Assembly: GCA_016927995.1 (NCBI GenBank)
Contig: JAFGLO010000004.1
Location: 64,955-128,954, forward strand
Direction: 5' to 3'
Origin: Candidatus Dojkabacteria bacterium
Lineage (GTDB): Bacteria > Patescibacteriota > Dojkabacteria > JAFGLO01
Length of the DNA: 64,000 nucleotides
Shown here: positions 1 to 64,000 of the stretch, one piece after another
Numbering within the stretch: the stretch's first letter is position 1
Layout: each line of letters opens with the position of its first letter
Translations under genes and position numbers: made by a program
The notes under the pieces: generated by a model
Seen by the model: the letters and a program-made list of their open reading frames with translations, nothing else
Database searches by the model: none
Told to the model about the DNA's origin: nothing

Positions 1-327
1 TTAGTAAGCAATGCAGTAAAGTATACAATGGAAGGTTCCGTAACGGTTACTATTAAAGAAAAGGAATATTCCGTTGAATGTTCTGTGACCGATACCGGAG
101 TGGGAGTATCTGCTTCCGATATTAAAAATCTTGGAAAGAAATTTTTTAGAGCAAGCCCTTATGTAAATGGGAAAGAAGGTAAAGGTAGTGACGTAATTCG
201 ACCGGGAGGTACCGGGCTTGGGCTTTATGTTACCTTTGGATTAATTAAGGCAATGGGCGGAAGGATTCGAATAGAAAGTACATTGGGTAAAGGATCTACG
301 TTTACATTTACCTTGCCGAAAGGGTAA
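1..327 (+). CDS. Sensor histidine kinase, C-terminal HATPase_c domain; 5' end lies outside the window
   Basis: The reading frame is open from position 1. It carries the G-box GGTGLGL and a G2-like GKGSTF motif typical of the histidine-kinase ATPase domain. Confidence 0.8.
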   Translation, partial: LVSNAVKYTMEGSVTVTIKEKEYSVECSVTDTGVGVSASDIKNLGKKFFRASPYVNGKEGKGSDVIRPGGTGLGLYVTFGLIKAMGGRIRIESTLGKGSTFTFTLPKG

Positions 328-380
328 GATTAACTTACTAAGACACTCGTCTTTTACTAAGCTAAGTTTTTAAAACTGCC

Positions 381-878
381 ATGTTACAAAAGATTAAGAC
401 ATATACTTTTGCAAATTGGGGTTATCTCTTGTGGGGAAGTTTGTTTTTTGTTGTACCTAGCCTTGGACTTCCACAACTTGTTACAGGAATTGTAGTGAAT
501 GCACTTTTAGCTTATGGAGTATTAAGCTTTGGATACAAGAAGACCTTTCCATTGACCATTTTTCCATCTTTGATTTCTGTTGCTTTGGGACTTTTGTTTG
601 GACCGTTTACGATTTTTCTCTTGTATTTTGTACCGGTTATTATACTTGCTAACAATCTGTACGTAATTATTCTAAACCGTTATGCAAAGGGCAATAATAT
701 AGCTAAATATATTTTGCCATCGGTAGTAAAGTCAGGAGTGTTATTTTTAGCTGCCTATGTTTTTGTAAAACTAGGTATTGTTCCCGGCGTTTTCTTAACA
801 ACAATGGGGTTAATCCAACTTGTTACGGCAACGGTTGGACTTTTAATAGGAATTGTCCTCGCTAAAACCAAGAAATAG
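381..878 (+). CDS. Hypothetical polytopic membrane protein
   Basis: 165 aa with about five hydrophobic spans. No family is recognisable from the sequence. Confidence 0.5.
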   Translation: MLQKIKTYTFANWGYLLWGSLFFVVPSLGLPQLVTGIVVNALLAYGVLSFGYKKTFPLTIFPSLISVALGLLFGPFTIFLLYFVPVIILANNLYVIILNRYAKGNNIAKYILPSVVKSGVLFLAAYVFVKLGIVPGVFLTTMGLIQLVTATVGLLIGIVLAKTKK

Positions 879-933
879 TAACAAAATACCGAAGTTGTGA
901 TACAATTTATGTGTTAACCTTATACTCTGTAAA

Positions 934-2712
934 ATGATTACCGATACACTAAAGTCAAAAATCCAGGAAGTCGTTAAGTCACTCTTCAAGGTAGATACTG
1001 AAATAGTTGTTGATATTCCCAATGATTCATCCAAAGGCGATTACTTTTCAAATGTGGCAATGCAGCTTGCCGGCAGACTTAAAAAAAATCCGGTAGAAAT
1101 CGCACAGGAAATCGTTAAGACACTTAACGTTTCAGATATCGCAGAGGCAACCGTAGCCAGTCCCGGATATATAAATTTTAAACTACTGACTTCTGTATAT
1201 CAAACAAAGTTTTGCGAAATGGTCGATGCCGCAAATAAAGGAAAACCGCTAGCTACAAACAGTCTTTGGAATGGCAAAAAAGTAATGATAGAGTTTGCAC
1301 ATCCTAATCCGTTTAAATCGTTTCATATTGGACACCTGCGAAATATCTGCCTTGGTGAATCACTTGTTCGCCTGTTCGAAGCATCAGGTGCAAAGGTAAT
1401 AAGAACAAATTACCAGGGTGATGTAGGCTTGCATATTGCAAAATGTTTATGGGCATTTTTAAAAACCGATCCTAAAGATTATCCGATGGCTCCACGTGAG
1501 AAAGCTACATTTTTAGGGAAATTGTATGCACAAGGTGCTACCGCATATAAAGATAACGAAAGCGCAAAATCAGAAATAAGAGAAATTAATAAGCAAATAT
1601 ATTCAGGTGAAAATCCCAAAATCACGAAACTTTGGCAACTTGGGAAAACTTGGAGTTTGGAGCATTTTCATGAAATATATAAGCGGGTATATTCCAGATT
1701 CGATAGAGAATACATGGAAACAGAAGTTATGAACGATGGACTTATGTATAGTAAACAAGCATTAGAAAAGGGAATTCTTAAAGAGAGTGACGGTGCAGTA
1801 ATTTTTGACGGAAAGCCACATGGGCTTGATACCAGGGTGTTTATAAACAATGAAGGATTACCAACCTACGAAGGTAAAGAACTCGGACTTGCATATAAAG
1901 AATTTACCGATTTTGGGGAATTAGATTTGTGTATTCACAACGTGGCCGTTGAACAGATAAGCTTTTTTAAGGTAACTTTTAAGGTCCAGGAGCTTTTAAA
2001 CCCTAAGCTTTTTAAAGGAAAACAGTATCACAATGCGTATGAATTTGTGGGGCTTAAAAAAGGAAAAATGAGTTCACGAGAGGGCAAAGTTGTTTTAGCA
2101 ATGGACATTTTGGATGAAGCTGTTTCTCGAATTAATGCTTTACCAACAGAAACTGCAAAAGACAATTCGGCTGAAGATTCGGATAATACCGAAATTTCGG
2201 AAACGGTGGGTGTCGGTGCCGTAAAATATTCATTCTTAAAGGTTAGCCCATTTAAATACATGGCGTTTGACATGGACGAGTGTGTAAGTCTTGAAGGAAA
2301 TTCGGGTCCATATTTGCAGTATAGTTATGTAAGGGCAAGGGCCGTAGGCAGTAGGGACATGTCTGTGACTTGTCCCGCAGATAGGGACATGTCTGTGACT
2401 TGTCCCACAGATGGGGAAATGTCACAGACTTGTCCTGCTTGTTCGACAAAAGAGGAACAGGAATTAATCAAGTCAATAACCAAATTTTCGGGCGTTGTGG
2501 AAGATGCCACAAAAGCCTATAGCCCTAATTATCTTGCCGATTACTTATACAAGCTTGCGCAAAGTTTTAGTAGATTTTATGAAAATGTTCCGGTACTTAA
2601 AGAGCCTGATACCCAAAAGAAAGCTGCGAGATTAACGCTTGTCTCAATGTTTGCTCGTGTAATGAAGGAAGGGCTTTATCTTTTAGGAATAGAGATAGTA
2701 GAAAAAATGTAA
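934..2712 (+). CDS. argS: Arginine--tRNA ligase with an in-frame repeat-derived insertion
   Basis: It has the class I HIGH motif (SFHIGHLRN), a KMSKS-like motif (KMSSREG), and the ArgRS N-terminal and anticodon-binding regions. An extended TGnTAcAAT -10 element lies at about 895-904. Confidence 0.95.
   Translation: MITDTLKSKIQEVVKSLFKVDTEIVVDIPNDSSKGDYFSNVAMQLAGRLKKNPVEIAQEIVKTLNVSDIAEATVASPGYINFKLLTSVYQTKFCEMVDAANKGKPLATNSLWNGKKVMIEFAHPNPFKSFHIGHLRNICLGESLVRLFEASGAKVIRTNYQGDVGLHIAKCLWAFLKTDPKDYPMAPREKATFLGKLYAQGATAYKDNESAKSEIREINKQIYSGENPKITKLWQLGKTWSLEHFHEIYKRVYSRFDREYMETEVMNDGLMYSKQALEKGILKESDGAVIFDGKPHGLDTRVFINNEGLPTYEGKELGLAYKEFTDFGELDLCIHNVAVEQISFFKVTFKVQELLNPKLFKGKQYHNAYEFVGLKKGKMSSREGKVVLAMDILDEAVSRINALPTETAKDNSAEDSDNTEISETVGVGAVKYSFLKVSPFKYMAFDMDECVSLEGNSGPYLQYSYVRARAVGSRDMSVTCPADRDMSVTCPTDGEMSQTCPACSTKEEQELIKSITKFSGVVEDATKAYSPNYLADYLYKLAQSFSRFYENVPVLKEPDTQKKAARLTLVSMFARVMKEGLYLLGIEIVEKM
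2353..2442 (+). repeat. 3 x 30-bp in-frame tandem repeat inside argS; each unit is a REP-like palindrome
   Basis: Units are 2353-2382, 2383-2412 and a degenerate copy at 2413-2442. The unit AGGGACATGTCTGTGACTTGTCCC[GA]CAGAT encodes RDMSVTCPAD / RDMSVTCPTD / GEMSQTCPAC. Each unit has GGGACA...TGTCCC inverted arms, and GTAGGGACA-GTCT matches the REP-like repeat at 42752 and 51723. Confidence 0.8.
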
Positions 2713-2720
2713 AAATCGAA

Positions 2721-3239
2721 ATGAATGATCGCGAGGATCGGCAAGTTGAATCTATAACTGTCCAACTTCCGGATTTTAATTCACCAGAATATCTAGCAGA
2801 GCATAGAAAACAACTAACTGGATTCTACGTTAGAGATCCGAGGCAAATAGATTATGATGCGTTTCGTGTACTTTTACTAAAAGCAGGGTATACGGATCTA
2901 GCACTTGAGCAGTTAACTCAAATCGATGCAGCCGTTCTTTTGAGACAAGTATCTTTAAATAAAGCCGAGGTTTCAAAATGTCAGGCTTCGGAGTCTAGCG
3001 TAAATGATCTCAGACGGGTACAGATTCTTACAGATATATATAGACTGGATCGTTTAAAACAACACCTTTCAGAAAATAACATTTCTGTCTATTCACTTAA
3101 ATGGAAAGGTTCTTTTCAGCAGGCAAATAATGTAGTTAAACCATTATTCTTCATTAACAATGGAAGGGGAATATTTGGAAATTATACATTGGAGGAGCTT
3201 GAGCAGATGGCTAATGTCCAGATCACAACTAGCAAGTAA
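2721..3239 (+). CDS. Hypothetical protein
   Basis: 172-aa ORF starting 9 nt after argS. No recognisable motifs. Confidence 0.45.
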   Translation: MNDREDRQVESITVQLPDFNSPEYLAEHRKQLTGFYVRDPRQIDYDAFRVLLLKAGYTDLALEQLTQIDAAVLLRQVSLNKAEVSKCQASESSVNDLRRVQILTDIYRLDRLKQHLSENNISVYSLKWKGSFQQANNVVKPLFFINNGRGIFGNYTLEELEQMANVQITTSK

Positions 3240-3240
3240 T

Positions 3241-5094
3241 TTACTTTATGTTCCCAATCTGGCGCTTAGCTTTTGTTCGCTCGGTTCGTGTCAATAAAAC
3301 CTTTCTTAGTCTTAAGCTTTGAGGCGTTACTTCAAGCATTTCATCGTCGGCAATAAAAACAAGTGCATATTCAAGGGTAAGCGGGAGCGTTTGTTTTAAA
3401 GGAATCTGGGTAACTTCACCAACACGCATTCTTGAGGAGACCTCTCGTTCCTTGGCAATGTTAATATCAAGATCTGTATCGAATTTATTAATTCCTACTA
3501 TCATTCCTTCGTAAACAGGTTCGCCTGGTTTTATAAATAAGTCGCCACGATCTTGGGCTAGTCCTAGTGCATAATCAGTCGAGATACCTTTCTCGTATGC
3601 AATTAGTACACCACCTCGTTTAATTTCATCAATTTTCTCTAAAGGCTCATAGCCGGATACAAAACTATTTAAAACCGAAGTTCCTTTGGTTTGAGTCAAA
3701 AGCGTGTTTCTAAGTCCCAGCAGATTTCTTGTTTTTATTTGGTAAATAAAATGAACAATTCCTTTTGAGGTTTCCATGCTTTGTAAAATTGCTTTCCTGT
3801 GGCCAAGCTCGTTTGTTATGATACCAATCCATTCTTCCGGAACGTCGATATAAAGCTTTTCTACCGGCTCTTTAATAAGTCCGTCTTCTTCTTGCAGAAT
3901 TACTTCAGGTCTTCTCACCTGAAATTCGTAGCCTTCTCGTCGTAATGTTTCAATAAGGATTGACAACTGAAGTTCTCCTCGACCAGAAATATAATAACTG
4001 CTGCCTTGGGCTTTTTCAATTTTTAATGAAATATTGGTTTCCTTTTCGCGCTCAATACGTTGTTCAATTTGCTTTGCCGTAACGTAGTCTCCATCTTTTC
4101 CGGTAAATGGTGAAGTATTAGGTTCAATTTTAATTTTTACTGAAGGTGGAGAAATCTTTATCAATGATAATGGTTCAGGAGTTTGAAAATCACAAAGTGT
4201 GGCTCCTATTTCTGTTGATTCGATTCCTGTTATTGCAACAATATCACCTGTTTCTGCGATGTCTGTTGACTCGTAGTTAAGTCCTTTTCTTACAAAAATT
4301 TTTGTAACTTTTCCCGATGATAGGTTGGAATCTTCCGGTTTACATAATATAAGCGTTTGTCCAATTTTTGCTTTTCCTCTGTTTACTCGACCAATAAGAT
4401 ATCTACCTACATGACTGTCATAATCAAGTGCGGCAACCTGCATTTGGAAGCTGCCATTTATGTCCCCTTGGGGTTTGGGAATATATTCAATAATTTTGTC
4501 GAGTAGGGGTTGGATTGTACCTTGAGTTACATCTGGAACGGTTAAGTCACCTTCGGGTAGATTTTCAAAGACTTTACCTTCTCTGCCGATTGCATAGAAT
4601 ACAGGAAAGCTTAGTTGGGTATCACTCGTAGCAAGATTTAAAAATAGGTCCTCAACTTTTTTTCTGGTACTAATGACATCTGCGAACTTTTTGTCAATTT
4701 TATTTATTACAACAATTACAGGTAGATTTAGCTCAAATGCCTTGCGCAAAACAAATTCCGTCTGAGGCATTACACCTTCCTGAGCGTCAACAACAAGAAT
4801 ACATCCATCAGCCATATTTAATGTTCGTTCAACTTCACCGCCAAAATCCGAGTGACCGGGAGTATCGATAATATTTATTTTGTAGCCCTTATAATCGATT
4901 GCAATATTTTTTGCAAGAATAGTTATACCTTTTTCACGTTCAAGCTCATTAGAATCAAGAATCTGGGTTTGTTTCATCTCTTGCTGATTATCTCTAAACA
5001 ACTGGCTTTGTTTTATAAATGCATCAACCAGTGTGGTTTTTCCATGATCTACGTGTGCAATGATTGCTATGTTTCGAATATCTGCCTGTTGCAT
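3241..5094 (-). CDS. typA: Translational GTPase TypA/BipA
   Basis: N-terminal AHVDHGKTTL G1 motif, DTPGH, NKIDK, and the EF-G-like domain arrangement typical of BipA at about 617 aa. Confidence 0.93.
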   Translation of the reverse strand: MQQADIRNIAIIAHVDHGKTTLVDAFIKQSQLFRDNQQEMKQTQILDSNELEREKGITILAKNIAIDYKGYKINIIDTPGHSDFGGEVERTLNMADGCILVVDAQEGVMPQTEFVLRKAFELNLPVIVVINKIDKKFADVISTRKKVEDLFLNLATSDTQLSFPVFYAIGREGKVFENLPEGDLTVPDVTQGTIQPLLDKIIEYIPKPQGDINGSFQMQVAALDYDSHVGRYLIGRVNRGKAKIGQTLILCKPEDSNLSSGKVTKIFVRKGLNYESTDIAETGDIVAITGIESTEIGATLCDFQTPEPLSLIKISPPSVKIKIEPNTSPFTGKDGDYVTAKQIEQRIEREKETNISLKIEKAQGSSYYISGRGELQLSILIETLRREGYEFQVRRPEVILQEEDGLIKEPVEKLYIDVPEEWIGIITNELGHRKAILQSMETSKGIVHFIYQIKTRNLLGLRNTLLTQTKGTSVLNSFVSGYEPLEKIDEIKRGGVLIAYEKGISTDYALGLAQDRGDLFIKPGEPVYEGMIVGINKFDTDLDINIAKEREVSSRMRVGEVTQIPLKQTLPLTLEYALVFIADDEMLEVTPQSLRLRKVLLTRTERTKAKRQIGNIK

Positions 5095-5208
5095 AGAATA
5101 ATACGTAAAATATCTGTCTGCCTTTATTACTTACCCGAATGGGGATATTAATAAGTAGGAACCGACTATTATACCACCGAATGATGATTTTTTGTATCTA
5201 TGTTCCGT

Positions 5209-7191
5209 TTATTCACCAAATACTGCATCGTGAGTGCGTTTCATCAAGCTTTGATCAAGAAGGGATGCAATTTTTATTCTAGGAATACCGCTTTGTAAAG
5301 TCCCGTAAACTTCACCCGGTCCCCTCCGCTTAAGGTCATATTCGGCGACTTTAAGTCCATCGATTGTTTTTGCAAAATATTCAAGTCTTTCCTTTACATC
5401 AGTTGAATCACTCTCGGAAAACAAAAAGCAATGAGACTTCTGATTTCGTCGTCCTATTCTTCCTCTTAATTGATGCAGTTGTGCAAGTCCAAACCTTTCC
5501 GCACTTTCAATAATCATAATACTTGCGTGCGGTATATCAATTCCAACTTCGACTACCGGTGTTGCTACCAATATGTCGTATCTAAGCTTGGCAAAATCGC
5601 TAAGAATTTTTTGTTTTTCCTGTTCCTTTTGTCTTCCATGTAGGAGTGCAATATCAAATTCAGGAAAGATTTTATTTTTAAGCCGATCAAACTCAAGCAT
5701 GGCAGCCTTTGACTGGAGATGAGGGGATTCTTCAATTAACGGACAGATAACAAACAATTGTTCATAGTCTTCAGTTTCCTTTCCATTAAGGATTTTTTCT
5801 CTTATCCATTCGTATACTTTTTCCGTATTATTTGTGAAATGAGTTTTGACTGGAATTCTGCCTTTTGGCATTTCATCGATATAAGAGATGTCAAGACTTC
5901 CATACAAAGAAAGTGCTAGTGTTCTTGGAATTGGTGTTGCCGTCATAATCAAATAGTGGGGATTATTACCTGTTTTATCAACAAAAGCTAGCTTTCCTCG
6001 TTGACGTACGCCAAACCTGTGTTGCTCATCAATTACAACTACACCAATTTTTTTAGGTAGATCCTTATGATGCAGTAGCGCCTGGGTTCCAATTAAAATT
6101 TGTGGTTTGTTCTCAATTTTTATTTTTCGGGTTTGTGCCGTTATCAATTTTATAGAGTTTGTATATTTTGGTGGGAGATAGCTTTTTATTGTTTCATAGT
6201 GCTGGGCGGCAAGAATTGTCGTTGGTGCCATGATTATTCCGGTTAGCTTGTTGTCAATGGCTGATACAAGTGCTGTTAATGCAACGATTGTTTTCCCGCA
6301 ACCTACGTCACCTGCAAGTAATCGGTGCATTGGCGCTTTACCGCTTGTATCGACAATAATCTCTTCAATTGATCGCTTTTGGGCTTTTGTAAGTTCATGC
6401 GGAAAAGTCTTGATTAGTAGTGGGAGGCCTTTCTTGGGAGTAATAGGGATAGCCTTTCTCTTCTTTTGAATTGTTTTTATTTTCTTAAGTTTTAGTTGAA
6501 TCTCATATAATTCCTCGAAACCTATACGTTCTCTTGCTTTTTCAATGTCAGTTTCGGATTCCGGAAAATGAATCTTGAAGATTGCTTCCGAGCGGGGAAT
6601 TAATGATTCCTTTGTTAATAGTTCTGTAGAAAGTGTTTCAGTTACAAGCTCTTTAACGAGTGGTTTGATTTTTGTGAAAATAGTTCTAAATTTTCTTGAG
6701 CTTAACCCCTTTGTTTCCGGATATACTGGAGTTATTCGACCAAGGTGTACAGTTGACTCAAGTGAGTTTTCTTTTATTTCCTCATGAATTGGGTTGGATA
6801 GATAAAATTCGTTGGTCTTAACCGTTAGTTTTCCCGAAAAAAGATAGTCGTTTCCGGGTTTTATTGCAGAAAGAATATAGGGCTGGTTAAACCATCTTAT
6901 AGAGATAAAGTTTTCACCATCTGTTCCGGTAGCAGTTACAATTGACATTCCTTTGGTTCTTGTGAAAACCCTTTTAACATTTGTAATTTTTAGTAAAACC
7001 GTACCTTCTTTCTCTACTAGTAGTTGGTGGACCCTTAATATTTGTGAAGTGTCAACATATCTTGTAGGAAAATGATTTAACAGATCTTCGACTCGCTCAA
7101 TGCCTAATTTACTAAGTAATATTGCAACTTTGGGACCAACTCTGGGAAGATATTGAACATTGTCATTGGCAGTAACTTTTTTTTCCGACAT
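5209..7191 (-). CDS. recG: ATP-dependent DNA helicase RecG
   Basis: Walker A GDVGCGKT, a DEQH box, superfamily 2 helicase motifs and an N-terminal wedge region at 660 aa. Confidence 0.93.
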   Translation of the reverse strand: MSEKKVTANDNVQYLPRVGPKVAILLSKLGIERVEDLLNHFPTRYVDTSQILRVHQLLVEKEGTVLLKITNVKRVFTRTKGMSIVTATGTDGENFISIRWFNQPYILSAIKPGNDYLFSGKLTVKTNEFYLSNPIHEEIKENSLESTVHLGRITPVYPETKGLSSRKFRTIFTKIKPLVKELVTETLSTELLTKESLIPRSEAIFKIHFPESETDIEKARERIGFEELYEIQLKLKKIKTIQKKRKAIPITPKKGLPLLIKTFPHELTKAQKRSIEEIIVDTSGKAPMHRLLAGDVGCGKTIVALTALVSAIDNKLTGIIMAPTTILAAQHYETIKSYLPPKYTNSIKLITAQTRKIKIENKPQILIGTQALLHHKDLPKKIGVVVIDEQHRFGVRQRGKLAFVDKTGNNPHYLIMTATPIPRTLALSLYGSLDISYIDEMPKGRIPVKTHFTNNTEKVYEWIREKILNGKETEDYEQLFVICPLIEESPHLQSKAAMLEFDRLKNKIFPEFDIALLHGRQKEQEKQKILSDFAKLRYDILVATPVVEVGIDIPHASIMIIESAERFGLAQLHQLRGRIGRRNQKSHCFLFSESDSTDVKERLEYFAKTIDGLKVAEYDLKRRGPGEVYGTLQSGIPRIKIASLLDQSLMKRTHDAVFGE

Positions 7192-7197
7192 TTGGCT

Positions 7198-7296
7198 TTA
7201 GTAAAATATCGTAAGCAAGACTGGACCTATTATTGATAAAAGTGTAGCAACAAGAATAATTATCCAGACAGCTTTTTGAACATTTTTTACTTTCAT
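7198..7296 (-). CDS. Candidate small hydrophobic protein (32 aa), translationally coupled to recG
   Basis: The ORF MKVKNVQKAVWIIILVATLLSIIGPVLLTIFY is preceded by an AAGAGG Shine-Dalgarno sequence 8 nt upstream. Its stop lies 7 nt before the recG ATG. It is too short for the ORF track. Confidence 0.3.
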   Translation of the reverse strand: MKVKNVQKAVWIIILVATLLSIIGPVLLTIFY

Positions 7297-7476
7297 TTTA
7301 CTGCCTCTTTAGTTTATGTCGAGTTTGCCTGTAAATGGCAATTCAACAAGGTATATGATACCATTAAATAACGAAAATATAAAGGTTGTTACTTTCTTTA
7401 GGTAACCCTCGTATTGTATATACCAACAATCCCAAAATTTAGGTATAATGAAACTTGAATAATTAACAAAAACAAA

Positions 7477-10400
7477 ATGGTAACTTTTAGCGTCTCAACA
7501 ACAAAAAAACAACCAAAACGTAAAACTCCGCCCAAGCGTCGCTCGGTAATGAACATCGGGTATTCAAAGTATAGACGCAGAATAAAAGGTGTTCACCTTT
7601 CAAAAGATGCTCAAACCTGGATTAAACGTGTTGGTACAGCCGCTGTAGTTATCTTTGGAGTCATTGGAATAATAGGTGCAATTGTACTCATGATTTTCCT
7701 GCGTAATGTAAAAAAAGACCTTCCGAATCCGGGTGAAATTTGGAATCGGAATATTGCAGAAGCCACCAGAATATACGATCGTAATATGAATCTATTGTAT
7801 ACAACCTTTGGTGATCAGAATAGAGAATACGTTTCTCTCGACCAAATTCCCAATGTAACACGTGCGGCAGTATTATCTGCAGAAGATAAAGATTTTTATG
7901 AGCACAGTGGTGTCGATTGGACTGGTCTTGTTGCCGCATTTTACGACAACTTCCGTTCTGGAAAGATTGTCCGTGGTTCAAGTACAATAAGTCAGCAGCT
8001 AGTTAGGAACACAATTTTATTGGATTATCTTGGGGAGAAAGCATATGAACAATCATATCTCCGAAAAATAAAAGAGATATTAATAACCCTTGAACTCGAG
8101 AATCAACTTACAAAGGATGAGATATTAGAGCTTTACATGAACGAAATTCCGCTTGGTGGAACCGTATACGGGTTTCAGGCAGCAGCTCAGTCATATTTTG
8201 GAAAGGACGTATCTCAACTTACACTTGCAGAAAGTGCACTTTTGGCCGGAATAATTAAGGCTCCAAGTTATTATTCTCCGTTATTTGGATTTGCACCGGA
8301 GGAAGCGATTGCGCAGAAAGATATGGTTCTTGACTTAATGGAGAAAAATCTCACAAAACTTAACGAAAGATACGGTATTACCCAAGAAGATATTGACGAA
8401 GCTCGACTTCAGCAAATTACATATAATCCCAAACCGATTGATATTAAGTCTCCACATTTTGTACTTTGGGTGAGGCAGCTTTTGGTAGAAATGTATGGGG
8501 CCGAAGTTGTTGAGCAGGGTGGTCTTACTGTTATAACCAGTCTTGATTATGACATGCAGCAAATTGCACAAGAGGAGATTCGTGTTGCAATTGACGGTAC
8601 CGGTACTGAAGTAGGATTTCGTGAACAGTACAATGTAAATAACGGAGCAATGGTTGTTCTTGATCCGCAAACAGGGGAAATACTTGTAATGGTGGGTTCA
8701 TATGATTATTGGACAATTGATGACCCGCGTGTCGATGGAAATGTTAATGTTACATTAAGTCCGCGCCAAATGGGCTCTGCCGTTAAACCAATTACATACC
8801 TTACTGCGTTTGAACAAGGTTATTCGCCTTCAACACTTGCTCCCGATATATCTTGGAGTTTTGGAGCAGCATATCAACCTAAAAACTGGGATGGAAGGTA
8901 CGATGGAATTATTCCTATGCGTGATGCATTACTGCGGTCAAGAAACCTTCCGGCATTATACACTTCCGAACTTGTGGGGGTACACAATTTTGTTGCAACT
9001 GCCGAGCGACTCGGGATTTCAACTCTAAATGATGTTAGTAACTACGGAGTTTCGATAACACTAGGTACTGCGGAAATGAAGCTTCTTGAGCTCACAAATG
9101 CATATGCCGCATTTGCTTCCGGTGGAATCCAGCATGAACCGGTGCCAATTTTAAAGGTTCTGGATAAAAAAGATAACGTTATCTATGAAGCCGATTTAGG
9201 TGACAGTTACAGAGTTATAAATGAACAGGAGGCATATTTACTAAACTGGGTTTTATGTAACGAAAGTAATACAACAAGACCAATGAAAGAACTTTATACA
9301 ATTGGTGGACAAAGGCTTTGCGGAAAAACAGGTACAACCGATGGACCTCGAGATCTCACCTCATTTTTGTATTACCCCAAGCTTGTTGTAGGAGTATGGG
9401 CCGGAAATAACAACAACGAAGTAACCTGTGGATATCGTTATGCCGATGGGACATGTAGAGGTCAGCAGGGTTGGAGTACAACAGTTCCATTGCCAATTGC
9501 TCATAGCTACTTGCAGCGTGTGATTGGTAGATTTGATAAAGCCTGGATAACCAGACCGGGAAATATCGTAGAGAAAAGAGTTTGTATGGACACAGGCTTA
9601 CCGGCTGGCGAAAATACTGCATGTCCTACCGAAACATTTGTGTTTAATGCAGACAGTTTGCCTGACAACGACGATTCGCATAAGACATATCCGATTTGTA
9701 GGGTAAACGGCCTAATTGCAACAAATGAATCAGAGGCAAGACAAATGGGATTAATCGACGATATTATGTATGTTGATTACAAGCTTGTAAATACTAACCA
9801 CGATAACGAGTGGCATAAATGGTTAACCGATCATAGAGATACAATTGCAGGGATGTTAGGAAAGAATATTGCCGATGTCCGTTATGCCTTTGAGCTTCCG
9901 GCTGAAGCAACCTGTCCACTTGGACTTGGCGGGAACAATGAACCGGTGGTTGCATTCTCTTCGCCGGTAGAGGGTCAGGAGGTTATTGCCGAGACAAATC
10001 TAAGAATTGCTTTTACTACGATTTCACTTGATCCAATTGTTAGTGCACAAATATTTTTTGACTCAACACTTGTTGGAACTGGCGATATTAACAGTAATTC
10101 AGCAGATATAACTTACCTTGTTCCTTCCGGGACAACAACCGGTAACCATATCGTACGAGTTGTTGTACGTGATAGTGCCGATAGGGTGACTGAAGCAACA
10201 AGAACTGTATCTGTAAGACAACCAAGAAATATATTTCTGTCGGTATCTGTAGTTAACGGATTTTCCAGTTCTGTCAAGGAGTTGCAAGCAAACCTAAGTG
10301 GAGCCGATATTGGGGATGTAAATTCGGTTACGTTTTATGTATACAATAGTTCCAACACTTTGGTTAAAACATTGTCTGGCGAAATATCTTCGGTTAGTCT

Positions 10401-10521
10401 ATGGACAACCAACATGACAATTAGCGATATGACATCCGGTGCATGGTACACGATTTATGCTGTTGCAAAGGCTGGTGTTGAAACATTTGAAAGTGCCGCA
10501 TACAATTATCAAATACCTTAA
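7477..10521 (+). CDS. Class A penicillin-binding protein (transglycosylase/transpeptidase, PBP1A-like) with about 250-aa C-terminal extension
   Basis: GT51 motifs (EDKDFYEH, RGSSTISQQLVRN), transpeptidase SAVK (SxxK), SRN and KTGTT motifs, and an N-terminal TM anchor. The C-terminal about 250 aa has no recognisable motif. Confidence 0.9.
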   Translation: MVTFSVSTTKKQPKRKTPPKRRSVMNIGYSKYRRRIKGVHLSKDAQTWIKRVGTAAVVIFGVIGIIGAIVLMIFLRNVKKDLPNPGEIWNRNIAEATRIYDRNMNLLYTTFGDQNREYVSLDQIPNVTRAAVLSAEDKDFYEHSGVDWTGLVAAFYDNFRSGKIVRGSSTISQQLVRNTILLDYLGEKAYEQSYLRKIKEILITLELENQLTKDEILELYMNEIPLGGTVYGFQAAAQSYFGKDVSQLTLAESALLAGIIKAPSYYSPLFGFAPEEAIAQKDMVLDLMEKNLTKLNERYGITQEDIDEARLQQITYNPKPIDIKSPHFVLWVRQLLVEMYGAEVVEQGGLTVITSLDYDMQQIAQEEIRVAIDGTGTEVGFREQYNVNNGAMVVLDPQTGEILVMVGSYDYWTIDDPRVDGNVNVTLSPRQMGSAVKPITYLTAFEQGYSPSTLAPDISWSFGAAYQPKNWDGRYDGIIPMRDALLRSRNLPALYTSELVGVHNFVATAERLGISTLNDVSNYGVSITLGTAEMKLLELTNAYAAFASGGIQHEPVPILKVLDKKDNVIYEADLGDSYRVINEQEAYLLNWVLCNESNTTRPMKELYTIGGQRLCGKTGTTDGPRDLTSFLYYPKLVVGVWAGNNNNEVTCGYRYADGTCRGQQGWSTTVPLPIAHSYLQRVIGRFDKAWITRPGNIVEKRVCMDTGLPAGENTACPTETFVFNADSLPDNDDSHKTYPICRVNGLIATNESEARQMGLIDDIMYVDYKLVNTNHDNEWHKWLTDHRDTIAGMLGKNIADVRYAFELPAEATCPLGLGGNNEPVVAFSSPVEGQEVIAETNLRIAFTTISLDPIVSAQIFFDSTLVGTGDINSNSADITYLVPSGTTTGNHIVRVVVRDSADRVTEATRTVSVRQPRNIFLSVSVVNGFSSSVKELQANLSGADIGDVNSVTFYVYNSSNTLVKTLSGEISSVSLWTTNMTISDMTSGAWYTIYAVAKAGVETFESAAYNYQIP

Positions 10522-10714
10522 TATTTGATATAATCTACCGCGTTGATCCAAGACAAATGCCACTTGGGGAGCAAGGGAACGTTGGCTTTTCCTTAAGGTA
10601 AGTCGGGTAGGTCTTTTGTACCTAACAAGTCTTTTGGGGGTGACTTCAAAAGAAAACGGAGGTGGTACCACCTTTAAAAAGGTCCTCCGGTGTTTAAATT
10701 GTTAGGTTTTTGTT
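10522..10714 (+). promoter_or_regulatory. alaS 5' leader: candidate T-box-like attenuator
   Basis: A TATAAT sits at 10531-10536. A hairpin CCAAG-acaaatGCCAc-CTTGG (10548-10567) has the Ala codon GCC followed by A in its loop. AGGTGGTACCACC at 10660-10672 resembles the T-box consensus AGGGUGGNACCGCG. A terminator-like stem CGGAGG...CCTCCG spans 10657-10689 and is followed by a U-rich tract. Confidence 0.3.
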
Positions 10715-12646
10715 ATGTTAACATCCGATCAAATCAGACAAAAATGGATATCTTACTGGACTTCTGCTCCACGTAAGCACAAGGAAATTCCGGCAGTTTC
10801 ACTTGTACCCGAAAACAATCCCACACTATTGTTTGTGAATTCCGGAATGTTTCCGTTAACGGAGTATTTGGCAGGTAAAAAACATCCGCTTGGAACAAGA
10901 CTTTGTAATATTCAACGGTCATTGCGTACGTCCTATGATGATTGGATGGAAATTGGTGATAATAGGCATACTCTTATGTTTGAAATGGTTGGAAATTGGT
11001 CACTTAACGACTATTTTAAGAAGGAGCAAATTCCGTGGATTATGGACTTTTTAGTAGATGAATTAGGGATTGACCCCAGTAGGTTATATGTTTCCGTTTG
11101 GGGTGGTGACGACTTGGTTCCAAGAGACGACGAGGCTGTTACCTTGTGGAAAAATGTATTTAAAAAGCATTGTATTACTGCAGAATTTTGTGAAAACAAA
11201 TCAAACTTACCTAAAGATCTTGTTGCCGGAAAAACACATACTGCTCGTATTTTTCCATATGATCGTAAAAAAAACTGGTGGCAGCGAGGGGAAGCTTCCG
11301 GTGAACTAGGTGGATCTACTTCCGAAATTTTTTATGACATGGGCAAGATAGAACGGGAGCAAGACGAATACCATATTAATGATGACTCCGGCAGGTTTGT
11401 GGAGATTGGGAACAGTGTTTTTATGGAATATAGGCTTGATGATGCCATGAATTGGACCCCATTGGGTAAGCAAAATGTTGACTTTGGAGGCGGACTTGAG
11501 CGAATTTGCATGGTTGTACAAGGAAAGAAAGATATTTTTGAAACCGACATATTCAGGCCGATTATTGAAAAGTTGGAAGAGGTTAGTGGCAAAAAATACA
11601 AGGACAACGAAGAGGAAAACGCTAATACACGATATTTCAGAATTCTTGCTGATCATGGAAGGGCTTCTGTTTTCTTGATTGCCGACGGAGTTTTACCTTC
11701 AAACAAGGACCAGGGTTATATTCTTAGGCGGTTTATTAGAAGACTTGTGGTTGTTGGGAAAAAATTAGGAATCGATAAAGAGTTTGCAGGCAAAGTTGCC
11801 GAAGCGGTCATTGACAGAATGAAAACTCCTTATCCTTTTTTAGAGTCACAGCGTGGTCATATTTTAGACGTAATTCGTGAGGAAGAGGGTAAGTTTAGAA
11901 GGACGATTGATAAGGCTGTAAAACAGTTGACAAGTTGGGCAAAAGAGATAAAAGGTGTGGATAATATAACTGGTGAGAAATTGTTTTATTTTAAGGAGAC
12001 GTATGGTTTGCCGGTTGAACTTATAATAGAGGAAGTTGGTAACCACATGAAATTTCGTGGGGTTATCTTTATGGATTCCGATGTTAAGAAGCTACTTTCG
12101 GAATTTAAAGCTGCAGAATTGGCTCATCGTGAAAAGTCACGCATTGGTGCTTCTCAAAAGTTTAAAGGTGGGCTTGCAGACGCATCCGAAATAACCACGA
12201 TGTATCATACAACTACCCATATTCTTTTAAAGGCATTGCAAGTAGTCCTGGGTGATCATGTGCACCAAAAGGGTAGTAACATTACGGCAGAGCGGTTGCG
12301 GTTTGATTTTAGTCACCCTGAAGCATTAACCGATGATCAGGTTACAAGGGTAGAGGAACTTGTAAATAAAGCAATTTCGGGCAATCTAAAAATGACTAAG
12401 GAAGAGATGTCTTTAACCGATGCTCGTGAAGTAGGTGCCGAAGGTGTGTTTGATGATAGGTACGGTGAAAAGGTGTCAGTTTACACACTTCTAGACGAAA
12501 CAACGGGGGAAGTTTTTTCCAAAGAAATTTGCGGCGGTCCTCATGTAGAAAATACTAACGAAATTGCAAAGCAAGGTAAGTTCAGGATTTTAAAGCAGGA
12601 AAATATTGGCGCTGGTAGTAGGAGAATTAAAGCGGTAGTTAATTAA
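10715..12646 (+). CDS. alaS: Alanine--tRNA ligase, short form without the C-terminal C-Ala domain
   Basis: N-terminal class II AlaRS core (NPTLLFVNSGMFPL) and an editing domain with HTTTHILL...H and CGGPHV motifs. It is only 643 aa. Confidence 0.88.
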   Translation: MLTSDQIRQKWISYWTSAPRKHKEIPAVSLVPENNPTLLFVNSGMFPLTEYLAGKKHPLGTRLCNIQRSLRTSYDDWMEIGDNRHTLMFEMVGNWSLNDYFKKEQIPWIMDFLVDELGIDPSRLYVSVWGGDDLVPRDDEAVTLWKNVFKKHCITAEFCENKSNLPKDLVAGKTHTARIFPYDRKKNWWQRGEASGELGGSTSEIFYDMGKIEREQDEYHINDDSGRFVEIGNSVFMEYRLDDAMNWTPLGKQNVDFGGGLERICMVVQGKKDIFETDIFRPIIEKLEEVSGKKYKDNEEENANTRYFRILADHGRASVFLIADGVLPSNKDQGYILRRFIRRLVVVGKKLGIDKEFAGKVAEAVIDRMKTPYPFLESQRGHILDVIREEEGKFRRTIDKAVKQLTSWAKEIKGVDNITGEKLFYFKETYGLPVELIIEEVGNHMKFRGVIFMDSDVKKLLSEFKAAELAHREKSRIGASQKFKGGLADASEITTMYHTTTHILLKALQVVLGDHVHQKGSNITAERLRFDFSHPEALTDDQVTRVEELVNKAISGNLKMTKEEMSLTDAREVGAEGVFDDRYGEKVSVYTLLDETTGEVFSKEICGGPHVENTNEIAKQGKFRILKQENIGAGSRRIKAVVN

Positions 12647-14579
12647 CAGTTTCCTCATGGTATACGACATGAATTTTTCCATTCACTACCATTACGTAGT
12701 AAATCTTAAGGTTAGTTCTATCTGGTAATTCAGGTAGACTTTCAGCACTGAACGTCGCTATATAGCTGCTGCCGTCATATTGGAACTTGGGTATAAAATA
12801 CTTATCGTTAATTAGTACTCCAAGGAATTTACAGCTTGAATCTGTTACTGAACAGGTTGCAGGGACCGATAGTTTATAATGTCCATCTTCTGTATATCTC
12901 AAGAATAGATTAGGCATATCTTTATAGTCATCAGTGACTGCGATAGGTTTATCATAATCCCCAAATTGTCCAGACCCTGGAGTCCAACCTTCATTGAATG
13001 TATCAGGTATTGGAACAGGAGTTTGGGTCGGGATAGGTGTATTTGTTGGGATAGGTGTCTTTGTTGGGGTAGGTGTAGGCGTAGGAACAGGTTGGGGTGG
13101 TATTATGTTTATTTCCTGGGGTCTTACTTTTCCTGGTGCGATTCCATTTTGAGTTTGGGCATTCCAAGTAGCAAGTGGTATTCCCCACGGGGTGATCAGA
13201 ATGTAATATGCGTCTACACCTTCGCCAAGCTTAAGAATGTATGTTCGGTAGGAGTGTATGCATAATGGATCGATAGAATCTCTGGGTCGACTTGCCGTTG
13301 TGCCCTCAGGCAATATAACCAGTTTACGATCAATCGGAAATTTTCCGTTGTTTTTTTCTGCTGGTACTTCAATTGTATGTGATGCATCATAATCAAATAC
13401 GATCTGTCTATCATTGTCTACAGCTACGGAGCTAGGCATATAAAAAGTTATTTGAACATTGCAAGGAACAGTGATATCTATATTTTCCGGGATATCTACG
13501 GATTCTTCGGAAAAAATATTAACGACCTGTGTTCTCCACCCCCAGTCGGATGTACAATCAGGGACCTTTGTTCTATTAAGAAGAACGTTGAAAGCATTTA
13601 CTAGATCAGGATTGATTGTCCATTGGTCCTGTGCTACTTTGCAATTTCCAGAAGGGGGTATAAATTCCACTAAACCATTATGTAAGGGTCTTTGTATTGC
13701 GCAAACACAATTGTGTTGTGTAAAAACAATTCTAGAGTTGTCTTGGTCGTATAAGCGTAATCGTTTATTTACTTCCCAAAGGTTTAGTTCAGAGTAGTCA
13801 ATAAAGTGTGTCCCGATATAAAATAAGTAATGCATCAACTCATGCAGGTATTGATAGAAAATAGGTTTTGGAAAGTAGTCCATTGAGAATTCTGGATACA
13901 TAGAGATTTCTGCCCAAGGTTTCCAATCCTTTGTAATAGGGAATGTTCCGTAAGTATGATTAAATTTTGAAAAGTATGTACAGATCCTTATTTTGTCAGG
14001 GTTATCTGTTTGATGCATAAATTCTTCAGTACAGATAACTATATCGGTTAACTGAATAGGCTGGATTGATCTTATTGGTACTCCGGATCTTTCAAGAATA
14101 TTCATCATTTCCTGTTGTTGGAAAAGCAAAAAATTGATAAGTGTGTTTTGAGGATTTTCTGAATCTTGAAATTGACTTGTATATTCTCCTAATACCGAAT
14201 AAGGATCGCTTTGCCAGGTATCCCAAGCTTCTTTGGAGACATATAGCATATAATTTCTGAATGAATTGTCAGAATCTCTGTTTTTGAGTGGATCAGATAA
14301 AATGGAATTCAGTTCTTCTTCGCTTGAAACCGGATGGTCAAGACAATGAATTTTAAGCTCCTGAGAAGCTTCAGCTAAGGACTCGGAAGTAATGGATATC
14401 TGTTCTGAAGGTACTGGAGTAGCAATAGGTGTACTTGTTGGAGATGTCGGAGGTGTGGTAGGTGTAGTCGGTTGCTCATCTGGTGGAATAATTTGCGGTG
14501 TTATTTTACAAGCACTCAGCAAAGGTAATACCAATAAGCTCCCAATTCCTTTTAGTGCGTTTCTTCTTCCTTCATCCAT
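12639..14579 (-). CDS. Putative secreted zinc metalloprotease lipoprotein with Pro/Thr-rich linkers
   Basis: An HELMH (HExxH) motif is present. Two PT-rich linkers are present (PTTPTTPPTSPTSTP and PTPTPTPTKTPIPTNTPIPTQTP). The N-terminus MDEGRRNALKGIGSLLVLPLLSAC has a twin-arginine-like motif and a lipobox (LSAC). The ORF extends to 14678, but the start at 14579 is preferred. Confidence 0.6.
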   Translation of the reverse strand: MDEGRRNALKGIGSLLVLPLLSACKITPQIIPPDEQPTTPTTPPTSPTSTPIATPVPSEQISITSESLAEASQELKIHCLDHPVSSEEELNSILSDPLKNRDSDNSFRNYMLYVSKEAWDTWQSDPYSVLGEYTSQFQDSENPQNTLINFLLFQQQEMMNILERSGVPIRSIQPIQLTDIVICTEEFMHQTDNPDKIRICTYFSKFNHTYGTFPITKDWKPWAEISMYPEFSMDYFPKPIFYQYLHELMHYLFYIGTHFIDYSELNLWEVNKRLRLYDQDNSRIVFTQHNCVCAIQRPLHNGLVEFIPPSGNCKVAQDQWTINPDLVNAFNVLLNRTKVPDCTSDWGWRTQVVNIFSEESVDIPENIDITVPCNVQITFYMPSSVAVDNDRQIVFDYDASHTIEVPAEKNNGKFPIDRKLVILPEGTTASRPRDSIDPLCIHSYRTYILKLGEGVDAYYILITPWGIPLATWNAQTQNGIAPGKVRPQEINIIPPQPVPTPTPTPTKTPIPTNTPIPTQTPVPIPDTFNEGWTPGSGQFGDYDKPIAVTDDYKDMPNLFLRYTEDGHYKLSVPATCSVTDSSCKFLGVLINDKYFIPKFQYDGSSYIATFSAESLPELPDRTNLKIYYVMVVNGKIHVVYHEETVN

Positions 14580-14670
14580 GGTTACATTTACATATTTTGT
14601 TAGCACCGAACGTATATTATAACGTATTTGTGTCATAGAAAACAGCTTAAAGCCGTGGTAGAATAAATAC

Positions 14671-15558
14671 ATGAGCACAAAAGGTCAATTGGTACAAACC
14701 TTCACAGAAGATGACTTACAGTTAAGTGCATTTTTTGTGGAAGGGGATAAAACTAAACCTGCAATTATTCATGTTCACGGGTTTGAGGGCGATTTCTTTT
14801 CAAATAAATTTGTACATGCGATTGGTGACACGGTTTCCTCAGATGGCAATGCTTATCTAACATGCCAAACTCGAGGCATGGGTATGGCTACAGAGTTTCA
14901 TACAGCAACTCCCGAAGTTGGTCGAAATATTGGTGGTGATTACGAGCGCTTAGAAGAGGCTCACTACGATATTAGTGCATGGATTAAGTTTCTTTTAGAG
15001 CTTGGCTACAAATCAGTTATTTTACAAGGGCATTCTTTAGGAACTATAAAGATTGTAAGATATATGTCAGAAGGAAAATATGCAGATAGAGTAAAAGCAC
15101 TGATTTTGCTTTGTCCTTTTGATAAAACTGCTGGGTCAGATATCTATACTAAAGGTAAGTTGAAAGAATATGTAGAAACGACAAGGAAAAAGGTTAGAGA
15201 AGGTAAGGGCAGAGACATTATTCCTTCGGAGTACGACCCATCTGATTCTTCTTATCAAACGTTTCTTTCCTGGTATGATGATACAAATCTTGGCAGAATG
15301 TTTGACTTTTATAATAAAGAGTACGAGTTTCCTGTGCTAAAGGCATTGAACCTCCCTGTACATGTAATTGTTGGGTCTAAAGATGAGTACTTTGCACCAG
15401 GGCAAGAAGGCAAGTTTTCAGAAGTTCTTAAATTTATGCTTTCAAAACTTAAAAATGGAACTGGCAAACTAATTGAAGGTGCAACGCACGGTTTTGGCGG
15501 GTACGAGGATATGGCTGCTAAAAGTGTTATAGAATTTGTGGGTTCAGTTGACAACTAA
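14671..15558 (+). CDS. Alpha/beta-hydrolase fold protein (esterase/lipase-like)
   Basis: It carries a GHSLGT nucleophile elbow (GxSxG) and HVHGFEG. It is 295 aa. Confidence 0.75.
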   Translation: MSTKGQLVQTFTEDDLQLSAFFVEGDKTKPAIIHVHGFEGDFFSNKFVHAIGDTVSSDGNAYLTCQTRGMGMATEFHTATPEVGRNIGGDYERLEEAHYDISAWIKFLLELGYKSVILQGHSLGTIKIVRYMSEGKYADRVKALILLCPFDKTAGSDIYTKGKLKEYVETTRKKVREGKGRDIIPSEYDPSDSSYQTFLSWYDDTNLGRMFDFYNKEYEFPVLKALNLPVHVIVGSKDEYFAPGQEGKFSEVLKFMLSKLKNGTGKLIEGATHGFGGYEDMAAKSVIEFVGSVDN

Positions 15559-15920
15559 TTGTCGCTATAGTACGAAGTGAGGTCAGGTCTACGAGGTTAG
15601 CTAGACTATTCGACAAGAATATCTTTATCCAAATCCCAAACTTCATGTATTTTTACCAGTACCGCAACAACTGGAGCCGGAGGAGAACTTCTTTTTATCA
15701 TATTATATTTTCTGATTCGATGAGTGTGAGAAACGTCGCGGCACAGTTCAGTGATAGGCGACATTTTCTGTTCTCGCCTTAGGTTTAAAACCAGAGTATA
15801 AAATCAATTCCTTCTAAACATAATGATCTATCGCTGGTCGTAGAATTCTGTTCTCTTTTGTGATAACTCAGAGGTTACAGAACTTGAACCTTCCCGAAGC
15901 CTTATACTATAGTACAATGG

Positions 15921-17450
15921 GTGGTGTATAATTGTTGTTTCTGTATTATTACATTTATTTATTCAATGGTAGACAGTTTAAATCGAGCTACAGCTGAAAC
16001 AGGAAATGGCACTACACCCTACCTGCCGGAGGAAGAAGACAGACCTACCCAAGGAGACGGTCGCTTATCGAGAAGACAGTTTGGTATGTGGCTACTTAGA
16101 GCCCTGGTCGGTGTGACGGTTTCTGCTTGTAGCCGTACTTCCCAAGTGTTTGTTGAGCAGCAGCCTGTCCAGAAAAGTGCTGGCACAACAGCAACACCGA
16201 TCTCTGAGGTATCCCCAACTTCAATGAGCACAGTAGATGTAGCAAAGGCGCCGGCACCTCGTGCGCATATTGATGAGGAAACCGGACGCGTTATTTTGCA
16301 TGAAGAAGTTTTTCAAGCTATAGAAGCCATGTCTGAGTCTGAGCTTATTGGCGCAATTCGTAATATCAATGAAGTATATGAAACCGATCCGCGTTTTGCT
16401 GGTTTGGGTGTTTTGGATGGGCAGAATAAATCAAGGACTGAAACCGATCCAATGCATTACAAAGAACTTGGCATACCGGTAGGATTACTGGCATTACAGG
16501 CATGTTTTGGTACCAGGCTTGCAGAGGTTCATTACAAGGATATTGTCGGCGTAAGAGCTAGAAGCTTTGTAAGAGATATAGATCTTTTTGCATCAAATTA
16601 TGATCTGGCGATCACGGCAAACAGGATTGTGAGATACTCCCCTCTTGTTTATGATATGTTGGATCATAAGAATATGACACTTGGAGGAATTACGTATTTT
16701 GAAGAAGATTCGAGTGGAAGCATGAATTTCAGGCCGAGAGTATTGATTTCTCTTCAAAATATCAGTCACCTGATTGATCCTTTTCTTCGTGCTGCCCAGG
16801 TAGGTCTTGATGAAGCCGTTGAGTCATTCAAGCAGATGCCGAATTTTCTTGAAGATATGAAAGTCGTGGGAGCTGACATTTTTAGAGGCAAATATGCCGG
16901 GAAATTCATTAAAGGATTTCAAGGTTTCCGGCCAGTTCTTTGCGACACGACTGATTGCAAATATTTCACTAACGTAATTTACAGAAATGTTGATGAGTAT
17001 TTTACGTCCTGGCTGACAAGGTTTGAAATTGCTGGAGATAATGAAATTGAAGAGCTAGCGTACCAGTGCGAATGCCAGTATGATTTCGGGTCAATGGTTG
17101 TTGATTATTTAATGGATAAGGTTGGAATCACTAGAGAAGAAGTGATGGGTATATTATTTACTGGTGGAGGATCTATGGGCATGCAGGACCTTATATTCGA
17201 GAGACTTGGGATAAATCCTGGATTGTTGGATTTAAATGATTCCCGGAGGTGGGTGCTATGGGATATTATCGATGAGTCGGCAAACTCAGTCTGGGCAGCT
17301 CAAGCAGAAAAACTCCCGGATCTCGGCTCTGGTGTTGCCTTAACTGCGGATATGTTTCTTCGGGCCATGAAAGAAGCGGTTCAAGAGCAATATGATATTT
17401 TAACTCAGAGAATCGATGAACATTTGGCGGAGCTTAGTAGAATAAGTTAG
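15921..17450 (+). CDS. Hypothetical exported protein with a Tat-type signal; probable foreign gene
   Basis: 509 aa. It has SRRQFGMWLLRALVGVTVSAC, a twin-arginine motif followed by a hydrophobic region and a Cys. Local GC is visibly higher than in neighbouring genes. No catalytic motif is recognised. The true start is probably downstream of 15921. Confidence 0.55.
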   Translation: MVYNCCFCIITFIYSMVDSLNRATAETGNGTTPYLPEEEDRPTQGDGRLSRRQFGMWLLRALVGVTVSACSRTSQVFVEQQPVQKSAGTTATPISEVSPTSMSTVDVAKAPAPRAHIDEETGRVILHEEVFQAIEAMSESELIGAIRNINEVYETDPRFAGLGVLDGQNKSRTETDPMHYKELGIPVGLLALQACFGTRLAEVHYKDIVGVRARSFVRDIDLFASNYDLAITANRIVRYSPLVYDMLDHKNMTLGGITYFEEDSSGSMNFRPRVLISLQNISHLIDPFLRAAQVGLDEAVESFKQMPNFLEDMKVVGADIFRGKYAGKFIKGFQGFRPVLCDTTDCKYFTNVIYRNVDEYFTSWLTRFEIAGDNEIEELAYQCECQYDFGSMVVDYLMDKVGITREEVMGILFTGGGSMGMQDLIFERLGINPGLLDLNDSRRWVLWDIIDESANSVWAAQAEKLPDLGSGVALTADMFLRAMKEAVQEQYDILTQRIDEHLAELSRIS

Positions 17451-17544
17451 TGGAAAATTAATAGATGGGGCACATCATAGCTTTGTCGGGTATGAAGACC
17501 AAGTCGCTAAAAGTGTTAAGGATTTTGTAGCATCAGTGGGTTGA
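17446..17544 (+). pseudogene. 3' remnant of a second alpha/beta-hydrolase paralog
   Basis: It translates to VSGKLIDGAHHSFVGYEDQVAKSVKDFVASVG*, which closely matches the C-terminus GKLIEGATHGFGGYEDMAAKSVIEFVGSVDN* of the hydrolase at 14671-15558. It directly abuts the stop of the 509-aa ORF. Confidence 0.6.
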
Positions 17545-18090
17545 GTAATCTATTTGCTCGTGGCCGGTAATTGGTAAAGCTAACCCGGTAAGATTTGGAT
17601 TTTTACGTTTCTTTAGGTGCTTGTCTGTATATAGAGCCATGTTTTTGCCAACGTAATTTAGCTTTACTTCATGGACGGTATGTCCAAGCTTTTCCGCATA
17701 CTCGATTAGTGATTTTCTCCAGTTTATTCCGTTTGGCACCGTGCAAGTGTAAACCAATTATTAGATCGTAATTTTTTACATCTTCTGGTTCAAAGTTTCG
17801 GGTGATTCTATTAATGCAATCTCGCTCTTCCGGAAGAAGTTTCTTTCTTTTATGATTTAAGTCCCTAAATTTCCAGGGAAGTTCCTGCCAAAGCGGATCA
17901 ATTACAGTTGAGCCCAGCCGGCTTGGGTAAGAAAGTAGCTAAGAAGCCCTTTTCCGCTGCCCACATCGGCAGCTTTGCAAGGTTCATACATTTCAATTAA
18001 CCATTTGGCCCAAAGTTGAAACCTAAACTTTTTAGGGCGTCGAAGGCTAGTTGATTTCGTGGATTTGAGCTTCATCTTTCTCTGAGTCAT
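17533..18090 (-). pseudogene. Frameshifted class I SAM-dependent methyltransferase
   Basis: Motif I DVGSGKGLLSYF lies in one frame. A motif IV-like YDLIIGLHLHG and the C-terminal part lie in two other frames. Three ORF fragments cover the region. Confidence 0.4.
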
Positions 18091-18098
18091 ATATCAAA

Positions 18099-18116
18099 GT
18101 CAAGTCAACTTGACTA
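18099..18116. repeat. Perfect palindrome AGTCAAGTCAACTTGACT
   Basis: 7-bp inverted arms lie between the divergent pseudogene and the ORF at 18169. This is a possible operator or recombination site. Confidence 0.5.
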
Positions 18117-18130
18117 GATTTTACCAGAAA
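18113..18130. repeat. Direct repeat ACTAGATTTTACCAGAAA, left copy
   Basis: The same 18 to 19-mer (ACTAGAATTTTACCAGAAA) recurs at 19065-19083, immediately outside the partial tRNA copy. The pair brackets about 960 bp. Confidence 0.55.
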
Positions 18131-18168
18131 TAATTAGGGAATATCGTGATAAGCCGTATCCTGAAGTT

Positions 18169-18432
18169 TTGACAAGGCAAGAGATTGAATTAAAGTTAAG
18201 TCTTGTAAACAGATTGACGGACGGTCAAAGTGCTTTGCCGATTGAAAGATTGGCAAAGCGTAGACAAAAACAATATGAAAAGCAACTCGAAAAGTTTTCA
18301 AGCTATTCAGACGACCAAATATTGGAACAACATACTAAAACAGTTAACAAGGAAAGAGCTATGAGAGAGAAAATGGTAGCCAAAATCAAACGAACATGGG
18401 AAGCCGGTACGAGTGTGTCATTAGATGTCTAA
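18169..18432 (+). CDS. Hypothetical small basic/helical protein, 87 aa, TTG start
   Basis: ORF only; no motifs. It lies in the tRNA-Pro mosaic region. Confidence 0.3.
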   Translation: MTRQEIELKLSLVNRLTDGQSALPIERLAKRRQKQYEKQLEKFSSYSDDQILEQHTKTVNKERAMREKMVAKIKRTWEAGTSVSLDV

Positions 18433-18439
18433 ATAGATA

Positions 18440-18601
18440 AAACACTCAAATCGGGGCGATGCCCACTTCGGGGTATCCTCCCCGCTTTGGTATTTTGACT
18501 GCACTTTGTTTGTCAAAACACTCAAATCGGGGCGATGCCCGTAAAGGGTATCACCCCCGCTATCGCATTTTGTCTGCACTTTGTTTGTCAAAACACTCAA
18601 A
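18440..18601. repeat. About 76-bp tandem repeat, 2.2 copies, each carrying a decayed tRNA-Pro 3'-end copy (att-like)
   Basis: Units start at about 18440, 18516 and 18590. Each begins AAACACTCAAATCGGGGCGATGCCC. The third unit runs into the genuine tRNA 3' end (ATCGGGGCGACACG...). Confidence 0.7.
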
Positions 18602-18675
18602 TCGGGGCGACACGACTTGAACGTGCGACCTCATGACCCCCAGCCATGCGTTCTAGCCAACTGAACTACGCCCCG
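18602..18675 (-). tRNA. tRNA-Pro (anticodon GGG)
   Basis: Manual cloverleaf fold: acceptor CGGGGCG/CGCCCCG with A73; D stem GTTC/GAAC; anticodon stem CATGG/TCATG with loop CTGGGGG; T stem GCACG/CGTGT with loop TTCAAGT. No encoded CCA. Confidence 0.85.
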
Positions 18676-18925
18676 ATATTATACCCGCTTCAACATAAAA
18701 GCTATCCCTAGCTATTCTACTCTTCTTTATTTTTTGCTCCAAAGATCTAGCTCCTTTCAAATCTTTACATTTCTTAAAGTACACGAGCTTCCATTCTGTG
18801 CCATTTTTCGTATATTTTGATTTTCCTCTATTGTGCTCAGATAGTCTGCGCTTTATATCATCCGTTGATCCAACGTAAATCCTATTCTTTATGTCTTTAA
18901 TTATGTATATCCCAACTTTATTCAT
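18653..18925 (-). CDS. GIY-YIG nuclease superfamily small protein
   Basis: IYIIKDIKNRIYVGSTDDIKRRLSEHN contains the GIY...YVG motifs and conserved R/E/N. It is about 90 aa. Its 3' end overlaps the tRNA-Pro 5' region by about 23 nt. Confidence 0.75.
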   Translation of the reverse strand: MNKVGIYIIKDIKNRIYVGSTDDIKRRLSEHNRGKSKYTKNGTEWKLVYFKKCKDLKGARSLEQKIKKSRIARDSFYVEAGIISGRSSVG

Positions 18926-18941
18926 ATTTCACCTATTCTAT

Positions 18942-19062
18942 TCATGACCCTCTATCTGTCGATAGACAGGCCAGCCATGCGTTCTAGCAAATCTCCATTC
19001 TGATTCATCAGAATAAGGATCCTCGATTCCGAGTCACGGAATCGGGACTGAACTACGCCCCG
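18942..19062 (-). pseudogene. Partial duplicate of tRNA-Pro (positions 1 to about 43) interrupted by two insertions
   Basis: It matches the tRNA-Pro acceptor 5' strand and D arm through the anticodon stem. A roughly 57-nt insertion sits in the D loop. A 20-nt palindromic insertion (CTATC-GACA-GATAG) sits in the anticodon loop. The T arm and acceptor 3' strand are missing, and the GIY-YIG start codon lies 17 nt away. Confidence 0.6.
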
Positions 19063-19064
19063 AT

Positions 19065-19083
19065 ACTAGAATTTTACCAGAAA
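19065..19083. repeat. Direct repeat ACTAGAATTTTACCAGAAA, right copy
   Basis: See the left copy at 18113-18130. Confidence 0.55.
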
Positions 19084-19190
19084 AGCAGCACGAAGTGCAT
19101 AGGTTAATCAAATGAGCCAAGGGTTTGAATTTACAGCGCTAACGGTATTTATAGTATTGGCGGAGAGAAGCGGAAATAAGGCGGGTTTGC

Positions 19191-19499
19191 CTACTTTTCA
19201 GGTGTTGTTATTGGCTTTTGCTTCTTTTTAGATATTGAGCCAATTACATTGACAATAATTACACCCAAGATAGCACCCAAAACTGCTCCAATTATTAATG
19301 ATCCGATTGCCGTAAAAAGTATATAGACCCAGCTTTTCACCATCATTTCGACGCCGAATTTCATTTCGGAAATTTTTGGAGGAAGCCAATATGTGAGTGC
19401 CCAATGCATAGTGAGATAAGCACCGGGGATTCCCCCAAGTATAATTCCCAAAAGATTTTTGCCTATTGCAACAAAGAGCTTTTTAAGATCAGTCTTCAA
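19191..19499 (-). CDS. Hypothetical small membrane protein (102 aa, about 3 TM)
   Basis: Hydrophobic spans and a Lys-rich C-terminus. Confidence 0.5.
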   Translation of the reverse strand: MKTDLKKLFVAIGKNLLGIILGGIPGAYLTMHWALTYWLPPKISEMKFGVEMMVKSWVYILFTAIGSLIIGAVLGAILGVIIVNVIGSISKKKQKPITTPEK

Positions 19500-19633
19500 T
19501 ATTTTTTATGTAAAGTTATATATTAATATCTTAATCTAGAACTGAAATAAAGTACACACTCAATTTTATCTAATATGATAAAGGTTCTATTTGAGTGTAT
19601 AATGCTTACGTTATCTTATCTTATTATAAAAAT

Positions 19634-21103
19634 ATGAAAACCAGGAAATTTACAATACTTCATTCAAACGATATGCATGGGGACTTTTTGGCGGAAGCAA
19701 CTTCAGGTAAAGGAAAGCTAATTGGTGGGCTTGCACTTTTATCCGGTTACATAAACAAGGTTCGGAAAGAAGAAGAAAATGTTTTATATGTAATTTCAGG
19801 AGATATGGTTCAGGGATCTCTTATTGATTCTGAATATAAAGGTATTTCAACCATTGAAATTATGAATTATTTAGCTCCGGACGTGGTCTCTTTAGGAAAT
19901 CATGAATTTGATTATGGACTTCCCCATCTTTTATTTTTGGAAAAAATGGCAAATTTCCCGATAGTAAACGCAAATTTGTATATAAAGAAATATTACAAAC
20001 GGTTAATGCGACCTTACATAATTATTAAAAAAGCAGGATTTGATATTTTGTTTACGGGAATAATTACTGAAAAGGTAATGGATTCAATAAGTCAGGATAA
20101 ACTTGTTGGGAGTTTTATAACGCTTGAGGAAGCAAGTAGGGAAGTAGGTAGAATTACCGATGCATATAAGCGGGATGACATTGATTTAACTGTTCTGCTT
20201 ACGCATATTGGATTTGAATCTGATATTGCTTTGGCCAAGATGCTAAAGCCGGAATGGGGTGTGGATATGATAATAGGCGGGCACTCTCATACAATTTTGG
20301 ATCACCCCAAGAAAGTTAACAAAGTACTTATAGCGCAGGCCGGTGTTGGAACCGATCAAATAGGACGATTTGATATTGAGGTCGATGATGATACAAATAT
20401 AATTGTTAAATATAGATGGAAGTTAATACCGATAGATGAATCAATTGCTGAACCTGACCAAGAACTCGAGGCGTATATTAATTCATATAAACAGATTGTC
20501 GATCGAAAATTTAGCACGCTAATTTGCAAACTTTCCGAAAAATTGACTCATCCTCTTCGTGAAATAGAGACAACAGTGGGAAACCTTTTTGCAGATGCAT
20601 TCGCAGAATCCACTGAATGTGATGTTATGTTTGTAGGATCTGGATCAATAAGATCAAAAGAGTTAGGACCATTGGTAACTTTAGGCGATTTAAACTCGTG
20701 TTTTCCCTATGATGACAGCTTAACAAGGTTTGAAATAACCGGGAATACTCTCCGAAAAATATTTGCACATATTATGCGTGTAAAAAATCGTGATGGAGAA
20801 GGCGAATGTTATCAGGTAAGCGCAGGGGTTAGTGCCGTTTATGATGATAATGCAGATAAGCTTAAAAGCCTAACGTTTAAAGGAAAACCTGTAAAAGCTA
20901 CTGACAAATTCAGAATTTGCTTGCAAGGATACCATTTAAGTCAATCAAAGGCTTATTTTGGTGTTTCACAAAAGGAATTAGCAAAATTAGCGCCCCCTAA
21001 GATTGTTTCAAGCTCGGCCCAGAGTGTAATAGAAGAATTTTTAAGAAATAACCAAAATATTGACAAGAAGCTTGAAAACCGGCTGGTTTATTTAGGTTCT
21101 TAA
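19634..21103 (+). CDS. Metallophosphoesterase / 5'-nucleotidase family protein (UshA/YfkN-like)
   Basis: HSNDMHGD, GDMVQG, GNHEFD and GGHSH metallophosphatase motifs, plus a C-terminal 5'-nucleotidase substrate-binding-like domain. The MKTRKF start is preferred over the ORF maximum at 19595. Confidence 0.82.
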   Translation: MKTRKFTILHSNDMHGDFLAEATSGKGKLIGGLALLSGYINKVRKEEENVLYVISGDMVQGSLIDSEYKGISTIEIMNYLAPDVVSLGNHEFDYGLPHLLFLEKMANFPIVNANLYIKKYYKRLMRPYIIIKKAGFDILFTGIITEKVMDSISQDKLVGSFITLEEASREVGRITDAYKRDDIDLTVLLTHIGFESDIALAKMLKPEWGVDMIIGGHSHTILDHPKKVNKVLIAQAGVGTDQIGRFDIEVDDDTNIIVKYRWKLIPIDESIAEPDQELEAYINSYKQIVDRKFSTLICKLSEKLTHPLREIETTVGNLFADAFAESTECDVMFVGSGSIRSKELGPLVTLGDLNSCFPYDDSLTRFEITGNTLRKIFAHIMRVKNRDGEGECYQVSAGVSAVYDDNADKLKSLTFKGKPVKATDKFRICLQGYHLSQSKAYFGVSQKELAKLAPPKIVSSSAQSVIEEFLRNNQNIDKKLENRLVYLGS

Positions 21104-21128
21104 AGCCAATTATACTATTAAGTGTAAA

Positions 21129-21770
21129 CTAGGCTTTCTCGCCGCACTCAGGACAGAACTTAGCATTTGCGGACAGCTTTGCACCACATTTTTTACATTT
21201 GTTTTCAGGGACAAGACTTGTTCCGCATTCAACACAAAACTTTGAATGGGCTTTAACTGTTGCTCCGCACTTTGGACAAACAGCCTTTTTAACATCTTCC
21301 CAGTCTTTTTCGCCAAGGTGTTTGTCTTCTTTTGCCATTCTTGCGTGAGCAAATGCTTCGTCACGACCGTGTTGGGCCTGAGCGGCTGACATTTCCTCAC
21401 CAAGTTCGGGAGCACACTCTTTGCAAAGTCCACGTTCATGATTCCAGCAGATCTCTTTACAAACCCATGTGCCGCATCGTTTACACTGTATAAACATGGG
21501 TTGCATCTCTTTTACTGCCTCGTCAAGAGCTTTATCGTGTTGAGGACCAGCGGCCATTCTGTGAATATCGTCCGATGTTGAGGCTACTGTTGAAACGGCG
21601 CCACCAAGTAGGTTGCCTACAACATTTAAAGCCCCGCTAACAAATCCTGTTGTGGATTTTTTAAATGTGCTCATGTAGCCGTTGCCGCACTTTTCACAGA
21701 TGAATTTAAATTGATAACCCGATTCATTTGACATATCTTCGTAGTTGTTTGTAAATGGAATATTTGCCAA
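21129..21770 (-). CDS. Multi zinc-ribbon protein
   Basis: At least five CxxC pairs (CEKCG, CKRCG, CKEC, CPKCG...CVECG, CKKCG...CPECG) with A/Q/E-rich linkers. Confidence 0.6.
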   Translation of the reverse strand: MANIPFTNNYEDMSNESGYQFKFICEKCGNGYMSTFKKSTTGFVSGALNVVGNLLGGAVSTVASTSDDIHRMAAGPQHDKALDEAVKEMQPMFIQCKRCGTWVCKEICWNHERGLCKECAPELGEEMSAAQAQHGRDEAFAHARMAKEDKHLGEKDWEDVKKAVCPKCGATVKAHSKFCVECGTSLVPENKCKKCGAKLSANAKFCPECGEKA

Positions 21771-21854
21771 GATTATTTTTAATAAATTTAGTTTAGCTTT
21801 AGATGATAGCAGTTAACTGTTTACGTATCAATAGTTGTGAGTTAAAATTGTGAT

Positions 21855-22292
21855 ATGGCAAACCCTCTAGTATTTACTATGCCCACTTTTCCTCACATAC
21901 TCGAGCTTTCTAGCATGTTTCCCAGGGTGCTTAAGCTTGGTCCGAACTTAAAAACCGAGGTTGAATATCTAAAAAATCGAATAAAAAAGGAAAAGCCCGA
22001 AATAATAATAGGTTTTGCACTAGCCAAAGGAGATAAAAGTTATATAGAAAAAACGTGTTTTAATGAGATTCATAAAAAAAAGATTCTAAAGTCTGGGTCT
22101 GATTCTTTTGAGCTGTACGTGCCTGATAGGTTGCCACCCGAAATTATTCCAAGGGAAGATGCTTCCAGAACGTTTTGTAACTATGTATGTTACTTGCTTT
22201 CGGAATTTTTGCAGAGTGAAGGACTTAAACCCAAGTTAAGCTTTTATCATATGGGCACTACAAGATTCGAACTTGTGACCCCGCGAATGTGA
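21855..22292 (+). CDS. Hypothetical protein; weak resemblance to the C-terminal half of peptidase C15 (pyroglutamyl peptidase)
   Basis: SRTFCNYVCYLL resembles the C15 active-site segment GTFVCNHVMYGLL, but the N-terminal GF-PF region is absent. The last 40 nt overlap tRNA-Val on the opposite strand. Confidence 0.3.
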   Translation: MANPLVFTMPTFPHILELSSMFPRVLKLGPNLKTEVEYLKNRIKKEKPEIIIGFALAKGDKSYIEKTCFNEIHKKKILKSGSDSFELYVPDRLPPEIIPREDASRTFCNYVCYLLSEFLQSEGLKPKLSFYHMGTTRFELVTPRM

Positions 22293-22325
22293 ATCGCGTG
22301 CTCTAACCAGCTGAGCTAAGTGCCC
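22252..22325 (-). tRNA. tRNA-Val (anticodon CAC)
   Basis: Cloverleaf: acceptor GGGCACT/AGTGCCC with A73; D stem GCTC/GAGC; anticodon stem CGCGA/TCGCG with loop TTCACAT; T stem ACAAG/CTTGT with loop TTCGAAT. Confidence 0.9.
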
Positions 22326-22334
22326 TTGAAATGA

Positions 22335-23912
22335 CTATCTTACAGTTACTTCTACGAGTTTAAGTTCGTTAGTAGTTTCATTGATTTTTCCAACAACAAG
22401 ACTTCCCGAATCATTTAGTACTGTAAACTTACTTTCAATGTTTTCTAAAAGCTCATTCTTATTAATTCCCCAAAGATCACTATAAGATATTGTTCCATTC
22501 TTCCAAAAGAAAACTACACCCGAGTCGTCGCCCCACACAAAATTACAGGAAGTTTCTGTGCAATCAGCAATTTCATAACCGTTATAGGTGGTAAGATAGT
22601 CCCATTCATCGACTACAAGCCAGAAAACAAAATAGACGTTAGATATATTGATTATTGCTTTACTTGAGTCCGGCGATATTGAAACAAACTTACAATTAGA
22701 TTCATAACAATTTACAATCTCGTGTGCCGTAAGTTTTGAAGTGTCAAGAAACCAATACGTTGAGTCAACTTTTATAACAAACATTGTCCCTGTGAGGTCG
22801 GCATGAATTTCGGTTACTTCATCTGGGTTAAGAATAAAAGAACCATTGTCTTTTTCTTGCTCTGCAGGTAGTGGTTGATACATAAACTTGGTATTTATTG
22901 GAACAATAGTCTCGGTATTATTTCCCGAAAGTGCTTTACTTACGATTCCGTCTTTATTAACGAATACAATACTCCCATTTACAAATGTGTGTGGTATTGT
23001 TTCGATTTCGTCTCCGGATAAAATAATTAGGTTTACGGACTTTGCAAAATCGTGTGAAATAATCTCATCGTTACGAGTTAAAATAAGATATTCGCTGTTG
23101 GCGGCCCAATCCGAAATATTTGCACCTGTTGGAATGTTAGTTACTTCTATATACGAATTCAATGTATTGGTCGTGAACGCAACAATAGTTTTACTGTCAA
23201 TTGTGACGGTTGATTCTAGATTTTTTGTGTCTTTCGTTAGGGCACTTTTTATATCGAACTGTAAGAGAACTTTTGATAAGTCTGGAGCAGGAATAAGCTT
23301 CAGATTTTCAAGGTCGACTGCATAATCTCCATTGGTTAGGCTGACTTCTTTGCTGTTAAATACTTCGTTGCAGCTGGTTGTTGACCAAAAAACGAAGCTA
23401 ATATTGCAACGTTGGATCGTAAAGTGGTCGGCAAATTCGGTATAAGCTAAAACCGTATTTTTTTCTTCGTCGGAAAAGTAATGACGTGTTGAGCGTGAAA
23501 GCAAAGTCTCCGACTCGATATAACTTTTAGTTCGAAACAACTTTGAGTAAACCGAGTACGATAAGCCTTCCTTAACTCTTACGGGGAATGAATAAGAATG
23601 GTAGTTTTCTTTTTTAACTTCAATGGTATAGTCGCCAACTTCCAGTCCTGTGAGGATTTTTGAAGAAGAGGTTCCTAGCGATTTACCGTTAAGCAGGAGT
23701 TCGGCACCACGAACATTGCTTTTAATTGTAATTGATCCGGTTTGGATGATTGTGTTGTTTACAAATCGATATCCCTTTGAGTAAAGGATAACTATCACGG
23801 TAAAAAAAATAAAAGAGACCGGAATTAGGATTGCCCCGATCCAAGAGAACACTCGTTCTAAAGTCTTCTTTAGTGAACGCTTTGGTCTTGTCATGATAAC
23901 ATATTTTATCAC
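22335..23912 (-). CDS. Membrane-anchored protein with a PEGA-like beta domain
   Basis: N-terminal TM region. The segment IKSNVRGAELLLNGKSLGTS...GDYTIEVKKENYHSYSFPV fits the PEGA pattern. The rest is a beta-rich ectodomain. Confidence 0.5.
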   Translation of the reverse strand: MIKYVIMTRPKRSLKKTLERVFSWIGAILIPVSFIFFTVIVILYSKGYRFVNNTIIQTGSITIKSNVRGAELLLNGKSLGTSSSKILTGLEVGDYTIEVKKENYHSYSFPVRVKEGLSYSVYSKLFRTKSYIESETLLSRSTRHYFSDEEKNTVLAYTEFADHFTIQRCNISFVFWSTTSCNEVFNSKEVSLTNGDYAVDLENLKLIPAPDLSKVLLQFDIKSALTKDTKNLESTVTIDSKTIVAFTTNTLNSYIEVTNIPTGANISDWAANSEYLILTRNDEIISHDFAKSVNLIILSGDEIETIPHTFVNGSIVFVNKDGIVSKALSGNNTETIVPINTKFMYQPLPAEQEKDNGSFILNPDEVTEIHADLTGTMFVIKVDSTYWFLDTSKLTAHEIVNCYESNCKFVSISPDSSKAIINISNVYFVFWLVVDEWDYLTTYNGYEIADCTETSCNFVWGDDSGVVFFWKNGTISYSDLWGINKNELLENIESKFTVLNDSGSLVVGKINETTNELKLVEVTVR

Positions 23913-23976
23913 AGACAGCTTGTATATGCATCTTAGTTAATATACAATAAATCGACTATAAGATGATGGTTTTTTA

Positions 23977-24981
23977 ATGGCTAAACGGATTGGAATTGAC
24001 CTTGGAACCGCAAACTCCGTTGTATATGTGTCCGATAAAGGAATAATTTTGTGTGAACCTACGGTTGTTGCTTTAACAAAAGACGACTTAATGGTTATTG
24101 CCGTTGGGCAGGAAGCCAAAGAGATGCTTGGGAAAACACCTGATTCCATAATCGCTCGAAGACCCTTAAGAAATGGAGTAATTGCTAATGCTCGAATAAC
24201 CGAAGCAATTCTTAAGTATTTTATTGGAAAAGTAATGGGACCAATAAGACTGTTTAAGCCCGAAGTTATGATTTCGGTACCTGTGGGAATAACTTCCGTT
24301 GAAAAACGCGCGGTTGTAAAGGCGGCAATTAGTGCCGGAGCCAAAAATGTTGAACTTATACCGGAACCGCTTGCAGCGGCCATAGGTGCCAAACTTCCAA
24401 TTCATACATCAACCGGAAACTTAATCGTAAATATAGGTGGTGGAACTTCTGAAATCGCTGTGATTTCTCTCAATGGAATTGTAGCATTTAACTCTGCACG
24501 TGTTGCAGGTGATGCACTAAATGATGGAATTGCAGTGTATGTTAGAAAGAAACATGGATTAGTGATAGGTGAGCAAATGTCGGAACGAATAAAAATTGAA
24601 ATAGGAAGTGCACTGCCTATGGAAAAACCCCTTGAAATGGAGATTAGAGGTCGTGATAACTCGACAGGTATGCCAAGATCAACAACAATTGATTCAAATC
24701 AAACGGTCGATGCCATGAAACCTCGACTTAATCAGATAATTTTGGCTGTAAAGTCGGTACTTGAACGTACTCCTCCTGAGCTTACATCCGATATTATTGA
24801 TCGCGGGCTTATTTTAAGTGGTGGTACTGCCATGCTTCGAAATATAGATATGCTTTTTACTAAAGCACTTGGTGTGCCTAGTCATATTGCCGATGATCCT
24901 ATTTATTGTGTGGCCCGTGGTATCGGTGAAGCCCTTAAACATATTGATATTTTAAGAAAAAGCATTGAAGCAAACATGTAG
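23977..24981 (+). CDS. mreB: Rod shape-determining actin homologue MreB
   Basis: IGIDLGTANS phosphate-1, the NIGGGTS adenosine motif and LSGGTAMLR phosphate-2 motif. It is 334 aa. Confidence 0.95.
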   Translation: MAKRIGIDLGTANSVVYVSDKGIILCEPTVVALTKDDLMVIAVGQEAKEMLGKTPDSIIARRPLRNGVIANARITEAILKYFIGKVMGPIRLFKPEVMISVPVGITSVEKRAVVKAAISAGAKNVELIPEPLAAAIGAKLPIHTSTGNLIVNIGGGTSEIAVISLNGIVAFNSARVAGDALNDGIAVYVRKKHGLVIGEQMSERIKIEIGSALPMEKPLEMEIRGRDNSTGMPRSTTIDSNQTVDAMKPRLNQIILAVKSVLERTPPELTSDIIDRGLILSGGTAMLRNIDMLFTKALGVPSHIADDPIYCVARGIGEALKHIDILRKSIEANM

Positions 24982-25014
24982 GGATATGTTTGTAATCTGT
25001 CCCTACAAATGTGT

Positions 25015-25908
25015 TTAAGCATCAGTCGTTGCCCAATCCAAAAGCTTTTTCATTTCGGACTTTGATCCCTCGGGTGTTTTTAATGCGGGACTTTCCAGAA
25101 TCATTGGGATTTCTCTTAATTTCGGATGGTTTATTATTGCTTTTATGCCTTCTTTTCCTATTAACCCTTCGCCTAAATCGGCGTGTCGATCTTTGTTTGA
25201 CCCACACTCTGTAAGAGAGTCGTTTAAGTGAATGCAGGTAACATTTGAAAGCCCCAGTGTTGAGTCTATATCTTTAATAACCCCTTCGAGGTTATTTTTC
25301 CAATCATAACCCGAGGCAAATGAATGCTGAGTATCAACAACAAATCCAATCCGGTCCGGCTGTGCAGCTTTGCGCCTCATTTCAGAAATCTCGGTAAATT
25401 TATCGCCAAGGATGTTTCCCGAACCTGCAGAATCTTCCAATAAAAGTTTGCCTTTAGGAGCATTATCTAAAATCCAATCGAGTCCATAAATAACACGACC
25501 CATTGATGCCTTTTCGGAAAGATCCTGCACTGATCCGGGGTGAAAACAAATTCCCAAGACTTCGATGTCTGAATCAAGCCTGTATAAATAATCAGAAAGG
25601 GACGCAGCAAAATTTAAGTAGGCTACAAGGGACATTTTGCTTAGGTGGAACATTTGTTTGTCGCCACGGGCGAGGTTGATAAGGTAGATCCCATGAGCAA
25701 CAATCCTTTTTATTGAACTTTTTGCCAGGGCTTCGGCAAAGGCTTTTATTTGAGATTCATCAATAGGTTTTGTCGTCCAGCGTTGAGGAGCCGTGGGGTG
25801 TATTTGGATGCTGTTTGCCGAAATTGCCTCTGCATTTTTTACGGCGTTTATTAGACCTCCGGCGACTGATACATGTGATCCAAGGTAGCGCATTATGGTC
25901 TTTGTCAA
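25015..25908 (-). CDS. nfo: Endonuclease IV (AP endonuclease family 2)
   Basis: The start MRYLGSHVSVAGGL, the HGIYLINLA segment and the HLNDS metal-binding motifs. It is 297 aa. Confidence 0.88.
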   Translation of the reverse strand: MTKTIMRYLGSHVSVAGGLINAVKNAEAISANSIQIHPTAPQRWTTKPIDESQIKAFAEALAKSSIKRIVAHGIYLINLARGDKQMFHLSKMSLVAYLNFAASLSDYLYRLDSDIEVLGICFHPGSVQDLSEKASMGRVIYGLDWILDNAPKGKLLLEDSAGSGNILGDKFTEISEMRRKAAQPDRIGFVVDTQHSFASGYDWKNNLEGVIKDIDSTLGLSNVTCIHLNDSLTECGSNKDRHADLGEGLIGKEGIKAIINHPKLREIPMILESPALKTPEGSKSEMKKLLDWATTDA

Positions 25909-26082
25909 ATTTATTTACCATTATAGCGTGAAAGTATTCATGGGTCTATATCTGAAGTAACGAAAATACTGATAAACCCGGCGGTTGGGCCTCTTAACTT
26001 GGCATGATGTCAGATTATATTAAAGTTTTATTAAGAAATTTGGCTGGTTTGAGTGATATTATTGAACTGATATAAGTTAAGG

Positions 26083-29000
26083 TTGTGGAATATGATTAAA
26101 AGGTTTGTGGTTGGAATTTTGGGGTTTGTTATATTTACTCTGCTATTTATATCATCGGTTTACGCAGATCAAGTAATACTTCCTGTTTACCAGGATACTT
26201 ATGTTGAAGAAGGATATCCAAATGCGATTGTCTGGGATAATAGAAACTTATTTCTTGGGTATGACAGTATCTGGGGAAAAGAGCGCACAAGAATATACAT
26301 TCAATTTGATTTCTCTTTAATTCCTCCGATTCTTTATTCTGATACCGGAAGGTTACAAAGTGTTCAAATTCAGTTGTATCAATATCAAAGACAGGCTTTA
26401 GGCTCATATAATTTTTATTTATTTCAACTTTTGTTACCATTCCTGCAAGGGGAGGTTAATTGGTATACCCAGCCAATAGTGGGAGAGTTAATAGGCGAGT
26501 TCTCCTTTTCTGAAAGCCTGGCATATCAAAGTATTGATATAACCAACTGGATAATAGGTTTTTTGCAAGGCGGAGAAAATAATGGCTTTGCACTGGTTGC
26601 GGTGGATGAGTATAGCGCAGGCTCTATATTCTGGTCGGATTCATGCGAGGTTGCCGGTGAATGTGCCAAGCCAAGACTCGTTATCAACTATGATTCAAAT
26701 ATGCCTCCCCTTGCAGGAATGGTAACTTCTCATGATGTTTATTCTATAACCGGTGAGAATCAGACTCTTTTAACTTGGGATACGTCAACGGATCCTGAGG
26801 GAGATTCCATTACATATTCTGTATTACAGTCTGCCGGTAGTGATTTTTCTAGTGAACTTGTTCAATATTCGGGGCTTTCGGAGAATAATATATCGCTGAA
26901 TCTAAATAGTGGATCTAACTTTGTTAAAGTATTGTATTGTGATCCTTATCGGTGTACCGAAACTAATCCCATAGAAATTGTTCTTGATGATTTGAGTCCC
27001 GGCATTCCAATTGCAAATCCTTTACCACCTTACGTAAGTGGTAAAAGCATTGAAGTATCGTGGCAGCAAAGCATTGATAATTATAGTAACAATGTTTCTT
27101 ATCAAGTTTGTTATGGTTATACTTCCGACTTGGAAGATTGTCAGACAACTGATTGGACAGGTAATCTTTCCTTTGTAATTAATGATATTGAGATTGATGG
27201 TGAAATGTATTTTTGGGTAAGAGCGCAGGATGATTTTGAAAATATTTCAGATTGGTCGAATCGTGGCTCAACTGTAGTCGATAACAATTCTCCCGTGTTG
27301 GGAAAACTTACAATTCTAAACAGTGTTATTTCACCAAGTAATCCAACGAGCACAGGCGTTCTTGATGAGCAAGTTTTTGAAGGAGATGTTTTTGATGTAA
27401 CATTACAAGAATGGAGACTGTTTGTGATGGATCAGTTTCATAATGTGGTTTTTAGTGTGGAAGGGGTCGGAACTTCGATTGAGTACATGTATCAACCGGT
27501 ACTTCCTGATGGAACTTACTTCGCTTTTTTAGAGGCAACTGATTTAATTGGGAATACAGCTCGAAGCAATATAGTGTCATTTAGGATTGATGATACAAGT
27601 CCCATAATTTCTAAAATTAACATTGACAATGCCAAAATCCGTACAGTTGCCTCCGAATATCTTACATTTTCAGTGAGTGAGGAATCAACCTGTCTGGTAA
27701 CCTTAAACAGTGTTACAGTAGGTCAAGCCGGTTTATTAAATTACGCTCACGGAGGGAATAAACTACTATTACACTGCATTGATACTGCAGGGAATTCAGT
27801 AAAGCAACAACTTACAATTAACGTTGATCTTATTCCTCCTGAGGCTCCTCTTATCCAAGTGATATCCGCTTCTTTGGCAGATATTCGATTGGAAGTGACG
27901 GCTGAAATCGGCTCGACAGTCTCTGTTTTTGTAAGTGGAGTAAAACTGACAACTGTGTTTATGGATGTAAACGTGAAGAAATTTTCGTTTGCAAAAATAT
28001 TTTACCCAAGCCTTGATTACGAGGTTCGTGGATTTACCGTTGATTTGGCAGGCAATCAGAGTCCGTGGAGTGAAAAAAGAATGTTTAAGATTCCTTCATT
28101 ACGTGAACTTGGTATTGGTGGAGGTGAGTTTATCTTACCTCAAAAGGAATATTCACCTACCGGAGAATGTACAATAACTTTTTCACAGAGTAATAACTCT
28201 TACAACGTTGATTGTAATTTATCTGCACCTTATATTAGAAGTGTTAGTAGGGTAAACTCCGGGGCGGTATCGGGTGGAGTACTTGAAGTTTCCGGTAAAC
28301 ATATCCCAACCGTCAATGTAAACATAATTTACAAAAGATGTAAGAAAAAAAGTTTTTTAAATCCCGAAACCTGGTTTAGTTGTATTGAGGAGACATATTT
28401 TACGGAGACACTTAAAGTTGAGGATAGTTCAAGCAATAGTTGGATTTATGGACAGTTAACCTCCCAACCTGTCAACGGGTTTATAACTTCCGAAAAGCCG
28501 AACACTGAGGAGTTTACACTTAAGTATAGGGTAGAGGACCTTAATGCCAAAAGGTTGTATCGGATTAAGCAGCATCTTTTTCTTACTTCATATACAAGTT
28601 TGGGAGATTATTTTGGAAGCTTTGAATTTAGTCGGCCTTCGACCTGGTTTTTAATTCCCCCCGAAGTTAGTATGTCAGGAAGTAAGTATTTTTCGTTCAT
28701 GTTTTCCAGACTTATAAACGTAACACAATGGCATGGTTATACTGCGTTTCAGGCACCTCATAAGGGTATCGACTTTGGTAGTGTGCTTGAGCCGATTCTC
28801 GCACCTGCCGACGGCACTGTTGAAGTAATTGCCTGGGACAGTTATGGCGGTGAATGTAACTCCGGCGGAAAGATTTTACTTATAAAACATGATAATGGGA
28901 TGTATTCTGCATATTTTCATCTTGAAAATTATCTTAAATCTGATGGAACGGTACTTGTTGTCGGCGAACGGGTAAGTAGAGGACAGGTGATTGCAACTTC

Positions 29001-29193
29001 CGGTAAAACCGGTGCATATAATTGTCAACCTTTAGGGTATCATCTGCATTTTGAACTTAGATTGGATAGGGCTCAAAGTACTCATGTTGACCCTGTTCCT
29101 TATATAGATATTAATTGGAATGAAGTTATTACAAGTGGATCAGGTGTTTACCCGGGACGACTTACAGGAGATAATCCCCATCCGGAATACTAA
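26083..29193 (+). CDS. Large secreted protein with a C-terminal M23 (LytM-type) peptidase domain
   Basis: Signal peptide. The C-terminus has HKGIDFG...D...HLHFEL, which are the M23 HxxxD and HxH motifs. A long beta-rich middle region is Ig/FN3-like. It is 1036 aa. Confidence 0.8.
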   Translation: MWNMIKRFVVGILGFVIFTLLFISSVYADQVILPVYQDTYVEEGYPNAIVWDNRNLFLGYDSIWGKERTRIYIQFDFSLIPPILYSDTGRLQSVQIQLYQYQRQALGSYNFYLFQLLLPFLQGEVNWYTQPIVGELIGEFSFSESLAYQSIDITNWIIGFLQGGENNGFALVAVDEYSAGSIFWSDSCEVAGECAKPRLVINYDSNMPPLAGMVTSHDVYSITGENQTLLTWDTSTDPEGDSITYSVLQSAGSDFSSELVQYSGLSENNISLNLNSGSNFVKVLYCDPYRCTETNPIEIVLDDLSPGIPIANPLPPYVSGKSIEVSWQQSIDNYSNNVSYQVCYGYTSDLEDCQTTDWTGNLSFVINDIEIDGEMYFWVRAQDDFENISDWSNRGSTVVDNNSPVLGKLTILNSVISPSNPTSTGVLDEQVFEGDVFDVTLQEWRLFVMDQFHNVVFSVEGVGTSIEYMYQPVLPDGTYFAFLEATDLIGNTARSNIVSFRIDDTSPIISKINIDNAKIRTVASEYLTFSVSEESTCLVTLNSVTVGQAGLLNYAHGGNKLLLHCIDTAGNSVKQQLTINVDLIPPEAPLIQVISASLADIRLEVTAEIGSTVSVFVSGVKLTTVFMDVNVKKFSFAKIFYPSLDYEVRGFTVDLAGNQSPWSEKRMFKIPSLRELGIGGGEFILPQKEYSPTGECTITFSQSNNSYNVDCNLSAPYIRSVSRVNSGAVSGGVLEVSGKHIPTVNVNIIYKRCKKKSFLNPETWFSCIEETYFTETLKVEDSSSNSWIYGQLTSQPVNGFITSEKPNTEEFTLKYRVEDLNAKRLYRIKQHLFLTSYTSLGDYFGSFEFSRPSTWFLIPPEVSMSGSKYFSFMFSRLINVTQWHGYTAFQAPHKGIDFGSVLEPILAPADGTVEVIAWDSYGGECNSGGKILLIKHDNGMYSAYFHLENYLKSDGTVLVVGERVSRGQVIATSGKTGAYNCQPLGYHLHFELRLDRAQSTHVDPVPYIDINWNEVITSGSGVYPGRLTGDNPHPEY

Positions 29194-29345
29194 ATTATGA
29201 GGGTGTTTATATATAAATTAATTTACAATTTAACAAAAAATGTTAAGTCTATAGCGGACTTTATATATACTTCAATATTTGTTCAGTTTATGCTGGGAAC
29301 AGTTCTTGGGATAATCCTAGCCTTGATAATTTTATAAAAATCAAA

Positions 29346-30305
29346 ATGTCAGAAAACAAAAAACGGCTTTTATCTGTCGTATGGGCTTTGGGAATTGTAG
29401 TTATTGTAAGCTTTTTGTTGTACTCGACTGTATATCTTGTATCGTTTTTAATCAGGAGGGATTTAAACCCCGGTGAGGACTCCAACAATGTTCGTGTAAA
29501 GATCCTCAGTGATTATCAATTTGTTGGGTTCTTAACCGATGGAATTTTGGTTAAAGATTCTTCGGGAATTGGTTATCTGTGTAATGAAACCTGTGAAGAA
29601 ATTGTTTCCTCGGAGACAGATCTTATACGCGGAAGTGGTGACTACTTCGGATATTCGGGTGTTTTGGGTGGTAGTAGTCCCAATAATTTATATAATTATT
29701 ACCAAAGCATCTTTGTCTCAACGCTTGGCGGTGTTGTGTTTTCACTGCCTGATGAGCTTTTCTCGGATTTTATCATATGGGATGAAAGACTTTATCTTAT
29801 TACATATAAGGAGATCTCGAGTGCTACAGAAGATATTTCAACGATAAGAGTTTACGATATCGGAGACACGGGTCTTTTGTTCCTCGAAGAATTCTCAATT
29901 CAGCTTGAAGTTTCGGGGGATATTTTGAACGGTAACACGTTTTATACAGTGTTCCCGAGAGAGCCAATTGCTTATTTTCGTAATAATGATTCGGTACAAT
30001 CACTAGCATATACCGACGATTTTGTTCTACTAAGTGAAGACTTGTGTAGTGTAAGCGTCTTGGAACAAAAGTTAATGTGTGATCAGAATGAAACTAATCT
30101 TCCTAAGTTTGTCGATGCTGCAAGTCATGATGGCAAGTTATACTTGCTTTCAAGCGGTGATCAGGCAACGGTTGAACACCAATCGGTTAATGATATAAAC
30201 ATAACTAAAGTTTCCTTACCGGTTACCGACAGTGCTAAAATTTTCTGCTTATCTGATAAATGTGTTGTTCAGCAGTTTAACTTATTAACAATACTTGATT
30301 TTTAA
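29346..30305 (+). CDS. Hypothetical protein with an N-terminal TM anchor
   Basis: One N-terminal hydrophobic helix followed by about 280 aa with no recognisable motif. Confidence 0.5.
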   Translation: MSENKKRLLSVVWALGIVVIVSFLLYSTVYLVSFLIRRDLNPGEDSNNVRVKILSDYQFVGFLTDGILVKDSSGIGYLCNETCEEIVSSETDLIRGSGDYFGYSGVLGGSSPNNLYNYYQSIFVSTLGGVVFSLPDELFSDFIIWDERLYLITYKEISSATEDISTIRVYDIGDTGLLFLEEFSIQLEVSGDILNGNTFYTVFPREPIAYFRNNDSVQSLAYTDDFVLLSEDLCSVSVLEQKLMCDQNETNLPKFVDAASHDGKLYLLSSGDQATVEHQSVNDINITKVSLPVTDSAKIFCLSDKCVVQQFNLLTILDF

Positions 30306-30328
30306 TGATCAAACCTATATCCTAGAGT

Positions 30329-31171
30329 ATGAATCAAAAAGAGGCGAAAAAGGGATATAGGCGAAGAATGCAGATTGGGAAGGTAAGTATTTTTTATAGA
30401 GAACTTGGAAACGGCGGAGTCCCGGTTTTTTTGTTCCCGGGATTTCCATTTTCTTCAACCATTTTCCAGCCAATGATGCAAGAGCTTTCTCCAAGATATA
30501 AAACAATAGCCTTGGACTTTCCTTATTGGAGTGGGAGAACTGTTGTCGGAAGATTTCGTCCTAAAGTCTCAAAATATGCCAAGCTTGTGGCAAAGTTTGT
30601 TAAGAGTTTTAATTATGAAAAATATTACGTCATAGGGTACTCAATGGGTGGATTTATTTCACAATATGCACTTACTAAAGGATATATTAATCCGGAAAAG
30701 TTTGTTCTAATGTCTACCTTTATGGACGGTTCAGCACTTGCATTTAGCAGGATTCAAAAGGAGATTATTAAATTTGTTTCTCGAAAGGGTATAAGTTCAT
30801 ACTTCAAAGGATATGCGTCCTTTTTCCTCATGATGTATTTTACTGTGTCCTCTGTATCGGAATTTAAATATTTTGAAGAAAGTTTTCGACTAAAAGACCT
30901 GATGACAGATTTTTTGAAGATGGATATTGTAAAAACAGTTAAACTTCTTGAGAATATCCAAAAGATTAAGATTAATATGAATAAGTTCCCGAAGATTGAA
31001 TATTTATCGGTTTATGCCGAAAAAGATCATGAATATGTTATTGAGCAAATGAAGTATATGGCCAGAAAACTAAATATTGATTCAGTACTTGTTCCGGGAT
31101 CGGGTCATGCTCATGCATTCTTTAATTACAAAATTGCATCTCGTTACATAAAACTTTTTTTTGATCGATGA
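30329..31171 (+). CDS. Alpha/beta hydrolase
   Basis: GYSMGG nucleophile elbow. A candidate catalytic His lies near the C-terminus (GSGHAH). Confidence 0.7.
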   Translation: MNQKEAKKGYRRRMQIGKVSIFYRELGNGGVPVFLFPGFPFSSTIFQPMMQELSPRYKTIALDFPYWSGRTVVGRFRPKVSKYAKLVAKFVKSFNYEKYYVIGYSMGGFISQYALTKGYINPEKFVLMSTFMDGSALAFSRIQKEIIKFVSRKGISSYFKGYASFFLMMYFTVSSVSEFKYFEESFRLKDLMTDFLKMDIVKTVKLLENIQKIKINMNKFPKIEYLSVYAEKDHEYVIEQMKYMARKLNIDSVLVPGSGHAHAFFNYKIASRYIKLFFDR

Positions 31172-32223
31172 ACCTTATTTATATAACCAAAGAATCGAAT
31201 CTGTATTCCGGTTGCGGAATGGTTATTTCTGAACTTATAAAAGGATTTTCCGGGGAACATAATATCACCCTTATATGCCCTACCGGTACTCTACAAGCTT
31301 GGGCGAATAAGTTTGGAAAAACCATTAAACATGTTCGTTCCGACCTTAATCTGTTTGATCTGTTTCGTGTTAGGCGGGGCATTCCGCTTAAATCGACTAT
31401 TCATATTCATGGGATCTCGAGCCTGATATTTGGGATTTTTTGTGGGTTGGGTCGTACACGCAACTTATTTTACACAGAGCATTTGTGGACAAATGATTTA
31501 AAGCTGCCAAGTTTTATATCCGGATTTTTCCAGAAATTAGCATTACTTTTTTTGTCACCAATGGTTAAAAAGATTGTTTGCGTCTCGAAGAGCGTAAAAA
31601 AGTTTTTTGAAGCTCATGGTGTTTCCTCAAATAAACTTGTAGTGATTTACAACTCCGTACCGACTCCCCAAGAGGTTGTTACGCATTCCCCGAAGGAAGA
31701 GCTCATTATTTCGACAGTAGGCAATTTTAGTTTTTCTAAGGGGTATAACAATCTTGCGGAAGTTATTGACCTAATCCCTGCATCGATTCCGATTAAAGTC
31801 TGTATTGCAGGTTCGGGCAGTGAACTTAATAACTTTAAGAATCTGATAAAAGATTTGGGTATTGAAACCCGATTCGAGCTAATGGGTCAGGTACCAAGTG
31901 TTACAAACCTTCTTCTAAATTCAGATGTTTATATCCAGACGTCAATATCTGAGAGTTTTGGACTTGGGATTGCACAGGCGTTGTCGGTAGGACTTCCGGT
32001 TGTTGCATATAAAGTTGGCGGAATTCCGGAGGTTGTTCAAGACAACAAAAATGGATATTTAACAAGACTTAACGATACAATTGATTTTGCTCATAAACTT
32101 AAAACACTCTTGACCGACAATGAATTAAGAACTGAATTTGGTAAACATGGAATTATGTCTATGAAAAAGTTTAGCAGTGATAAGTTTCTGCGAAAACACA
32201 ATGCTGTTTACGGACTTTTATAA
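31168..32223 (+). CDS. Glycosyltransferase family 4 (GT-B)
   Basis: SESFGLG...A and GGIPEVV, the EX7E-like signature of GT4. The start overlaps the upstream stop (ATGA). Confidence 0.8.
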   Translation: MNLIYITKESNLYSGCGMVISELIKGFSGEHNITLICPTGTLQAWANKFGKTIKHVRSDLNLFDLFRVRRGIPLKSTIHIHGISSLIFGIFCGLGRTRNLFYTEHLWTNDLKLPSFISGFFQKLALLFLSPMVKKIVCVSKSVKKFFEAHGVSSNKLVVIYNSVPTPQEVVTHSPKEELIISTVGNFSFSKGYNNLAEVIDLIPASIPIKVCIAGSGSELNNFKNLIKDLGIETRFELMGQVPSVTNLLLNSDVYIQTSISESFGLGIAQALSVGLPVVAYKVGGIPEVVQDNKNGYLTRLNDTIDFAHKLKTLLTDNELRTEFGKHGIMSMKKFSSDKFLRKHNAVYGLL

Positions 32224-33440
32224 ACAAGTTTCTTTATAACGTAGTAGGCCGATGCTATTGATACTATTCCTTCTGCTATTACAAAGGTTACACTCGCTCC
32301 GGTTGCTCCAAATAGCTGACACAAAATAGTTCCGACAAATATATTTACAATAATGGACGTGACTGAAAATACAAGATAAATCTTGGCTTTATTAAATGAG
32401 ATTAGTGTGTAACCCCAAAGATGCTGCCAAAATACGAATGGGATTCCTAATGTTATTACTCTTAGTGGTATTACACTCTCCATATATTCCGATCCGTTTA
32501 TAAAGTCTATTATGGGGTTGGAGAAAATATAGATGGCCAAACTTATTCCCAGGCCTAGAATACTTAATACAATTATTGCATATAAAAATATTTTTTTAAG
32601 GTTTTGGATCTTTTTTATGTTTCTTGCGATTTCCGGAAATATTGGTGTCATAATTAGTCCCGGAATAACTGTTGCCAGTGTAAGAATTTTTTGTGCTGCA
32701 GAATAGATCCCAACCTCGTAGGCATTGCTGGTTATATCAAGAATTGCTTTATTAAGTTCGTGTGTTAAATAGTGCAAAGTAATTACAATCCCAATAAGGA
32801 TAGATTGTTTTAGTAGCTTGCTAATAATTATTTTGTCCGGTTTTATGAAAGGTGGAATATGGGTTTTGTAAATAATAAAATCGACAAAAAACCATACTAT
32901 TGCCGCTAACGATGTTGCAATAATAAAAGTGGTGGATGTATAAGTAAAATAACGTACAATTATAAAAAACAGAACATATTTAACTCCGGCAACTGCCACC
33001 TCGGAGATTGCTTTTGCGGAAAGATTGTTATCAACCTGTTGAAGCACGTCAATTGGTGCTTTTAAAAGACCCATCAAAACTAATACCGGGCCCATTAAAA
33101 GCCCTGATGCAAATCCAACATAATTGTGAATAAAAGGAGTGATGATAAGTACAATGCAAAATGCGAAAGCAAAAATTAACAATCTTAAGTATAATGAGTT
33201 CCAGAAATACGTTGCACGGTTCTTGGGCTTTTGACTAATATCTCTTGCTGTTATCGAATTTTGACCAAGATCTGATATGTTTTGAATCAAAAGAAGATAA
33301 AAGGTTACAAGATTAAAAATTCCAAGCTCGGCAGGCATTAATGCATGATTCATTGCCTGTGCAGCTAAAAACGAAAACAAAAAATAAAATCCGTTTGCAA
33401 AGAGTAAAACGATAATATTTTTTGATATTTTCTTGAACAC
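32208..33440 (-). CDS. Polysaccharide flippase-like membrane protein (MOP/Wzx family)
   Basis: 410 aa with about 12 TM helices and typical Wzx topology. It lies next to the glycosyltransferase genes. Confidence 0.7.
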   Translation of the reverse strand: MFKKISKNIIVLLFANGFYFLFSFLAAQAMNHALMPAELGIFNLVTFYLLLIQNISDLGQNSITARDISQKPKNRATYFWNSLYLRLLIFAFAFCIVLIITPFIHNYVGFASGLLMGPVLVLMGLLKAPIDVLQQVDNNLSAKAISEVAVAGVKYVLFFIIVRYFTYTSTTFIIATSLAAIVWFFVDFIIYKTHIPPFIKPDKIIISKLLKQSILIGIVITLHYLTHELNKAILDITSNAYEVGIYSAAQKILTLATVIPGLIMTPIFPEIARNIKKIQNLKKIFLYAIIVLSILGLGISLAIYIFSNPIIDFINGSEYMESVIPLRVITLGIPFVFWQHLWGYTLISFNKAKIYLVFSVTSIIVNIFVGTILCQLFGATGASVTFVIAEGIVSIASAYYVIKKLVYKSP

Positions 33441-33454
33441 GATTTTTCCCGGAA

Positions 33455-33700
33455 CTTATAATCCATTATACAGTGAAATAGTGAAGCAGTGAAACAGTAA
33501 AGTAATACTCTGGAAGCCCGATATGTGAGCAGAGATTCGCCTTAACAAGAAAGCAAAAGAGATAAAGGGTTCACTTCGAACATAGGAATCGACGGAAGCT
33601 TAAGCAGTGAAGTAGTGAAACAGTGAAGTATTCCTCTCCGGAAGATACCTATGAGAGAAGTGCCAGGCTTTGACAACAGATTAAATAAAAAATATACTAT
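33455..33700. repeat. Modular intergenic repeat element (8-bp periodic CAGTGAAG arrays plus a conserved core)
   Basis: It contains cagtgaaa-tagtgaag-cagtgaaa-cagtaaag, the core GGTTCACTTCGAACATAGGAATCGACGGAAGCTTAAGCAGTGAAG, and CTCCGGAAGATACCTATGAGAGAAGTG. Related modules occur at 45630-45730, 46440-46795, 53930-54090 and 54781-54860. Confidence 0.8.
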
Positions 33701-33721
33701 TGCACAACATTTTATAAAACC

Positions 33722-34888
33722 TTGTACATGAAAAAAACTTTGTCGATTGTGTTTCTTGCTATTATTTTCTGGACAGGATTTGCCAATGTTATAGTTGCAT
33801 CAAATGTAGAATCTTCCTTAAATGAGGAAACCTTATCCGAGGCGGAGGTTTCTTCAAATACTTCTGTTGTTGAAACGCTTGAAGGCAAGGTGATATCAAT
33901 CATTGATCAACAGGAAACAGAGGATGGTTTCTCTCAAACCCTTGAAATCGAGATAACGAAGGGTTCACAAAAAGGCGATACTGTAACCGTTGAAAATAGT
34001 AGTACGGTTTCTTTAACTTCTGTTCGATACAAAATTTCCGATAAAATCCAACTTGAATATAATGAACTTAATGGTCAGTCATATTATTTTATTGTTGGTT
34101 ATGTTAGAAGAGGCACGGTAATACTTCTAACCCTGATTTTTGTCGCATTTGTAGTTATTATCGGCGGTTTAACCGGAGTCAGGTCGATAATCTCTCTCGT
34201 TTTAAGTTTTGTTATTATATTTAGTTATACGCTTCCGCAGATTTATAATGGCAAAGATCCTTTGTTTGTTTCAATAATTACTGCGGTTCTATGTATTCCC
34301 ATAACGTTTTATGTTGCACACGGCTTTAAAAGGAAAACAACAGTTGCTGTTATAAGTACTATCGTAACATTAGTTTTAACGGTTATTTTGGCTCAGCTTT
34401 TTATTAGTGCAACTCATCTTACCGGATTAGGTACCGAGGATGCTGCACTTTTACTAACATTTAAGGGCGGCGATATCGATGTGAAATCGTTAATAATTGC
34501 CGGTATTGTTATTAGTGTCATTGGTGTAATAGATGATATAGCTATTGCACAAGTTGGTTTTGTTGAAAGTATAAAAAAGAGTAATCCCAAGATAAAAACG
34601 GAGGAACTTTATAAACAGTCCATTCAGATGGGGCGTGACCACATTGCATCCATGATTAATACACTAGTTCTTGTATATGCAGGTGGATCTTTGAGTACAC
34701 TTCTTTTAATAATCGACAATCCCAAACCGATTTCCGAATTTATAAACTACGAGTTTCTTGTAGATCAAATAGTAAGAACCCTTGTAGGAAGTCTTGGGCT
34801 TGTAATTGGTGTTCCAATAACAACCTTTGCTGCAATGGTTGCTTATGACGATAATATACCTAAAGAAAAAAATGAAGCTGGATTTTAA
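33722..34888 (+). CDS. YibE/F-family membrane protein
   Basis: Multi-TM protein with the GRDHIASMINTLVLVYAGGSLS segment characteristic of YibE/F. Confidence 0.65.
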   Translation: MYMKKTLSIVFLAIIFWTGFANVIVASNVESSLNEETLSEAEVSSNTSVVETLEGKVISIIDQQETEDGFSQTLEIEITKGSQKGDTVTVENSSTVSLTSVRYKISDKIQLEYNELNGQSYYFIVGYVRRGTVILLTLIFVAFVVIIGGLTGVRSIISLVLSFVIIFSYTLPQIYNGKDPLFVSIITAVLCIPITFYVAHGFKRKTTVAVISTIVTLVLTVILAQLFISATHLTGLGTEDAALLLTFKGGDIDVKSLIIAGIVISVIGVIDDIAIAQVGFVESIKKSNPKIKTEELYKQSIQMGRDHIASMINTLVLVYAGGSLSTLLLIIDNPKPISEFINYEFLVDQIVRTLVGSLGLVIGVPITTFAAMVAYDDNIPKEKNEAGF

Positions 34889-36005
34889 AAGGTTTTTAAA
34901 CGACAAACTTCTTAAACGATTAATAATTGCGGTGCTGGTTCTAATTTTCGGATACGTGTTTACGCTTACTCCCATTGGAGATTTTTGGCTCAAAGCGGAT
35001 TCCGAGTCATCCTACATTTATGGAACAATTGTTTCAGTCGAAGAAAATATTATCTGTCCCGATGGAATAAACAACAGTTGCAACGAATACATTGTAGATA
35101 GTTTTGGAGATTTAGGTGAAGTTTCCTTCGTTGAGGATCCTCAAAATAGTTATCGGTTAAATGCATTGGACTTATCTGTTGGCACGAAAGTTGCATTATA
35201 TAAGGGTGCCGGCTCGGACTTGTTTTTTTATGATGTTTATCGAGTACCTTACCTTGCAATGCTTGGAATAATTCTTGTTGCCGTACTTATTTTTATATCG
35301 GGAATTCAAGGATTTAACTCACTTTTGGCGCTTATTCTATCCACAATAATTGTGCTTGCATTGGGAATATCACTTATTGGTAAAGGAGTTCATCCTTTCT
35401 GGGTCATTTCAATTGTAGGATTTCTTGTCATATTTATAACTACATTTGGCGGACACGGATTTAACAATCGATCACTTGTTGCTTTTGTATCTTCACTTCT
35501 GGTTTTATGGTTTGCCTATTTTATGGCTGTATGGTTTTCTTCCTTTGCACGGCTTACAGGATATCCATACCAGCGGGCATCATATCTTATTCAAGATATT
35601 GGCTTGTATTCAAATCTTTCTCATATACTTCACGTGAGCTTTGTGGTTGGCGTGTTAGGGCTTCTTGATGACGTAACGATGAGTCAGATAAACGTAACTT
35701 ACGAAATAATGCAAAATTCTAAATTCAAGCGAAATGTATTTAAAGTTTTTGCACAGTCTATGCGTACAGGAAATGACCACATTGCATCGATGGTAAACAC
35801 GTTAAGTTTTGCATATATTTCAAGCGCATTCGCCGAGATAATGTGGTATGTCCTTGATGGATGGACACTTAAAGAGATATTCACTCCGGAATTTCTTGCA
35901 GAAGAGTGTGTTAGAACAATTGTGGGAAGTATAGCAATTGTGCTTATTATCCCTGTTGCAACAATGCTGGCTGCACTTTGGTTTAAAGACTCAACCCGTA
36001 ATTAA
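34872..36005 (+). CDS. YibE/F-family membrane protein, tandem paralog
   Basis: Same architecture and the TGNDHIASMVNTLSFAYIS motif. It overlaps the upstream gene end. Confidence 0.65.
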   Translation: MKLDFKRFLNDKLLKRLIIAVLVLIFGYVFTLTPIGDFWLKADSESSYIYGTIVSVEENIICPDGINNSCNEYIVDSFGDLGEVSFVEDPQNSYRLNALDLSVGTKVALYKGAGSDLFFYDVYRVPYLAMLGIILVAVLIFISGIQGFNSLLALILSTIIVLALGISLIGKGVHPFWVISIVGFLVIFITTFGGHGFNNRSLVAFVSSLLVLWFAYFMAVWFSSFARLTGYPYQRASYLIQDIGLYSNLSHILHVSFVVGVLGLLDDVTMSQINVTYEIMQNSKFKRNVFKVFAQSMRTGNDHIASMVNTLSFAYISSAFAEIMWYVLDGWTLKEIFTPEFLAEECVRTIVGSIAIVLIIPVATMLAALWFKDSTRN

Positions 36006-36872
36006 GGCTTTGCCTATATCACCTTCCCGAAGAATATTTAAAGTACCATCCGAAAGTATCTCTACAATAGTTGAAGGCTTATTCTTAATTTTGGTTTTTG
36101 GATCCTTAATTACAAGATCGACTTTGTCGATTATTTTGGGGTCAATCTCGTTAAAGCCTCCCGGTGGGGGAGCTCCTTTCTCGTTTGCAGATGAGGCAAC
36201 AATAGGTTCTCCAACCTTACGGATAAGTTCCCTCGTAAATGTATGATTCGGGAGTCGAACTCCAATTGTTTGAGCCTTTCTGTTTAGGATAGCTTTAGGG
36301 TACAGTTCGGGACTTCCAACTGGAACAATAATTGTAAGTTGTCCCGGCCAGAATTCGCCCATGAGCCGGTCGAGTACGGGAGATCTAAGCGGTGTTATTC
36401 TTAGCATTTCTTCTTTGTCTGCAATAAGAATTGCTGTTGGTTGTAGTTTTGACCGTTTTTTGGCTTTGTAGAGTTTGTCTATTGCTTTTTCACTATATAA
36501 CCTGCAGCCAATTCCATAAACTGTATCGGTTGGAAAGATTAAAAGCTTGTTATTTAGTAAAAGCTCGGTTGCTAACTCGAGTGCTCTGGTTTTGTCATAG
36601 GGTATTACCTTGTGAACTCGTTTTAATTCCTTAAGCTTCCACAAGAATAAAGCAACCGTGTTTTCCCGTTTAGGGTAGTCGGATACAAAGCGCATTGCGG
36701 CTTCCAAAAGGTCTGATCGTTCTTTCATTGCAAGGCGAATATATGTTGACTTGTTTTGGGGATCGTTAAGAGTTGCCGCGATATGAAGCCCAATTGATTG
36801 ATAATCTTGTGTTACATAACGTTTTTGTTGCCGTTCTTTAAAGTCGGGCAAAATGTTAGATATTTTTTTCAT
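35991..36872 (-). CDS. tsaC: L-threonylcarbamoyladenylate synthase (TsaC/YrdC/Sua5 family) with an N-terminal extension
   Basis: YrdC-domain motifs LIFPTDTVYGIGC and SSANEKG. An extra roughly 90 aa sits at the N-terminus. Confidence 0.78.
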   Translation of the reverse strand: MKKISNILPDFKERQQKRYVTQDYQSIGLHIAATLNDPQNKSTYIRLAMKERSDLLEAAMRFVSDYPKRENTVALFLWKLKELKRVHKVIPYDKTRALELATELLLNNKLLIFPTDTVYGIGCRLYSEKAIDKLYKAKKRSKLQPTAILIADKEEMLRITPLRSPVLDRLMGEFWPGQLTIIVPVGSPELYPKAILNRKAQTIGVRLPNHTFTRELIRKVGEPIVASSANEKGAPPPGGFNEIDPKIIDKVDLVIKDPKTKIKNKPSTIVEILSDGTLNILREGDIGKALITG

Positions 36873-36942
36873 GATTTTGTGTTGTTTGTCGGGTATGAGA
36901 CTGTAGGGGCGGTTTTTAAACCCGTCCCTACGGTCTTTGTTT

Positions 36943-37953
36943 TTAATATCGTAATCCTATTATGTCTCTTGTCTTTTCAACGATTTCGTTGCTTATTGTG
37001 CGCACTTTTTTTGTACCTTCATGTAAGACATCCATTACGAAATCGGGTTTCTTTTCAAGTTCTGTGCGCTTTTGTCGGATTGGTGTTAAGAATTCGTCAA
37101 GTGCATTAAACAGTTTTTCTTTTACCTCTACATCACCCACGGTGCCTTTTGTGTATCTTTCCTTAAGTTCGGCTACCTCTGACTTATTTGGGTTAAATGC
37201 ATCATGATAAATAAATACCGGGTTTCCTTCAACTTTTCCGGGATCCGTGGCCTTTATTCTACTTGGATCAGTATACATTTTCATGACTTTCGCTTTTACG
37301 GTTTCGGAATCATCTGACAAATATATGCAATTTCCAATGCTTTTACTCATTTTACCCTGTCCGTCAGTACCAGGTAATCGTCCCAAATTAGTTACTTTGG
37401 CTTTTGGTTCATGAAAGAAGTCTGTTTTATACATCTTGTTAAATTTGCGGACAATGTCACGAGTTAATTCTACATGTGGAACTTGGTCTTCGCCAACGGG
37501 AACCAGATCGGCATTTACACACATTATGTCGGCTACCTGATGTACCGGGTACACATAGAATCCAAGTGGTGTACTATCTTTGAAAGCTTCTTTGGTTTGA
37601 CTTTTTTCGGCGAGTTCAGTTTTTATTGTTGGATTATGCGACAGCTGTTCTATAGATACGAAGTTTGCAAAATATATAAAAAGCTCTGCGATTGCAGGAA
37701 TTTGCGATTGTATAAATATTGTAGATTTGGTAGGGTCGATTCCCACTGCCATATAGTCGAGAGCTAGCTCAAACACATTTTCTTGGACTTTTTTAGGGTT
37801 GTCAAAGTTGTCTGTTAAAGCTTGAATGTCAGCTACAATTACAAACTGCTCATATTCATCTTGAAGCTCGACTCGCTGCAAGAGTGAACCTACATAATGG
37901 CCCAAATGGAGTTTTCCTGTTGGTCGGTCGCCAGTGAGTATTCGCTTTTTCAT
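36943..37953 (-). CDS. trpS: Tryptophan--tRNA ligase
   Basis: [16 protein letters not shown] (HIGH-type) and KMSKS motifs. It is 336 aa. Confidence 0.95.
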
Positions 37954-38062
37954 TGTTGCTTTGCAAAGTTATTTTGTTCTTAAGTATAGCAGATATATCG
38001 ATAGTATTGAAAATTTTGAGTGGAGTCATATCACTTGGCCGATTGAAGTGATGATAGAGTGC

Positions 38063-38695
38063 CTAATCTTTAGTTGCGGGTTGTTCAGGTCGAAGAACCC
38101 TAAAGACATCAAGAACTAAATTTCCCGGAACTTGCATTACAATGCCACACGATTTCGATGTATCGGTTGGTCGTATTCCAATATTTGCTATAACTCTTTT
38201 GTCAAATACAGTCTCGTTTCTTACGGCTCTCATTGCATTCATAAGTTCATCTCTATTGTGTGAGGATGACACAATCCCGTCATCAGGATTAACTTTATAA
38301 CCTTTATCTGGAGAGAAGTTACCGAAATGAAGAACAAATGTTCCTCTGGCTATATAGGCGTCTGCCTGATCCTGCATGGGAGTATCGGCTATGTTTGAGA
38401 CTCCGTCTCTAAGTGAATTAACTGCTTCACCCTGAATATGCGTAAGGACTGTGTGTAAGATGAGCGAAAAGGTTGGGCTATTACCGAGCCTTTTATATAG
38501 ATTCTGAAACAAAATGCCGAGCGGTGTTTTATCTATAAGTTGAAGAGTTTGAGCTATTTCGGGTCTAACCAGTTCTGCCTGAATAGCTTCTTGCAATTGA
38601 GCTAATTCACTTTGCTCACCTTGCAAGGTGAGATAATCTAACAGCTCGGGTGTTATTCCGAGACGCGTGTATGCGTCTTGGGTAGCAGTTCTCAT
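38063..38695 (-). CDS. Hypothetical protein
   Basis: 210 aa with somewhat higher GC than the neighbours. No motif recognised. Confidence 0.45.
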   Translation of the reverse strand: MRTATQDAYTRLGITPELLDYLTLQGEQSELAQLQEAIQAELVRPEIAQTLQLIDKTPLGILFQNLYKRLGNSPTFSLILHTVLTHIQGEAVNSLRDGVSNIADTPMQDQADAYIARGTFVLHFGNFSPDKGYKVNPDDGIVSSSHNRDELMNAMRAVRNETVFDKRVIANIGIRPTDTSKSCGIVMQVPGNLVLDVFRVLRPEQPATKD

Positions 38696-38764
38696 AATCT
38701 AACATGCGACAAAAGTTAATGCCGTATTATATCACAATTTCGGGGCTGGGTAAAGATTGTTTTA

Positions 38765-41458
38765 TTATTTTTCTTCAGGTTCTTCAATATTTTCCTCTAC
38801 AACGGCCAACGAAGCAACCTTATCGCCGGAATCGAGCTTCATAATGCGAACACCCTGAGTAATTCGATTAAGTGTTGGAATCTTGGTAATTCCAATTCGG
38901 ATAAGTACACCTTTTTCTGAAACAACCATAATTTCGGATTCGCCGTTGGAAATAATTCTAGTTTCGGCAACTTTTCCGGTCTTTGTAGTAATCTCCATGG
39001 TTTTTACACCTTTGCCACCACGTTTTTGGGTAGGATAGTTGGTAAGTGAGGTAAATTTACCGTAACCATTATCTGAAATAATAAGGTTTCTACCGTCAGG
39101 TGAGGGAATAACATCCATGCTAACAACAAAATCGCTATCGCTTGCAAATTTAATACCTGTAACACCTTTAGTATTTCTTCCTGTTGATTTAACGTCGGTT
39201 TCTTTGAACTGAATTGATTTTCCTTCACGAGTTATAAGCATAATATTGTCTTTACCGCTTGTGGATTTAACATACGAAAGCTCATCACCCGTGTTTAGTG
39301 AAATCGCAATAAGTCCGCTAGCACGAATTTTGTCAAATTCCGAAAGCTTAGTTTTTTTAACAATACCTTGTTTGGTTGACATAATAAAGTATTTTTGGGA
39401 TTTGTCTGATGTGCGCTTAGGAAGAACGGCTGTTACCTTTTCGTCGGCATCGATCTGAATAAAGTTGACAATAGGAATACCTTTGGCTTGTTTTCCATAT
39501 TCCGGAATATCATATGCCTTAACCACAAAAACTTTACCTTTGCTTGTGAAAAACATTATGGAATCGTGGGTTTCACACATGAACAATTCTTTTACAAAGT
39601 CGCCGTCTTTGGTCTTTGCTGCAACAGAGCCTTTCCCGCCACGCTTTTGAGTGCGGTAAGTATTAGGATTTGTACGTTTAATATATCCAAGACTGCTTAG
39701 AGCTATAATTGTTGGCTCATTTGTAACCAAATCCTCTTCCGAGAAATCATCAACTCCGCCGGCAACAATTTTGGTTCTGCGAGCATCGCCGTACTTTTCT
39801 TTAAGTGACAAGAGATCGGCTTTAATTGTTGATAGGATTTTATCGTTACTTTCGAGAAGTGCAATTATATCTTTAATGTTTTTTTGGACTTCTTTGTATT
39901 CATCCTCGATTTTTTGACGTTCAAGTGCGGCAAGTCGCCTAAGTTGCATGTCCAAAATGGCCTGAGCTTGAACTTCGGTAAGCTTGAACTTAGTAATAAG
40001 GTTAACTTTTGCGTCTTCCTGGTTTTTTGAAGCACGAATGGTTGCAATGACTTCATCAAGAAAATCAAGTGCAATTTTTAATCCTTCAAGAATATGTTCT
40101 CGATATCGAGCCTGTGATAGATTAAACTCATTTTTACGAATTGTAACGACAATTCTGTGAGTTAGGTACTGTTCCAAGATTTCGCGCAAAGTTAAGGTTC
40201 TTGGTTCACCATCGACAAGTGCAATCATGTTGGCGTTAAAGGCCTTTTGCATGTCGGTGTATTTAAAGAGCTTGTTTAATACTGTTTGTGGGTTACTGTT
40301 TCGTGAAAGCTCTACAACAACTCTAATTCCGTCTTTTGTCGATTCATCACGGAGTCCTGAGATTCCTTTGATTTTTCCGAGCTTTACAAGACTTGCAATC
40401 TTTTCTATTAGGAATGCTTTGTTTGTTTGGAATGGAAGTTCTGTAATAATAATTGCAAATTTGCCACCTTTTAATTCTTCAATATCGGCCTTGGCCCGCA
40501 TAAGTACACGGCCACGACCGGTTGCGTACATTTCGGCCATCTCTTTTTTATTGTAAGCGATTCCGTAGGTTGGGAAATCAGGTCCTTTAACAAATTTCAT
40601 TAGTTCCTCGACGGTAATCTCACTTCTGAATGTCGGATAAAGAACTTCACCTTCGTTTAAGGTTGCTCCTTCCAGATAGTTTTCAAAACAGCTCTCGGGT
40701 TGATTGGAAAGTACTCTAGGGATCTTTTCGGCGTTTTCCTTTTCGTGGCGGAGTCTATTATATGCAGGCTTGCCACTCCACTTGTTACCTAAGTCAACCA
40801 TGTTAATTAGAGCGTCGGTAATTTCAGAAAGATTGTGAGGTGGAATTTTTGTTGCCATACCTACGGCAATTCCTTCGGCACCATTACAGATTAGTCCTGG
40901 AAATAGTCCCGGAAGTACGCTTGGTTCTTTAAGCCGGGCATCGTAGTTGGGTTGATATGAAACGGCACCTTTTTCTAAATCTTCTAGAAGTGCAACTGTG
41001 TATCGGGTCATTTTGGCCTCGGTATAACGCATATGAGCAGCAGGATCGCCGTCGATCGAACCAAAGTTTCCTTGGCCAAAGACTAGCTGATATCTGGTAC
41101 TAAAGTCTTGTGCCATGTTTACTAGTGTTCCATAAGCTGCCGCATCACCGTGTGGGTGATAGTTTCCTGTGGCGTCTCCAATGATTTTTGCACATTTAAT
41201 GTAATGACCTGTCGGAGTCAGGTTAAGATCGTTCATTGCTACAAGTATTCTACGCTGGGAAGGTTTAAGTCCATCACGTACATCGGGAAGGGCACGGGCT
41301 ACAATAACACTCATAGAATAGTCGATGTAGCTTTTCTTCATCTCATCAACTATATTAGTTTCGATAACGGCACCTCGACTTTGTGATTTTATCGGTTCGT
41401 TGGTTTTAGTTTTGGAGGTTGATTCGGCTAAAGGCTTATCTGTTTGTACTTCTGCCAT
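38765..41458 (-). CDS. gyrA: DNA gyrase subunit A
   Basis: The SVIVARALPDVRDGLKPSQRR segment, HPHGD and the active-site Tyr region. The C-terminal beta-pinwheel has two QKRGGKG GyrA-box-like repeats. An extra insert of about 60 aa (NKWSGKPAY...) lies in the N-terminal domain. Confidence 0.95.
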   Translation of the reverse strand: MAEVQTDKPLAESTSKTKTNEPIKSQSRGAVIETNIVDEMKKSYIDYSMSVIVARALPDVRDGLKPSQRRILVAMNDLNLTPTGHYIKCAKIIGDATGNYHPHGDAAAYGTLVNMAQDFSTRYQLVFGQGNFGSIDGDPAAHMRYTEAKMTRYTVALLEDLEKGAVSYQPNYDARLKEPSVLPGLFPGLICNGAEGIAVGMATKIPPHNLSEITDALINMVDLGNKWSGKPAYNRLRHEKENAEKIPRVLSNQPESCFENYLEGATLNEGEVLYPTFRSEITVEELMKFVKGPDFPTYGIAYNKKEMAEMYATGRGRVLMRAKADIEELKGGKFAIIITELPFQTNKAFLIEKIASLVKLGKIKGISGLRDESTKDGIRVVVELSRNSNPQTVLNKLFKYTDMQKAFNANMIALVDGEPRTLTLREILEQYLTHRIVVTIRKNEFNLSQARYREHILEGLKIALDFLDEVIATIRASKNQEDAKVNLITKFKLTEVQAQAILDMQLRRLAALERQKIEDEYKEVQKNIKDIIALLESNDKILSTIKADLLSLKEKYGDARRTKIVAGGVDDFSEEDLVTNEPTIIALSSLGYIKRTNPNTYRTQKRGGKGSVAAKTKDGDFVKELFMCETHDSIMFFTSKGKVFVVKAYDIPEYGKQAKGIPIVNFIQIDADEKVTAVLPKRTSDKSQKYFIMSTKQGIVKKTKLSEFDKIRASGLIAISLNTGDELSYVKSTSGKDNIMLITREGKSIQFKETDVKSTGRNTKGVTGIKFASDSDFVVSMDVIPSPDGRNLIISDNGYGKFTSLTNYPTQKRGGKGVKTMEITTKTGKVAETRIISNGESEIMVVSEKGVLIRIGITKIPTLNRITQGVRIMKLDSGDKVASLAVVEENIEEPEEK

Positions 41459-41589
41459 TTGCTGATTGTGGTAAGTTTATATGAATGTATACTCGTTATT
41501 GACTGGTCATTGTAGCACAATTAAGGTCCCTGGTAAACATGGAGCAACTAGTACTTGCATAAATATCTAAGATGCGGAAAAATTAGAGT

Positions 41590-41784
41590 ATGAAATATGA
41601 TTATGTCTGCCAGTCGTGTAAGCATGAATTCGAAGTAGAGCTTAAGCTTTCTGAGCTTGGTAAGAAAAAAATTGTGTGTCCAAAGTGCAAAAGTCCTGAC
41701 TGCAAAAAGATAATAAAACCAGTTAGTATAGGAAGCAGCGGTTGTAGTGGAGCTTGTGCAACATGTCCTGGTTGCGGACACTAA
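41590..41784 (+). CDS. FmdB-family zinc-ribbon protein
   Basis: MKYDYVCQSCKHEFE...CPKCKS...CPGCG matches the FmdB regulatory zinc-ribbon pattern. It is 64 aa. Confidence 0.7.
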   Translation: MKYDYVCQSCKHEFEVELKLSELGKKKIVCPKCKSPDCKKIIKPVSIGSSGCSGACATCPGCGH

Positions 41785-41808
41785 AATCAATAAATTAAAA
41801 AACATATA

Positions 41809-42729
41809 ATGTCAGCGCAAACTTATGATCTTATAATAATAGGCGCGGGTCCGGCGGGATATACCGCATCGGTGTATTCATCCCGCTATCGAATTAGTAA
41901 TGTAGTAATAGGCTCTATTCCCGGCGGGCTTGCAACAGAAGCTCACAATGTGTGCAATTTCCCAACAGAAAAAAGCATATCAGGAATTGGGCTTATGCAA
42001 AAAATGAAAGAGGTTGTGGAGAATAATGCAGCTGAGATTGTGATTGATGAAGTTATTTCAATAGAAAAAGAGACCGAGTGCTTTGTTGTAAAAACAGGTT
42101 TGGGAAAAGAATATACTTCAAAGGCAGTGCTAATTGCTACTGGAACATATCATAAAAAACTTGGTATTAAGGGCGAGCTAAGTCTTGTGGGAAAAGGCGT
42201 TAGCTACTGTGCCACCTGTGATGGTCCATTTTACAAAGATAAAATTGTAGGAGTAATTGGTGGAGCCAACGCAGCAAACATGGCAAGTTTGTATTTGTCC
42301 GGAGTTGCTAAGAAAGTCTATCAGTTTGTGCGAAGCACCCAAAAGGGTGATCAGGTTTTAATCGATTCCATAAATAAAAAAGAAAATATTGAAGTGCTAT
42401 TAAAAACCGAGGTTGAAGTTGTCTTGGGAGAAGATAAAGTTACAGGTGTTAGGCTTGCGTCACCTCATGATGGGCAGAGCGAAATTCTGCTAGACGGTAT
42501 ATTTATCGAGGTTGGAACCACACCTGCTACAGCATTTACTCAAGGGCTAGGGCTTAGTGTTGATTTGGATGGATATATTGTAGTCAAACCTGATCAGGCA
42601 ACCAATGTGGATGGAATTTGGGCTGCCGGCGATATAACTACAAATTCAAATAAGTATCATCAAATCATCACGGCTTGTAGCGAAGGCGCTATTGCCGCGA
42701 GTAGCATTGCCCAATGGATTCGTAAATGA
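41809..42729 (+). CDS. trxB: Thioredoxin-disulfide reductase
   Basis: The FAD-binding segment YDLIIIGAGPAGYTA, the redox-active CATCDG, and the NAD(P)-binding segment GGANAA. It is 306 aa. Confidence 0.9.
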   Translation: MSAQTYDLIIIGAGPAGYTASVYSSRYRISNVVIGSIPGGLATEAHNVCNFPTEKSISGIGLMQKMKEVVENNAAEIVIDEVISIEKETECFVVKTGLGKEYTSKAVLIATGTYHKKLGIKGELSLVGKGVSYCATCDGPFYKDKIVGVIGGANAANMASLYLSGVAKKVYQFVRSTQKGDQVLIDSINKKENIEVLLKTEVEVVLGEDKVTGVRLASPHDGQSEILLDGIFIEVGTTPATAFTQGLGLSVDLDGYIVVKPDQATNVDGIWAAGDITTNSNKYHQIITACSEGAIAASSIAQWIRK

Positions 42730-42751
42730 TTTTTTTATTTTTTTATTTTAC

Positions 42752-43338
42752 GTAGGGACAGGTCTAGACCGGCAGGGGGTCCAGAGAGTGCTTACCAATA
42801 TGTCCTTTGTGCTTTTGCACGTTAAAGTATATGTAATTACGAACACGTTGTAGATCTCTTTCATTCCGAATAATATGGTCGTAAAAAGATCTTTGCCATT
42901 CGAATCTGCCGGGAAACCTCTTGTTTATCCTCCATGATGAGTTCGATTTAAATCCTCTCATGATTTCAGACAAGTTTTTTTCTGGTTCAATCAGGTGAAT
43001 TATCCCATGCAAATGGTCTGGCATTACAATGAAGGCATCCAAATCTATTCCGGAATAATGAACAGGTAAGTCATGCCAACAACCCAATATGATTGCGCCT
43101 AAGTCACTTAAGACAAACATATTTCTCTTAATCTTGCCTAGGATCTGGGGCCTTGTCTTTACTACCGTTGTAATAAAGTAAAATCCTGGTGTTTTGTAGT
43201 CGTATCCTTTAAGCCGTTGTCTTTTCCTTCCTTTTTCTTCCATACTTAACATTAACACACCCGCACCCCCATATGGAAGAAACCAAGTTGGCATAATGTG
43301 AATTTAATACCCCTGTCGGTCTAGACCTGTCCCTACTG
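42752..43338. mobile_element. RAYT/IS200-like unit: a HuH Y1 transposase gene flanked by inverted 27-bp REP-like repeats
   Basis: Left repeat GTAGGGACAGGTCTAGACCGGCAGGGGG at 42752-42779. Right repeat, as reverse complement, GTAGGGACAGGTCTAGACCGACAGGGGT at 43311-43338. This is a 27/28 match. Each contains the palindrome GGTCTAGACC. Confidence 0.75.
42764..43294 (-). CDS. tnpA: IS200/IS605-family or REP-associated tyrosine transposase (HuH, Y1)
   Basis: HuH motif DHLHGIIHL, the N-terminal YDYKTPGFYFITT segment, and the C-terminal WQRSFYDHIIR...YIYFNVQKH segment with a candidate catalytic Tyr. It is 176 aa. Confidence 0.78.
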   Translation of the reverse strand: MPTWFLPYGGAGVLMLSMEEKGRKRQRLKGYDYKTPGFYFITTVVKTRPQILGKIKRNMFVLSDLGAIILGCWHDLPVHYSGIDLDAFIVMPDHLHGIIHLIEPEKNLSEIMRGFKSNSSWRINKRFPGRFEWQRSFYDHIIRNERDLQRVRNYIYFNVQKHKGHIGKHSLDPLPV

Positions 43339-43370
43339 GTCAGCATTTTGCGATTACTATATAATGAGTC

Positions 43371-44033
43371 ATGAGCAAAATTCTTAAGGTTATGCTTACA
43401 GCAGCTTTGTTTTTTCGTGTTTTTACATCCTTCGCTTATGCTTCCGGAGGAAGCAGTTTACCCAGTGTTGCATTTTCTCCCGGAAGTGGATTCACAGGAG
43501 TAGGTGAGGAGTTTTGGGTTGACATTCTGGTAAATACTGCGGGGCAGAATTCGTTATCCACGAGAGTTGTATTTGAATTCGATCCTTCATATTTCGAGGT
43601 TACAAAGGTTGAACGAACCAATATGTACTGTAACTATCCTACCGGGGCCGCAGAGTATGGTGTATCAAATGATAGTGGATATGTTATTATTACTGGATAT
43701 TGCTCTTCTTCCTATACAAATACCAGTGTTCCAGAGCGGTTTGCAACCGTATATTTTAGAGCTTTAAGAATTGGTGACACCAATCTAAATTTTCGATATA
43801 ACGGAGCTGATTCACCTGGAAATACAGTCATTTATGGAACAGGTAGTCCGCCTGCAAACATTCTAACAGTTGCTCCTTCGGTTGGATCTTACAAAATTGT
43901 TACAGACATAAGTGGATACACTCAAAGTTCTCCTTCTACCGGAGTTGTTGACTATGTTTTTGCCGGGGTATCGGTTCTTGTAATTGGTGGTGGTATTTTT
44001 GTATACTTTAGGAATAGAAAAAAACTTAAATAA
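43371..44033 (+). CDS. Secreted protein with a C-terminal TM anchor and basic tail
   Basis: Signal peptide, a beta-rich Ser/Thr/Gly-rich domain, and the C-terminus GVSVLVIGGGIFVYFRNRKKLK. Confidence 0.5.
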   Translation: MSKILKVMLTAALFFRVFTSFAYASGGSSLPSVAFSPGSGFTGVGEEFWVDILVNTAGQNSLSTRVVFEFDPSYFEVTKVERTNMYCNYPTGAAEYGVSNDSGYVIITGYCSSSYTNTSVPERFATVYFRALRIGDTNLNFRYNGADSPGNTVIYGTGSPPANILTVAPSVGSYKIVTDISGYTQSSPSTGVVDYVFAGVSVLVIGGGIFVYFRNRKKLK

Positions 44034-44047
44034 TTTAATATATTAAT

Positions 44048-44482
44048 GTGTTGAAAAAATACGTTTTATATTTTCTAACAAGTATTACGTCGGCTTGGAT
44101 AATAAATTCAGTGCTTTCCGGAATTATTATTGCAAATCAGGCAACGCTTTTTCTTGTTGCACTTTTAATTACTGCGGCAATCTGGCTTACCGAGTATGTT
44201 TACAGCCAGTTAAAAAAGAAAAATCTGTTAATTTTTCTCTTAATGGGGACGCTTATTGGATTTTTTGTGATTTATATTGGAACGCTTTTGTTTGACGGTT
44301 TTGCATTTACCGGAGGCTCACTTGCGCCTTTGGATCTTGCAATCCTCGAGACTCCTTCTATTCGAAGTGTTGACAGCGTTCTTACACTACTACTTGCCTC
44401 GTTTATTTTTACAATTATTGCATTTGTGACTAAGTGGGCAAGTACGGGTGAAGGCAAAAAGAAAGAGAGTAGCAAGGAATAG
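44048..44482 (+). CDS. Hypothetical membrane protein (4 TM)
   Basis: Hydropathy only. Confidence 0.45.
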   Translation: MLKKYVLYFLTSITSAWIINSVLSGIIIANQATLFLVALLITAAIWLTEYVYSQLKKKNLLIFLLMGTLIGFFVIYIGTLLFDGFAFTGGSLAPLDLAILETPSIRSVDSVLTLLLASFIFTIIAFVTKWASTGEGKKKESSKE

Positions 44483-44505
44483 ATAACAAGAAACTGTAAT
44501 CTGTG

Positions 44506-44531
44506 TGCGGCGGGCCGATTGGCCCGCCGCA
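44506..44531. terminator. Bidirectional intrinsic terminator hairpin between convergent genes
   Basis: TGCGGCGGGCC-GATT-GGCCCGCCGCA forms a perfect 11-bp GC-rich stem with A/T-rich flanks on both sides. Confidence 0.6.
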
Positions 44532-44540
44532 TATTAACCA

Positions 44541-45311
44541 TTATTCGAGATCCAGGTAATCAATCATTAACCCATCCGCAACAGCAATATCTTCAGAATT
44601 TCCATTGAACACATAAGTTTCTAAACCTATTGTTGCCATAATATAGTTAGGTTGACCAACTGTTCCAAGACACATATCTGTCTCAGTGAATCTGTAAGGG
44701 GTGTAGGTCCAGTTGCCAGCACTTTCTGAACGAACTAATCCCACATGGTCCTCACCTTTTGATTCGAATACAATTGTGTACTCGGAGATATCCTTTTCCA
44801 AAATGTCGCATTGAAACCCTATTGGACCAACTACATGTAAAGACCTTTCTTCTATATAAAGTTCCGATTCTCCATTAGAAAGCCTGACCACACTTTTATC
44901 ATGAATTGGGTATATTCCTTCGACATCACAACCATCTTCAGATTGCTTACAAAGAGGGGCGAAGAAGCTGATGCCTTGTTCTTGGGGAATTCGGGCATCA
45001 AGCTGTAAAACGTTTACAGTTACCTCTGTAACCTGCCAGCTTGCAGGTACTTTTATTTGCTTGTCATTTGGTAGTTTTAATGTATATGATGTACTTAACG
45101 ATTCGATATTTTCATCGGTAATCGTTTCCTCTTTTTCAGTTCCTGTGCCATTGTTGTTCGAGGAGAACAAGGTGTTTACTACCGGAGTCTTATTCTCGAT
45201 AAACAGTCCGGTAGCAATACCTAAGAAGAGCACAGTAATCATTGACAATGCAATGACTAACCCTTTGTTTTTAACCATTTTAAGTTTTGTAAATTTATGT
45301 TGGTTATGCAT
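44541..45311 (-). CDS. Hypothetical secreted or membrane-anchored protein
   Basis: An N-terminal hydrophobic helix follows a Lys-rich start. The ectodomain is about 230 aa. Confidence 0.5.
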   Translation of the reverse strand: MHNQHKFTKLKMVKNKGLVIALSMITVLFLGIATGLFIENKTPVVNTLFSSNNNGTGTEKEETITDENIESLSTSYTLKLPNDKQIKVPASWQVTEVTVNVLQLDARIPQEQGISFFAPLCKQSEDGCDVEGIYPIHDKSVVRLSNGESELYIEERSLHVVGPIGFQCDILEKDISEYTIVFESKGEDHVGLVRSESAGNWTYTPYRFTETDMCLGTVGQPNYIMATIGLETYVFNGNSEDIAVADGLMIDYLDLE

Positions 45312-45693
45312 AGTAATACGAACGATATAAAAAAAAGTAACAGTACTTTCCTCGCTATTATGGGTTGAATACTTCTGTGTGAACTCGCAGGGGGATTGAA
45401 TAATCGAGCCTTAAGATTGGTAGTTGGAGCTCTCGGAGAAGGGCTTTTGGTTTCTGCAAAGAGTCTAAACCGATTAGTGAAGTTTTACTTAATTGGTCAA
45501 CGTGAAGGAATAGATATGGAAGAAGCTCTTGATGAGCGTTTTGCAAGACTAAGAAGACTTTATCAAAGTTCCCTGCAGGCGGTTGATTAGCTCATTCTCT
45601 TGTAGATCGACAAAGGATTTCCAACACAAGCTACCGGCTAAATACTACTTCACCGTACAAGTCCGAGACATGTCTGTACTATTTCACTACTTA

Positions 45694-46371
45694 CTATCCT
45701 CTTCTTGGAACATAAGGAATAATCTTTTTTGCAAGTTCCATAATGGGCATGCTTTGTAGCCATACTTTGCCTGGACCCTTTACTGTTGCCAAAAACAAGC
45801 CTTCACCACCAAACAAAATGTTTTTAAATCCTTTAACCATTTGAATGTCTGCAGTTACACTGTCTTCATATGCGGCAATATATCCGGTATCGACTAGTAG
45901 TTCTTCTCCTTCTGTTAAGAGACGTTCTTCAACTGATCCTGCAACTTCGATAAAAGCTTTGCCTTTGCCTGATAATTTTTGAAGGATAAAGCCTTCACCG
46001 CCTAAAAGTCCCATTCCAAAACGTTTTGTTAAGTGAACGGATAGTTCTACTGTATTTTCTGCAACCATGAATGCATCTTTCTGTGTAATTATACTGTTAC
46101 CTGATAAATCAAATTCAATAATTTGTCCTGGAAATTCCGAGGTAAAGGCAATTTCTGCGTCATCTGCTTCAGACGTGAAGGTTGCCAAAAACATACTTTC
46201 TCCGCTAAATGCTCGACCGATTGCACTCATAACACCGCCTCGCATATTTGTTTCCATTTTAATTTGTGGACTCATCCAGGCCATTCCGCCCTTTTCGGAA
46301 AACACGGATTCTCCTTTTGAGAGTTTCATTACAATGTATGGGAGATTTCCACCTTTTATTTCGTACTTCAT
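45694..46371 (-). CDS. AIM24/DUF124 (TIGR00266) family protein
   Basis: MKYEIKGGNLPYIVMKL...GEGFILQKLSGKGKAFIE...GEGLFLATVKGPGKVWLQS fits the AIM24 repeat pattern. The C-terminal codons overlap one of the intergenic repeat modules. Confidence 0.72.
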   Translation of the reverse strand: MKYEIKGGNLPYIVMKLSKGESVFSEKGGMAWMSPQIKMETNMRGGVMSAIGRAFSGESMFLATFTSEADDAEIAFTSEFPGQIIEFDLSGNSIITQKDAFMVAENTVELSVHLTKRFGMGLLGGEGFILQKLSGKGKAFIEVAGSVEERLLTEGEELLVDTGYIAAYEDSVTADIQMVKGFKNILFGGEGLFLATVKGPGKVWLQSMPIMELAKKIIPYVPRRG

Positions 46372-46439
46372 TTTTTGTTATGTAAAAAATTATCAGATTT
46401 TAGTATAGCACAAATTTTACTTCTCATAGTGATCCTGTT

Positions 46440-46795
46440 GCTATAGTCTCTTGCTTGCTAGTCTATTCACTATTTCACTGCTTAAGTTTCCCTCGATTCC
46501 TATGTTCATCGGAAGCCATTTGCTTATTTTGCCTTTTTGCTAAAGCGATTTCTTCTTCTCACACTAGCTTTTCGGTGATTACTTGACTGTTTTACTACTT
46601 CACTACTTCACTGTTTCACTACGTTACTGCTTCACTGCTTAAGCTTCCGTTGATTCCTATGTTCGAAGTGAACCCTTTATCTGTTTTGCCTTTGTGTTAA
46701 AGCTTGCCACTTCTCTCATAGGTATCTTCCGGAGTGTATTACTTCACTGTTTCACTACTTTACTGTTTAAGGTATACTAAAGTAAGACTTAGTTT
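46440..46795. repeat. Largest cluster of the modular intergenic repeat family (two back-to-back modules)
   Basis: On the opposite strand it reads GGTTCACTTCGAACATAGGAATCAACGGAAGCTTAAGCAGTGAAG and CTCCGGAAGATACCTATGAGAGAAGTGGCAAGC. These are flanked by 8-bp periodic arrays (cttcacta-cttcactg-tttcacta-cgttactg-cttcactg). Confidence 0.8.
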
Positions 46796-46809
46796 ATGTT
46801 TATTTTAGA

Positions 46810-48129
46810 ATGGCACCGGTAACAATAAAAGATATAATTCCCAGGCAGATTATTGATTCCCGAGGTAATCCCACCGTCGAGGTTGACTTAATTTTAACCG
46901 ACGGATCGTTTCATAGAGCATCGGTTCCTAGTGGTGCATCTACCGGGACTCACGAGGTTGTAGAGCTTCGTGATACTAATGATCCCAAACGGTACCACGG
47001 TAAAGGTGTATTACAAGCATGTGTAAATGCCGAGGTCTTAATAGGTCCGCAAATTATGGGACTTGATCCAAGGCTTCAAAAACAAATCGATGAAAGCATC
47101 AGAGCTTCCGATGGAACCGAAAATTTTTCAAATATTGGAGCTAATGCAGCTTTGGCTGTGTCTATTGCAGTTTTAAAGGCAGGTGCATATTTAGAGAATG
47201 TACCCTTATATAGATACATAATGAAAATATTAAAAGATGAATATGGGCTGGCTTATCCTCCCAATCTGATATTTCCGACACCAATGTTCAATGTATTTAA
47301 CGGAGGTGCCCATGCCGATAACAATATTGCAATACAAGAATTCATGATAATTCCATCCGGTATTCCTGACATAAGGGAAAAGATAAGAGCAGGTGCCGAA
47401 ATTTTTCAAACGTTATTAAAGCTTCTTAGCAATCAAAAAATCGATACAGATGTAGGAAATGAAGGTGGTTTTGCTCCCGATCTTCCATCAGACGTTGAAG
47501 CAATGGAGCTCCTAATTAAAGCAATCGAAACATCGGGATACACTCCAGGTGATCAAGTAAATATTGGGCTTGATGTTGCTATATCACAATACTACGATGT
47601 CGAAAGAAAGTGGTATAAGTTGCCACATCAGCTTGTGAATGGAAAGGTGACAAATGTTGAAGGAACCTTTCAGGACGTTGTGGCCTATTACACAATGCTT
47701 TTAGATAAATACCCAATTCTTATTTTGGAGGATGGGTTTCACGAGGATGATTGGGAGGGCTTTGCAACTCTCAAACCAATTATGGATGTTAAAAATCGCT
47801 ACTGTATGGGAGATGATCTTACTGTCACTAATGTTGACCGAATTCAGAAGGGTATTGATACAAACGCAATTAACTCGATAATTATTAAGCCAAATCAGAT
47901 AGGCACGATAACCGGCGTATTCGAAGCTATAAAACTTTGCAAGGACAATGACATAAAAATTGCGACCTCACACAGATCCGGGGAAACTGTCGACACTACA
48001 ATTTCACATATTGCAGTAGGAGGTCAGACCACATTTATAAAAGCCGGTGCACCTAGTCGGTCCGAACGTGCCGAGAAATATAACGAGCTTTTGCGCATGA
48101 TTACACCGGATATGGTGATTAAGAGATAA
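46810..48129 (+). CDS. eno: Enolase
   Basis: N-terminal IIDSRGNPTVEVDL, the KPNQIGT and SHRSGETED-like motifs (as SHRSGETVDT). It is 439 aa. Confidence 0.97.
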   Translation: MAPVTIKDIIPRQIIDSRGNPTVEVDLILTDGSFHRASVPSGASTGTHEVVELRDTNDPKRYHGKGVLQACVNAEVLIGPQIMGLDPRLQKQIDESIRASDGTENFSNIGANAALAVSIAVLKAGAYLENVPLYRYIMKILKDEYGLAYPPNLIFPTPMFNVFNGGAHADNNIAIQEFMIIPSGIPDIREKIRAGAEIFQTLLKLLSNQKIDTDVGNEGGFAPDLPSDVEAMELLIKAIETSGYTPGDQVNIGLDVAISQYYDVERKWYKLPHQLVNGKVTNVEGTFQDVVAYYTMLLDKYPILILEDGFHEDDWEGFATLKPIMDVKNRYCMGDDLTVTNVDRIQKGIDTNAINSIIIKPNQIGTITGVFEAIKLCKDNDIKIATSHRSGETVDTTISHIAVGGQTTFIKAGAPSRSERAEKYNELLRMITPDMVIKR

Positions 48130-48186
48130 AAAATGATCTTTGTAACGTTTATTTATGCTTTATTTGCAGTGCTAATACAGATGCAT

Positions 48187-49923
48187 CTATAAATCCACCA
48201 CTTCGTCCTTAATGGCTCTAAAAATGTTTGCCCAAACAGGAACAACGGTATCTGCCGAAAAAGTACTCGTAGTTGGCTCTTCAAGCTTTACAAGCATAAT
48301 AAACTGCGGATTATCGTAAGGGGCAAATCCCACGAAAGTTACGTTAGTCTTTCCTTCTTGATATCCCGGGGCATCAATCCTTGCAATTTGGGCAGTTCCT
48401 GTTTTTCCGGCAATTTTGTATTCGGGAAATTCGTTAAGGTAATATCTGGCATCGCCTTCCGTAACAACAGTTGACATCATTTGTGATACAGAATCAGCCG
48501 TTTCTTTTGATATAGGGGTTGAAACAACTCTAGGTTCAACAATAAGTGTTTCATCCGGTCCGACTATTTTTTCAACAATATAGGGCTGCATTCGCTTGCC
48601 GTCATTTGCAATTGCCGAAATGGCTGAAATAATTTCGATTGGGGTTGCAGTAATCATTTGTCCGTACGAAGCAGTTGCAACGTCAAGTTTTGTCCATTCA
48701 GTGTGGTTAGGATAGAGTCCTGAGACTTCATCACCAAGGCCTATTCCGCTTTTTGTTCCAATTCCGAATTTTACAAGATAGTTATAATATTCCTCAGGAG
48801 TTAGTAACATTCCAATTTGTGCGGCACACACATTGTTTGACTTTTGGAGAACACCGGCAGGGGTTAGGGCTCCATCGGGACGTTTATTCCAAGTGTAGAG
48901 TTTATAGTCGTATACTTCTATATATCCATAATTATCATAACAGATATAGTTCTCATCAATTTTTCCAAGCTCAAGCGCCATTGAGATCGTAAGTGGTTTA
49001 TTAACTGACCCGTATTCATAAGCATCGGATACAGCTCTATTTCTGTAAACTCCGGTGTCTTTTACTTCCCAATATTTATTTGGATCATAGGTTGGATAGC
49101 TTGCCATTGCAATAATTTCCCCTGTTTTGGGATCCATTACAATTGCGACTCCGCCTTTTGATCCGGTTTCGACTACTCCTTGCTTAAGTTCGTCTTCTAC
49201 AATTCGTTGAACCGTTGAATCAATTGTTAGTACAATATCTTTACCGTCACGTGGGCGGATAGGATCGTAATCAGCCTCAAGAATAATATTTCCTAAGATA
49301 TCCCTTTCCGAAAGTGAATAACCCTTTGTGCCTGAAAGTGCACCCCAATAAAATTGTGTAACGCCGTATTGACCCTCATCTTCACCATAATCATTCTTTT
49401 TTACAAACCCAAGAACGTTTGCTGCAAGTTTTCCGTTTGGATAGATACGTCGATACTCCTTTTCAAAATGAATTCCGAAAAGATTTTGTTCTTCGATTGC
49501 TCGTTTTGTTGAGTCGTCGATAAAATGCTTTATCGGATAGTAGTTTGGATTTTTTTCAATATTTGCTGAAAGTTCTTCATATGAAAATCCAAGTGTATCC
49601 GAAATAATTTTTAGAACGGTATCTTTTTGCTCTATAAATGTTTTCTTGTCATAACTTGAACTTCCTATCGAAAAATATAAAAACCATACAGGTTCATCTA
49701 TAGAAAGGACTGTGCCGTCCGATGAGTAGATTATTCCCCGTTGTGAAACAATGGTTTCTTGTGCGCTAGTAAGGTTTTCCGCAGCCGTTCTGTATCGTTC
49801 ATGAAAAACAATCTGCCATTTATACATTTGATAGACGATAAGTCCGATAAATATGGAAAAACCTAGGAATACCCAGATTAATCTTGGGAGCATATCGGAC
49901 TCGGAATTACGACGTACATTCAT
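48187..49923 (-). CDS. ftsI: Class B penicillin-binding protein (FtsI/PBP2-type transpeptidase)
   Basis: N-terminal TM helix, SVNK (SxxK), an SxN motif and KTGTAQ. It is the last gene of the mraZ-rsmH-ftsL cluster. Confidence 0.88.
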   Translation of the reverse strand: MNVRRNSESDMLPRLIWVFLGFSIFIGLIVYQMYKWQIVFHERYRTAAENLTSAQETIVSQRGIIYSSDGTVLSIDEPVWFLYFSIGSSSYDKKTFIEQKDTVLKIISDTLGFSYEELSANIEKNPNYYPIKHFIDDSTKRAIEEQNLFGIHFEKEYRRIYPNGKLAANVLGFVKKNDYGEDEGQYGVTQFYWGALSGTKGYSLSERDILGNIILEADYDPIRPRDGKDIVLTIDSTVQRIVEDELKQGVVETGSKGGVAIVMDPKTGEIIAMASYPTYDPNKYWEVKDTGVYRNRAVSDAYEYGSVNKPLTISMALELGKIDENYICYDNYGYIEVYDYKLYTWNKRPDGALTPAGVLQKSNNVCAAQIGMLLTPEEYYNYLVKFGIGTKSGIGLGDEVSGLYPNHTEWTKLDVATASYGQMITATPIEIISAISAIANDGKRMQPYIVEKIVGPDETLIVEPRVVSTPISKETADSVSQMMSTVVTEGDARYYLNEFPEYKIAGKTGTAQIARIDAPGYQEGKTNVTFVGFAPYDNPQFIMLVKLEEPTTSTFSADTVVPVWANIFRAIKDEVVDL

Positions 49924-49924
49924 T

Positions 49925-50254
49925 TTACTTAACCTGTGCCAAATTTCCTACTGGAAGGTATATTACCGTTTCAGGTGTTTTCATTTCAAGCTCTGTTTCT
50001 GCCTGAATGCGAATAAGTTCAGTGGAATTATAGTGTGCAAGATCATTTAAAACAGTTGCCGAGCTATCTGTGATTTTTTCAACTTCCTCTTCAATTTGTC
50101 TTAGTTCACTGCCGATTGGTAATAGTTGCGTCGAGGAATAAAGTTTGACTGTTATATAACTTAACACAGATATGAGTCCAATCAAAAAACAGATTGTAAG
50201 AGATGAAAGCCTTGGAATTTTGATGAATGATTGTCTGTTTTTGGGCAGTGTCAC
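49925..50254 (-). CDS. ftsL: Cell-division protein FtsL-like
   Basis: 109 aa with a single TM helix followed by a coiled-coil-like region. It sits in the conserved position between rsmH and ftsI. Confidence 0.6.
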   Translation of the reverse strand: MTLPKNRQSFIKIPRLSSLTICFLIGLISVLSYITVKLYSSTQLLPIGSELRQIEEEVEKITDSSATVLNDLAHYNSTELIRIQAETELEMKTPETVIYLPVGNLAQVK

Positions 50255-50270
50255 GGCAGTGTTTGTTATG

Positions 50271-51215
50271 TTATGTAGATTTTTCTATTACAAAAAGCTT
50301 GGCGCTTCTAGAGCGTTTATTTTCCAATACTTCTTCTTCTTCTGGGGTAAGAGGGACTGGGGTAAGAAGCGAAAGGCTGTCGAAGTTTTCATTAATGAAA
50401 CTTTCAACAACACCGGCTTCGAGTGAGTGGTATGCAAGAATGACTAGTCGTCCCTTGTGAGAAAGTAAGGAAAATGCCTCCGGAAGCGCTGCTTTTAGGT
50501 TGTTAATTTCGTCGTTGACGGCAATTCTTAATGCCTGAAAAACCCGTCTTGCCGGGTGTTTTCTTCCTCTGTCGTAGTTTTCCGGCACTCCCTTGTAGAT
50601 TGCCTTTACAAGCTCGTGCGTGGTTGTAAGCTCTTCTGCTTTTCTGGCTTTTATTATTTCTCTGGCAATTGATTTGCTATAACGTTCTTGTCCGTATACT
50701 GTAAAGAGTTTGGTTAGTTCGGACTCTGATAGAGCATGTAAAAGATCAAAGGCGTTTACTAATAGGTCTTTATCCATTCGCATATCGAGCTTGCTGCTTC
50801 CGTAAAAGCTAAAGCCACGATTTTTCTGGGCGAGCTGTCTACTACTAAGTCCAAGATCAAATAAGACTCCGTTTATAGATTCAATGTTGTGTTTATTTAA
50901 AATCTTTTTCATGGATTTAAAGTTGGCCTTTTCAATTATCCAGTTGTCAAGTTTGGCTAATGGGTTATTTGTTTTTACGAACTCTATACTTTCGGTATCG
51001 TGATCTAGGCTTACAAGCTTACCTGAGCCTAGTGCCTTAAGGATTTCAGTGCTATGTCCGCCATCACCTAATGTTGCATCAACGTAGTTCCCTTCAGGAA
51101 CAATATTAAGGTACTCAATAACTTTCTCTAAAAGTACCGGTTTATGTACTGGTGCCTTATTCATTTCTGTTTTGGTTTGTAAGTTTTTGTGCAATTTCTT
51201 CACCATGTGTGTCAA
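50271..51215 (-). CDS. rsmH: 16S rRNA m4C1402 methyltransferase RsmH (MraW)
   Basis: HKPVLLEKVIEYL and DATLGDGGHS motifs. It is 314 aa. Confidence 0.95.
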   Translation of the reverse strand: MTHMVKKLHKNLQTKTEMNKAPVHKPVLLEKVIEYLNIVPEGNYVDATLGDGGHSTEILKALGSGKLVSLDHDTESIEFVKTNNPLAKLDNWIIEKANFKSMKKILNKHNIESINGVLFDLGLSSRQLAQKNRGFSFYGSSKLDMRMDKDLLVNAFDLLHALSESELTKLFTVYGQERYSKSIAREIIKARKAEELTTTHELVKAIYKGVPENYDRGRKHPARRVFQALRIAVNDEINNLKAALPEAFSLLSHKGRLVILAYHSLEAGVVESFINENFDSLSLLTPVPLTPEEEEVLENKRSRSAKLFVIEKST

Positions 51216-51594
51216 GATAAGAAAGTCGTTTCTGCCAGCTTTCCGTGCTCCAGACTTCTATCCAGTTAAGAAGTCCGACAAAGACTACCTCTTTTTGTAT
51301 TTGTGCATATTTAAAGAGATTGTCCGGGATCACAAATCGACCCTGAGTATCGGGTAATATTTCTTTTGCGCCACCAACCAAGATTCTGGCAGTATCCCTG
51401 ACAAAATTATTAATTATTGAGCCGTTTGTGATTTCGCTTGTTATCTTTTCAAAGCGATCCTTGTTAACGAGCACTAAAGAATTTTCGTACCCACGAGTTA
51501 TATATAACTTACCTTTTAGCTCTTTTCGTAGATCATACGGAATTGCTATGCGTTTTTTTTCTCCAACCTTTTGCATGAATTCACCTATTAGCAT
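51157..51594 (-). CDS. mraZ: Transcriptional regulator MraZ
   Basis: Duplicated MraZ/SpoVT-AbrB-like halves (DxxxR) at 145 aa. It is the first gene of the dcw cluster. Confidence 0.9.
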   Translation of the reverse strand: MLIGEFMQKVGEKKRIAIPYDLRKELKGKLYITRGYENSLVLVNKDRFEKITSEITNGSIINNFVRDTARILVGGAKEILPDTQGRFVIPDNLFKYAQIQKEVVFVGLLNWIEVWSTESWQKRLSYLDTHGEEIAQKLTNQNRNE

Positions 51595-51639
51595 TGTAAA
51601 ACCTGTTTATTTAAATTCATTATTCGGATTTGTTTCCAA

Positions 51640-51705
51640 GGTGGTAACCCCACATATCACCACTAGTCACCACCAATATAGCATGCTGAAAACGGGCTTG
51701 TCAAA
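51640..51705 (-). promoter_or_regulatory. mraZ promoter with MraZ operator direct repeats
   Basis: On the minus strand: TTGACA (51699-51704), an 18-nt spacer, TATATT (51675-51680), then GTGGTGActaGTGGTGAtatGTGGGGT. That is three GTGG[T/G]G repeats at 10-bp spacing, the canonical MraZ-binding architecture. Confidence 0.6.
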
Positions 51706-51722
51706 TGGTTGAATCATCTTTC

Positions 51723-51946
51723 GTAGGGACAGGTCTAGACCCGCACCTCCAGTTCGGGAAATTGCCAGTGGATAACCATTCTAAGAGACCGATCTTTGCA
51801 TACACCTACACGCATTGGAAAATATATTGACCAGCTCGTTATTTGTTAGCAGGGGTGTGGGTGTAAGACCGTCACGGGGTTATTAGAGTCATGATCTTTT
51901 CGTTATTTGAATGTTGCGGCATGTCGGTCTAGACCTGTCCCTACTA
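51723..51946. repeat. REPIN-like element: two inverted copies of the REP-like repeat with no transposase
   Basis: GTAGGGACAGGTCTAGACCCGCACC lies at 51723-51747. Its inverted partner GTCGGTCTAGACCTGTCCCTAC lies at 51923-51946. They enclose about 175 bp of non-coding DNA. Confidence 0.7.
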
Positions 51947-51950
51947 CGAT

Positions 51951-52017
51951 ATTTATCGATACTTACCGATATTTACCGGTATTTACCGGTATTTATCGAT
52001 ACTTACCGATACTTACA
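51951..52017. repeat. Tandem array of about 6.7 x 10-bp palindromic repeats upstream of the ECF sigma gene
   Basis: ATTTATCGAT ACTTACCGAT ATTTACCGGT ATTTACCGGT ATTTATCGAT ACTTACCGAT ACTTACAGTG. Each unit holds an ACCGGT or ATCGAT palindrome. The array ends 3 nt before the TATAAT (52021-52026) of the GTG-start sigma gene. Confidence 0.75.
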
Positions 52018-52061
52018 GTGTATAATACTGTAACCTGCATAATCTATATAAATAACGCAAG

Positions 52062-52625
52062 GTGAACGAATCAAAGTTGGTACAAACAGCACAAAACGGA
52101 GATAGCACCGCAATGCAGGCCTTATACGAAGAAAGCGTTAGTTGTATATACCGCTTTGTATACTCGTTCTCATTAGGAAAAGAAGTTACCGATGATATTG
52201 TCGCAGAAAGCTTTACAAAAGCGTTTGAAAAACTTAAACAATTTAGGGGAAAAAGCTCTTTTAAAACATGGGTGTATAAAATTGCAAGAAATGAAGTATA
52301 CACATATTTCAACAAAAAAAGAGGGACCATTCCGATGGATGAAGAAAAAATAGAGCAAGTGGCTGATCGCATTGGTAATGATATTTTGCAGAGTCATGAA
52401 AATGATCGACATACCAATAATGACAATAAGAACGAGCGACTTGTAAGGAAAATACTAAATCAGTTGCCTGCCAGGCAGGCAGAAGTTCTAAGATTGCGGT
52501 TTATTTTGGGGTATACCGTAAAAGAGTGTGCACTGGAGTTAAAAATTTCCGAAGGCAATGTAAAGGTGATTCAGAATAGGGCATTGGGAAAAGCTAATAA
52601 GTTGGTGAATAAAGAAAATGGATAA
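52062..52625 (+). CDS. ECF-type RNA polymerase sigma factor (sigma-70 regions 2 and 4)
   Basis: The region 2 motifs YRFVYSF...D (2.1) and WVYKIARN (2.4), and the region 4 helix-turn-helix segment VLRLRFILGYTVKECALELKISEGNVK. Confidence 0.85.
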   Translation: MNESKLVQTAQNGDSTAMQALYEESVSCIYRFVYSFSLGKEVTDDIVAESFTKAFEKLKQFRGKSSFKTWVYKIARNEVYTYFNKKRGTIPMDEEKIEQVADRIGNDILQSHENDRHTNNDNKNERLVRKILNQLPARQAEVLRLRFILGYTVKECALELKISEGNVKVIQNRALGKANKLVNKENG

Positions 52626-53232
52626 CATAAAGAGTGTGTTTAAACAATACAATAATTCAGTTAAACCGGATGATAGTACTGTTATGCGTATTTGGAACAG
52701 GATTAGCAGTAACCTTGATCAAATGTCTCAACGTGAACCTAAGGTTAATCCAAAGCAACTGATAAAATCCAAATCGTGGGCAAGATTTGTTTTGGGCTTT
52801 GCTAAAAATCTTTTAATAGGCGGTGCATTTGTTCCACTGTCCTTGGTGATTGGCTTTTTAACGTTTAATACCTTCGAGGTAATTTCTCGACATGTTCTAC
52901 CCGGGGGAAATCTTGGCCTTAATCAGTTAGAATCTTCTGAAAATCTTTATGAAGAGGCGTTTAGCACAGAAGAAAAAAGGCTTAAAGAGAGTTCAGATAT
53001 CGGTGAGTTGAATGCCATAGACTTTGCGTCTCCTCCAACTTCCATCGTGGATGACGAACATATAAGTGCCAAAGAAACAAATACCCGTGAAATCTTGGAC
53101 AAAACCGAGACGCATAATGCTAAGGATGGTTATGTAAGAGCAATAATATATTTTGGAACTGGACTTATGGTAATAACAATCGGCTGGGGATTATATGGAG
53201 TTATAAGGCTTATAAGAAGTAGGATTGATTAA
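52618..53232 (+). CDS. Putative membrane anti-sigma factor
   Basis: It overlaps the sigma gene stop. It has two TM helices (residues about 55-80 and about 180-200) and an N-terminal cytoplasmic segment. The call rests on position and topology only. Confidence 0.45.
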   Translation: MDNIKSVFKQYNNSVKPDDSTVMRIWNRISSNLDQMSQREPKVNPKQLIKSKSWARFVLGFAKNLLIGGAFVPLSLVIGFLTFNTFEVISRHVLPGGNLGLNQLESSENLYEEAFSTEEKRLKESSDIGELNAIDFASPPTSIVDDEHISAKETNTREILDKTETHNAKDGYVRAIIYFGTGLMVITIGWGLYGVIRLIRSRID

Positions 53233-53489
53233 ACAACATTAATCTGAAGTTTGCCTCGTTTGTATCCGGTTAACTTTTTGAAAGAAACCGTTCCTTCCTT
53301 TGTAGCATAGATGGTGAAATCTTTACCCATTTTGGTATTTTCGCCGGGATACATTTTGGTGCCAAGCTGGCGAATAATGATAACTCCGGGCTTAACACTC
53401 TGTCCTTCGTTTACTTTTAGACCACGTCTTTTACCTGCAACATTTACACCTTGTCTTGCTTTAGACGAGCCTGCCGCAACATGTGCCAT
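53229..53489 (-). CDS. rpmA: 50S ribosomal protein L27
   Basis: MAHVAAGSSK...GVIIIRQLGTKMYPGENTKMGKDFTIYA matches the L27 consensus. It is 86 aa. Confidence 0.95.
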   Translation of the reverse strand: MAHVAAGSSKARQGVNVAGKRRGLKVNEGQSVKPGVIIIRQLGTKMYPGENTKMGKDFTIYATKEGTVSFKKLTGYKRGKLQINVV

Positions 53490-53571
53490 GACTTTTTATC
53501 TCTGTAAGTTAATGCATTATAAATGCGGAGCTATTTTAATATATGTACACGACTTAGTCAATGATATTTGG

Positions 53572-53880
53572 TTATTCGCCTAAATCGACTAATCCTTGGG
53601 GGGCATCTTCATCTTCCGGGAGAATTGGGCCAAATTCCTCTTCCTCTTCATTGGTTACGATATCCGGTTCGACCGGTCTTGCTACTGCATTACCGTCAAT
53701 CACGCTTACAACTCTCATAAGTTCGCCACAAAAGGGGCACTTGATTGTTTTTTCAATTTCCTCACCGCAGTTTGGACATTGGAGAACAATGATTTGATGA
53801 TTGCAGTTGCCATGAGTGTTTTCTTCACCCTCTATTACTAGCCCGGTATCTGTTATTATTCTTTTGGTTTTACTGGACAT
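53572..53880 (-). CDS. Small zinc-ribbon protein with an acidic C-terminal tail
   Basis: CPNCGEE...CPFCGE and a run of EEEEE. The upstream 44 codons of the ORF overlap a repeat module, so the start at 53880 is preferred. Confidence 0.5.
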   Translation of the reverse strand: MSSKTKRIITDTGLVIEGEENTHGNCNHQIIVLQCPNCGEEIEKTIKCPFCGELMRVVSVIDGNAVARPVEPDIVTNEEEEEFGPILPEDEDAPQGLVDLGE

Positions 53881-53929
53881 TATAATGCAATCGGTTATGT
53901 AAATATTTATTAGTATACATGCCGGAGAG

Positions 53930-54090
53930 AGATTGTCAAATGGTAGTAAGTAGTAGGGATATGTCAATGACTTGTCCAGTAGTAAAGTAATACTCCGGAA
54001 CATAGGAATCAACGGAAGCTTGCGCAGTAAAGCAGTGAAGTAATCCTCTCCGGAACATAGGAATCGATGGAGTATTAAATCGTAAAAAAG
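53930..54090. repeat. Modular intergenic repeat (two core copies)
   Basis: CTCCGGAACATAGGAATCAACGGAAGCTTGCGCAGTAAAGCAGTGAAGTAATCCTCTCCGGAACATAGGAATCGATGGAG. Confidence 0.75.
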
Positions 54091-54101
54091 TGAGCAAGTG
54101 C

Positions 54102-54773
54102 TTACTCCGACAAAACAACAACGGTAAATTCACCCTTTAAAGGAATTTCATTTCCCAAAAGCTGTGCTATCTCTGTAGCCTTTTTTGTGACAATCTGCTC
54201 ATGGATTTTGGTAAGCTCACGAGCAATACAGACGGAAGCTATCGGATATTTTTGTGCAATATAATCAAGGACGGATTTTATCCTTCTTGGCGATTCAAAA
54301 AATAAGAATGTTTCCTTGCGTGCAATATATTTATCGAGTACTTTGTGAAACTTTACGGTTTTAGGTAGAAATCCTATGAAGGTAAAAGGATAAGGAGGAA
54401 GTCCGCTTGCAGTAAGTGCTGTGGTGATTGCCGATGCACCAGGAATGGATACAACGTTATGTTCTGTAGTCTCTTTTATTTTGCGGACCACGGTAAAGCC
54501 AGGGTCGGATATAATAGGTGTCCCGCTTTCCGATACGATTGCCAGATTTTTACCATCGTTAAGTAGTTTTATAATACCTTCGGCTGATTCTGTTTCATTA
54601 TGGTTTTCGTGAACCATTAATCTTTTTTTAATGCCGTATTTTCCTAAAAGTTTAAGAGTTGTGCGTGTGTCCTCGCATAAAATAACATCGACTGCCTTTA
54701 GGGTATCCAGCGCCCGCAGTGTAATGTCTTTTAGATTGCCAATTGGTGTTGCGACAAGGTAAAGTGTTGCCAT
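54102..54773 (-). CDS. rsmI: 16S rRNA (cytidine1402-2'-O)-methyltransferase RsmI
   Basis: LYLVATPIGNLKDITLRAL...ILCEDTR, tetrapyrrole-methylase fold. It is 223 aa. Confidence 0.9.
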   Translation of the reverse strand: MATLYLVATPIGNLKDITLRALDTLKAVDVILCEDTRTTLKLLGKYGIKKRLMVHENHNETESAEGIIKLLNDGKNLAIVSESGTPIISDPGFTVVRKIKETTEHNVVSIPGASAITTALTASGLPPYPFTFIGFLPKTVKFHKVLDKYIARKETFLFFESPRRIKSVLDYIAQKYPIASVCIARELTKIHEQIVTKKATEIAQLLGNEIPLKGEFTVVVLSE

Positions 54774-54780
54774 ATAATCA

Positions 54781-54860
54781 GTATACAGTAATCAGTGGAA
54801 TAGTGAAATAGTGAAGCAGGAGAGATAGGTCTATGATTTGTTTATAAGTAGTAAGCAGTA
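54781..54860. repeat. Modular intergenic repeat (8-bp CAGTGGAA/TAGTGAAA array)
   Basis: cagtggaa-tagtgaaa-tagtgaag-caggagag in the divergent promoter region. Confidence 0.6.
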
Positions 54861-54925
54861 AAACAATGAGTAAGAAAAGTGTGTTATAATATATATGCAT
54901 AATCTGTAAAATATCAACAGATCCT

Positions 54926-55777
54926 ATGGGGCAGCTAGAAATCATAACAAATTATCCTATTACTTATGGGCGTGATAAATTGCCATTATATTTAGATCAG
55001 GTTTGCCGGTATAATCCTGAAGTGTTTTGCAATACAACATCTGGTCATCAATTATTGTTTCGAGTTCCTAAATTTAATCTTTTTTCTTGGACCTCTTCAC
55101 TTTTTGGGTGTCCGTCGCTTAGCTCAAATTTAAAATCAACCGTTGTGGATCTGGAGGTTTGGCTGGTTGATGGCGACAAGCTCTACTACAAACCGGTTTG
55201 TAATAATACTCTTCCTAATGAAGGATGGAGCAATGATTTGGGGGAGTACTCGGGATTTGGGCTTTTAGTTTATTGCAATGGAGAGAAAAGGGTAGATTTT
55301 GTAATTGAAAGGGATTTGGGGAATCTAGAAAGATTTGATCCCAAGAGTAAAGAGGCAAGATCAATTTGTAGCAGCTTGTTTGACTTAACTGTTTTAAAAT
55401 TTGAGGATTTTAAGTTAATTGATTTCTTCACTCCGGAAGGTTCTATTCGTTGTGGTCTTTATAAGGGTAGATTATATGAGGGAGTAAGAACGGAGTATGA
55501 ATTGGGTGAAAGGTTAGCTGCGGAGCTAGAAGCAAAAATGAGATTAGCTTATAGGAAGATAATGGCTCTGGATACCGGTTTAGCAATGATTGATGTTCTG
55601 TCGGGGTTGATTAATGACCAAATAAAAGAGAGCTTTCCGGGAATTTCAATTGAGGGGTATCGTTCAGCATTTGATGATAGCCGTGCTACCCCACTAACTC
55701 CACGAAATCAAGGAGAATTACTACCAGAACCATCTTCCGGTATAATCCGGCATTCACCTGAATCGCGTCCCAACTAA
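54926..55777 (+). CDS. Hypothetical protein
   Basis: 283 aa with no recognisable motif. Somewhat GC-richer 3' end. Confidence 0.45.
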   Translation: MGQLEIITNYPITYGRDKLPLYLDQVCRYNPEVFCNTTSGHQLLFRVPKFNLFSWTSSLFGCPSLSSNLKSTVVDLEVWLVDGDKLYYKPVCNNTLPNEGWSNDLGEYSGFGLLVYCNGEKRVDFVIERDLGNLERFDPKSKEARSICSSLFDLTVLKFEDFKLIDFFTPEGSIRCGLYKGRLYEGVRTEYELGERLAAELEAKMRLAYRKIMALDTGLAMIDVLSGLINDQIKESFPGISIEGYRSAFDDSRATPLTPRNQGELLPEPSSGIIRHSPESRPN

Positions 55778-55861
55778 AACATCTAAGCAGGTTTCTGTGG
55801 AGGAAGTAGGAGCCAGTAAACCCGACACGTACGTTAATGACTGGTGTGTTATACTTATTCC

Positions 55862-56437
55862 ATGAACATACTTACGATCTCAACAACAAATGCAATATTT
55901 CTTGGTTTCTATCATGATACCGTCCAATTGACGGCATATCTTGACCAAAACCCTTCAAATATTGCCGAAGATATAGATGAAATCTATAAAAGTGTTATCG
56001 GCACTGAGATACCTGAGCTTATTATAGTTGATTTGGGGCCCGGTTCCTTTACCGGTTCACGTGTTGGTGTTGCATTTGCCAAGGGATTGGCCTTGGCGTT
56101 TAATATTCCTGTTGTAGGTGTGTCGTTATTATCGGCAATTTGTTACCAGAAATATTTGACTTCCGGTAAGTCTTCCGACATGTATTCCGCACAAATTGAT
56201 GCAAACAACGGAAATGTTTATACATTAGATTTAAACCTACCTTCCGATAATCTTTTAGAATCTCAACTTTCGATAGGGTTCAAAAAATCATCAAAGTTCG
56301 ATGAGATTAATGATGCTGTATTTGATGCCATGACAAAGCTTGGACTGCAAATATATTCAACCGGACGTTCCTCCGACGTTTTAACGCTTGCGCCTATTTA
56401 CGGTCGACCCGTTAATATTACTCCTCCTAAAAAGTGA
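55862..56437 (+). CDS. tsaB: tRNA t6A biosynthesis protein TsaB (YeaZ)
   Basis: MNILTISTT...IIVDLGPGSFTGSRVGVAFAKGLA fits the inactive Kae1/YgjD paralog pattern. Confidence 0.85.
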   Translation: MNILTISTTNAIFLGFYHDTVQLTAYLDQNPSNIAEDIDEIYKSVIGTEIPELIIVDLGPGSFTGSRVGVAFAKGLALAFNIPVVGVSLLSAICYQKYLTSGKSSDMYSAQIDANNGNVYTLDLNLPSDNLLESQLSIGFKKSSKFDEINDAVFDAMTKLGLQIYSTGRSSDVLTLAPIYGRPVNITPPKK

Positions 56438-57675
56438 AGGTTGCACTTGTAACCGATTCAATTACCCAGTTTGGTGGGGCACATAGGTTTCTGGTGTCGC
56501 TTTGCAAGCTTTTTCCTAAATCCGATATTTTTACTGCAATTTATGATAAAAGGGTTGATATTAACAAGGAGCTTTCGGGGCACAAGATATTTTCGTCGTT
56601 TTTGGGGCATCCGTTTCTTCGCCCGATTTTTAAGAATCATTATACTATCCTGTCTCCTCTTGCTTTTGAAAGCTTTGATTTTTCAAAGTATAATCTTGTT
56701 ATCTCTATTACTGCGGGTGCTGCAAAAGGCATTATTACTCCTGTCTCTTGTAAGCATGTTAACATTATTCTCACACCTGTTCGTTACTATTGGAAGCTGG
56801 ACAATCCTGACTTTTATACAAAAAACATAGGAATTCGCAAACTTTTTAAACCGATATTTGCTTTTACGGATGCCTATGTTAGGCAGTGGGATTTTGCTGC
56901 GGCAAAAAGACCCGATGTTAATATTTCGATTTCTAGCTATATTTCAACTATCTCTGAAAAGATTTACGGTATTAAATCAGATATTTTAGCTCCGCCCGTT
57001 GAGCTAAACGTTAAACCGGACACTACTTCTGCCAATAAGCTAATTGCAGAATTATCAATTAATAATCAACAGCCTATTAATGACTTTTACATTATTGTTA
57101 CAAGGCTTTATCCTTATAAGCGGGCCGACTTGGCTATTTTGGCTTTTAAGAGATTGCGTAAGCACCTGTTAATTGTAGGGTCGGGTCCGGAAGAAAAATC
57201 GCTTAAGAAACTTGCCGGCAATTCTAAGTTCATTCATTTTCTACAGTTTTTGCCCGATGGTGTTATGTATGCACTTGTTAAGGCTGCCAAGGGGTTTATA
57301 CATTGTGGAATTGAGGATTTTGGGATTGCCATGGTCGAGAGTATTTTCTTAAGTACGCCTGTTATTGCGTATGACCTTGGCGGAGCTTCTGATATTGTTA
57401 AGAAAGGTGTTTCCGGTATGCTTTTTAAATCTGCTAGTGCGTTGTGTGTTAAGCGGACTGTTGAAGAATTTGAGGGGTCAGCACTTTTTAAGTCTGGAGT
57501 TTCTGCTAAGGTTGTTGCTGAGTATAAGGACAGATATTCTCTTAAAACTTTTAAAGAAGGTTTGGAAAAGCAGGCTGGTATTAAGGTTCCAATGACTGCT
57601 GCCGCTGACAAAATTGCTCTTGTAAGGGATGATCAGGGTTTTGTGGGGAGGAGCTTAAGGGGGGAAGGGGATTGA
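56434..57675 (+). CDS. Glycosyltransferase family 4
   Basis: EDFGIAMVES...P and DLGGASDIV form the EX7E-like GT4 signature. GTG start overlapping the tsaB stop. Confidence 0.78.
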   Translation: MKVALVTDSITQFGGAHRFLVSLCKLFPKSDIFTAIYDKRVDINKELSGHKIFSSFLGHPFLRPIFKNHYTILSPLAFESFDFSKYNLVISITAGAAKGIITPVSCKHVNIILTPVRYYWKLDNPDFYTKNIGIRKLFKPIFAFTDAYVRQWDFAAAKRPDVNISISSYISTISEKIYGIKSDILAPPVELNVKPDTTSANKLIAELSINNQQPINDFYIIVTRLYPYKRADLAILAFKRLRKHLLIVGSGPEEKSLKKLAGNSKFIHFLQFLPDGVMYALVKAAKGFIHCGIEDFGIAMVESIFLSTPVIAYDLGGASDIVKKGVSGMLFKSASALCVKRTVEEFEGSALFKSGVSAKVVAEYKDRYSLKTFKEGLEKQAGIKVPMTAAADKIALVRDDQGFVGRSLRGEGD

Positions 57676-57712
57676 CACGAGACGTTTCCCGGTGTTAAGG
57701 TTTTGTAGAAGT

Positions 57713-58162
57713 TTATTTATATACAAATTCAATTCCCACATCTTTCGCCCTTTGCCTCTTAAATTCCCAAAACCTATCAGACTTCTTTGACGTAATAAGC
57801 ACGTCCGGCATTAGTTTCCTTAAAAGATCCAAATGCTGCTTATTCCCCACCTTGGGATCTTTCGAAATAGTAACAGGATTAACAAACACCAAATCAATAT
57901 CCCGTAAAGCACTTAAAACCTCTTTTCTTAAACCTTCTTTAAATATAGGCCTACTTGGGCCCTTACACTCGCTAACCGAAACATCGTTATCAATACATAC
58001 GACTAAAAAGTCGCAATGCTTTTTAGCAAACGCAAAAAGCCTAACGTGCCCAATGTGCAAAACATCAAAAATACCGGAAATAAAGCCAACCTTTTTGCCG
58101 GCGGCTTTTGCCTTTTTAATAGAAGCAACTACATCATTCATATACAGAATGTTATCATACAA
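57713..58162 (-). CDS. Cytidylyltransferase-like nucleotidyltransferase (HxGH family; RfaE domain II / TagD-like)
   Basis: GIFDVLHIGHVRLF (HxGH) and a later ISKD motif. It is 149 aa. Confidence 0.75.
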   Translation of the reverse strand: MYDNILYMNDVVASIKKAKAAGKKVGFISGIFDVLHIGHVRLFAFAKKHCDFLVVCIDNDVSVSECKGPSRPIFKEGLRKEVLSALRDIDLVFVNPVTISKDPKVGNKQHLDLLRKLMPDVLITSKKSDRFWEFKRQRAKDVGIEFVYK

Positions 58163-58199
58163 TAAGGATTGCCAAAAGAGACCTAACTTGCTAGACTAA

Positions 58200-60413
58200 T
58201 TGAACGTGGAAATTAATGTAAAAAACCGAAGAATGAAGAAAAACCCCCAAACCATAATAACACTTGTGCTATTAACTTTATTGGTTGCCGGACTAGGATA
58301 CCTGATATATGCAGTTGCGGTCCCACTTCTTTCAAAGGTAACCGAATATGTGGAAAAAAACAACCAAACGATAGCAACAGCCGAGTTTTTTATATGGGAC
58401 CGTGATGGAAAAATACCGCTAAACTACATAAACGGCTCAAACTACAATTTCATAATAACAAAGGTAGAAAAGCTAACAGACGTTAAAATAAACAAGCACA
58501 TAGTACTTGACTATACAAACGGAGTTAACATAACCGAACTAAAAAACGATCCAATATCCAAAACCTACGGAGTAATCGGAATAATGATAAAAGCGAGCTA
58601 TCTAAACGATAATTTGTCCGAAATAAAAAGCTTGTGTAACGCAAACTATTGCAACATTCGTTATCTAACCCAGTTTTTTATATACGACGATACAGCTTTG
58701 TCTGAAAAAGCATCAACACTTGTAAAAAAATATCCTCAAACATTTTCGATTTTTTCCGAAAACTATATCCAGGACAATAAAACAACATACAATGGCTACG
58801 AAAACAAGATCTTTTCAATAGAACAGGTGGCTTGCGATGATCCTAATTGCATAAAGAAAACAGAAACAGAAGCCTTTATGGGAAATACCATGAAGCAGGC
58901 ACAAGACCGTAATGTTATATACCAGTTCGAATTTAGCGATAGGACCGATATGTACCACTTAAGTCAGTTGCCAAGAATAGTTCCAAGCGTTATTTATGAA
59001 GCAACACCAATTATAAAGTGGGATATTATTGCTCCGCATAATGGTGTTAATCAAAACGGTTATAGCTTGATTTTGTCCGACAGAACAAGAACATTTGAAG
59101 AGTACACTAGCAACTATCCAGTCGATATTTATATTGAAAAAGGAAATTCTCCCGAAAAGTCAGAACACACATACGAGTATTTAACTGGCAGATACACATC
59201 GCCATTTACCCAAGCCGAGCTGATTCCCGAAACAGAAGTAATTGGAAGTTCGCATAAATTACTTGTAAACGTGTGGGTTGATATTTCGTTTGGCGGATTT
59301 AAAAAGGCTGAAGGGTTTCTGCTGTACCCGGAAACCATCGATGTCGATTTTGACTTTTTAAGTTACACGCAAAATGCTGCAGTAGCAAATTTCGAACGAA
59401 TCGCCTGGATTCCATCATGGGGATTTACCCCTGCGCTTACAGTCCTAAATGCAAATCCAACTGCATATACAACACTAAGTCCTGTATGGTTCGAACCCAA
59501 TGAAACCGACGGCAGCCTTAATATTCTTGCAAACTACAACCATTCAACACTTTTTTATTTACAAAGTACGTATGGAGTCAAGATTGTGCCAACAATTGCA
59601 CTTGTTGAAGATCGTTCGGCCGATATCTTAAGTAACATTCTTAACAACCACCTCGATGCTCATGTGGATGCAATTGTAAATGAGGTTGTAACCAGTGGAT
59701 ATGATGGTATCGACATTGATTATGAATCCACATACTTAGCCGATGCAAACCTTCTTATGGAATTTGTCCAAAAACTCGGTACAAAACTTCACGAAAACGG
59801 AAAAATTCTAAGCTTTACCGTACTTCCCAAGTGGGGTGACTCAATTAACTACGGATATGCTCCACAAACCCATCAGGCTCAGGATTGGCAAAAAATCGGT
59901 GAATTTGCAGATCAGGTTAGAGTAATGGTTTATGATTATCGTGGATCTTCGTCATTTTATCCCGGACCTACGGTTCCTTACACTTGGTATTTAGCATGCC
60001 TCAGATATGGGATTAGTAAAGTTCCGCGCGAAAAGCTTATAATGGGTATTCCTTTGTATGGATATACCTGGGGTCTTGATGATAACTTTAGTGAAATTAC
60101 AAACCAAACCCTTAACGGTGCAGATATATATAAAGAACTTTGGAGTTTAGCTCCTTACGGAATGGAAAAGGTTGATCCTGTAGTTATTAGCGCATATTCA
60201 ACCGTCCCGACACAAGCATATGCACAATCAAACAAATATGCATATTATAACCATTATGATACGTGGAATCGTGAACATGTAAACATTTTTGTGGAATCTT
60301 ACCTTTGGTGGTATTCAAGTTATCTGTCAGAGGAAGATGTAAACGTAAGAATCAATGCTGCAGAGTCCGCTGGAGCGGGCGGTTTTGCAGTCTGGAGATT
60401 AGTAGAATATTAG
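58200..60413 (+). CDS. Membrane-anchored protein with a C-terminal GH18-like (chitinase/YaaH-type) domain
   Basis: N-terminal TM helix. The motif YDGIDIDYES matches the GH18 DGxDxDxE catalytic signature with Tyr in place of the usual Trp. MGIPLYGY is also GH18-like. Confidence 0.62.
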   Translation: MNVEINVKNRRMKKNPQTIITLVLLTLLVAGLGYLIYAVAVPLLSKVTEYVEKNNQTIATAEFFIWDRDGKIPLNYINGSNYNFIITKVEKLTDVKINKHIVLDYTNGVNITELKNDPISKTYGVIGIMIKASYLNDNLSEIKSLCNANYCNIRYLTQFFIYDDTALSEKASTLVKKYPQTFSIFSENYIQDNKTTYNGYENKIFSIEQVACDDPNCIKKTETEAFMGNTMKQAQDRNVIYQFEFSDRTDMYHLSQLPRIVPSVIYEATPIIKWDIIAPHNGVNQNGYSLILSDRTRTFEEYTSNYPVDIYIEKGNSPEKSEHTYEYLTGRYTSPFTQAELIPETEVIGSSHKLLVNVWVDISFGGFKKAEGFLLYPETIDVDFDFLSYTQNAAVANFERIAWIPSWGFTPALTVLNANPTAYTTLSPVWFEPNETDGSLNILANYNHSTLFYLQSTYGVKIVPTIALVEDRSADILSNILNNHLDAHVDAIVNEVVTSGYDGIDIDYESTYLADANLLMEFVQKLGTKLHENGKILSFTVLPKWGDSINYGYAPQTHQAQDWQKIGEFADQVRVMVYDYRGSSSFYPGPTVPYTWYLACLRYGISKVPREKLIMGIPLYGYTWGLDDNFSEITNQTLNGADIYKELWSLAPYGMEKVDPVVISAYSTVPTQAYAQSNKYAYYNHYDTWNREHVNIFVESYLWWYSSYLSEEDVNVRINAAESAGAGGFAVWRLVEY

Positions 60414-60451
60414 ACTTGTTTCTTTTAGTTAGATAAACCGTACCCTTAATT

Positions 60452-61267
60452 ATGAGCCAAATAAAGAAATTTAAAATCCTAATTATTTCATGCTTGTTGA
60501 TTGTTTTAGTTTTATTATGCGTTCTTTTAATAACAGCATTTGTTTTTCCTTTGTACATAGAGGAGAGAACTTACGAGTTTGAAAGCAGTCTGGATCTTAA
60601 GATTGTGTTCTTTGGTGATATACATGCAGGAGTTTCGGAAACTAAAATTTCACTTGCTAACCTGGTAGAGCGTATCAATAAGTTGGAACCGGATTTAATA
60701 ATAATTGGGGGTGATTTTATAGAAGGATCTAAATCGGATCTTTCTGATCTTGACTCACTTTCAGAGTTAGACGCAACCTATGGTGTTTATGCCGTTCTAG
60801 GAAATCATGATTATCTGAACCTAAAAGAGGTGTTAGACAAACTTGACTACGAGCTTAAAATAAAACTTTTATTAAATAGCGGACAGGTTATCGAAACGAC
60901 AAAAGGCACATTGTATCTTTATGGAATTGATGATATCTGGAATGGCGAAATATACGATCCATTAGTAGATATGCCTTCAGCCGACTATTCCATTTTGATC
61001 TCACACAATCCTGCGGTTTTGTATGATACCGGTTTTGTTGAGCAGTTCAATCTTATCTTGGCTTCGCATACCCATGGAGGACAGGCTTGTGTTCCGATTA
61101 TTAATTATTGCCCCGTTTGGCCGTTTAAAGATCTTGAGCGAAAATACAGAACGGGACTGTTCGATTTAACAAACGATACCTCACTTATTATTTCTTCCGG
61201 AGTAGGTGAGAATTATTTCCCATTAAGAATTTTTGTTCGACCAACAATAGAGATTATAAAGTTGTAG
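60452..61267 (+). CDS. Calcineurin-like metallophosphoesterase (YkuE-like)
   Basis: N-terminal TM helix, then GDIHAG, GGDFIEG, GNHDY and HTHGGQ motifs. Confidence 0.8.
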   Translation: MSQIKKFKILIISCLLIVLVLLCVLLITAFVFPLYIEERTYEFESSLDLKIVFFGDIHAGVSETKISLANLVERINKLEPDLIIIGGDFIEGSKSDLSDLDSLSELDATYGVYAVLGNHDYLNLKEVLDKLDYELKIKLLLNSGQVIETTKGTLYLYGIDDIWNGEIYDPLVDMPSADYSILISHNPAVLYDTGFVEQFNLILASHTHGGQACVPIINYCPVWPFKDLERKYRTGLFDLTNDTSLIISSGVGENYFPLRIFVRPTIEIIKL

Positions 61268-61281
61268 TGATAAAATAGGGT

Positions 61282-62094
61282 ATGAGAAATTTGTTAACTA
61301 TTACAAGCAAAGAAAACCCTAGAGTTAAGGAGCTTTTAAAGCTATCTACCAAGCGAGGTCGCGATAAGTTAGAGCTTTTTATTGTAGAGGGACTTAAAGA
61401 GGTGGAGGTGGCTGCTTCCGAAAAAGTAAAAATGGTTTCTGTATGGTTCTCTGAATCAGCAAGTGTAACTTCGGGAGTTAAGTCTTTTTTATCGGGTTTG
61501 TCAGAATCAATTTCTTTAGTACAAACGCCTGATATACTATTTAACAAGGTTTCATACAAAAACAAAAACGAAGGAATATTGGCGGTTTGTCAAAAGGAGG
61601 AAAGAAAACTTCCGGAACTATCGGATAGGCACGATAGTGAACCTTCGTGTATTCTTGTACTTGATAGAATTGATAAGCCGGGAAACATTGGTGCCCTTTT
61701 ACGAACAGCCGATGCGGTTAACGCAAGTGCCGTAATTATCACAAACCAATCTACCGATATGTTTAACCCAAGTGTGATTCGAAGCAGCGTTGGCACTTTT
61801 TTTACGGTTCCTTGGGTAGTGGCCTCTCAGGAGGAGACTAAAAAATTTCTTAAGTCTTTGCGATATATTGTAGTTGGAGCGGATCCTAGTGCAAAAAGAA
61901 CATATTTTCAAGAAAAATTGCCGGCTAAAATGGCGCTTGTTGTAGGTAATGAACATGAAGGGTTGTCGGAGTTTTGGAAGACCAATACCGATCTTAACGT
62001 TTCTATTCCTATGCTTGGTAAAAATGATTCGCTAAATGTAAATGCAGGCACTGGGGTAATTTTATATCATTGGTTACTTTCTGCTCGGAGCTAG
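61282..62094 (+). CDS. SpoU/TrmH-family RNA 2'-O-methyltransferase (RlmB-like)
   Basis: KPGNIGALLRTADA, VVGNEHEGL and SLNVNAGTGVILY are the three SPOUT motifs. An N-terminal L30e-like subdomain is present. Confidence 0.85.
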   Translation: MRNLLTITSKENPRVKELLKLSTKRGRDKLELFIVEGLKEVEVAASEKVKMVSVWFSESASVTSGVKSFLSGLSESISLVQTPDILFNKVSYKNKNEGILAVCQKEERKLPELSDRHDSEPSCILVLDRIDKPGNIGALLRTADAVNASAVIITNQSTDMFNPSVIRSSVGTFFTVPWVVASQEETKKFLKSLRYIVVGADPSAKRTYFQEKLPAKMALVVGNEHEGLSEFWKTNTDLNVSIPMLGKNDSLNVNAGTGVILYHWLLSARS

Positions 62095-62487
62095 AATCTC
62101 CTGATATAAAGTTTCGATATCAACGATTGGGATTTGTTTTTGTCTAAGTGATTTTTGAATATTGTTAATAATCTTTTCCATAAGAATGTGACCCAGACTA
62201 TAGTTTCCCATTCCATTTTTTGTATGAATAGTAATAAGCCGTTTAGGTTTTAGAATATTTAATACGTTTATTTCATCAATATGGGCAATAATGTATACAG
62301 AACCATCGGTTTCAAAAAAAATACGAGCATGAAGTCGCTTGTTTCCCGGTCCGCTTTGCAAGGTTAAAAGTCTTATCAAGTTGGCATTCTTGCCAAATAG
62401 CATGTGTAGCATCTTCTCCCAAGATGGAATAAAAAATCCTCCTAGGTTTGCAGTAATTCCAGAGTTACAGCCATGCCGCTGCTGCAT
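62074..62487 (-). CDS. Hypothetical protein, possibly the 3' part of a disrupted gene
   Basis: 137-aa ORF. The same frame stays open upstream to 62595 without a start codon. A 62-aa ORF in another frame covers 62568-62756. Confidence 0.35.
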   Translation of the reverse strand: MQQRHGCNSGITANLGGFFIPSWEKMLHMLFGKNANLIRLLTLQSGPGNKRLHARIFFETDGSVYIIAHIDEINVLNILKPKRLITIHTKNGMGNYSLGHILMEKIINNIQKSLRQKQIPIVDIETLYQEILAPSRK

Positions 62488-62871
62488 TATTACCTGGACA
62501 TTAAATCCTGCATCATGGAACAGTCGATTGAATATAGGTTTTGTTATGTGGATTTTGGAAGTAAGCCTTATTGCATGTTGTGCATTTTGTATTCGTTATT
62601 AAGTATTCGTTTCTCACATTTTGTTTTAATCTTTCTTTGTGCCAGAAATTTTATAGGGACTATTTCAGATCGTAGGTCTGTAAGTTTTGAGTAAGCTGCG
62701 TGTTTGAATTCTTTTGGTCTGGTAAGGAACTTTGCTAGTCCAACAAAAAATGCCAAGCTTTATTAGTATAAGTTTATGTTGTTTTAATAATAACTCGTTT
62801 TATTATCATGTCAATTTACTACTATGCGATTTCACTATATACTAAAATAATCTAAGTTTAGAAGGGATTAA

Positions 62872-63180
62872 ATGGACGATTGTATTTTCTGTAAAATTAT
62901 TAAAGGAGATATAAAGTCAAATATTAGATATGAAGATGATAATGTAATTGCGTTTGATGATATTAATCCTAAAGCTAAGGTTCATGTTTTGGTGGTGCCC
63001 AAAAAACATATACCGGATGTTAAGTCTATAACGGGTGATAAGACACAGCTTTGCAAATTTTTTGAATCGATCCAGAAGGTTATCCAAAAGGTTGAACTTG
63101 AAAATGGATATAAGCTATGTATTAATTCCGGAACGTATCAAGAAGTTCCTCATTTACATGTGCACTTAATGGCCGATTAA
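62872..63180 (+). CDS. HIT-family (histidine triad) nucleotide hydrolase
   Basis: IFCKII...HLHVHLM (HxHxHxx). It is 102 aa and has a good Shine-Dalgarno sequence (AGAAGGG). Confidence 0.9.
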   Translation: MDDCIFCKIIKGDIKSNIRYEDDNVIAFDDINPKAKVHVLVVPKKHIPDVKSITGDKTQLCKFFESIQKVIQKVELENGYKLCINSGTYQEVPHLHVHLMAD

Positions 63181-63336
63181 GGTTGGATTTGCTTAGCCTA
63201 TGGTGTAAAATAATAGAGCTATTATTGTTCTTGCGGGATCGTCTTCCCGATGGACAGAAACGTCCATACGGGATTAAACGCTAGTAGTATTTTGGAGGAG
63301 TTCAAAATGCTATCCGACGATTCCCATTGTTGTCAC

Positions 63337-63407
63337 TGCGGGATCGTCTAATGGTAGGACGGACGACTCTGAATCGTCTAATCGTGGTTCGAATCCACGT
63401 CCCGCAA
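63337..63407 (+). tRNA. tRNA-Gln (anticodon CUG)
   Basis: Cloverleaf: acceptor TGCGGGA/TCCCGCA with A73; D stem GTCT/GGAC; anticodon stem GACGA/TCGTC with loop CTCTGAA; T stem CGTGG/CCACG with loop TTCGAAT. Confidence 0.85.
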
Positions 63408-63557
63408 TATCCTGTGAGCTAAGGCGAACAGCTGATATTGCGTGTCCAGGGTGATTGGGGGCCCGCAACGTTCCTTGATTCGAACACACGATTCGTTTCT
63501 GGTTAAATTCTTCCCTAGAGTAGATGACAGGTATCAATTTTTCTGAGACAATAGATT

Positions 63558-64000
63558 ATGACAAAAGCTAGAAATACAAGTACTGGTCAAAATTCCATTG
63601 TCCTTTTTAACCAGGTACAGGTTCGTCGCTATTGGGATAGGGATAACGAGCTATGGTATTTTTCAATAATTGATGTAGTCGCTATATTAACAGGTTCAAC
63701 AACACCAAGAAGATATTGGAGTGACTTAAAATTTAGGTTAAGGGAAGAAGGAAGTGAAGTGTACGATAAAATCGTACAGTTGAAATTAATGGCAGCCGAT
63801 GGGAAAAAACGTAGTACAGACTGTTTCTCAACTGAAGACCTGCTTCGTGTAATCCAGTCTATTCCTTCGCCTAAGGCTGAACCATTTAAACTTTGGCTTG
63901 CGAGAGTAGGGTACGAAAGAATAGAAGAAACAGAGGATCCAGAGCTTGCAATGGAGCGGGCTATGAAAACTTATCTTAAGAAGGGTTATTCACAAAATTG
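63558..64000 (+). CDS. Bro-N / DinD-like (phage antirepressor N-terminal domain) protein; 3' end outside the window
   Basis: MTKARNTSTGQNSIVLFNQVQVRRYWDRDNELWYFSIIDVVAILTG...RRYWSDLK matches the Bro-N domain pattern. The frame is open to the window end. Confidence 0.55.
   Translation, partial: MTKARNTSTGQNSIVLFNQVQVRRYWDRDNELWYFSIIDVVAILTGSTTPRRYWSDLKFRLREEGSEVYDKIVQLKLMAADGKKRSTDCFSTEDLLRVIQSIPSPKAEPFKLWLARVGYERIEETEDPELAMERAMKTYLKKGYSQN

Follow-up and report, generated by a model that had tools for sequence, protein, structure and literature searches.

Three tandem REP-like units in the reading frame of argS in a Candidatus Dojkabacteria genome

Palindromic elements in and between genes

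GTAG-tagged REPs were surveyed in Proteobacteria, Cyanobacteria, Chloroflexi and the PVC group by Di Nocera, De Gregorio and Rocco (2013; BMC Genomics 14:522; PMC3733652). As that survey describes them, they are stem-loops that lie mostly between genes, at gene 3' ends; a REP-associated tyrosine transposase (RAYT) gene flanked by REPs is termed a ‘REPtron’, and the GTAG tag can itself provide TAG stop codons. Its account includes intragenic copies, among them copies in tRNA synthetase genes, and grouped units that, tandemly repeated together with flanking DNA, encode 20–30 amino acids. The stretch of DNA analysed here, 64 kb from a Candidatus Dojkabacteria genome and referred to as ‘the window’, shares the intergenic stem-loops, the REPtron and the TAG stops (e.g. 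at 24979–24981). It differs from what the survey describes in that its host, a member of the Patescibacteria (CPR), lies outside the groups named there, and in that three direct tandem copies make up nearly one whole loop of the arginyl-tRNA synthetase, ArgS. The survey distinguishes 24 GTAG families, among which the present one may be included. The argS array is a new, clear example of a type of event already known, and not a new phenomenon. It widens the known range of such events, documented in Rickettsia, Proteobacteria and the PVC group, by a lineage whose genomes are very small, and it places a REP/RAYT system in a Dojkabacteria genome, where a hairpin has been left in an essential translation gene.

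Rickettsia palindromic elements (RPEs) also occur in frame within protein genes (Ogata et al. 2000, as related in PMC3733652); RPE-4 and RPE-6 are assigned there to the CGTC super-family, which is without a dedicated transposase. An earlier note on this DNA, made from its letters alone, had likened the argS array to RPEs. The likeness holds for behavior, each being a selfish palindrome carried in frame by genes that probably still work, and RPEs too are thought to be tolerated in loops. It does not extend to sequence, tag or length: short RPEs are tagged CGTC where the 30-bp argS unit is tagged GTAG, no sequence relationship joins the two, and the array does not classify as an RPE. RPE-1, at roughly 100–150 bp, is much longer than the argS unit.

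Escherichia coli REPs (BIMEs) and their transposase, TnpA-REP (4ER8; Messing et al. 2012; PMC3479197), share with the present system the 5' GTAG, the imperfect hairpin and a transposase gene flanked by inverted REPs. TnpA-REP is a monomeric HUH/Y1 enzyme that needs GTAG for both binding and cleavage, and the RAYT of the window aligns with it over a region that takes in both the HUH motif and the catalytic tyrosine. The hairpin sequence is different, however, and the similarity of the two RAYTs is distant. REPs of E. coli lie outside genes, for the most part in alternating orientation, whereas the argS units are intragenic and direct. Two inverted REPs form a REPIN, an element thought to be mobilized by a single-copy RAYT (Bertels and Rainey 2011; PMC3116915); the argS array, with direct repeats at a 30-nt period, does not have this form. 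Its direct tandem copies depart from the usual inverted REP pairs, a feature that counts against a REP explanation.

The three-unit array and its host gene

The host gene, argS (934–2712, + strand), encodes an apparently intact arginine–tRNA ligase of 592 amino acids, identical to MBN1373912.1 of Candidatus Dojkabacteria. Its product matches TIGR00456 at 377 bits (cutoff 262) and the Pfam profiles Arg_tRNA_synt_N, tRNA-synt_1d and DALR_1; it thus has the N-terminal, catalytic (HIGH plus KMSKS-type) and DALR anticodon-binding domains of a class I aminoacyl-tRNA synthetase, and the HIGH motif (H131–H134) and KMSSR motif (K378–R382) fall in invariant alignment columns. The AlphaFold2 model has a pTM of 0.88 and a mean pLDDT of 87.6. 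The next ArgS proteins in the databases searched are only 54–56% identical, and ArgS and the RAYT of the window each form singleton clusters at 90%. A 617-amino acid, GTPase-like ORF (3241–5094) neighbors argS, and an Rfam search over the window returned two tRNAs only.

Three tandem units of 30 bp occupy positions 2351–2440 of argS, in frame, as the earlier note had said. Tandem Repeats Finder reports them at 2348–2435 (period 30 bp, 3.0 copies, 88% matches, score 127). Phased by codon, the units (2353–2382, 2383–2412 and 2413–2442) are translated as RDMSVTCPAD, RDMSVTCPTD and GEMSQTCPAC; 29 of 30 positions agree between units 1 and 2, and unit 3 matches the other two at 20–21 of 30. On the + strand of the array, the frame used is the sole one without a stop codon. 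With a GC content of 0.51–0.56, the array is the 90-nt stretch of the gene richest in G and C (mean 0.389, sd 0.045).

Phased by tag, unit 1 (2351–2380, +) consists of GTAG at 2351–2354, the hairpin GGGACAtGTC-TGT-GACtTGTCCC at 2354–2376 and a spacer, and it encodes (S)RDMSVTCPA. Unit 2 (2381–2410, +) has the same hairpin at 2384–2406, but its tag has mutated to ATAG; it encodes DRDMSVTCPT. In both, the stem has 9 bp and a single T.T mismatch, and it closes a 3-nt loop. Unit 3 (2411–2440, +), encoding DGEMSQTCPA(C), is recognizable by its identity to the others and by the core ANATGTCNNNGACTTGT, but is decayed: its tag reads ATGG, its stem is GGGAAA/TGTCCT, and its loop is exactly inverted, ACA replacing TGT. 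The claim that every unit is an imperfect palindrome stands for units 1 and 2, whose DNA folds at −7.5 kcal/mol, a value equalled by 0 and 3 of 200 shuffled sequences, respectively; it fails for unit 3, which at −1.8 kcal/mol folds no better than its shuffles (87/200).

In the protein, the array lies just before the EEQELIK helix, where the earlier note had placed it; the site, however, is the first inter-helix loop within the DALR_1 domain (residues 461–592) and not a junction between the catalytic core and that domain. Residues 476–498 are modeled with pLDDT below 50, as coil between helices 458–474 and 506–516. The model supports the view that the array peptide is a floppy, low-confidence coil in a hypervariable loop, as had been supposed of a surface loop, albeit one inside the DALR domain. 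The loop has 40 residues in this protein, where 32 homologs have a median of 27 and a range of 22–39, and the C-terminal part of ArgS, at 125 residues, is the longest among the homologs compared (median 110). The net excess, about 13–15 residues, is well short of the 30 or so that the array had been thought to add, and the repeat is nearly the whole loop. Were its 30 residues deleted, the loop would shrink to about 10, below the homolog minimum of 22; this is therefore no pure insertion, and native loop sequence was lost or replaced. An alignment of ArgS had been proposed as a check: the repeat peptide is absent from each of the 120 best homologs that were inspected (0/120), and cysteines are lacking at its position in them. 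Gaps of 8–18 residues face it in the solved ArgRS structures.

The REP family, its presumed transposase and its copies elsewhere

Several lines of evidence support membership of the argS units in a GTAG-tagged REP family whose arms flank a Y1 (HUH) transposase gene, a resemblance first suspected from the letters alone and now borne out by comparison of sequences. The exact motif GTAGGGACAKGTCT occurs in the window at 2351, in unit 1, and at 42752, 43336(−), 51723 and 51944(−); when up to two mismatches are allowed it has 10 matches, where 0.4 are expected. The core ANATGTCNNNGACTTGT has five matches, where none is expected, namely the three argS units and the intergenic copies at 45657(−) and 53959; these two copies have in common with the argS units the 3-nt loop and the T.T mismatch. 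R1, a covariance model derived from 29 hairpins that all come from other genomes, detects unit 1 (21.0 bits, E 0.0015) and unit 2 (20.5 and 18.9 bits, E 0.002–0.006), and scores both level with the intergenic REPs of the window; the R1 search gave no match at unit 3. Moreover, an intergenic REP on an unrelated metagenome contig (loci L124/L126) agrees with unit 1 at 27 of 28 positions. Of the attributes of GTAG-type REPs, the tag is represented by unit 1, the imperfect palindrome and the family match by units 1 and 2, and the REPtron by the transposase gene and its arms. A literature search with the literal hairpin sequence returned unrelated eukaryotic primer matches only, and one for RAYTs or REPs found, within the library searched, nothing that links either with Patescibacteria in any depth.

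The transposase gene (42764–43294, − strand) encodes a RAYT of 176 amino acids, presumed to be the mobilizer of the family. It matches Pfam Y1_Tnp, scores 80.7 bits against NCBIfam NF047646 (REP_Tyr_transpos), just over the cutoff of 80, and aligns with TnpA-REP (PDB 4ER8) at E 1.5e-6 over 80 residues, including an HLH motif and the tyrosine of YIYFN. These matches confirm the earlier assignment of a HuH transposase to this element and make it more specific. The gene is present once in the window, some 40 kb from the argS array. It is flanked by two REP-type arms, one at 42752–42778 (+), which contains the exact GTAGGGACAGGTCT, overlaps the last RAYT codons and provides the RAYT TAG stop, and the other, inverted, at 43310–43336 (−). 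Together they form a 27-nt inverted repeat, 96% complementary, that starts with GTAG. A second pair of arms bounds a non-autonomous, REPIN/MITE-like element of 224 nt (51723–51946) that contains no ORF and carries the exact motif at both ends; R1 detects its left arm at 23.7 bits (E 0.00026). In blastn, only the terminal 23–24 nt are common to this element and the RAYT element, their interiors being unrelated. The element has the general form of a REPIN, and its spacer is about 170 nt; this is long for a REPIN.

Besides these four arms, the 64-kb window holds four stand-alone intergenic REPs. The first, GTAGGGATATGTTTGTAATCTGTCCCTAC (24978–25006; R1 E 0.0027, with a supporting fold), lies between convergent genes, and its GTAG provides the TAG stop (24979–24981) of the ORF at 23977–24981. 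The second, GTAGGGGCGGTTTTTAAACCCGTCCCTAC (36903–36931; R1 E 0.0024, likewise with a supporting fold), lies 12 nt past the stop of the gene at 36943–37953(−). The third, GTACAGACATGTCTCGGACTTGTAC (45655–45679, −), is a degenerate copy with the argS-like T.T core, located by core match 15 nt past the stop of the gene at 45694–46371(−). The fourth, GTAGGGATATGTCAATGACTTGTCCAGTAG (53953–53982, +), found by repeat search and core match, is the copy in the window nearest to the argS units; in the repeat family that joins them, 53939–53982 and argS 2337–2380 are 77% identical over 44 nt. Within the window, three of the stand-alone REPs lie 0–15 nt from a stop codon and one lies at about 120 nt. All of the intergenic copies and arms of the window are tagged GTAG, bar 45655–45679, which has GTAC.

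Among the matches listed, the hairpin GTAGGGACARGTCT..AGACYTGTCCCTAC recurs nearly unchanged across Patescibacteria, Chloroflexi, Leptospiraceae and gammaproteobacterial metagenome-assembled genomes. The suggestion that this family reaches coding sequence proved sound: among the same matches, copies lie in frame in Pfam-confirmed genes of other genomes for CarB, AroE (twice), PckA, UvrC, a methyltransferase and TatD, and RAYT genes of other genomes carry in-frame copies as well. The TatD copy is read in the argS frame, as CRDRSVTCPK. Two further candidates were set aside. The peptide VGTGLDSQIL in the HemA of locus L089 corresponds to half of the palindrome and was treated as a chance pattern match; we take it to be a native HemA motif. 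At locus L028, a full REP lies in an open frame of 691 amino acids that has no Pfam support, on a contig of 60% GC, and it was left out of the count.

We tentatively suggest, though we think it a good deal less probable than its negation, that the family may routinely enter coding sequence, both in housekeeping genes of small CPR genomes and in the RAYT gene, in one fixed loop that follows directly on the HUH motif. CPR proteins would then regularly gain new loops from REPs. The REP inside the RAYT gene could be a master copy kept out of harm, or a site of self-recognition through which transposase and hairpin stay in step as they evolve; we know of no description of a RAYT-internal REP as a feature of the REP/RAYT partnership. 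For annotation, the consequence is practical: segments encoded by REPs can pass for lineage-specific protein insertions or cysteine-rich motifs, and recognition of SVTCP, VGTGLDLSL, VGNGLKPFP and the like as REP-encoded peptides guards against over-interpretation.

Origin of the array and alternative explanations

We favor the reading, with a probability of about 80%, that a GTAG-type REP was absorbed into the argS reading frame by a single arrival followed by two tandem duplications, and that it persists as a tolerated passenger. One hairpin from the REP family that the RAYT of the same genome serves would have entered the hypervariable loop between DALR helices 1 and 2, perhaps by single-strand cleavage and joining of the kind performed by E. 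coli TnpA-REP (PMC3479197). The 30-nt block, comprising the 23-nt hairpin and a 7-nt spacer, would then have been duplicated twice in tandem, possibly by hairpin-assisted slippage or unequal exchange. Three copies are most simply explained by tandem duplication of one 30-nt unit rather than by three insertions; units 2 and 3 lack GTAG, on which E. coli TnpA-REP depends (PMC3479197), and so are unlikely to be independent products of the transposase. Unit 3, decayed and with its loop flipped, would be the oldest copy, and units 1 and 2, the closest pair, the youngest. Selection on an essential gene would have let through only a period that is a multiple of three, in a frame free of stops. The 30-residue, Cys/Pro-rich coil is most likely a tolerated passenger, a neutrality that we infer, as we do the empty site and the succession of steps, the next ArgS being only 54–56% identical.

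The repeat might instead be native loop sequence that expanded by slippage and came to resemble REPs through gene conversion, template switching or chance. It fills nearly the whole loop, which without it would be shorter than that of any homolog; the exact inversion of the unit 3 loop shows that events of the template-switch type occur at the hairpin; and the likeness to 53939–53982 does not begin at GTAG but takes in some 14 nt on its upstream side, which belong to native argS codons. We nevertheless judge a native origin improbable. The units are detected by a model built from the hairpins of other genomes, with E about 0.002, an unrelated contig carries an intergenic REP all but identical to unit 1, the array is an outlier in GC content within argS, nothing similar is present in the 120 homologs inspected, and the family is found inserted in many unrelated genes.

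Less probable still, at long odds, is that the segment is a selected module, whether a site for metal binding or redox chemistry with four cysteines, or a structure in the mRNA through which the translation or stability of argS is tuned. The encoded peptide does have four cysteines in 30 residues, ending in CPAC, and the 111-nt RNA of the whole array folds at −51.9 kcal/mol (z = −4.8), with unit 1 pairing with unit 3. The Cys-Pro pairs, however, are there because the conserved TGTCCC arm of the hairpin encodes Cys-Pro, and the peptide recurs in TatD, a different protein, in the same frame. The segment is predicted to be low-confidence coil, the inspected homologs are without cysteines here, and the decay of unit 3 affects its stem and its peptide alike. 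A strong RNA fold, for its part, would be given by any REP array. That the four cysteines bind metal was rejected as unsupported, on the grounds of the modeled coil, the TatD peptide and the cysteine-free homologs. The earlier note had left open whether the insert was tolerated or exploited; of these, exploitation finds no support, and toleration is the most likely state. That the array is an artefact of assembly or binning, a repeat wrongly expanded in or inserted into the single contig of a metagenome-assembled genome, is scarcely credible, and is not to be expected of a 90-bp array that has kept its frame, with both flanking ArgRS helices intact, and whose units differ from one another by degrees (29/30, 21/30 and 20/30).

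Returning to the reading we favor, absorption of one REP followed by duplication, the orientation of unit 3 bears a second interpretation. Counted by hand, unit 3 agrees with the other units at 20 of 29 positions as an inverted, REPIN-like copy and at 21 of 29 as a direct one, so that the two fit equally well. We lean to the direct reading because it preserves the register of 30 nt as well as the 3' ‘GC’. Together with the inverted loop of the presumed oldest unit, the stepwise decay of the units constitutes a small natural record of a hairpin repeat evolving under coding constraint.

The argS array and its place in the protein

The argS gene (934-2712, + strand; 592 codons) specifies an arginine--tRNA ligase with the Pfam domains Arg_tRNA_synt_N, tRNA-synt_1d and DALR_1. 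Its product scores 377 bits against TIGR00456 (cutoff 262), and is identical in sequence to MBN1373912.1, which a Candidatus Dojkabacteria MAG encodes on a 131-kb contig. Tandem Repeats Finder places 3.0 copies of a 30-bp period at 2348-2435. Codon-phased, the units start at 2353, 2383 and 2413, with identities of 29/30, 21/30 and 20/30, and encode RDMSVTCPAD, RDMSVTCPTD and GEMSQTCPAC, respectively. The reading frame is open through the array. The earlier note was right that argS carries three tandem 30-bp units, a multiple of three, in frame, and right about their coordinates. Its description of each unit as an imperfect palindrome holds for units 1 and 2, which form the hairpin GGGACA.GTC-TGT-GAC.TGTCCC (-7.5 kcal/mol as DNA) and beat nearly all shuffles, but not for unit 3, which as DNA folds no better than its shuffles. 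The loop of unit 3 (2424-2426) is ACA, the exact reverse complement of the TGT at 2364-2366 and 2394-2396, whereas the stem around it is not reversed. The loop reversal allows units 1 and 3 to pair in RNA, as they do in the predicted mRNA fold. The array is the stretch of argS highest in GC (0.51-0.56; gene mean 0.389, sd 0.045).

In an alignment of 32 homologs, the repeat fills an unconserved stretch between the 'Y.RAR..I' and 'EE.LLK' helices. This stretch, R467-E508, has 40 residues in the window ArgS versus a median of 27 (range 22-39) in the homologs. Counted from the GPYxQY motif, the C-terminal part of the protein has a median length of 110 residues over 113 homologs, and the longest, at 125, is that of the window ArgS. 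Opposite the repeat, the solved ArgRS structures 6AO8, 2ZUE and 4OBY have gaps of 18, 8 and 15 residues. In an AlphaFold2 model (mean pLDDT 87.6, pTM 0.88), residues 476-498 form a coil between helices 458-474 and 506-516, with pLDDT below 50, a value that signifies uncertainty rather than proven disorder. Since Pfam DALR_1 spans residues 461-592 and encloses the whole repeat region, the array occupies the loop joining the first two helices of the anticodon-binding domain. It had been assigned to a surface loop between catalytic core and anticodon-binding domain, just before the EEQELIK helix; the loop before that helix is correct, the domain junction is not. Likewise, 30 residues are indeed repeat-encoded, but they leave only ~10 others in the loop, and judged by homolog loop lengths the net gain is ~13-15. 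A plain 30-residue insertion is therefore excluded, and native loop sequence must have been lost or overwritten.

Membership of the GTAG REP family

The window contains a REP-associated tyrosine transposase (RAYT) at 42764-43294 (- strand; Pfam Y1_Tnp). It scores 80.7 bits against the NCBIfam model of that name, barely above the cutoff of 80, and aligns with the E. coli TnpA-REP structure (4ER8) at both the HUH motif and the catalytic tyrosine. The gene is flanked by 27-nt inverted arms, each starting GTAG, the REPtron arrangement known for GTAG REPs (PMC3733652). The 3' arm encodes the last codons and stop of the gene (TAG at 42764-42766, inside GGTCTAGACC; C-terminus LDPLPV), and the homolog P0172 has an identical terminus. 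The exact 14-mer GTAGGGACAKGTCT occurs in argS unit 1 and bounds two elements on either side, the 587-nt transposase element (42752, 43336) and a 224-nt element without an ORF (51723, 51944), confirming the match that the earlier note had drawn to these repeats. The two elements have only their 23-24-nt termini in common. With up to two mismatches, GTAGGGACAKGTCT has 10 matches in the window versus 0.4 expected.

Four REP hairpins stand alone in intergenic DNA, at 24978-25006, 36903-36931, 45655-45679 and 53953-53982. The first three sit 0-15 nt past a stop codon, and the GTAG of the first supplies the TAG stop (24979-24981) of ORF 23977-24981; the fourth lies ~120 nt past the stop of gene 54102-54773. 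The core ANATGTC-NNN-GACTTGT, with a T.T mismatch and a 3-nt loop, is common to the argS units, 45657 (- strand) and 53959; the window has five occurrences, and 100 shuffles have none.

An independent test came from GTDB genomes (596 Gb), scanned with GTAGGGACANGTCTN{1,2}GAC, a pattern of 16 specified bases for which we estimate a few hundred chance matches. At least 120 were returned, on contigs of many phyla. Many of those listed, 29 distinct sequences among them, extend to a full palindrome with a 14-bp stem, GTAGGGACARGTCT(N)AGACYTGTCCCTAC, with compensatory G-C/A-T variants. Extension past the search pattern in this way would not be expected by chance. A covariance model built from 29 such hairpins, window sequences excluded, was then searched against the window with filters off. 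ArgS units 1 and 2 (21.0 and 20.5 bits) rank level with the REPs at 36903 and 24978 and the arm at 51723; their E-values, 0.0015-0.002, are rough because calibration was shortened. A variant with the TGT loop occurs in metagenomes in six apparently intergenic copies, and two metagenome loci (35% GC) carry GTAGGGACAGGTCTGTGACTTGTCCCGC, one base in 28 away from argS unit 1. We conclude that the argS units truly belong to the GTAG REP family.

Among the matches listed, the near-invariant 28-29-nt palindrome occurs in MAGs of many phyla and groups (Chloroflexi, Patescibacteria, Leptospiraceae, Acidobacteriota, Bacteroidota and Gammaproteobacteria), a constancy for which the pattern itself selects. 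The RAYT proteins adjoining these copies are just 30-42% identical to the window RAYT.

Origin of the array and intragenic REPs elsewhere

The graded identities (29/30 versus 20-21/30) point to a single resident unit, hairpin plus spacer, that went through two duplications, one later than the other; a history of three insertions is less likely. Tandem repetition of REPs together with flanking DNA ('grouped' REPs) is described in PMC3733652. The copies being direct repeats, the array is not a REPIN. In an essential gene such as argS, solely the frame in use could survive, since the other two + strand frames of the unit hold TAG and TGA; the 30-nt period preserves it. The exact loop inversion in unit 3 looks like the mark left by template switching inside the hairpin, and suggests that the hairpin extrudes in vivo. 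By analogy with the E. coli enzyme, arrival in argS may have been by RAYT-catalysed single-strand cleavage and joining. E. coli TnpA-REP needs every GTAG base for binding and cleavage (PMC3479197); on the same analogy, only unit 1 of the array could still be a substrate.

Complete or near-complete REPs of the family lie in frame in Pfam-supported genes at loci listed from the GTDB scan, mostly in Patescibacteria MAGs, and the frame read varies between genes. They include carB (L065:3-2480, -; Patescibacteria; 'VGTGLDLSVQ'), aroE, with two insertions (L100:6436-7317, +; Roizmanbacteria), pckA (L030:7050-8000, +; Patescibacteria), uvrC (L071:2673-3968, -; Roizmanbacteria), an Eco57I-type methyltransferase gene (L002:6290-7999, -; Leptospiraceae) and tatD (L067:134-1036, +). 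Three RAYT genes contain a palindrome of their own in frame, GTAGGGACAGGTCTAGACCTGTCCCTAC ('VGTGLDLSL'), in the loop directly after the HUH motif (L013:1039-1497, L031:1850-2344 and L079:3483-3906, all -). Aligning 29 database homologs of the window RAYT shows palindrome-type 'VG...' peptides at this loop in at least 10 (e.g. VGNGLKPFP, VGTGRDLSLQ and VGAIHELHLR); the window RAYT is without an insert there. These genes of other genomes support the earlier note's idea that the family reaches coding sequence; palindromes within genes, RAYT genes included, raise a wider question about it.

The suggestion that the Cys-rich insert is exploited found no support. Its Cys-Pro pairs are the translated TGTCCC arm, and the homologs aligned have no cysteines in this ArgRS loop. 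The TatD gene has two REPs in the same frame as argS, reading CRDRSVTCPK-SDRFKTCPYT, and argS unit 3 is decaying. We found no sign of a function for the peptide.

A 2013 paper described GTAG REPs inside genes, tRNA synthetase genes included, and grouped repeats encoding 20-30 residues; the authors propose that inserts may be neutral, being in flexible linkers or loops (PMC3733652). In-frame GTAG REPs in such genes are, on that account, already known. What is new is the host lineage, a direct triplication that makes up almost a whole aminoacyl-tRNA synthetase loop, and the loop inversion. The comparison with Rickettsia palindromic elements (RPEs) stands for behavior, not for kinship: the same paper gives short RPEs a CGTC tag and no known dedicated transposase.

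Other repeats in the window

The 224-nt element is followed immediately, at its right REP arm, by seven tandem 10-bp copies (CGATATTTAC / CGGTATTTAC; 51947-52016). They lie ~45 nt upstream of ORF 52062-52625, which we take to resemble a sigma-70/ECF-type sigma factor. A 75-bp tandem repeat at 18439-18610 (2.3 copies, 88% matches) has GGGGCGATGCCC / GGGTATCACCCCC segments. A second intergenic family, ~80-120 nt long, combines runs of the 8-bp AGTGAARY with a conserved GAACATAGGAATCGACGGAAGCTT core. At least four sites carry it (33459-33675, 46466-46771, 53998-54094 and 54781-54819), with both orientations represented, and one copy directly adjoins the REP at 53953-53982.

Follow-up and report, generated by a model that had tools for sequence, protein, structure and literature searches.

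The region downstream of an intact alpha/beta hydrolase gene in a metagenome-assembled contig of Candidatus Dojkabacteria (CPR), of which a stretch of 64,000 nt was analyzed (the window), is best explained as a decaying part of the bacterium's own chromosome, and not as an island of foreign DNA. We assign a probability of roughly 60% to this reading, which includes the deletion of most of a second hydrolase gene, hydB. In the proposed ancestral state two anciently diverged paralogs of the DUF1749 family, hydA and hydB, would have resided at this locus, and hydB would have been arranged tail-to-tail with a methyltransferase-like gene, with an overlap of 12 nt between the 3' ends of the two genes. 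About 85% of hydB would then have been lost recently, by deletion or by some other illegitimate joining of DNA, with its last 31-47 codons left behind. A gene for a putative lipoprotein now abuts the hydB stump, runs into it out of frame, and stops there. The loss of hydB was probably tolerated, because hydA is still present. The methyltransferase-like gene was inactivated separately, through the loss of 1 nt at one site and of about 89 nt at another. Both the mechanism, i.e., deletion, and the order of the events are what we infer from the present arrangement.

An intact hydrolase gene and the remnant of a second one

The intact gene, hydA (14671-15558, plus strand), encodes a DUF1749-family alpha/beta hydrolase of 295 aa, which scores 38.3 bits against Pfam PF08538 (cut-off 24) and also matches Abhydrolase_1 and Hydrolase_4. 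It has 131 homologs, for the most part in Patescibacteria, and in an alignment of 36 sequences the catalytic columns S122 (in GHSLG), D238, and H273 are invariant. DUF1749 (PF08538) members often carry the automatic annotation "pimeloyl-ACP methyl ester carboxylesterase".

The 3' stump of hydB was delimited with the family HMM and tblastn (17404-17544, plus strand). Its clear part, 17452-17544, comprises 30 aa and a TGA stop codon of a DUF1749 hydrolase C-terminus, and an open stretch of 32 codons at 17446-17544 (VSGKLIDGAHHSFVGYEDQVAKSVKDFVASVG followed by the stop) matches the hydrolase C-terminus. The best match is hydA, with 20 of 29 residues identical and a local BLOSUM62 score of 98, compared to 25.1 +/- 4.1 (maximum 52) in 2000 shuffles. 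The tblastn match has an E-value of 9e-7 and 93 additional family members match the same spot, in agreement with the proposal of a sequence-only reading of this DNA that a second hydrolase is truncated here and that the remnant is its C-terminus. The stump keeps the His column (GAHHSF) without Ser and Asp, and its stop codon is overlapped by the C-terminal tail of the methyltransferase-like pseudogene.

On the DNA level stump and hydA are 70% identical over 87 nt, and their 29 codons comprise 10 identical ones, 10 with synonymous, and 9 with non-synonymous differences. The sequence-only reading had spoken of a duplicate hydrolase; the second copy is indeed there, but the term is misleading, because 10 of the 20 conserved codons differ synonymously, i.e., the two copies are anciently diverged. 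The family HMM matches the stump at model positions 247-289 of 290 with 31-39 bits. A model built without hydA gives the stump 30.7 bits and the tail of hydA 24.5 bits, and the value of the stump lies inside the range of 16-33.5 bits of functional family members. The synonymous divergence of half of the conserved codons, together with the good profile fit, indicates that hydB is an old paralog that was cut recently. The 16 codons upstream of the clear part (17404-17451) probably also belong to the hydrolase; their profile signal, which is weak, adds 8.2 bits, a value reached by 0.4% of 500 shuffled extensions. They contain an in-frame TAA at 17443-17445 and share DNA, in a different frame, with the final 15 codons of the lipoprotein ORF.

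No hydrolase-like DNA was detected at 15559-17400 in a search of all frames. The first part of this interval, 15559-15965, is a non-coding spacer with a GC content of 0.373, no Rfam match, and small ORFs without Pfam match; in a promoter scan, a site resembling a promoter appeared at 15884-15913, ahead of the lipoprotein gene. An uninterrupted tandem pair of hydrolase genes, which the sequence-only reading had suggested to look for in relatives, was not found: in none of 45 loci of GTDB species representatives do the flanks (±10 kb) contain a second hydrolase or synteny. Synteny with the window is also absent from the contig of the closest hydrolase homolog. The collections searched contain no close relatives of the source genome; the best hydrolase homolog is 52% identical, and the closest homologs in general are about 50% identical and reside in contigs without synteny with the window.

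A methyltransferase-like pseudogene and the reliability of the sequence

The methyltransferase-like gene on the minus strand (17533-18090), which was delimited by homolog alignment and tblastn, is a true pseudogene. The sequence-only reading had described it as broken across three frames; broken it is, but its three segments, 18090-17914, 17911-17725, and 17723-17533, lie in two frames. The first lesion is a 1-nt deletion at 17912-17913, and the second, at approximately 17721-17725, removed about 89 nt. In the tblastn alignments the block N..II....KDF.L.PCCVI.EPI is gone, and the larger deletion takes out the invariant residues N112, P130, C131, C132, I134, and E136. In addition, the invariant G39 has been changed to Ser. 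Homologs, e.g., P0124, have tails to which the C-terminal end of the pseudogene (NLTGLALPITGHEQIDYST) can be aligned; together with the overlap with the stop of the stump, this favors a native convergent arrangement of the two genes. The family consists of small proteins of 176-238 aa, with 50 intact homologs that are at most 47-48% identical to the pseudogene, and metagenome contigs yielded 331 relatives. At none of 80 metagenome loci around such genes is a hydrolase a neighbor. The frame-corrected pseudogene matches Methyltransf_32 with just 18.5 bits, where the cut-off is 27, and a minority of the intact homologs have a precomputed match to PF13679 or PF13489.

As the source sequence is a metagenome-assembled contig and one of the lesions is a single-base indel, the junction and the frameshifts could in principle be artifacts of a chimeric MAG contig or of read errors. 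We regard this as highly improbable. In the Logan assembly, made from the same run (SRR13394437), window positions 5966-18528 are matched with 100% identity, i.e., over 12,563 nt with all lesions included, and because this assembly is independent, the lesions do not originate from a single assembler. Furthermore, a base-calling error cannot produce a deletion of about 89 nt that strips invariant residues.

A putative lipoprotein gene with a single homolog

The orphan gene between the spacer and the clear part of the stump (15966-17450, plus strand) encodes a putative lipoprotein of 494 aa when the ATG at 15966 is used. Alternative starts are a GTG at 15921, which results in 509 aa, and an ATG at 16086, which results in the 454 aa of the NCBI call; a look-up of the latter form returned no record. 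The ORF contains LSRRQFGMWLLRALVGVTVSAC. The statement that the 509-aa ORF has no recognizable domain was confirmed, as profile searches with Pfam, NCBIfam, PHROG, PADLOC, and PDB yielded nothing significant for this protein and equally nothing for its homolog. In a word-indexed search of 5.8 billion proteins the protein matched itself alone. Of the two approaches recommended for it, structure prediction and remote homology search, the first failed, as the AlphaFold2 models were unusable (mean pLDDT of 34.8 with the single sequence and 33.7 with a two-sequence alignment). The second was successful: phmmer detected one homolog among 1.84 billion cluster representatives, P0122 (JW766_01590, 465 aa), with 24% identity over 416 aa and an E-value of 5e-13. 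It is encoded by another Dojkabacteria MAG from the same sample. The core MDKVGITREEV is identical in both proteins (11 of 11 residues). A recent exchange between the two co-occurring Dojkabacteria was considered and rejected, because the DNA of this core is identical at just 24 of 33 positions, with third-position changes. The gene is real and belongs to a two-member family known from Dojkabacteria only. It is intact, and it is nearly full length, because in both members about 55-60 residues follow the conserved block. A kinship with the neighboring RR-lipoprotein of 679 aa was not found. As a putative surface lipoprotein family restricted to Dojkabacteria, the two proteins may bear on the cell-surface biology of these presumed episymbionts.

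The sequence-only reading had assigned a twin-arginine (Tat) signal to this protein, which is doubtful. The two Arg codons (16071-16076) represent residues 36-37 of the 494-aa form, and the sequence S-R-R-Q-F-G-M fits five of the seven Tat consensus positions; the RR pair is lost if the protein starts at ATG 16086, as in the NCBI call. The TATFIND rule demands about 13 or more uninterrupted uncharged hydrophobic residues after the RR pair. Here, seven uncharged residues are followed by Arg45, which interrupts the hydrophobic region, nine additional residues, and Cys55. The homolog P0122 has no RR but a single Lys at this place (...HTIPKSGIVIG...). The lipobox V-S-A-C (16119-16130), of which C55 is the Cys, is preceded by ALVGVT with R36, R37, and R45 upstream, as in signals for signal peptidase (SPase) II. 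Between Arg45 and the lipobox positions there are only 5 uncharged residues, one short of the six or more that the classic lipobox pattern requires. In the alignment with P0122, C55 is matched by the Cys of LVVLLAC, and a long polar n-region is present in both proteins. Because the Cys is conserved, both n-regions are long and polar, and the signal of P0122 is canonical without RR, the sequence is more likely a Sec-type lipoprotein signal, atypical as such, than a Tat signal. The product would most likely be exported by Sec and lipidated at Cys55, and the two arginines probably represent mere positive charge ahead of the hydrophobic segment. A TatA-like motif, FG..[KR][LIV]P, was absent from all six frames of the window. 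The Tat pathway has been reported for freshwater MAGs of the CPR classes Microgenomatia, Paceibacteria, and Saccharimonadia, and Dojkabacteria are not among the Tat-bearing classes listed (PMC9166423).

The composition of the gene bears on the main claim of the sequence-only reading, namely, that a horizontally acquired segment encoding an exported protein was inserted at the second hydrolase and replaced its 5' part. The GC content of 0.428 exceeds the window mean of 0.385 and is the second highest of 43 ORFs, and therefore the ORF is numerically GC-richer, as had been stated. It does not stand out, however, as z is +1.9 and a single ORF is higher (0.444). For GC3, z is +1.35. It is only the first 335 nt (15966-16300) that carry the excess; here GC is 0.51 and is elevated at codon positions 1 and 2, while the rest of the gene has a GC content of 0.412. 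It is due to the signal and linker region rich in Ala, Pro, Thr, and Gly, which acts via GC1 and GC2 and not via GC3. The gene for P0122 behaves likewise, with 0.388 versus 0.351 for its own genome (3.7 points richer). The Karlin codon bias of 0.237 is ordinary (rank 32 of 43 genes), and the dinucleotide delta* has a z of 1.1-1.8. A local rise in GC of this kind, caused by a signal and linker region, can be mistaken for evidence of horizontal transfer.

The surroundings point in the same direction. The flanking genes have housekeeping functions (ArgRS, BipA, RecG, PBP, AlaRS, 5'-nucleotidase, MreB), and no integrase or transposase is encoded within about 10 kb of the lipoprotein segment. The sole gene of the mobility type nearby is a GIY-YIG ORF adjoining tRNA-Pro. 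Relatives of the lipoprotein were not found in viral contigs, phage records, or plasmid records. In sum, the ordinary codon bias, the local nature of the GC excess, the restriction of the family to Dojkabacteria, the lack of mobile relatives, and the housekeeping flanks make the gene look native, and horizontal acquisition is not supported. The high GC rank, the extreme sparsity of the family (two members in >15 billion proteins), the abrupt junction with the hydB stump, and the presence of a tRNA gene and other scars at a distance of at most 1.2 kb would nevertheless fit an insertion. With codon usage ordinary, the GC excess explained by amino acid composition, the only homolog in the same candidate phylum, and mobility genes absent from the segment and its immediate vicinity, we consider the insertion of foreign DNA unlikely. 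Deletion cannot be separated from insertion or replacement on the basis of one sequence.

The tRNA-Pro mosaic and comparison with known systems

Beyond the pseudogene, at higher coordinates, follow an ORF of 87 aa (18169-18432, plus strand), which was called in the Logan assembly and has no match in Pfam, NCBIfam, or PHROG, and a tRNA-Pro(GGG) mosaic on the minus strand (18441-19068), which was characterized with Rfam and by repeat comparison. The mosaic is composed of two tandem trailer units of 75/76 nt (18441-18600), the intact tRNA-Pro(GGG) gene (18601-18676), which is the only Rfam match at 15300-19600, the GIY-YIG ORF of 90 aa (18653-18925), and an interrupted copy of the 5' part of the tRNA (18950-19068). 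As had been proposed, several scars of rearrangement cluster within about 3.5 kb adjoining tRNA-Pro. In several CPR genomes, homologs of the GIY-YIG ORF also lie beside an intact tRNA gene with a partial copy of the tRNA 5' part nearby; in the window, and likewise at one of the other loci, L024, the intact gene and the partial copy flank the ORF. This arrangement is a more interesting lead than the lipoprotein region.

The mosaic is also relevant for an alternative in which the locus has only ever had a single hydrolase gene. Its 3' end would have been entered by a cassette of about 2 kb (15462-17450) that supplied a substitute end, and the remnant would be the displaced original, much as some elements integrate into a tRNA gene and rebuild it. 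The direct repeats of 87 nt formed by the stump and the tail of hydA enclose exactly 1,989 nt and have a core of 13 identical nucleotides (GCTAAAAGTGTTA) in common, the family profile matches the stump better than it matches the present tail of hydA, and GIY-YIG ORFs beside an intact tRNA and a partial 5' copy occur next door and at other CPR loci. However, the unit encodes neither a recombinase nor an endonuclease, the repeats are just 70% identical, similarity to the hydrolase seems to begin 16 codons before the repeat, and the cassette was found nowhere else in searches of proteins, viruses, phages, and plasmids. We therefore judge this alternative to be quite improbable, and even less probable is that the 1,989-nt unit is a non-autonomous 3'-end cassette mobilized in trans, e.g., by the GIY-YIG endonuclease 1.2 kb away. 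More modestly, the last 15 codons and the stop of the lipoprotein gene may have been taken over out of frame from hydrolase DNA. In the favored reading of a decaying native chromosome stretch, the paralog stump and the pseudogene with two lesions document recent decay in a streamlined CPR genome, a finding of limited weight.

Compared to genomic islands adjacent to tRNA genes, the segment is likewise close to a tRNA gene (tRNA-Pro, at a distance of 1.1 kb) and has repeats and pseudogenes in its neighborhood. It differs from them in having no integrase, no compositional deviation, no mobile-element relatives, and no island-typical cargo, and no direct repeat of the tRNA 3' end brackets it. Within the DUF1749 (PF08538) family, hydA is a full-length member with the Ser, Asp, and His columns kept. 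Of the profile, the stump covers the final 43 positions, among them the catalytic His column; about 85% of the gene, with the Ser and Asp, is missing, and what is left cannot code for an enzyme. None of the related genomes examined has two adjacent copies. The methyltransferase-like family shares with class I SAM methyltransferases a motif I-like D-V-G-x-G-K-G-L-L, and the copy in the window and some homologs have a weak Pfam similarity, which is below the Pfam cut-off. The invariant H-x-H-G-x-N and P-C-C-x-I-x-E are atypical for this class, and the activity is putative.

In comparison with Tat signals (S/T-R-R-x-F-L-K), S-R-R-Q-F of the lipoprotein fits the first five positions, but G-M replaces L-K, Arg45 breaks the hydrophobic region, and the homolog has no RR. 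From bacterial SPase II lipoproteins (L-[AS]-[GA]-C) it differs by an unusually long acidic n-region of about 35 aa and by the Arg in the hydrophobic stretch, which leaves about nine uncharged residues before the Cys. The order of the elements is nonetheless the same, i.e., positive residue(s), a hydrophobic stretch, and V-S-A-C; P0122 has a canonical signal of this type (K...LVVLLAC), and the Cys is followed by a linker rich in Pro, Thr, and Ala, as in the neighboring 679-aa protein (RRNALKGIGSLLVLPLLSAC).

A remnant of a second hydrolase gene

The gene hydA (14671-15558, plus strand) encodes an alpha/beta hydrolase of the DUF1749 family (PF08538, 38.3 bits, cut-off 24). It has more than 130 homologues, mainly in Patescibacteria, the closest being 52% identical, and Ser122 (in GHSLG), Asp238 and His273 of its product are invariant in an alignment of 36 sequences. 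The sequence-only reading had noticed a remnant resembling the C-terminus of this hydrolase directly after the stop codon of a large ORF downstream, and this observation holds. The clear part of the stump (17452-17544) reads GKLIDGAHHSFVGYEDQVAKSVKDFVASVG, followed by a stop codon. Among 120 family members its best match is hydA itself (20/29 residues identical; score 98, compared to 25 ± 4 for 2000 shuffles), and 93 further members match the site in tblastn. Other hydrolase-like sequence was not found in any frame of 15559-17400. The family profile covers 43 positions of the stump (model positions 247-289 of 290), starting at 17404, and this alignment passes through an in-frame TAA (17443-17445). 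The 16-codon upstream extension adds 8.2 bits, a gain matched by just 0.4% of shuffled extensions, and it suggests that the stump of the lost paralogue, hydB, probably continues, in a different frame, beneath the final 15 codons of the large ORF.

The term "duplicate" overstates the closeness of the two copies. The 29 aligned codons, 70% identical at the DNA level, comprise 10 identical ones, 10 with synonymous and 9 with non-synonymous differences. With a family HMM built without hydA the stump scores 30.7 bits, functional members span 16-33.5 bits, and the tail of hydA itself reaches 24.5 bits. The many synonymous differences and the good score of the stump argue that both copies diverged long ago while under selection, and that the truncation of hydB is recent. 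The uninterrupted tandem pair was searched for in relatives, but none of 45 species-representative hydrolase loci with ±10 kb flanks contains a second DUF1749 member. These loci show essentially no synteny with the window, and the contig of the closest hydrolase homologue carries different neighbours. A DUF1749 gene was absent from all 80 metagenome loci that surround methyltransferase-like genes. The lineage is too sparsely sampled for the ancestral gene order to be read from relatives.

The putative lipoprotein gene

The large ORF (509 aa from GTG 15921, end 17450) is a real gene. It is 100% identical to MBN1373920.1 (JW962_01110, Candidatus Dojkabacteria bacterium), encoded on a 131-kb MAG contig. 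An exhaustive phmmer search of 1.84 billion cluster representatives yielded a single homologue, P0122 (JW766_01590, 465 aa), encoded in a second Dojkabacteria MAG that derives from the same run. Both proteins share 24% identity across 416 residues (BLAST, E 5e-13) and 39% in a 94-residue block. The core MDKVGITREEV is identical in 11/11 residues, but in only 24/33 nucleotides, and thus it has been conserved by selection and a recent exchange between the two genomes is ruled out. The two genomes with the known family members (loci L001/L002 and L052) have GC contents of 35% and 38.5% and co-occur in SRR13394437. As noted before, the protein has no recognisable domain: Pfam, NCBIfam, PHROGs, PADLOC, PDB, phages, plasmids and viral contigs gave no match, and structure prediction gave no usable model.

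The ORF had been described as visibly GC-richer than its surroundings, and an insertion of foreign DNA carrying it had been proposed to have cut the second hydrolase copy. Its GC content is indeed higher than the window mean (0.428 versus 38.5%), but this corresponds to just z=+1.9 among 43 ORFs, one of which exceeds it. GC3 is 0.365 (z=+1.35), and the Karlin codon bias ranks 32 of 43. The excess resides in the first 335 nt (GC 0.51, the remainder 0.412), where the signal peptide and a linker rich in Ala, Pro, Thr and Gly are encoded, and it is caused by GC1 (0.60) and GC2 (0.54), with GC3 at 0.39. The P0122 gene is likewise richer than its own genome (0.388 versus 0.351). Therefore, composition and codon usage fall within the normal spread, and the compositional case for a foreign origin fails. 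Foreign DNA insertion is possible, but nothing positive speaks for it.

The proposed twin-arginine (Tat) signal is doubtful. In the 494-aa form (from ATG 15966) a long polar n-region is followed by S-R-R-Q-F-G-M-W-L-L-R-A-L-V-G-V-T-V-S-A-C, and Arg45 interrupts the hydrophobic stretch, which counts against Tat. With the start codon chosen by NCBI the RR is lost entirely. The signal of P0122 is laid out in the same way. It has just one Lys and carries a canonical lipobox (LVVLLAC), whose Cys aligns with the lipobox Cys of the large-ORF protein. For some CPR classes, Tat components have been reported in MAGs from freshwater (PMC9166423); a TatA-like motif is absent from the window. We infer that a Sec/SPase II lipoprotein is more likely than a Tat substrate.

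A neighbouring 679-aa protein (12639-14678, minus strand) has a lipoprotein-type RR...LLSAC signal, Pro/Thr-rich linkers and a HELMH (HEXXH) motif. It has no match in Pfam, NCBIfam or PHROG and, despite the similar signal, no sequence relationship to the large-ORF protein; it may be an uncharacterised surface metalloprotease. The spacer between hydA and the lipoprotein gene contains a 19-nt direct repeat (CTATAGTAC..., 79% identical; 15565-15583 and 15907-15925), which brackets 342 nt and may be due to chance.

The methyltransferase-like pseudogene and the tRNA-Pro neighbourhood

The methyltransferase-like gene (18090-17533, minus strand) is broken, as described, but its three segments lie in two frames, not three. 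The frame-corrected sequence has 50 intact homologous proteins (176-238 aa, identity up to 47-48%) and 331 relatives on metagenome contigs. The tblastn alignments revealed two lesions, namely, the loss of one base from the codon joining ...AGW and STVIDP... (17912-17913) and the loss of about 89 nt at ~17721-17725, which took the block N..II....KDF.L.PCCVI.EPI and thereby six invariant columns of the family. In addition, the invariant Gly39 is changed to Ser. The gene is a true pseudogene. That it belongs to the SAM methyltransferases is weakly supported (Methyltransf_32, 18.5 bits, under the cut-off of 27). Besides a glycine-rich loop, the family shares the invariant motifs F-R-F, H-x-H-G-x-N and P-C-C-x-I-x-E, and it occurs in Patescibacteria and some Chloroflexota; few members pass any Pfam methyltransferase cut-off, and the family could represent small enzymes not yet described. 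In CPR genomes the intact homologues stand amid housekeeping genes. The C-terminal tail of the pseudogene aligns with homologue tails and overlaps the stop of the hydrolase stump convergently by 12 nt, which suggests that hydB and the methyltransferase-like gene were long-standing neighbours.

Further along (18601-19068), a 90-aa GIY-YIG ORF (18925-18653, minus strand) lies between an interrupted tRNA-Pro(GGG) copy and the intact tRNA-Pro (18676-18601), and its stop falls in the D-loop of the latter. The copy comprises the first ~44 nt; a hairpin-rich insert of 55 nt interrupts its D-loop, and its anticodon loop holds a 20-nt palindrome. Locus L024 (4693-5158) has the same layout, with perfect 106-nt repeats on either side of a GIY-YIG homologue; the start of tRNA-Asn is part of the repeats. 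Two looser cases have the ORF downstream of an intact tRNA gene: in L001 (13018-13659) 18 nt of the tRNA-Phe 5'-end are repeated upstream, and in L005 (4520-4980) 20-nt repeats flank the ORF. This suggests that small GIY-YIG cassettes insert at CPR tRNA genes and duplicate the 5' part of the tRNA. Directly downstream of tRNA-Pro, two tandem 75/76-nt units (18441-18600, 88% matches) each terminate in the last 9 nt of tRNA-Pro (TCGCCCCGA) and form a strong hairpin (z=-4.7 versus shuffles). These units could be trailers that were duplicated, or else terminators that act in both directions between an 87-aa ORF and tRNA-Pro.

Origin of the segment

An independent Logan assembly of run SRR13394437 has zero mismatches to the window at 5966-18528, and its contig breaks within these 76-nt repeats next to tRNA-Pro. 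Therefore, the junctions and frameshifts are not peculiar to one assembler. The segment is flanked by housekeeping genes, on one side ArgRS, BipA/TypA, RecG, a class A PBP and AlaRS, on the other 5'-nucleotidase, MreB and an M23 peptidase, and neither an integrase nor a transposase is present in the ~±10 kb scanned around it.

The observed features were confirmed, and their interpretation is supported in part: the hydrolase truncation and the pseudogene stand, a foreign origin is not supported, the Tat signal is doubtful, and the closeness of the copies was overstated. Local decay of native DNA is the best-supported account. A recent deletion or illegitimate join would have removed most of the old second hydrolase paralogue, so that the lipoprotein gene now reads into the hydrolase stump, and the adjacent methyltransferase-like gene was hit separately by two lesions. 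A cassette that brought a substitute gene end is possible, but it is likewise without positive support. The features are ordinary in kind and include a small new family of putative lipoproteins.

Follow-up and report, generated by a model that had tools for sequence, protein, structure and literature searches.

A GIY-YIG nuclease gene in a probably split and rebuilt tRNA-Pro gene, and a 20-nucleotide palindrome shared by two bacterial phyla

The tRNA-Pro(GGG) locus described here lies on the minus strand of the window, the whole 64,000-nt stretch of Candidatus Dojkabacteria DNA that was analyzed. A small GIY-YIG nuclease gene separates a displaced 5' fragment of the tRNA gene from an intact copy. 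On balance, we favor the view that this block belongs to a recurring type of selfish cassette, in which a UPF0213/Slx1-like GIY-YIG gene lives inside tRNA genes. The cassette layout is found in at least 12 other loci, at Pro, Gly, Arg, Glu, Phe, and Leu tRNAs, in Patescibacteria and Bacteroidota. Judging from the sequences compared, recurrence of this design and of the same 20 bases in distant phyla suggests a mobile-element family that has not been described. A first-pass annotation of the window had proposed a mosaic left by a mobile element at a tRNA gene, with the GIY-YIG gene at its center, and the occurrence of the same architecture at other tRNAs, in other neighborhoods, and in other phyla agrees with this proposal.

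Layout of the tRNA-Pro locus

Read on the minus strand, the block consists of the tRNA-Pro 5' fragment, a short linker, the nuclease ORF, the intact tRNA-Pro(GGG), and a set of 75-nt repeats (Table 1). The fragment ends at nt 44 and lacks nt 45-76. It carries the two inserts that the first-pass annotation had described, 57 nt in the D-loop (X) and 20 nt in the anticodon loop (M), and it folds better than shuffled sequence (z = -3.4). One tRNA-Pro had been taken to be functional and the other to be a partial copy, and the covariance-model search agrees: the functional gene is called, and neither ARAGORN nor the Rfam tRNA model (E <= 10) calls a second tRNA at the locus.

Table 1. Features of the tRNA-Pro block and of a second locus in the window
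Feature	Position	Strand	Remarks
Direct-repeat copy 1, TTTCTGGTAAAATTCTAGT	19065..19083	-	Directly 5' of the tRNA fragment
Displaced tRNA-Pro fragment, nt 1-16, CGGGGCGTAGTTCAGT	19062..19047	-	Identical to intact tRNA
Insert X, 57-nt double hairpin, in fragment D-loop	19046..18990	-	Two perfect 8-bp stems
Fragment nt 17-35, TGCTAGAACGCATGGCTGG	18989..18971	-	One D-loop G missing in comparison with intact tRNA
Element M, 20 nt, CCTGTCTATCGACAGATAGA	18970..18951	-	Between anticodon-loop nt 35 and 36
Fragment nt 36-44, GGGTCATGA	18950..18942	-	Completes anticodon stem around M
Linker, 16 nt	18941..18926	-	Shine-Dalgarno sequence AGGTGA
GIY-YIG ORF, 90 aa	18925..18653	-	UPF0213 / bacterial Slx1-like stand-alone type
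Intact tRNA-Pro(GGG)	18675..18602	-	ARAGORN; Rfam tRNA model RF00005, 58.1 bits
Tandem repeat, 2.3 copies	18439..18610	-	Unit 75-76 nt, 88% matches
87-aa ORF, candidate gene	18169..18432	+	Opposite strand; no family match
Direct-repeat copy 2, TTTCTGGTAAAATCTAGT	18113..18130	-	Overlaps inverted repeat
Inverted repeat, 8+2+8	18115..18098		
Second locus of same style, at tRNA-Gln	63232..63351	+	

The nuclease ORF starts 16 nt past the fragment, and its last 23 nt are nt 1-23 of the intact tRNA. Its TAG stop codon lies in the tRNA D-loop, and eight of its 90 amino acids are encoded by tRNA sequence. Both the closeness of the gene to the fragment and its overlap with the intact tRNA had been noted in the first-pass annotation. 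An intron-containing tRNA does not account for the fragment, in which nt 45-76 are missing. A group I or archaeal-type (bulge-helix-bulge) tRNA intron was considered and rejected, as there is no Rfam intron match at E <= 10, and bulge-helix-bulge geometry, read from the sequence, is absent at the junctions of M.

X has no further copy in the window or in the 93 fetched loci, and its stem CGATTCC..GGAATCG is found again in a 60-nt D-loop insert at a tRNA-Glu (L033). PADLOC gave weak partial matches only in a search for defense-system membership.

Downstream of the intact tRNA, the tandem copies reproduce the tRNA 3' end, as had been reported; their period is 75. Each copy ends in TCGCCCCGAT, which is the 3' end of the tRNA and is present three times. 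A unit runs from the tRNA 3' end TCGCCCCGA through a 44-nt spacer to a mini-helix, a hairpin between CGGGG and CCCCG. These units resemble repeated "3' fragment plus flank" units at two related loci (L029 and L043).

Two features at the edges of the block are present in a weaker form than first described. Two copies of an 18-bp direct repeat do bracket the block, but the repeat is exact over 13 nt only (18118-18130 and 19071-19083), and 18 of 19 nt match if a 1-nt indel is allowed. It occurs in two copies only, by chance only moderately unlikely, and has no counterpart in related loci. Neither this repeat nor the 44-nt spacer has additional copies in the window or the 93 loci, and the flanking repeat may be unrelated to the element. 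Similarly, the 18-bp palindrome is present as an inverted repeat but is not perfect, because its TG center is non-palindromic. The cassette model leaves the 75-nt repeats, the 87-aa ORF, and the 18-bp direct repeat without explanation.

The nuclease and its recurrence at tRNA genes

The ORF product matches Pfam PF01541 over residues 4-69 with 60.3 bits (cut-off 22.6); its score with TIGR01453 is 26.5 bits, below the cut-off of 56. A family-profile search against the PDB finds 1zg2 at 7.7e-10, 1ywl at 1e-7, and I-TevI at 8e-4. The AF2 model (pLDDT 85.7) has the elements E5-10, E16-21, H24-32, E46-52, and H56-68, which make up a beta-beta-alpha-beta-alpha fold. With this model, Foldseek ranks 1zg2 and 1ywl first and second, and every match is a GIY-YIG domain. 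Among 50 relatives, Y17, G19, R27, H31, E63, and K67 are invariant, Y7 is conserved in more than 90%, and the conserved columns after E63 include no Asn. The nuclease looks active, judging from these conserved catalytic residues.

The structures 1zg2 and 1ywl have been placed among bacterial Slx1-like minimal domains, which are without an auxiliary domain or a conserved C-terminal Asn (PMC1564403). The window protein is like them in its best sequence and fold match, its size, its EHNxGK..KYT motif, and the lack of a C-terminal Asn. It has no residue beyond the catalytic domain, and a DNA-binding module is absent. The first-pass annotation had left it to a profile search to separate a homing from a housekeeping type. 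This search puts the protein with the stand-alone nucleases of UPF0213/YhbQ (bacterial Slx1-like) type and not with the multi-domain homing endonucleases.

The family has a median length of 88 aa and comprises about 8,100 clusters at 50% identity (E <= 1e-10). Its members are annotated as predicted repair nucleases, and we found no report of a location in split tRNA genes or of mobile behavior. Although of UPF0213 type, the nuclease family shows, judging from where its genes lie, genomic behavior like that of a selfish element. In 33 of 268 family proteins, the terminal extensions contain peptides encoded by tRNA arms or plugs, about four times the control rate. Among viral contigs, relatives of the nuclease are found in one locus only.

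The loci with the cassette layout differ in tRNA and in plug. At a Pro-TGG gene (L001), M lies at 35/36, and at a Gly-TCC gene in Saccharibacteria (L027), M lies reversed at 35/36 and the ORF has its stop codon in the D-loop. Another locus (L002) has an intact Pro-TGG and the ORF, with anticodon arms on the flanks that bear M at the position it occupies in the window. An Arg-ACG locus (L045) has a plug called M5 in the D-loop and comprises two tandem units. In Bacteroidales, Phe-GAA loci (L081-L087) carry a 34-nt plug in the T-loop. L040, L041, L043, L029, L003, and L033 are further loci of the same architecture. The loop nearest the junction is plugged in every fragment-bearing locus, whereas of four non-junction D-loops in 5' fragments only two are filled. 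In one case (L028), the family nuclease gene is accompanied by neither a fragment nor a plug.

Relative to the tRNA, the ORF is upstream at some loci and downstream at others, and the genomic neighbors differ among cassette loci. Nuclease clades match tRNA identity, with identities of 47-57% within the Pro clade, 59-62% for Phe, and 57% for Glu. Copy number also varies: the Bacteroidales homologue P0056 is found in one, two, or three tandem units at one site, in strains with flanks that are 99.5-99.9% identical. A zero-copy allele of this site was not retrieved among the near-identical strains. For the window locus, a search through the flanking 5'-nucleotidase did not find an empty allele; the identical protein belongs to the same locus in another assembly (L090). 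The nearest relative of the flanking gene (77% identity) has other neighbors and no synteny. Relatives do not share a conserved, syntenic locus with two tRNA copies. Because no empty allele was found, mobility at the window locus is deduced from recurrence and is not seen directly.

The following history would account for the fragment and the intact gene. The tRNA-Pro(GGG) gene would have been opened in the anticodon loop between nt 35 and 36 by a cassette with a copy of tRNA nt 1-35 of its own, to which the nuclease ORF is joined at its 3' end. That copy would re-create an intact, functional tRNA directly downstream. The host 5' half would be left upstream, where nine cassette-borne nucleotides (nt 36-44) would close its anticodon stem. 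M would then be a hairpin plug in that anticodon loop, and X a hairpin element in the fragment D-loop.

Perhaps the nuclease, which is related to the structure-specific Slx1, makes nicks or cuts in tRNA genes where hairpin or cruciform loops are exposed, and repair copies the cassette from a filled allele in a homing-like gene conversion. The plug may break up the second target copy that arises from the duplication, and it may also shorten direct repeats through which the cassette might otherwise be deleted. M possibly lands alone in hairpin loops as well. As the presumed target is present again, intact, in the rebuilt tRNA, "immunity by disruption" alone is incomplete as an account of the plug.

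Element M and the origin of the hairpin inserts

About 15 genomes contain M without a single letter changed, at 34 distinct sites in total. Exact copies occur in 25 genome stretches in 596 Gb, in which about one would be expected by chance, and in six metagenome stretches. Thus the 20-nt palindromic insertion seen by the first-pass annotation is present, but it is not a chance feature of this locus. It exactly matches an element that is dispersed across phyla and is limited to Patescibacteria and Bacteroidota. No variants with one to four mismatches were found in 249 kb, and no degenerate copies within four edits. Partial matches of 9-10 nt are few and consistent with chance. M might have been the footprint of a larger transposon, but half-sites of at least 11 nt are absent outside full copies. 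M resembles a family of 16-34-nt palindromes, CCTGYCTG...CAGRCAGG. Neither the M nor the M5 sequence was found in a paper in the searched literature, and a search of the same literature found no description of a tRNA-splitting nuclease arrangement.

Hairpin loops are the preferred location of M. In total, 71% of its sites are in strict hairpin loops, compared with 19.5% of random control positions (p = 1.5e-9), and eight of the 34 sites are within 450 nt of a tRNA gene (about 4% expected). M is present in both orientations, and also alone in many non-genic hairpins. Paralogous repeats with and without M differ by a precise 20-nt indel; for example, at L026 position 4379 is empty and 6242 is filled, with identical 12-nt flanks, and L024 is similar. 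For the related palindrome M5, a preference for hairpin loops was examined and rejected, because 42% of copies are in such loops, compared with 44% of random positions in the same GC-rich viral contigs.

These properties also suit an alternative that we consider unlikely, although it survives better than any other rival. In this alternative, the cassette has no relation to the hairpins, and M, X, and the CCTGYCTG...CAGRCAGG palindromes are independent miniature elements that some other host or phage function moves. They would enter single-stranded hairpin loops and survive best in dead tRNA fragments, where insertion is costless. No family nuclease is found within 400 nt of M at 29 of the 34 sites. 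M is absent from viral contigs, and 41 of the 42 M5 copies in viral contigs are without a family nuclease. Moreover, M is 100% conserved beside nucleases that are only 32-57% identical to each other, and plug type tracks nuclease clade only in part. In one Dojkabacteria MAG, seven REP-like hairpins are filled by M and two are empty, irrespective of any ORF. M sites in hairpin loops have no target-site duplication, and a few other sites have variable ones of 7-30 nt; the presence of variable duplications of 7-14 nt at some copies is also in line with independent movement. The mostly nuclease-free sites and the constancy of M fit an independent element better than a component of the cassette.

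Against independence stands the plugging of junction-proximal loops, which is invariable in fragment-bearing cassettes, whereas other loops of the same fragments are filled only half the time. In addition, the sole copy of M in the window, with 0 expected by chance, adjoins the nuclease gene. The GIY-YIG family (5/13; 5/34 sites) recurs near M across genomes, no other protein family does so, and neither a transposase-like candidate nor a RAYT partner was seen near M. As the nuclease gene is the only gene to recur there, it is more likely the driver than, as the first-pass annotation had supposed, the cargo.

The selfish-cassette reading can be extended to make the nuclease and the mini-palindromes one system. 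The nuclease would recognize hairpin or cruciform loops, among them those of the D, anticodon, and T arms of tRNA genes when extruded as DNA, and would write or move into them a fixed palindrome of 16-34 nt. This palindrome would be the border and immunity plug of a cassette of ~0.4 kb that splits an essential tRNA gene and provides the part to replace it. We regard this extension as rather doubtful.

Other explanations and related systems

An improbable explanation is that the gene is a vertically inherited, resident repair nuclease that is co-transcribed with the tRNA. Its tRNA-like leader with the extended hairpin would act in cis as a regulatory RNA, either on mRNA stability or by sequestering the ribosome-binding site. 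The hairpin does end 8-17 nt ahead of the start codon, abutting the Shine-Dalgarno sequence, and homing-endonuclease genes of phage T4 are controlled by ribosome-binding-site hairpins (PMC2988022). M also contains a -35-like TCGACA, and a -10-like TAGAAT lies 16 nt downstream; this promoter-like pair is weak, and is the sole -35/-10-like match in the window. A promoter function for M was rejected, because an equally good match was not seen, by eye, at L001 or L027. A resident regulatory RNA would also have to account for a design that occurs at six tRNA species among unrelated neighbors, for an ORF that is upstream or downstream of the tRNA depending on the locus, for tandem copy numbers that differ among near-identical strains, and for the occurrence of M in both orientations and in non-genic hairpins.

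Less probable still is a classical integrative element, in which a site-specific recombinase inserted and excised DNA at the tRNA gene and left the 75-nt units and the 18-bp repeat as att-like sequences. The threefold tRNA 3' end and the bracketing 18/19-nt repeat could be read in this way. Also, a serine recombinase abuts tRNA-Pro at L001, and a tyrosine integrase abuts the 3' end of tRNA-Phe at L085. However, no integrase or recombinase is encoded within about 5 kb or by the ORFs between 12.6 and 23.9 kb of the window, and att-type insertion and excision, which the first-pass annotation had proposed, is therefore unlikely. The main duplication is of the tRNA 5' half, which integrases do not normally make, related cassettes lack such a flanking repeat, and the bracketed 960 bp hold no island-like cargo.

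Finally, it is scarcely credible that the locus is an artifact of chimeric joining between tRNA repeats or of a technical oligonucleotide: a Logan contig does break inside the tRNA at the duplicated segment, and such repeats trouble assemblers, but that independent assembly (L090) has 100% identity over 18646-26103 and agrees base by base over the fragment, X, and M, and the design is present in more than 12 unrelated data sets made with different assemblers. A technical origin of M itself was rejected on its restriction to two phyla and to hairpin loops in many independent assemblies. To our knowledge, no adapter sequence matches M.

The closest analogues of the cassette system are mitochondrial. 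In Allomyces, a mobile GIY-YIG ORF in atp6 brings a replacement piece of the host gene, and double-hairpin elements (DHEs) are present. In Neurospora mitochondria, GC-rich palindromes flank tRNA genes. Yeast mitochondrial GC clusters are described in PMC4478555, which also refers to Neurospora. Like the fungal mitochondrial GIY-YIG ORFs, the window ORF is fused to or abuts a host gene and is accompanied by a duplicate of the displaced segment, and the function of the gene survives. Like the mitochondrial palindromes, those discussed here are dispersed, are polymorphic for presence and absence, merge and nest, and are concentrated around tRNA genes and mobile-ORF borders. In contrast, the mitochondrial examples are in organelles and in protein-coding host genes, and their palindromes are 18-79 nt in length and of other sequence. 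The cassettes are in free-living or episymbiotic bacteria of two phyla, target the loops of tRNA genes, and share an exact 20-mer across phyla.

T4-like phages offer a parallel in their free-standing GIY-YIG homing endonucleases, above all SegB, which is encoded in the T4 tRNA gene cluster (PMC2988022, Table 1). In both systems, a GIY-YIG gene that is not part of an intron is situated among tRNA genes, with hairpins near the ribosome-binding site. Seg genes spread when the endonuclease cuts an allele that lacks the gene, which is then copied in by repair, and the window cassette may home in a comparable way. However, Seg proteins have DNA-binding modules and are of the homing-endonuclease/UvrC lineage, whereas the window protein is a bare 90-aa Slx1-like/UPF0213 domain. 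Also, SegB lies between tRNA genes and, unlike the cassette, neither splits nor rebuilds one and has no plugged fragment.

Genomic islands and prophages that target tRNA genes likewise carry a copy of part of the tRNA that restores the gene, and leave a partial duplicate. Such islands and prophages are kilobases in length, depend on tyrosine or serine recombinases, and duplicate the tRNA 3' end, whereas the cassette is about 0.4 kb, is without a recombinase, and duplicates the 5' half (or a piece of the T-arm). REP/MITE and Rickettsia palindromic elements are short dispersed palindromes that are sometimes located in frame within genes or in RNA genes. M differs from them in being only 20 nt, letter-perfect at 34/34 sites, and cross-phylum, and in its preference for hairpin loops, and no RAYT or transposase partner was seen with it.

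Stand-alone GIY-YIG proteins of the UPF0213/YhbQ type have had solved structures since 2005, but we know of no established function for them. The present set of loci suggests that selfish elements in tRNA genes make up at least one large branch of UPF0213, and that their hosts would be kept alive by the rebuilding of the split gene. This idea is directly testable because Bacteroidales homologues are present in culturable hosts. M would rank among the smallest mobile DNA elements reported, and would be a bacterial counterpart of the mitochondrial GC clusters, for which we know of no mechanism after 40 years. If the nuclease and the palindromes are one system, this would be nuclease-driven, structure-targeted DNA mobility without a transposase, recombinase, or intron, and the large UPF0213 family would gain a biological role. 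In practice, the cassettes cause assemblies to break at tRNA genes, give rise to pseudo-tRNA fragments, and lead to surplus ORF calls. Possibly they also mark gene flow between ultra-small bacteria and co-resident bacteria.

The tRNA-Val in the window has no such 5' copy. The tRNA-Gln (63337-63407), for which the first-pass annotation had reported a duplicated 5' end, does have one: a second copy of its nt 1-13 lies 105 nt upstream (63232-63244), with a hairpin after it (63245-63273). A GGAGGA sequence and an ATG at 63307 precede the tRNA, and the resulting 14-codon ORF enters tRNA-Gln and stops at a TAA in the D-loop. This locus is perhaps a relic of a cassette that has lost its nuclease ORF.

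Anatomy of the tRNA-Pro locus and its nuclease

The tRNA-Pro block consists of a displaced, truncated tRNA-Pro copy, a GIY-YIG ORF, and an intact tRNA-Pro whose first 23 nt encode the last residues and stop codon of the ORF. Because a separate Logan assembly is identical to the window over this stretch, the layout proposed in the first-pass annotation is correct apart from two details. The reported 18-bp palindrome is an inverted repeat of 8+2+8 rather than a perfect palindrome, and the flanking 18-bp direct repeat is present with 13 nt exact, reaching 18/19 nt only with an indel. Each 75-nt repeat ends in a mini-helix, a hairpin between CGGGG and CCCCG, and an 87-aa ORF lies on the strand opposite to the nuclease block. 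Elsewhere in the data, no counterparts were found for the 75-nt repeats, the 87-aa ORF, or the direct repeat.

Features of the tRNA-Pro block and of the tRNA-Gln locus (window positions)
Feature	Position	Strand	Details
Direct-repeat copy	19083..19065	-	
tRNA-Pro fragment, nt 1-16	19062..19047	-	
57-nt insert	19046..18990	-	two perfect 8-bp hairpins
tRNA-Pro fragment, nt 17-35	18989..18971	-	
M, 20-nt insert	18970..18951	-	CCTGTCTATCGACAGATAGA; exactly between anticodon-loop nt 35 and 36
tRNA-Pro fragment, nt 36-44	18950..18942	-	
16-nt linker	between nt 36-44 piece and GIY-YIG ORF	-	carries Shine-Dalgarno sequence
GIY-YIG ORF	18925..18653	-	90 aa
Intact tRNA-Pro(GGG)	18675..18602	-	
75-nt unit	18610..18439	-	2.3 copies
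tRNA-Gln locus	63232-63407		copy of nt 1-13, 29-nt hairpin TCCCGATGGACAGAAACGTCCATACGGGA, GGAGGA, ATG of 14-codon ORF

The window belongs to a genome of Candidatus Dojkabacteria (Patescibacteria). The ORF product is identical to an NCBI protein listed under this organism name and matches Pfam GIY-YIG at 60.3 bits. The profile search suggested earlier places it in the UPF0213/YhbQ type; it is not a multi-domain homing endonuclease. A five-sequence family profile retrieves the UPF0213 structures 1zg2 (7.7e-10) and 1ywl (1e-7), then I-TevI (8e-4), and the same two structures again head the matches to an AlphaFold model (pLDDT 85.7). Proteins of this type have been described as the minimal stand-alone form of the GIY-YIG domain, without the C-terminal Asn (Dunin-Horkawicz et al., PMC1564403). 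Judged by sequence, the nuclease looks active, since Y17, G19, R27, H31, E63, and K67 are invariant in 50 relatives. The family comprises 8,121 representatives (50% identity, E <= 1e-10). Terminal extensions of 33 of 268 family proteins contain peptides resembling translated tRNA arms or plugs (the palindromic inserts that fill tRNA-fragment loops), about 4x the control rate, which is a rough measure. For the members P0241, P0243, and P0244, gene calling gives products of 166-214 aa in which the GIY-YIG domain occurs twice. The P0241 linker resembles a translated tRNA T-arm (RFES), and all three are probably read-through ORFs of tandem cassettes.

A promoter-like pair (18935-18962, minus strand) lies just upstream of the nuclease ORF: TCGACA within M and TAGAAT 16 nt downstream match a sigma-70-type promoter at 10/12 positions. 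Directly beyond the block is a broken gene (17533-18090, minus strand), two ORF pieces separated by stop codons, with weak SAM-methyltransferase-like matches (TehB, AdoMet_MTase; E about 0.05). The intact tRNA-Pro is absent from a whole-window Rfam scan at the gathering threshold, which lists tRNA-Val and tRNA-Gln, and scores 58.1 bits when 1.4 kb is scanned alone. This miss is probably a filter effect, and it shows that this gene can escape default scans.

Recurrence at other tRNA genes

The nearest relative, P0002 (57% identity), is located at a tRNA-Pro(TGG) in an unrelated gene neighborhood. Its layout is that of the tRNA-Pro block, with an identical M at 35/36 and no D-loop insert. Comparable arrangements occur at other tRNA genes, and those from L045 onward in the table were retrieved by nuclease homology rather than by way of M.

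Other nuclease and palindrome loci (asterisk, fetched independently of M)
Locus	Source or nuclease	tRNA	Arrangement
L027	Saccharibacteria	Gly-TCC	5' fragment carrying M in reverse at 35/36, then 8 nt, ORF, intact tRNA; stop codon in its D-loop
L002	Dojkabacteria	Pro-TGG	intact tRNA and ORF between two M-bearing anticodon arms; another M in a D-loop
L003	Lishizhenia	Phe-like	3' fragment right after ORF, M in its T-loop
L045*	P0085	Arg-ACG	two tandem units; D-loop plug M5, CCTGCCTGCCGGCAGGCAGG
L040*	viral contig	unidentified	M5 in a D-loop
L041*	P0028	3' fragment	T-loop plug CCTGTCTGTCGACAGTCAGACAGG, 17/20 positions as in M
L043*	P0086	Leu-CAA	26-nt plug at nt 53/54
L029*	P0009	3' fragments	three fragments, each with a 30-nt T-loop plug
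L033*, L042*	Microgenomates, unassigned contig	Glu-TTC	double-hairpin inserts of ~60 nt; a stem in common with the 57-nt insert of the window
L081-L087*	Bacteroidales (P0056)	Phe-GAA	34-nt T-loop plug

Every ORF lies between two part-copies of one tRNA, one intact and one truncated. The truncated copy reaches just far enough to close a stem whose loop holds the hairpin insert. This insert adjoins the junction, and other loops of the same fragments are sometimes filled (2/4 D-loops). All loci match one of two patterns. With N as the loop position, the first reads host nt 1-N, plug, nt N+1 to the end of the stem, linker, ORF, nt 1-N, host nt N+1-76; the second mirrors this order and places the ORF 3' of the intact tRNA. 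Among fetched nuclease loci, only L028 lacks any tRNA fragment. Nuclease clades track tRNA identity (Pro, 47-57%; Phe, 59-62%; Glu, 57%), and their gene neighbors differ. The P0056 unit is present in one, two, or three copies at one site in strains with 99.5-99.9% identical flanks. The tandem arrays at L045, L043, and L081 are what would be expected if one unit had inserted repeatedly.

In the Bacteroidales locus L084 (969-1000), a copy of nt 1-14 lies upstream of tRNA-Phe, separated from it by 11 nt, and this tRNA also has a cassette on its 3' side. A large serine recombinase adjoins the 3' end of tRNA-Pro(TGG) in L001 (5309-6793), and a tyrosine integrase adjoins a 12-nt tRNA-Phe 3' end in L085 (1-929). 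Ordinary integrative elements therefore also use the tRNA genes of nuclease cassettes.

The 20-mer M and related palindromes

In 596 Gb of sequence, with each species represented by a single genome, exact M occurs in 25 stretches, where ~1 match would be expected by chance. These stretches come from about 12 MAGs, which belong to Dojkabacteria, Saccharibacteria, further Patescibacteria, and Bacteroidota (Lishizhenia, Saprospiraceae, and Acetofilamentum). JGI metagenomes add six stretches, and an exact search of viral contigs gave no match. M is letter-perfect at all 34 distinct sites, and no variants within four edits, or half-sites, occur in 249 kb of surrounding sequence. Its flanks, the 5' one often ending in TTG, form a short hairpin loop at 71% of sites, versus 19.5% for positions drawn at random from these loci (p = 1.5e-9). 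A tRNA gene lies less than 450 nt from 8 of 34 sites (~4% expected). One Dojkabacteria MAG has a REP-like hairpin of which seven copies contain M and two do not, the flanks being identical, which shows precise 20-nt insertion without target duplication; duplications of 7-30 nt accompany a few other sites.

M resembles a wider set of palindromes of 16-34 nt with arms CCTGYCTG/CAGRCAGG. M5, a perfect palindrome, has 42 exact copies in viral contigs. There, compared with controls, it is not preferentially found in hairpins, and only one copy adjoins the nuclease.

Across genomes, no protein family other than the GIY-YIG nuclease recurs near M. A less likely alternative is that the palindromes are passengers independent of the cassette. 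In its favor, M is far more conserved than the accompanying nucleases and mostly occurs without one.

Further arrangements accompany these palindromes. The Dojkabacteria MAG NJ_NJASGE3bin.36 carries at least 14 copies of M on nine contigs and, in L026 (5800-6450), a dense field of nested hairpin repeats. Among them, CCTGCCTGCCTGCGCAGGCAGG is enclosed by stems of ATTCCTGC...GCAGGAAT, and there are REP-like hairpins of ATTCTGGCTTG/CCAGAAT, some containing M. In Saccharibacteria (L013, 6880-7045), about 2.5 tandem copies of the first 21 nt of tRNA-His plus a 7-8-nt linker lie upstream of tRNA-His, with M at nt 7/8 of the middle copy and no ORF; the array looks like a miniature gene-less cassette. 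In a viral contig (L070, 2239-2330), ARAGORN predicts a 92-nt tRNA-Met with the 20-bp M5 in the position of a long variable arm, where a working tRNA may tolerate a plug.

Proposed mechanism, parallels, and other repeats in the window

The best-supported explanation is a selfish cassette, about 0.4 kb long, which enters tRNA genes at their loops, supplies the missing tRNA part, and leaves behind a plugged fragment. The nuclease would nick or cut tRNA-gene DNA at exposed loops, and repair would copy the cassette in, by analogy with T4 SegB-like endonucleases and with Slx1, whose cutting is structure-specific. T4 SegB is a free-standing GIY-YIG endonuclease among tRNA genes (PMC2988022). The plug may block re-cutting of the second target copy, lower deletion between direct repeats, or itself be the enzyme's substrate. 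Four points weigh against a selfish cassette: the empty allele that was looked for was not found, the rebuilt tRNA is still an intact target, the enzyme lacks a DNA-binding module, and M, besides being much better conserved than its nucleases, is usually found without one. It is rather unlikely that the nuclease and the palindrome together make up one system with a new mechanism.

With no integrase near the block, an origin by recombinase is unlikely. An artefact is very unlikely, given the agreement of the Logan assembly and the recurrence of M in independent assemblies, and an intron was excluded by Rfam scan.

Neither M, M5, nor the cassette arrangement was found in the literature searched. 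The nearest parallels are mitochondrial. GIY-YIG ORFs in Allomyces mitochondria bring a replacement gene end, and these ORFs and the double-hairpin elements there parallel the cassette. In Neurospora mitochondria, tRNA genes are flanked by GC-rich palindromes. The palindromic GC clusters of yeast mitochondria, which parallel the palindromes described here, are regarded as small mobile elements capable of merging and nesting (PMC4478555), and that source cites the Neurospora palindromes. Patescibacteria were predicted in one study to donate GIY-YIG genes to other bacteria (PMC12455944), which fits the cross-phylum sharing observed here.

At the tRNA-Gln locus, the copy of nt 1-13 is 105 nt upstream of the tRNA, and the 14-codon ORF, which has a ribosome-binding site, runs into the tRNA and stops at a TAA in its D-loop. 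This is the tRNA-Pro layout minus the nuclease gene, and it resembles what a relic of such an element would look like. The window also contains 8-nt ACAGTGAA-type tandem repeats at 33470-33628 (reverse complement at 46580-46640), seven tandem copies of CGATATTTAC at 51947-52016, and three 30-nt units at 2348-2435.
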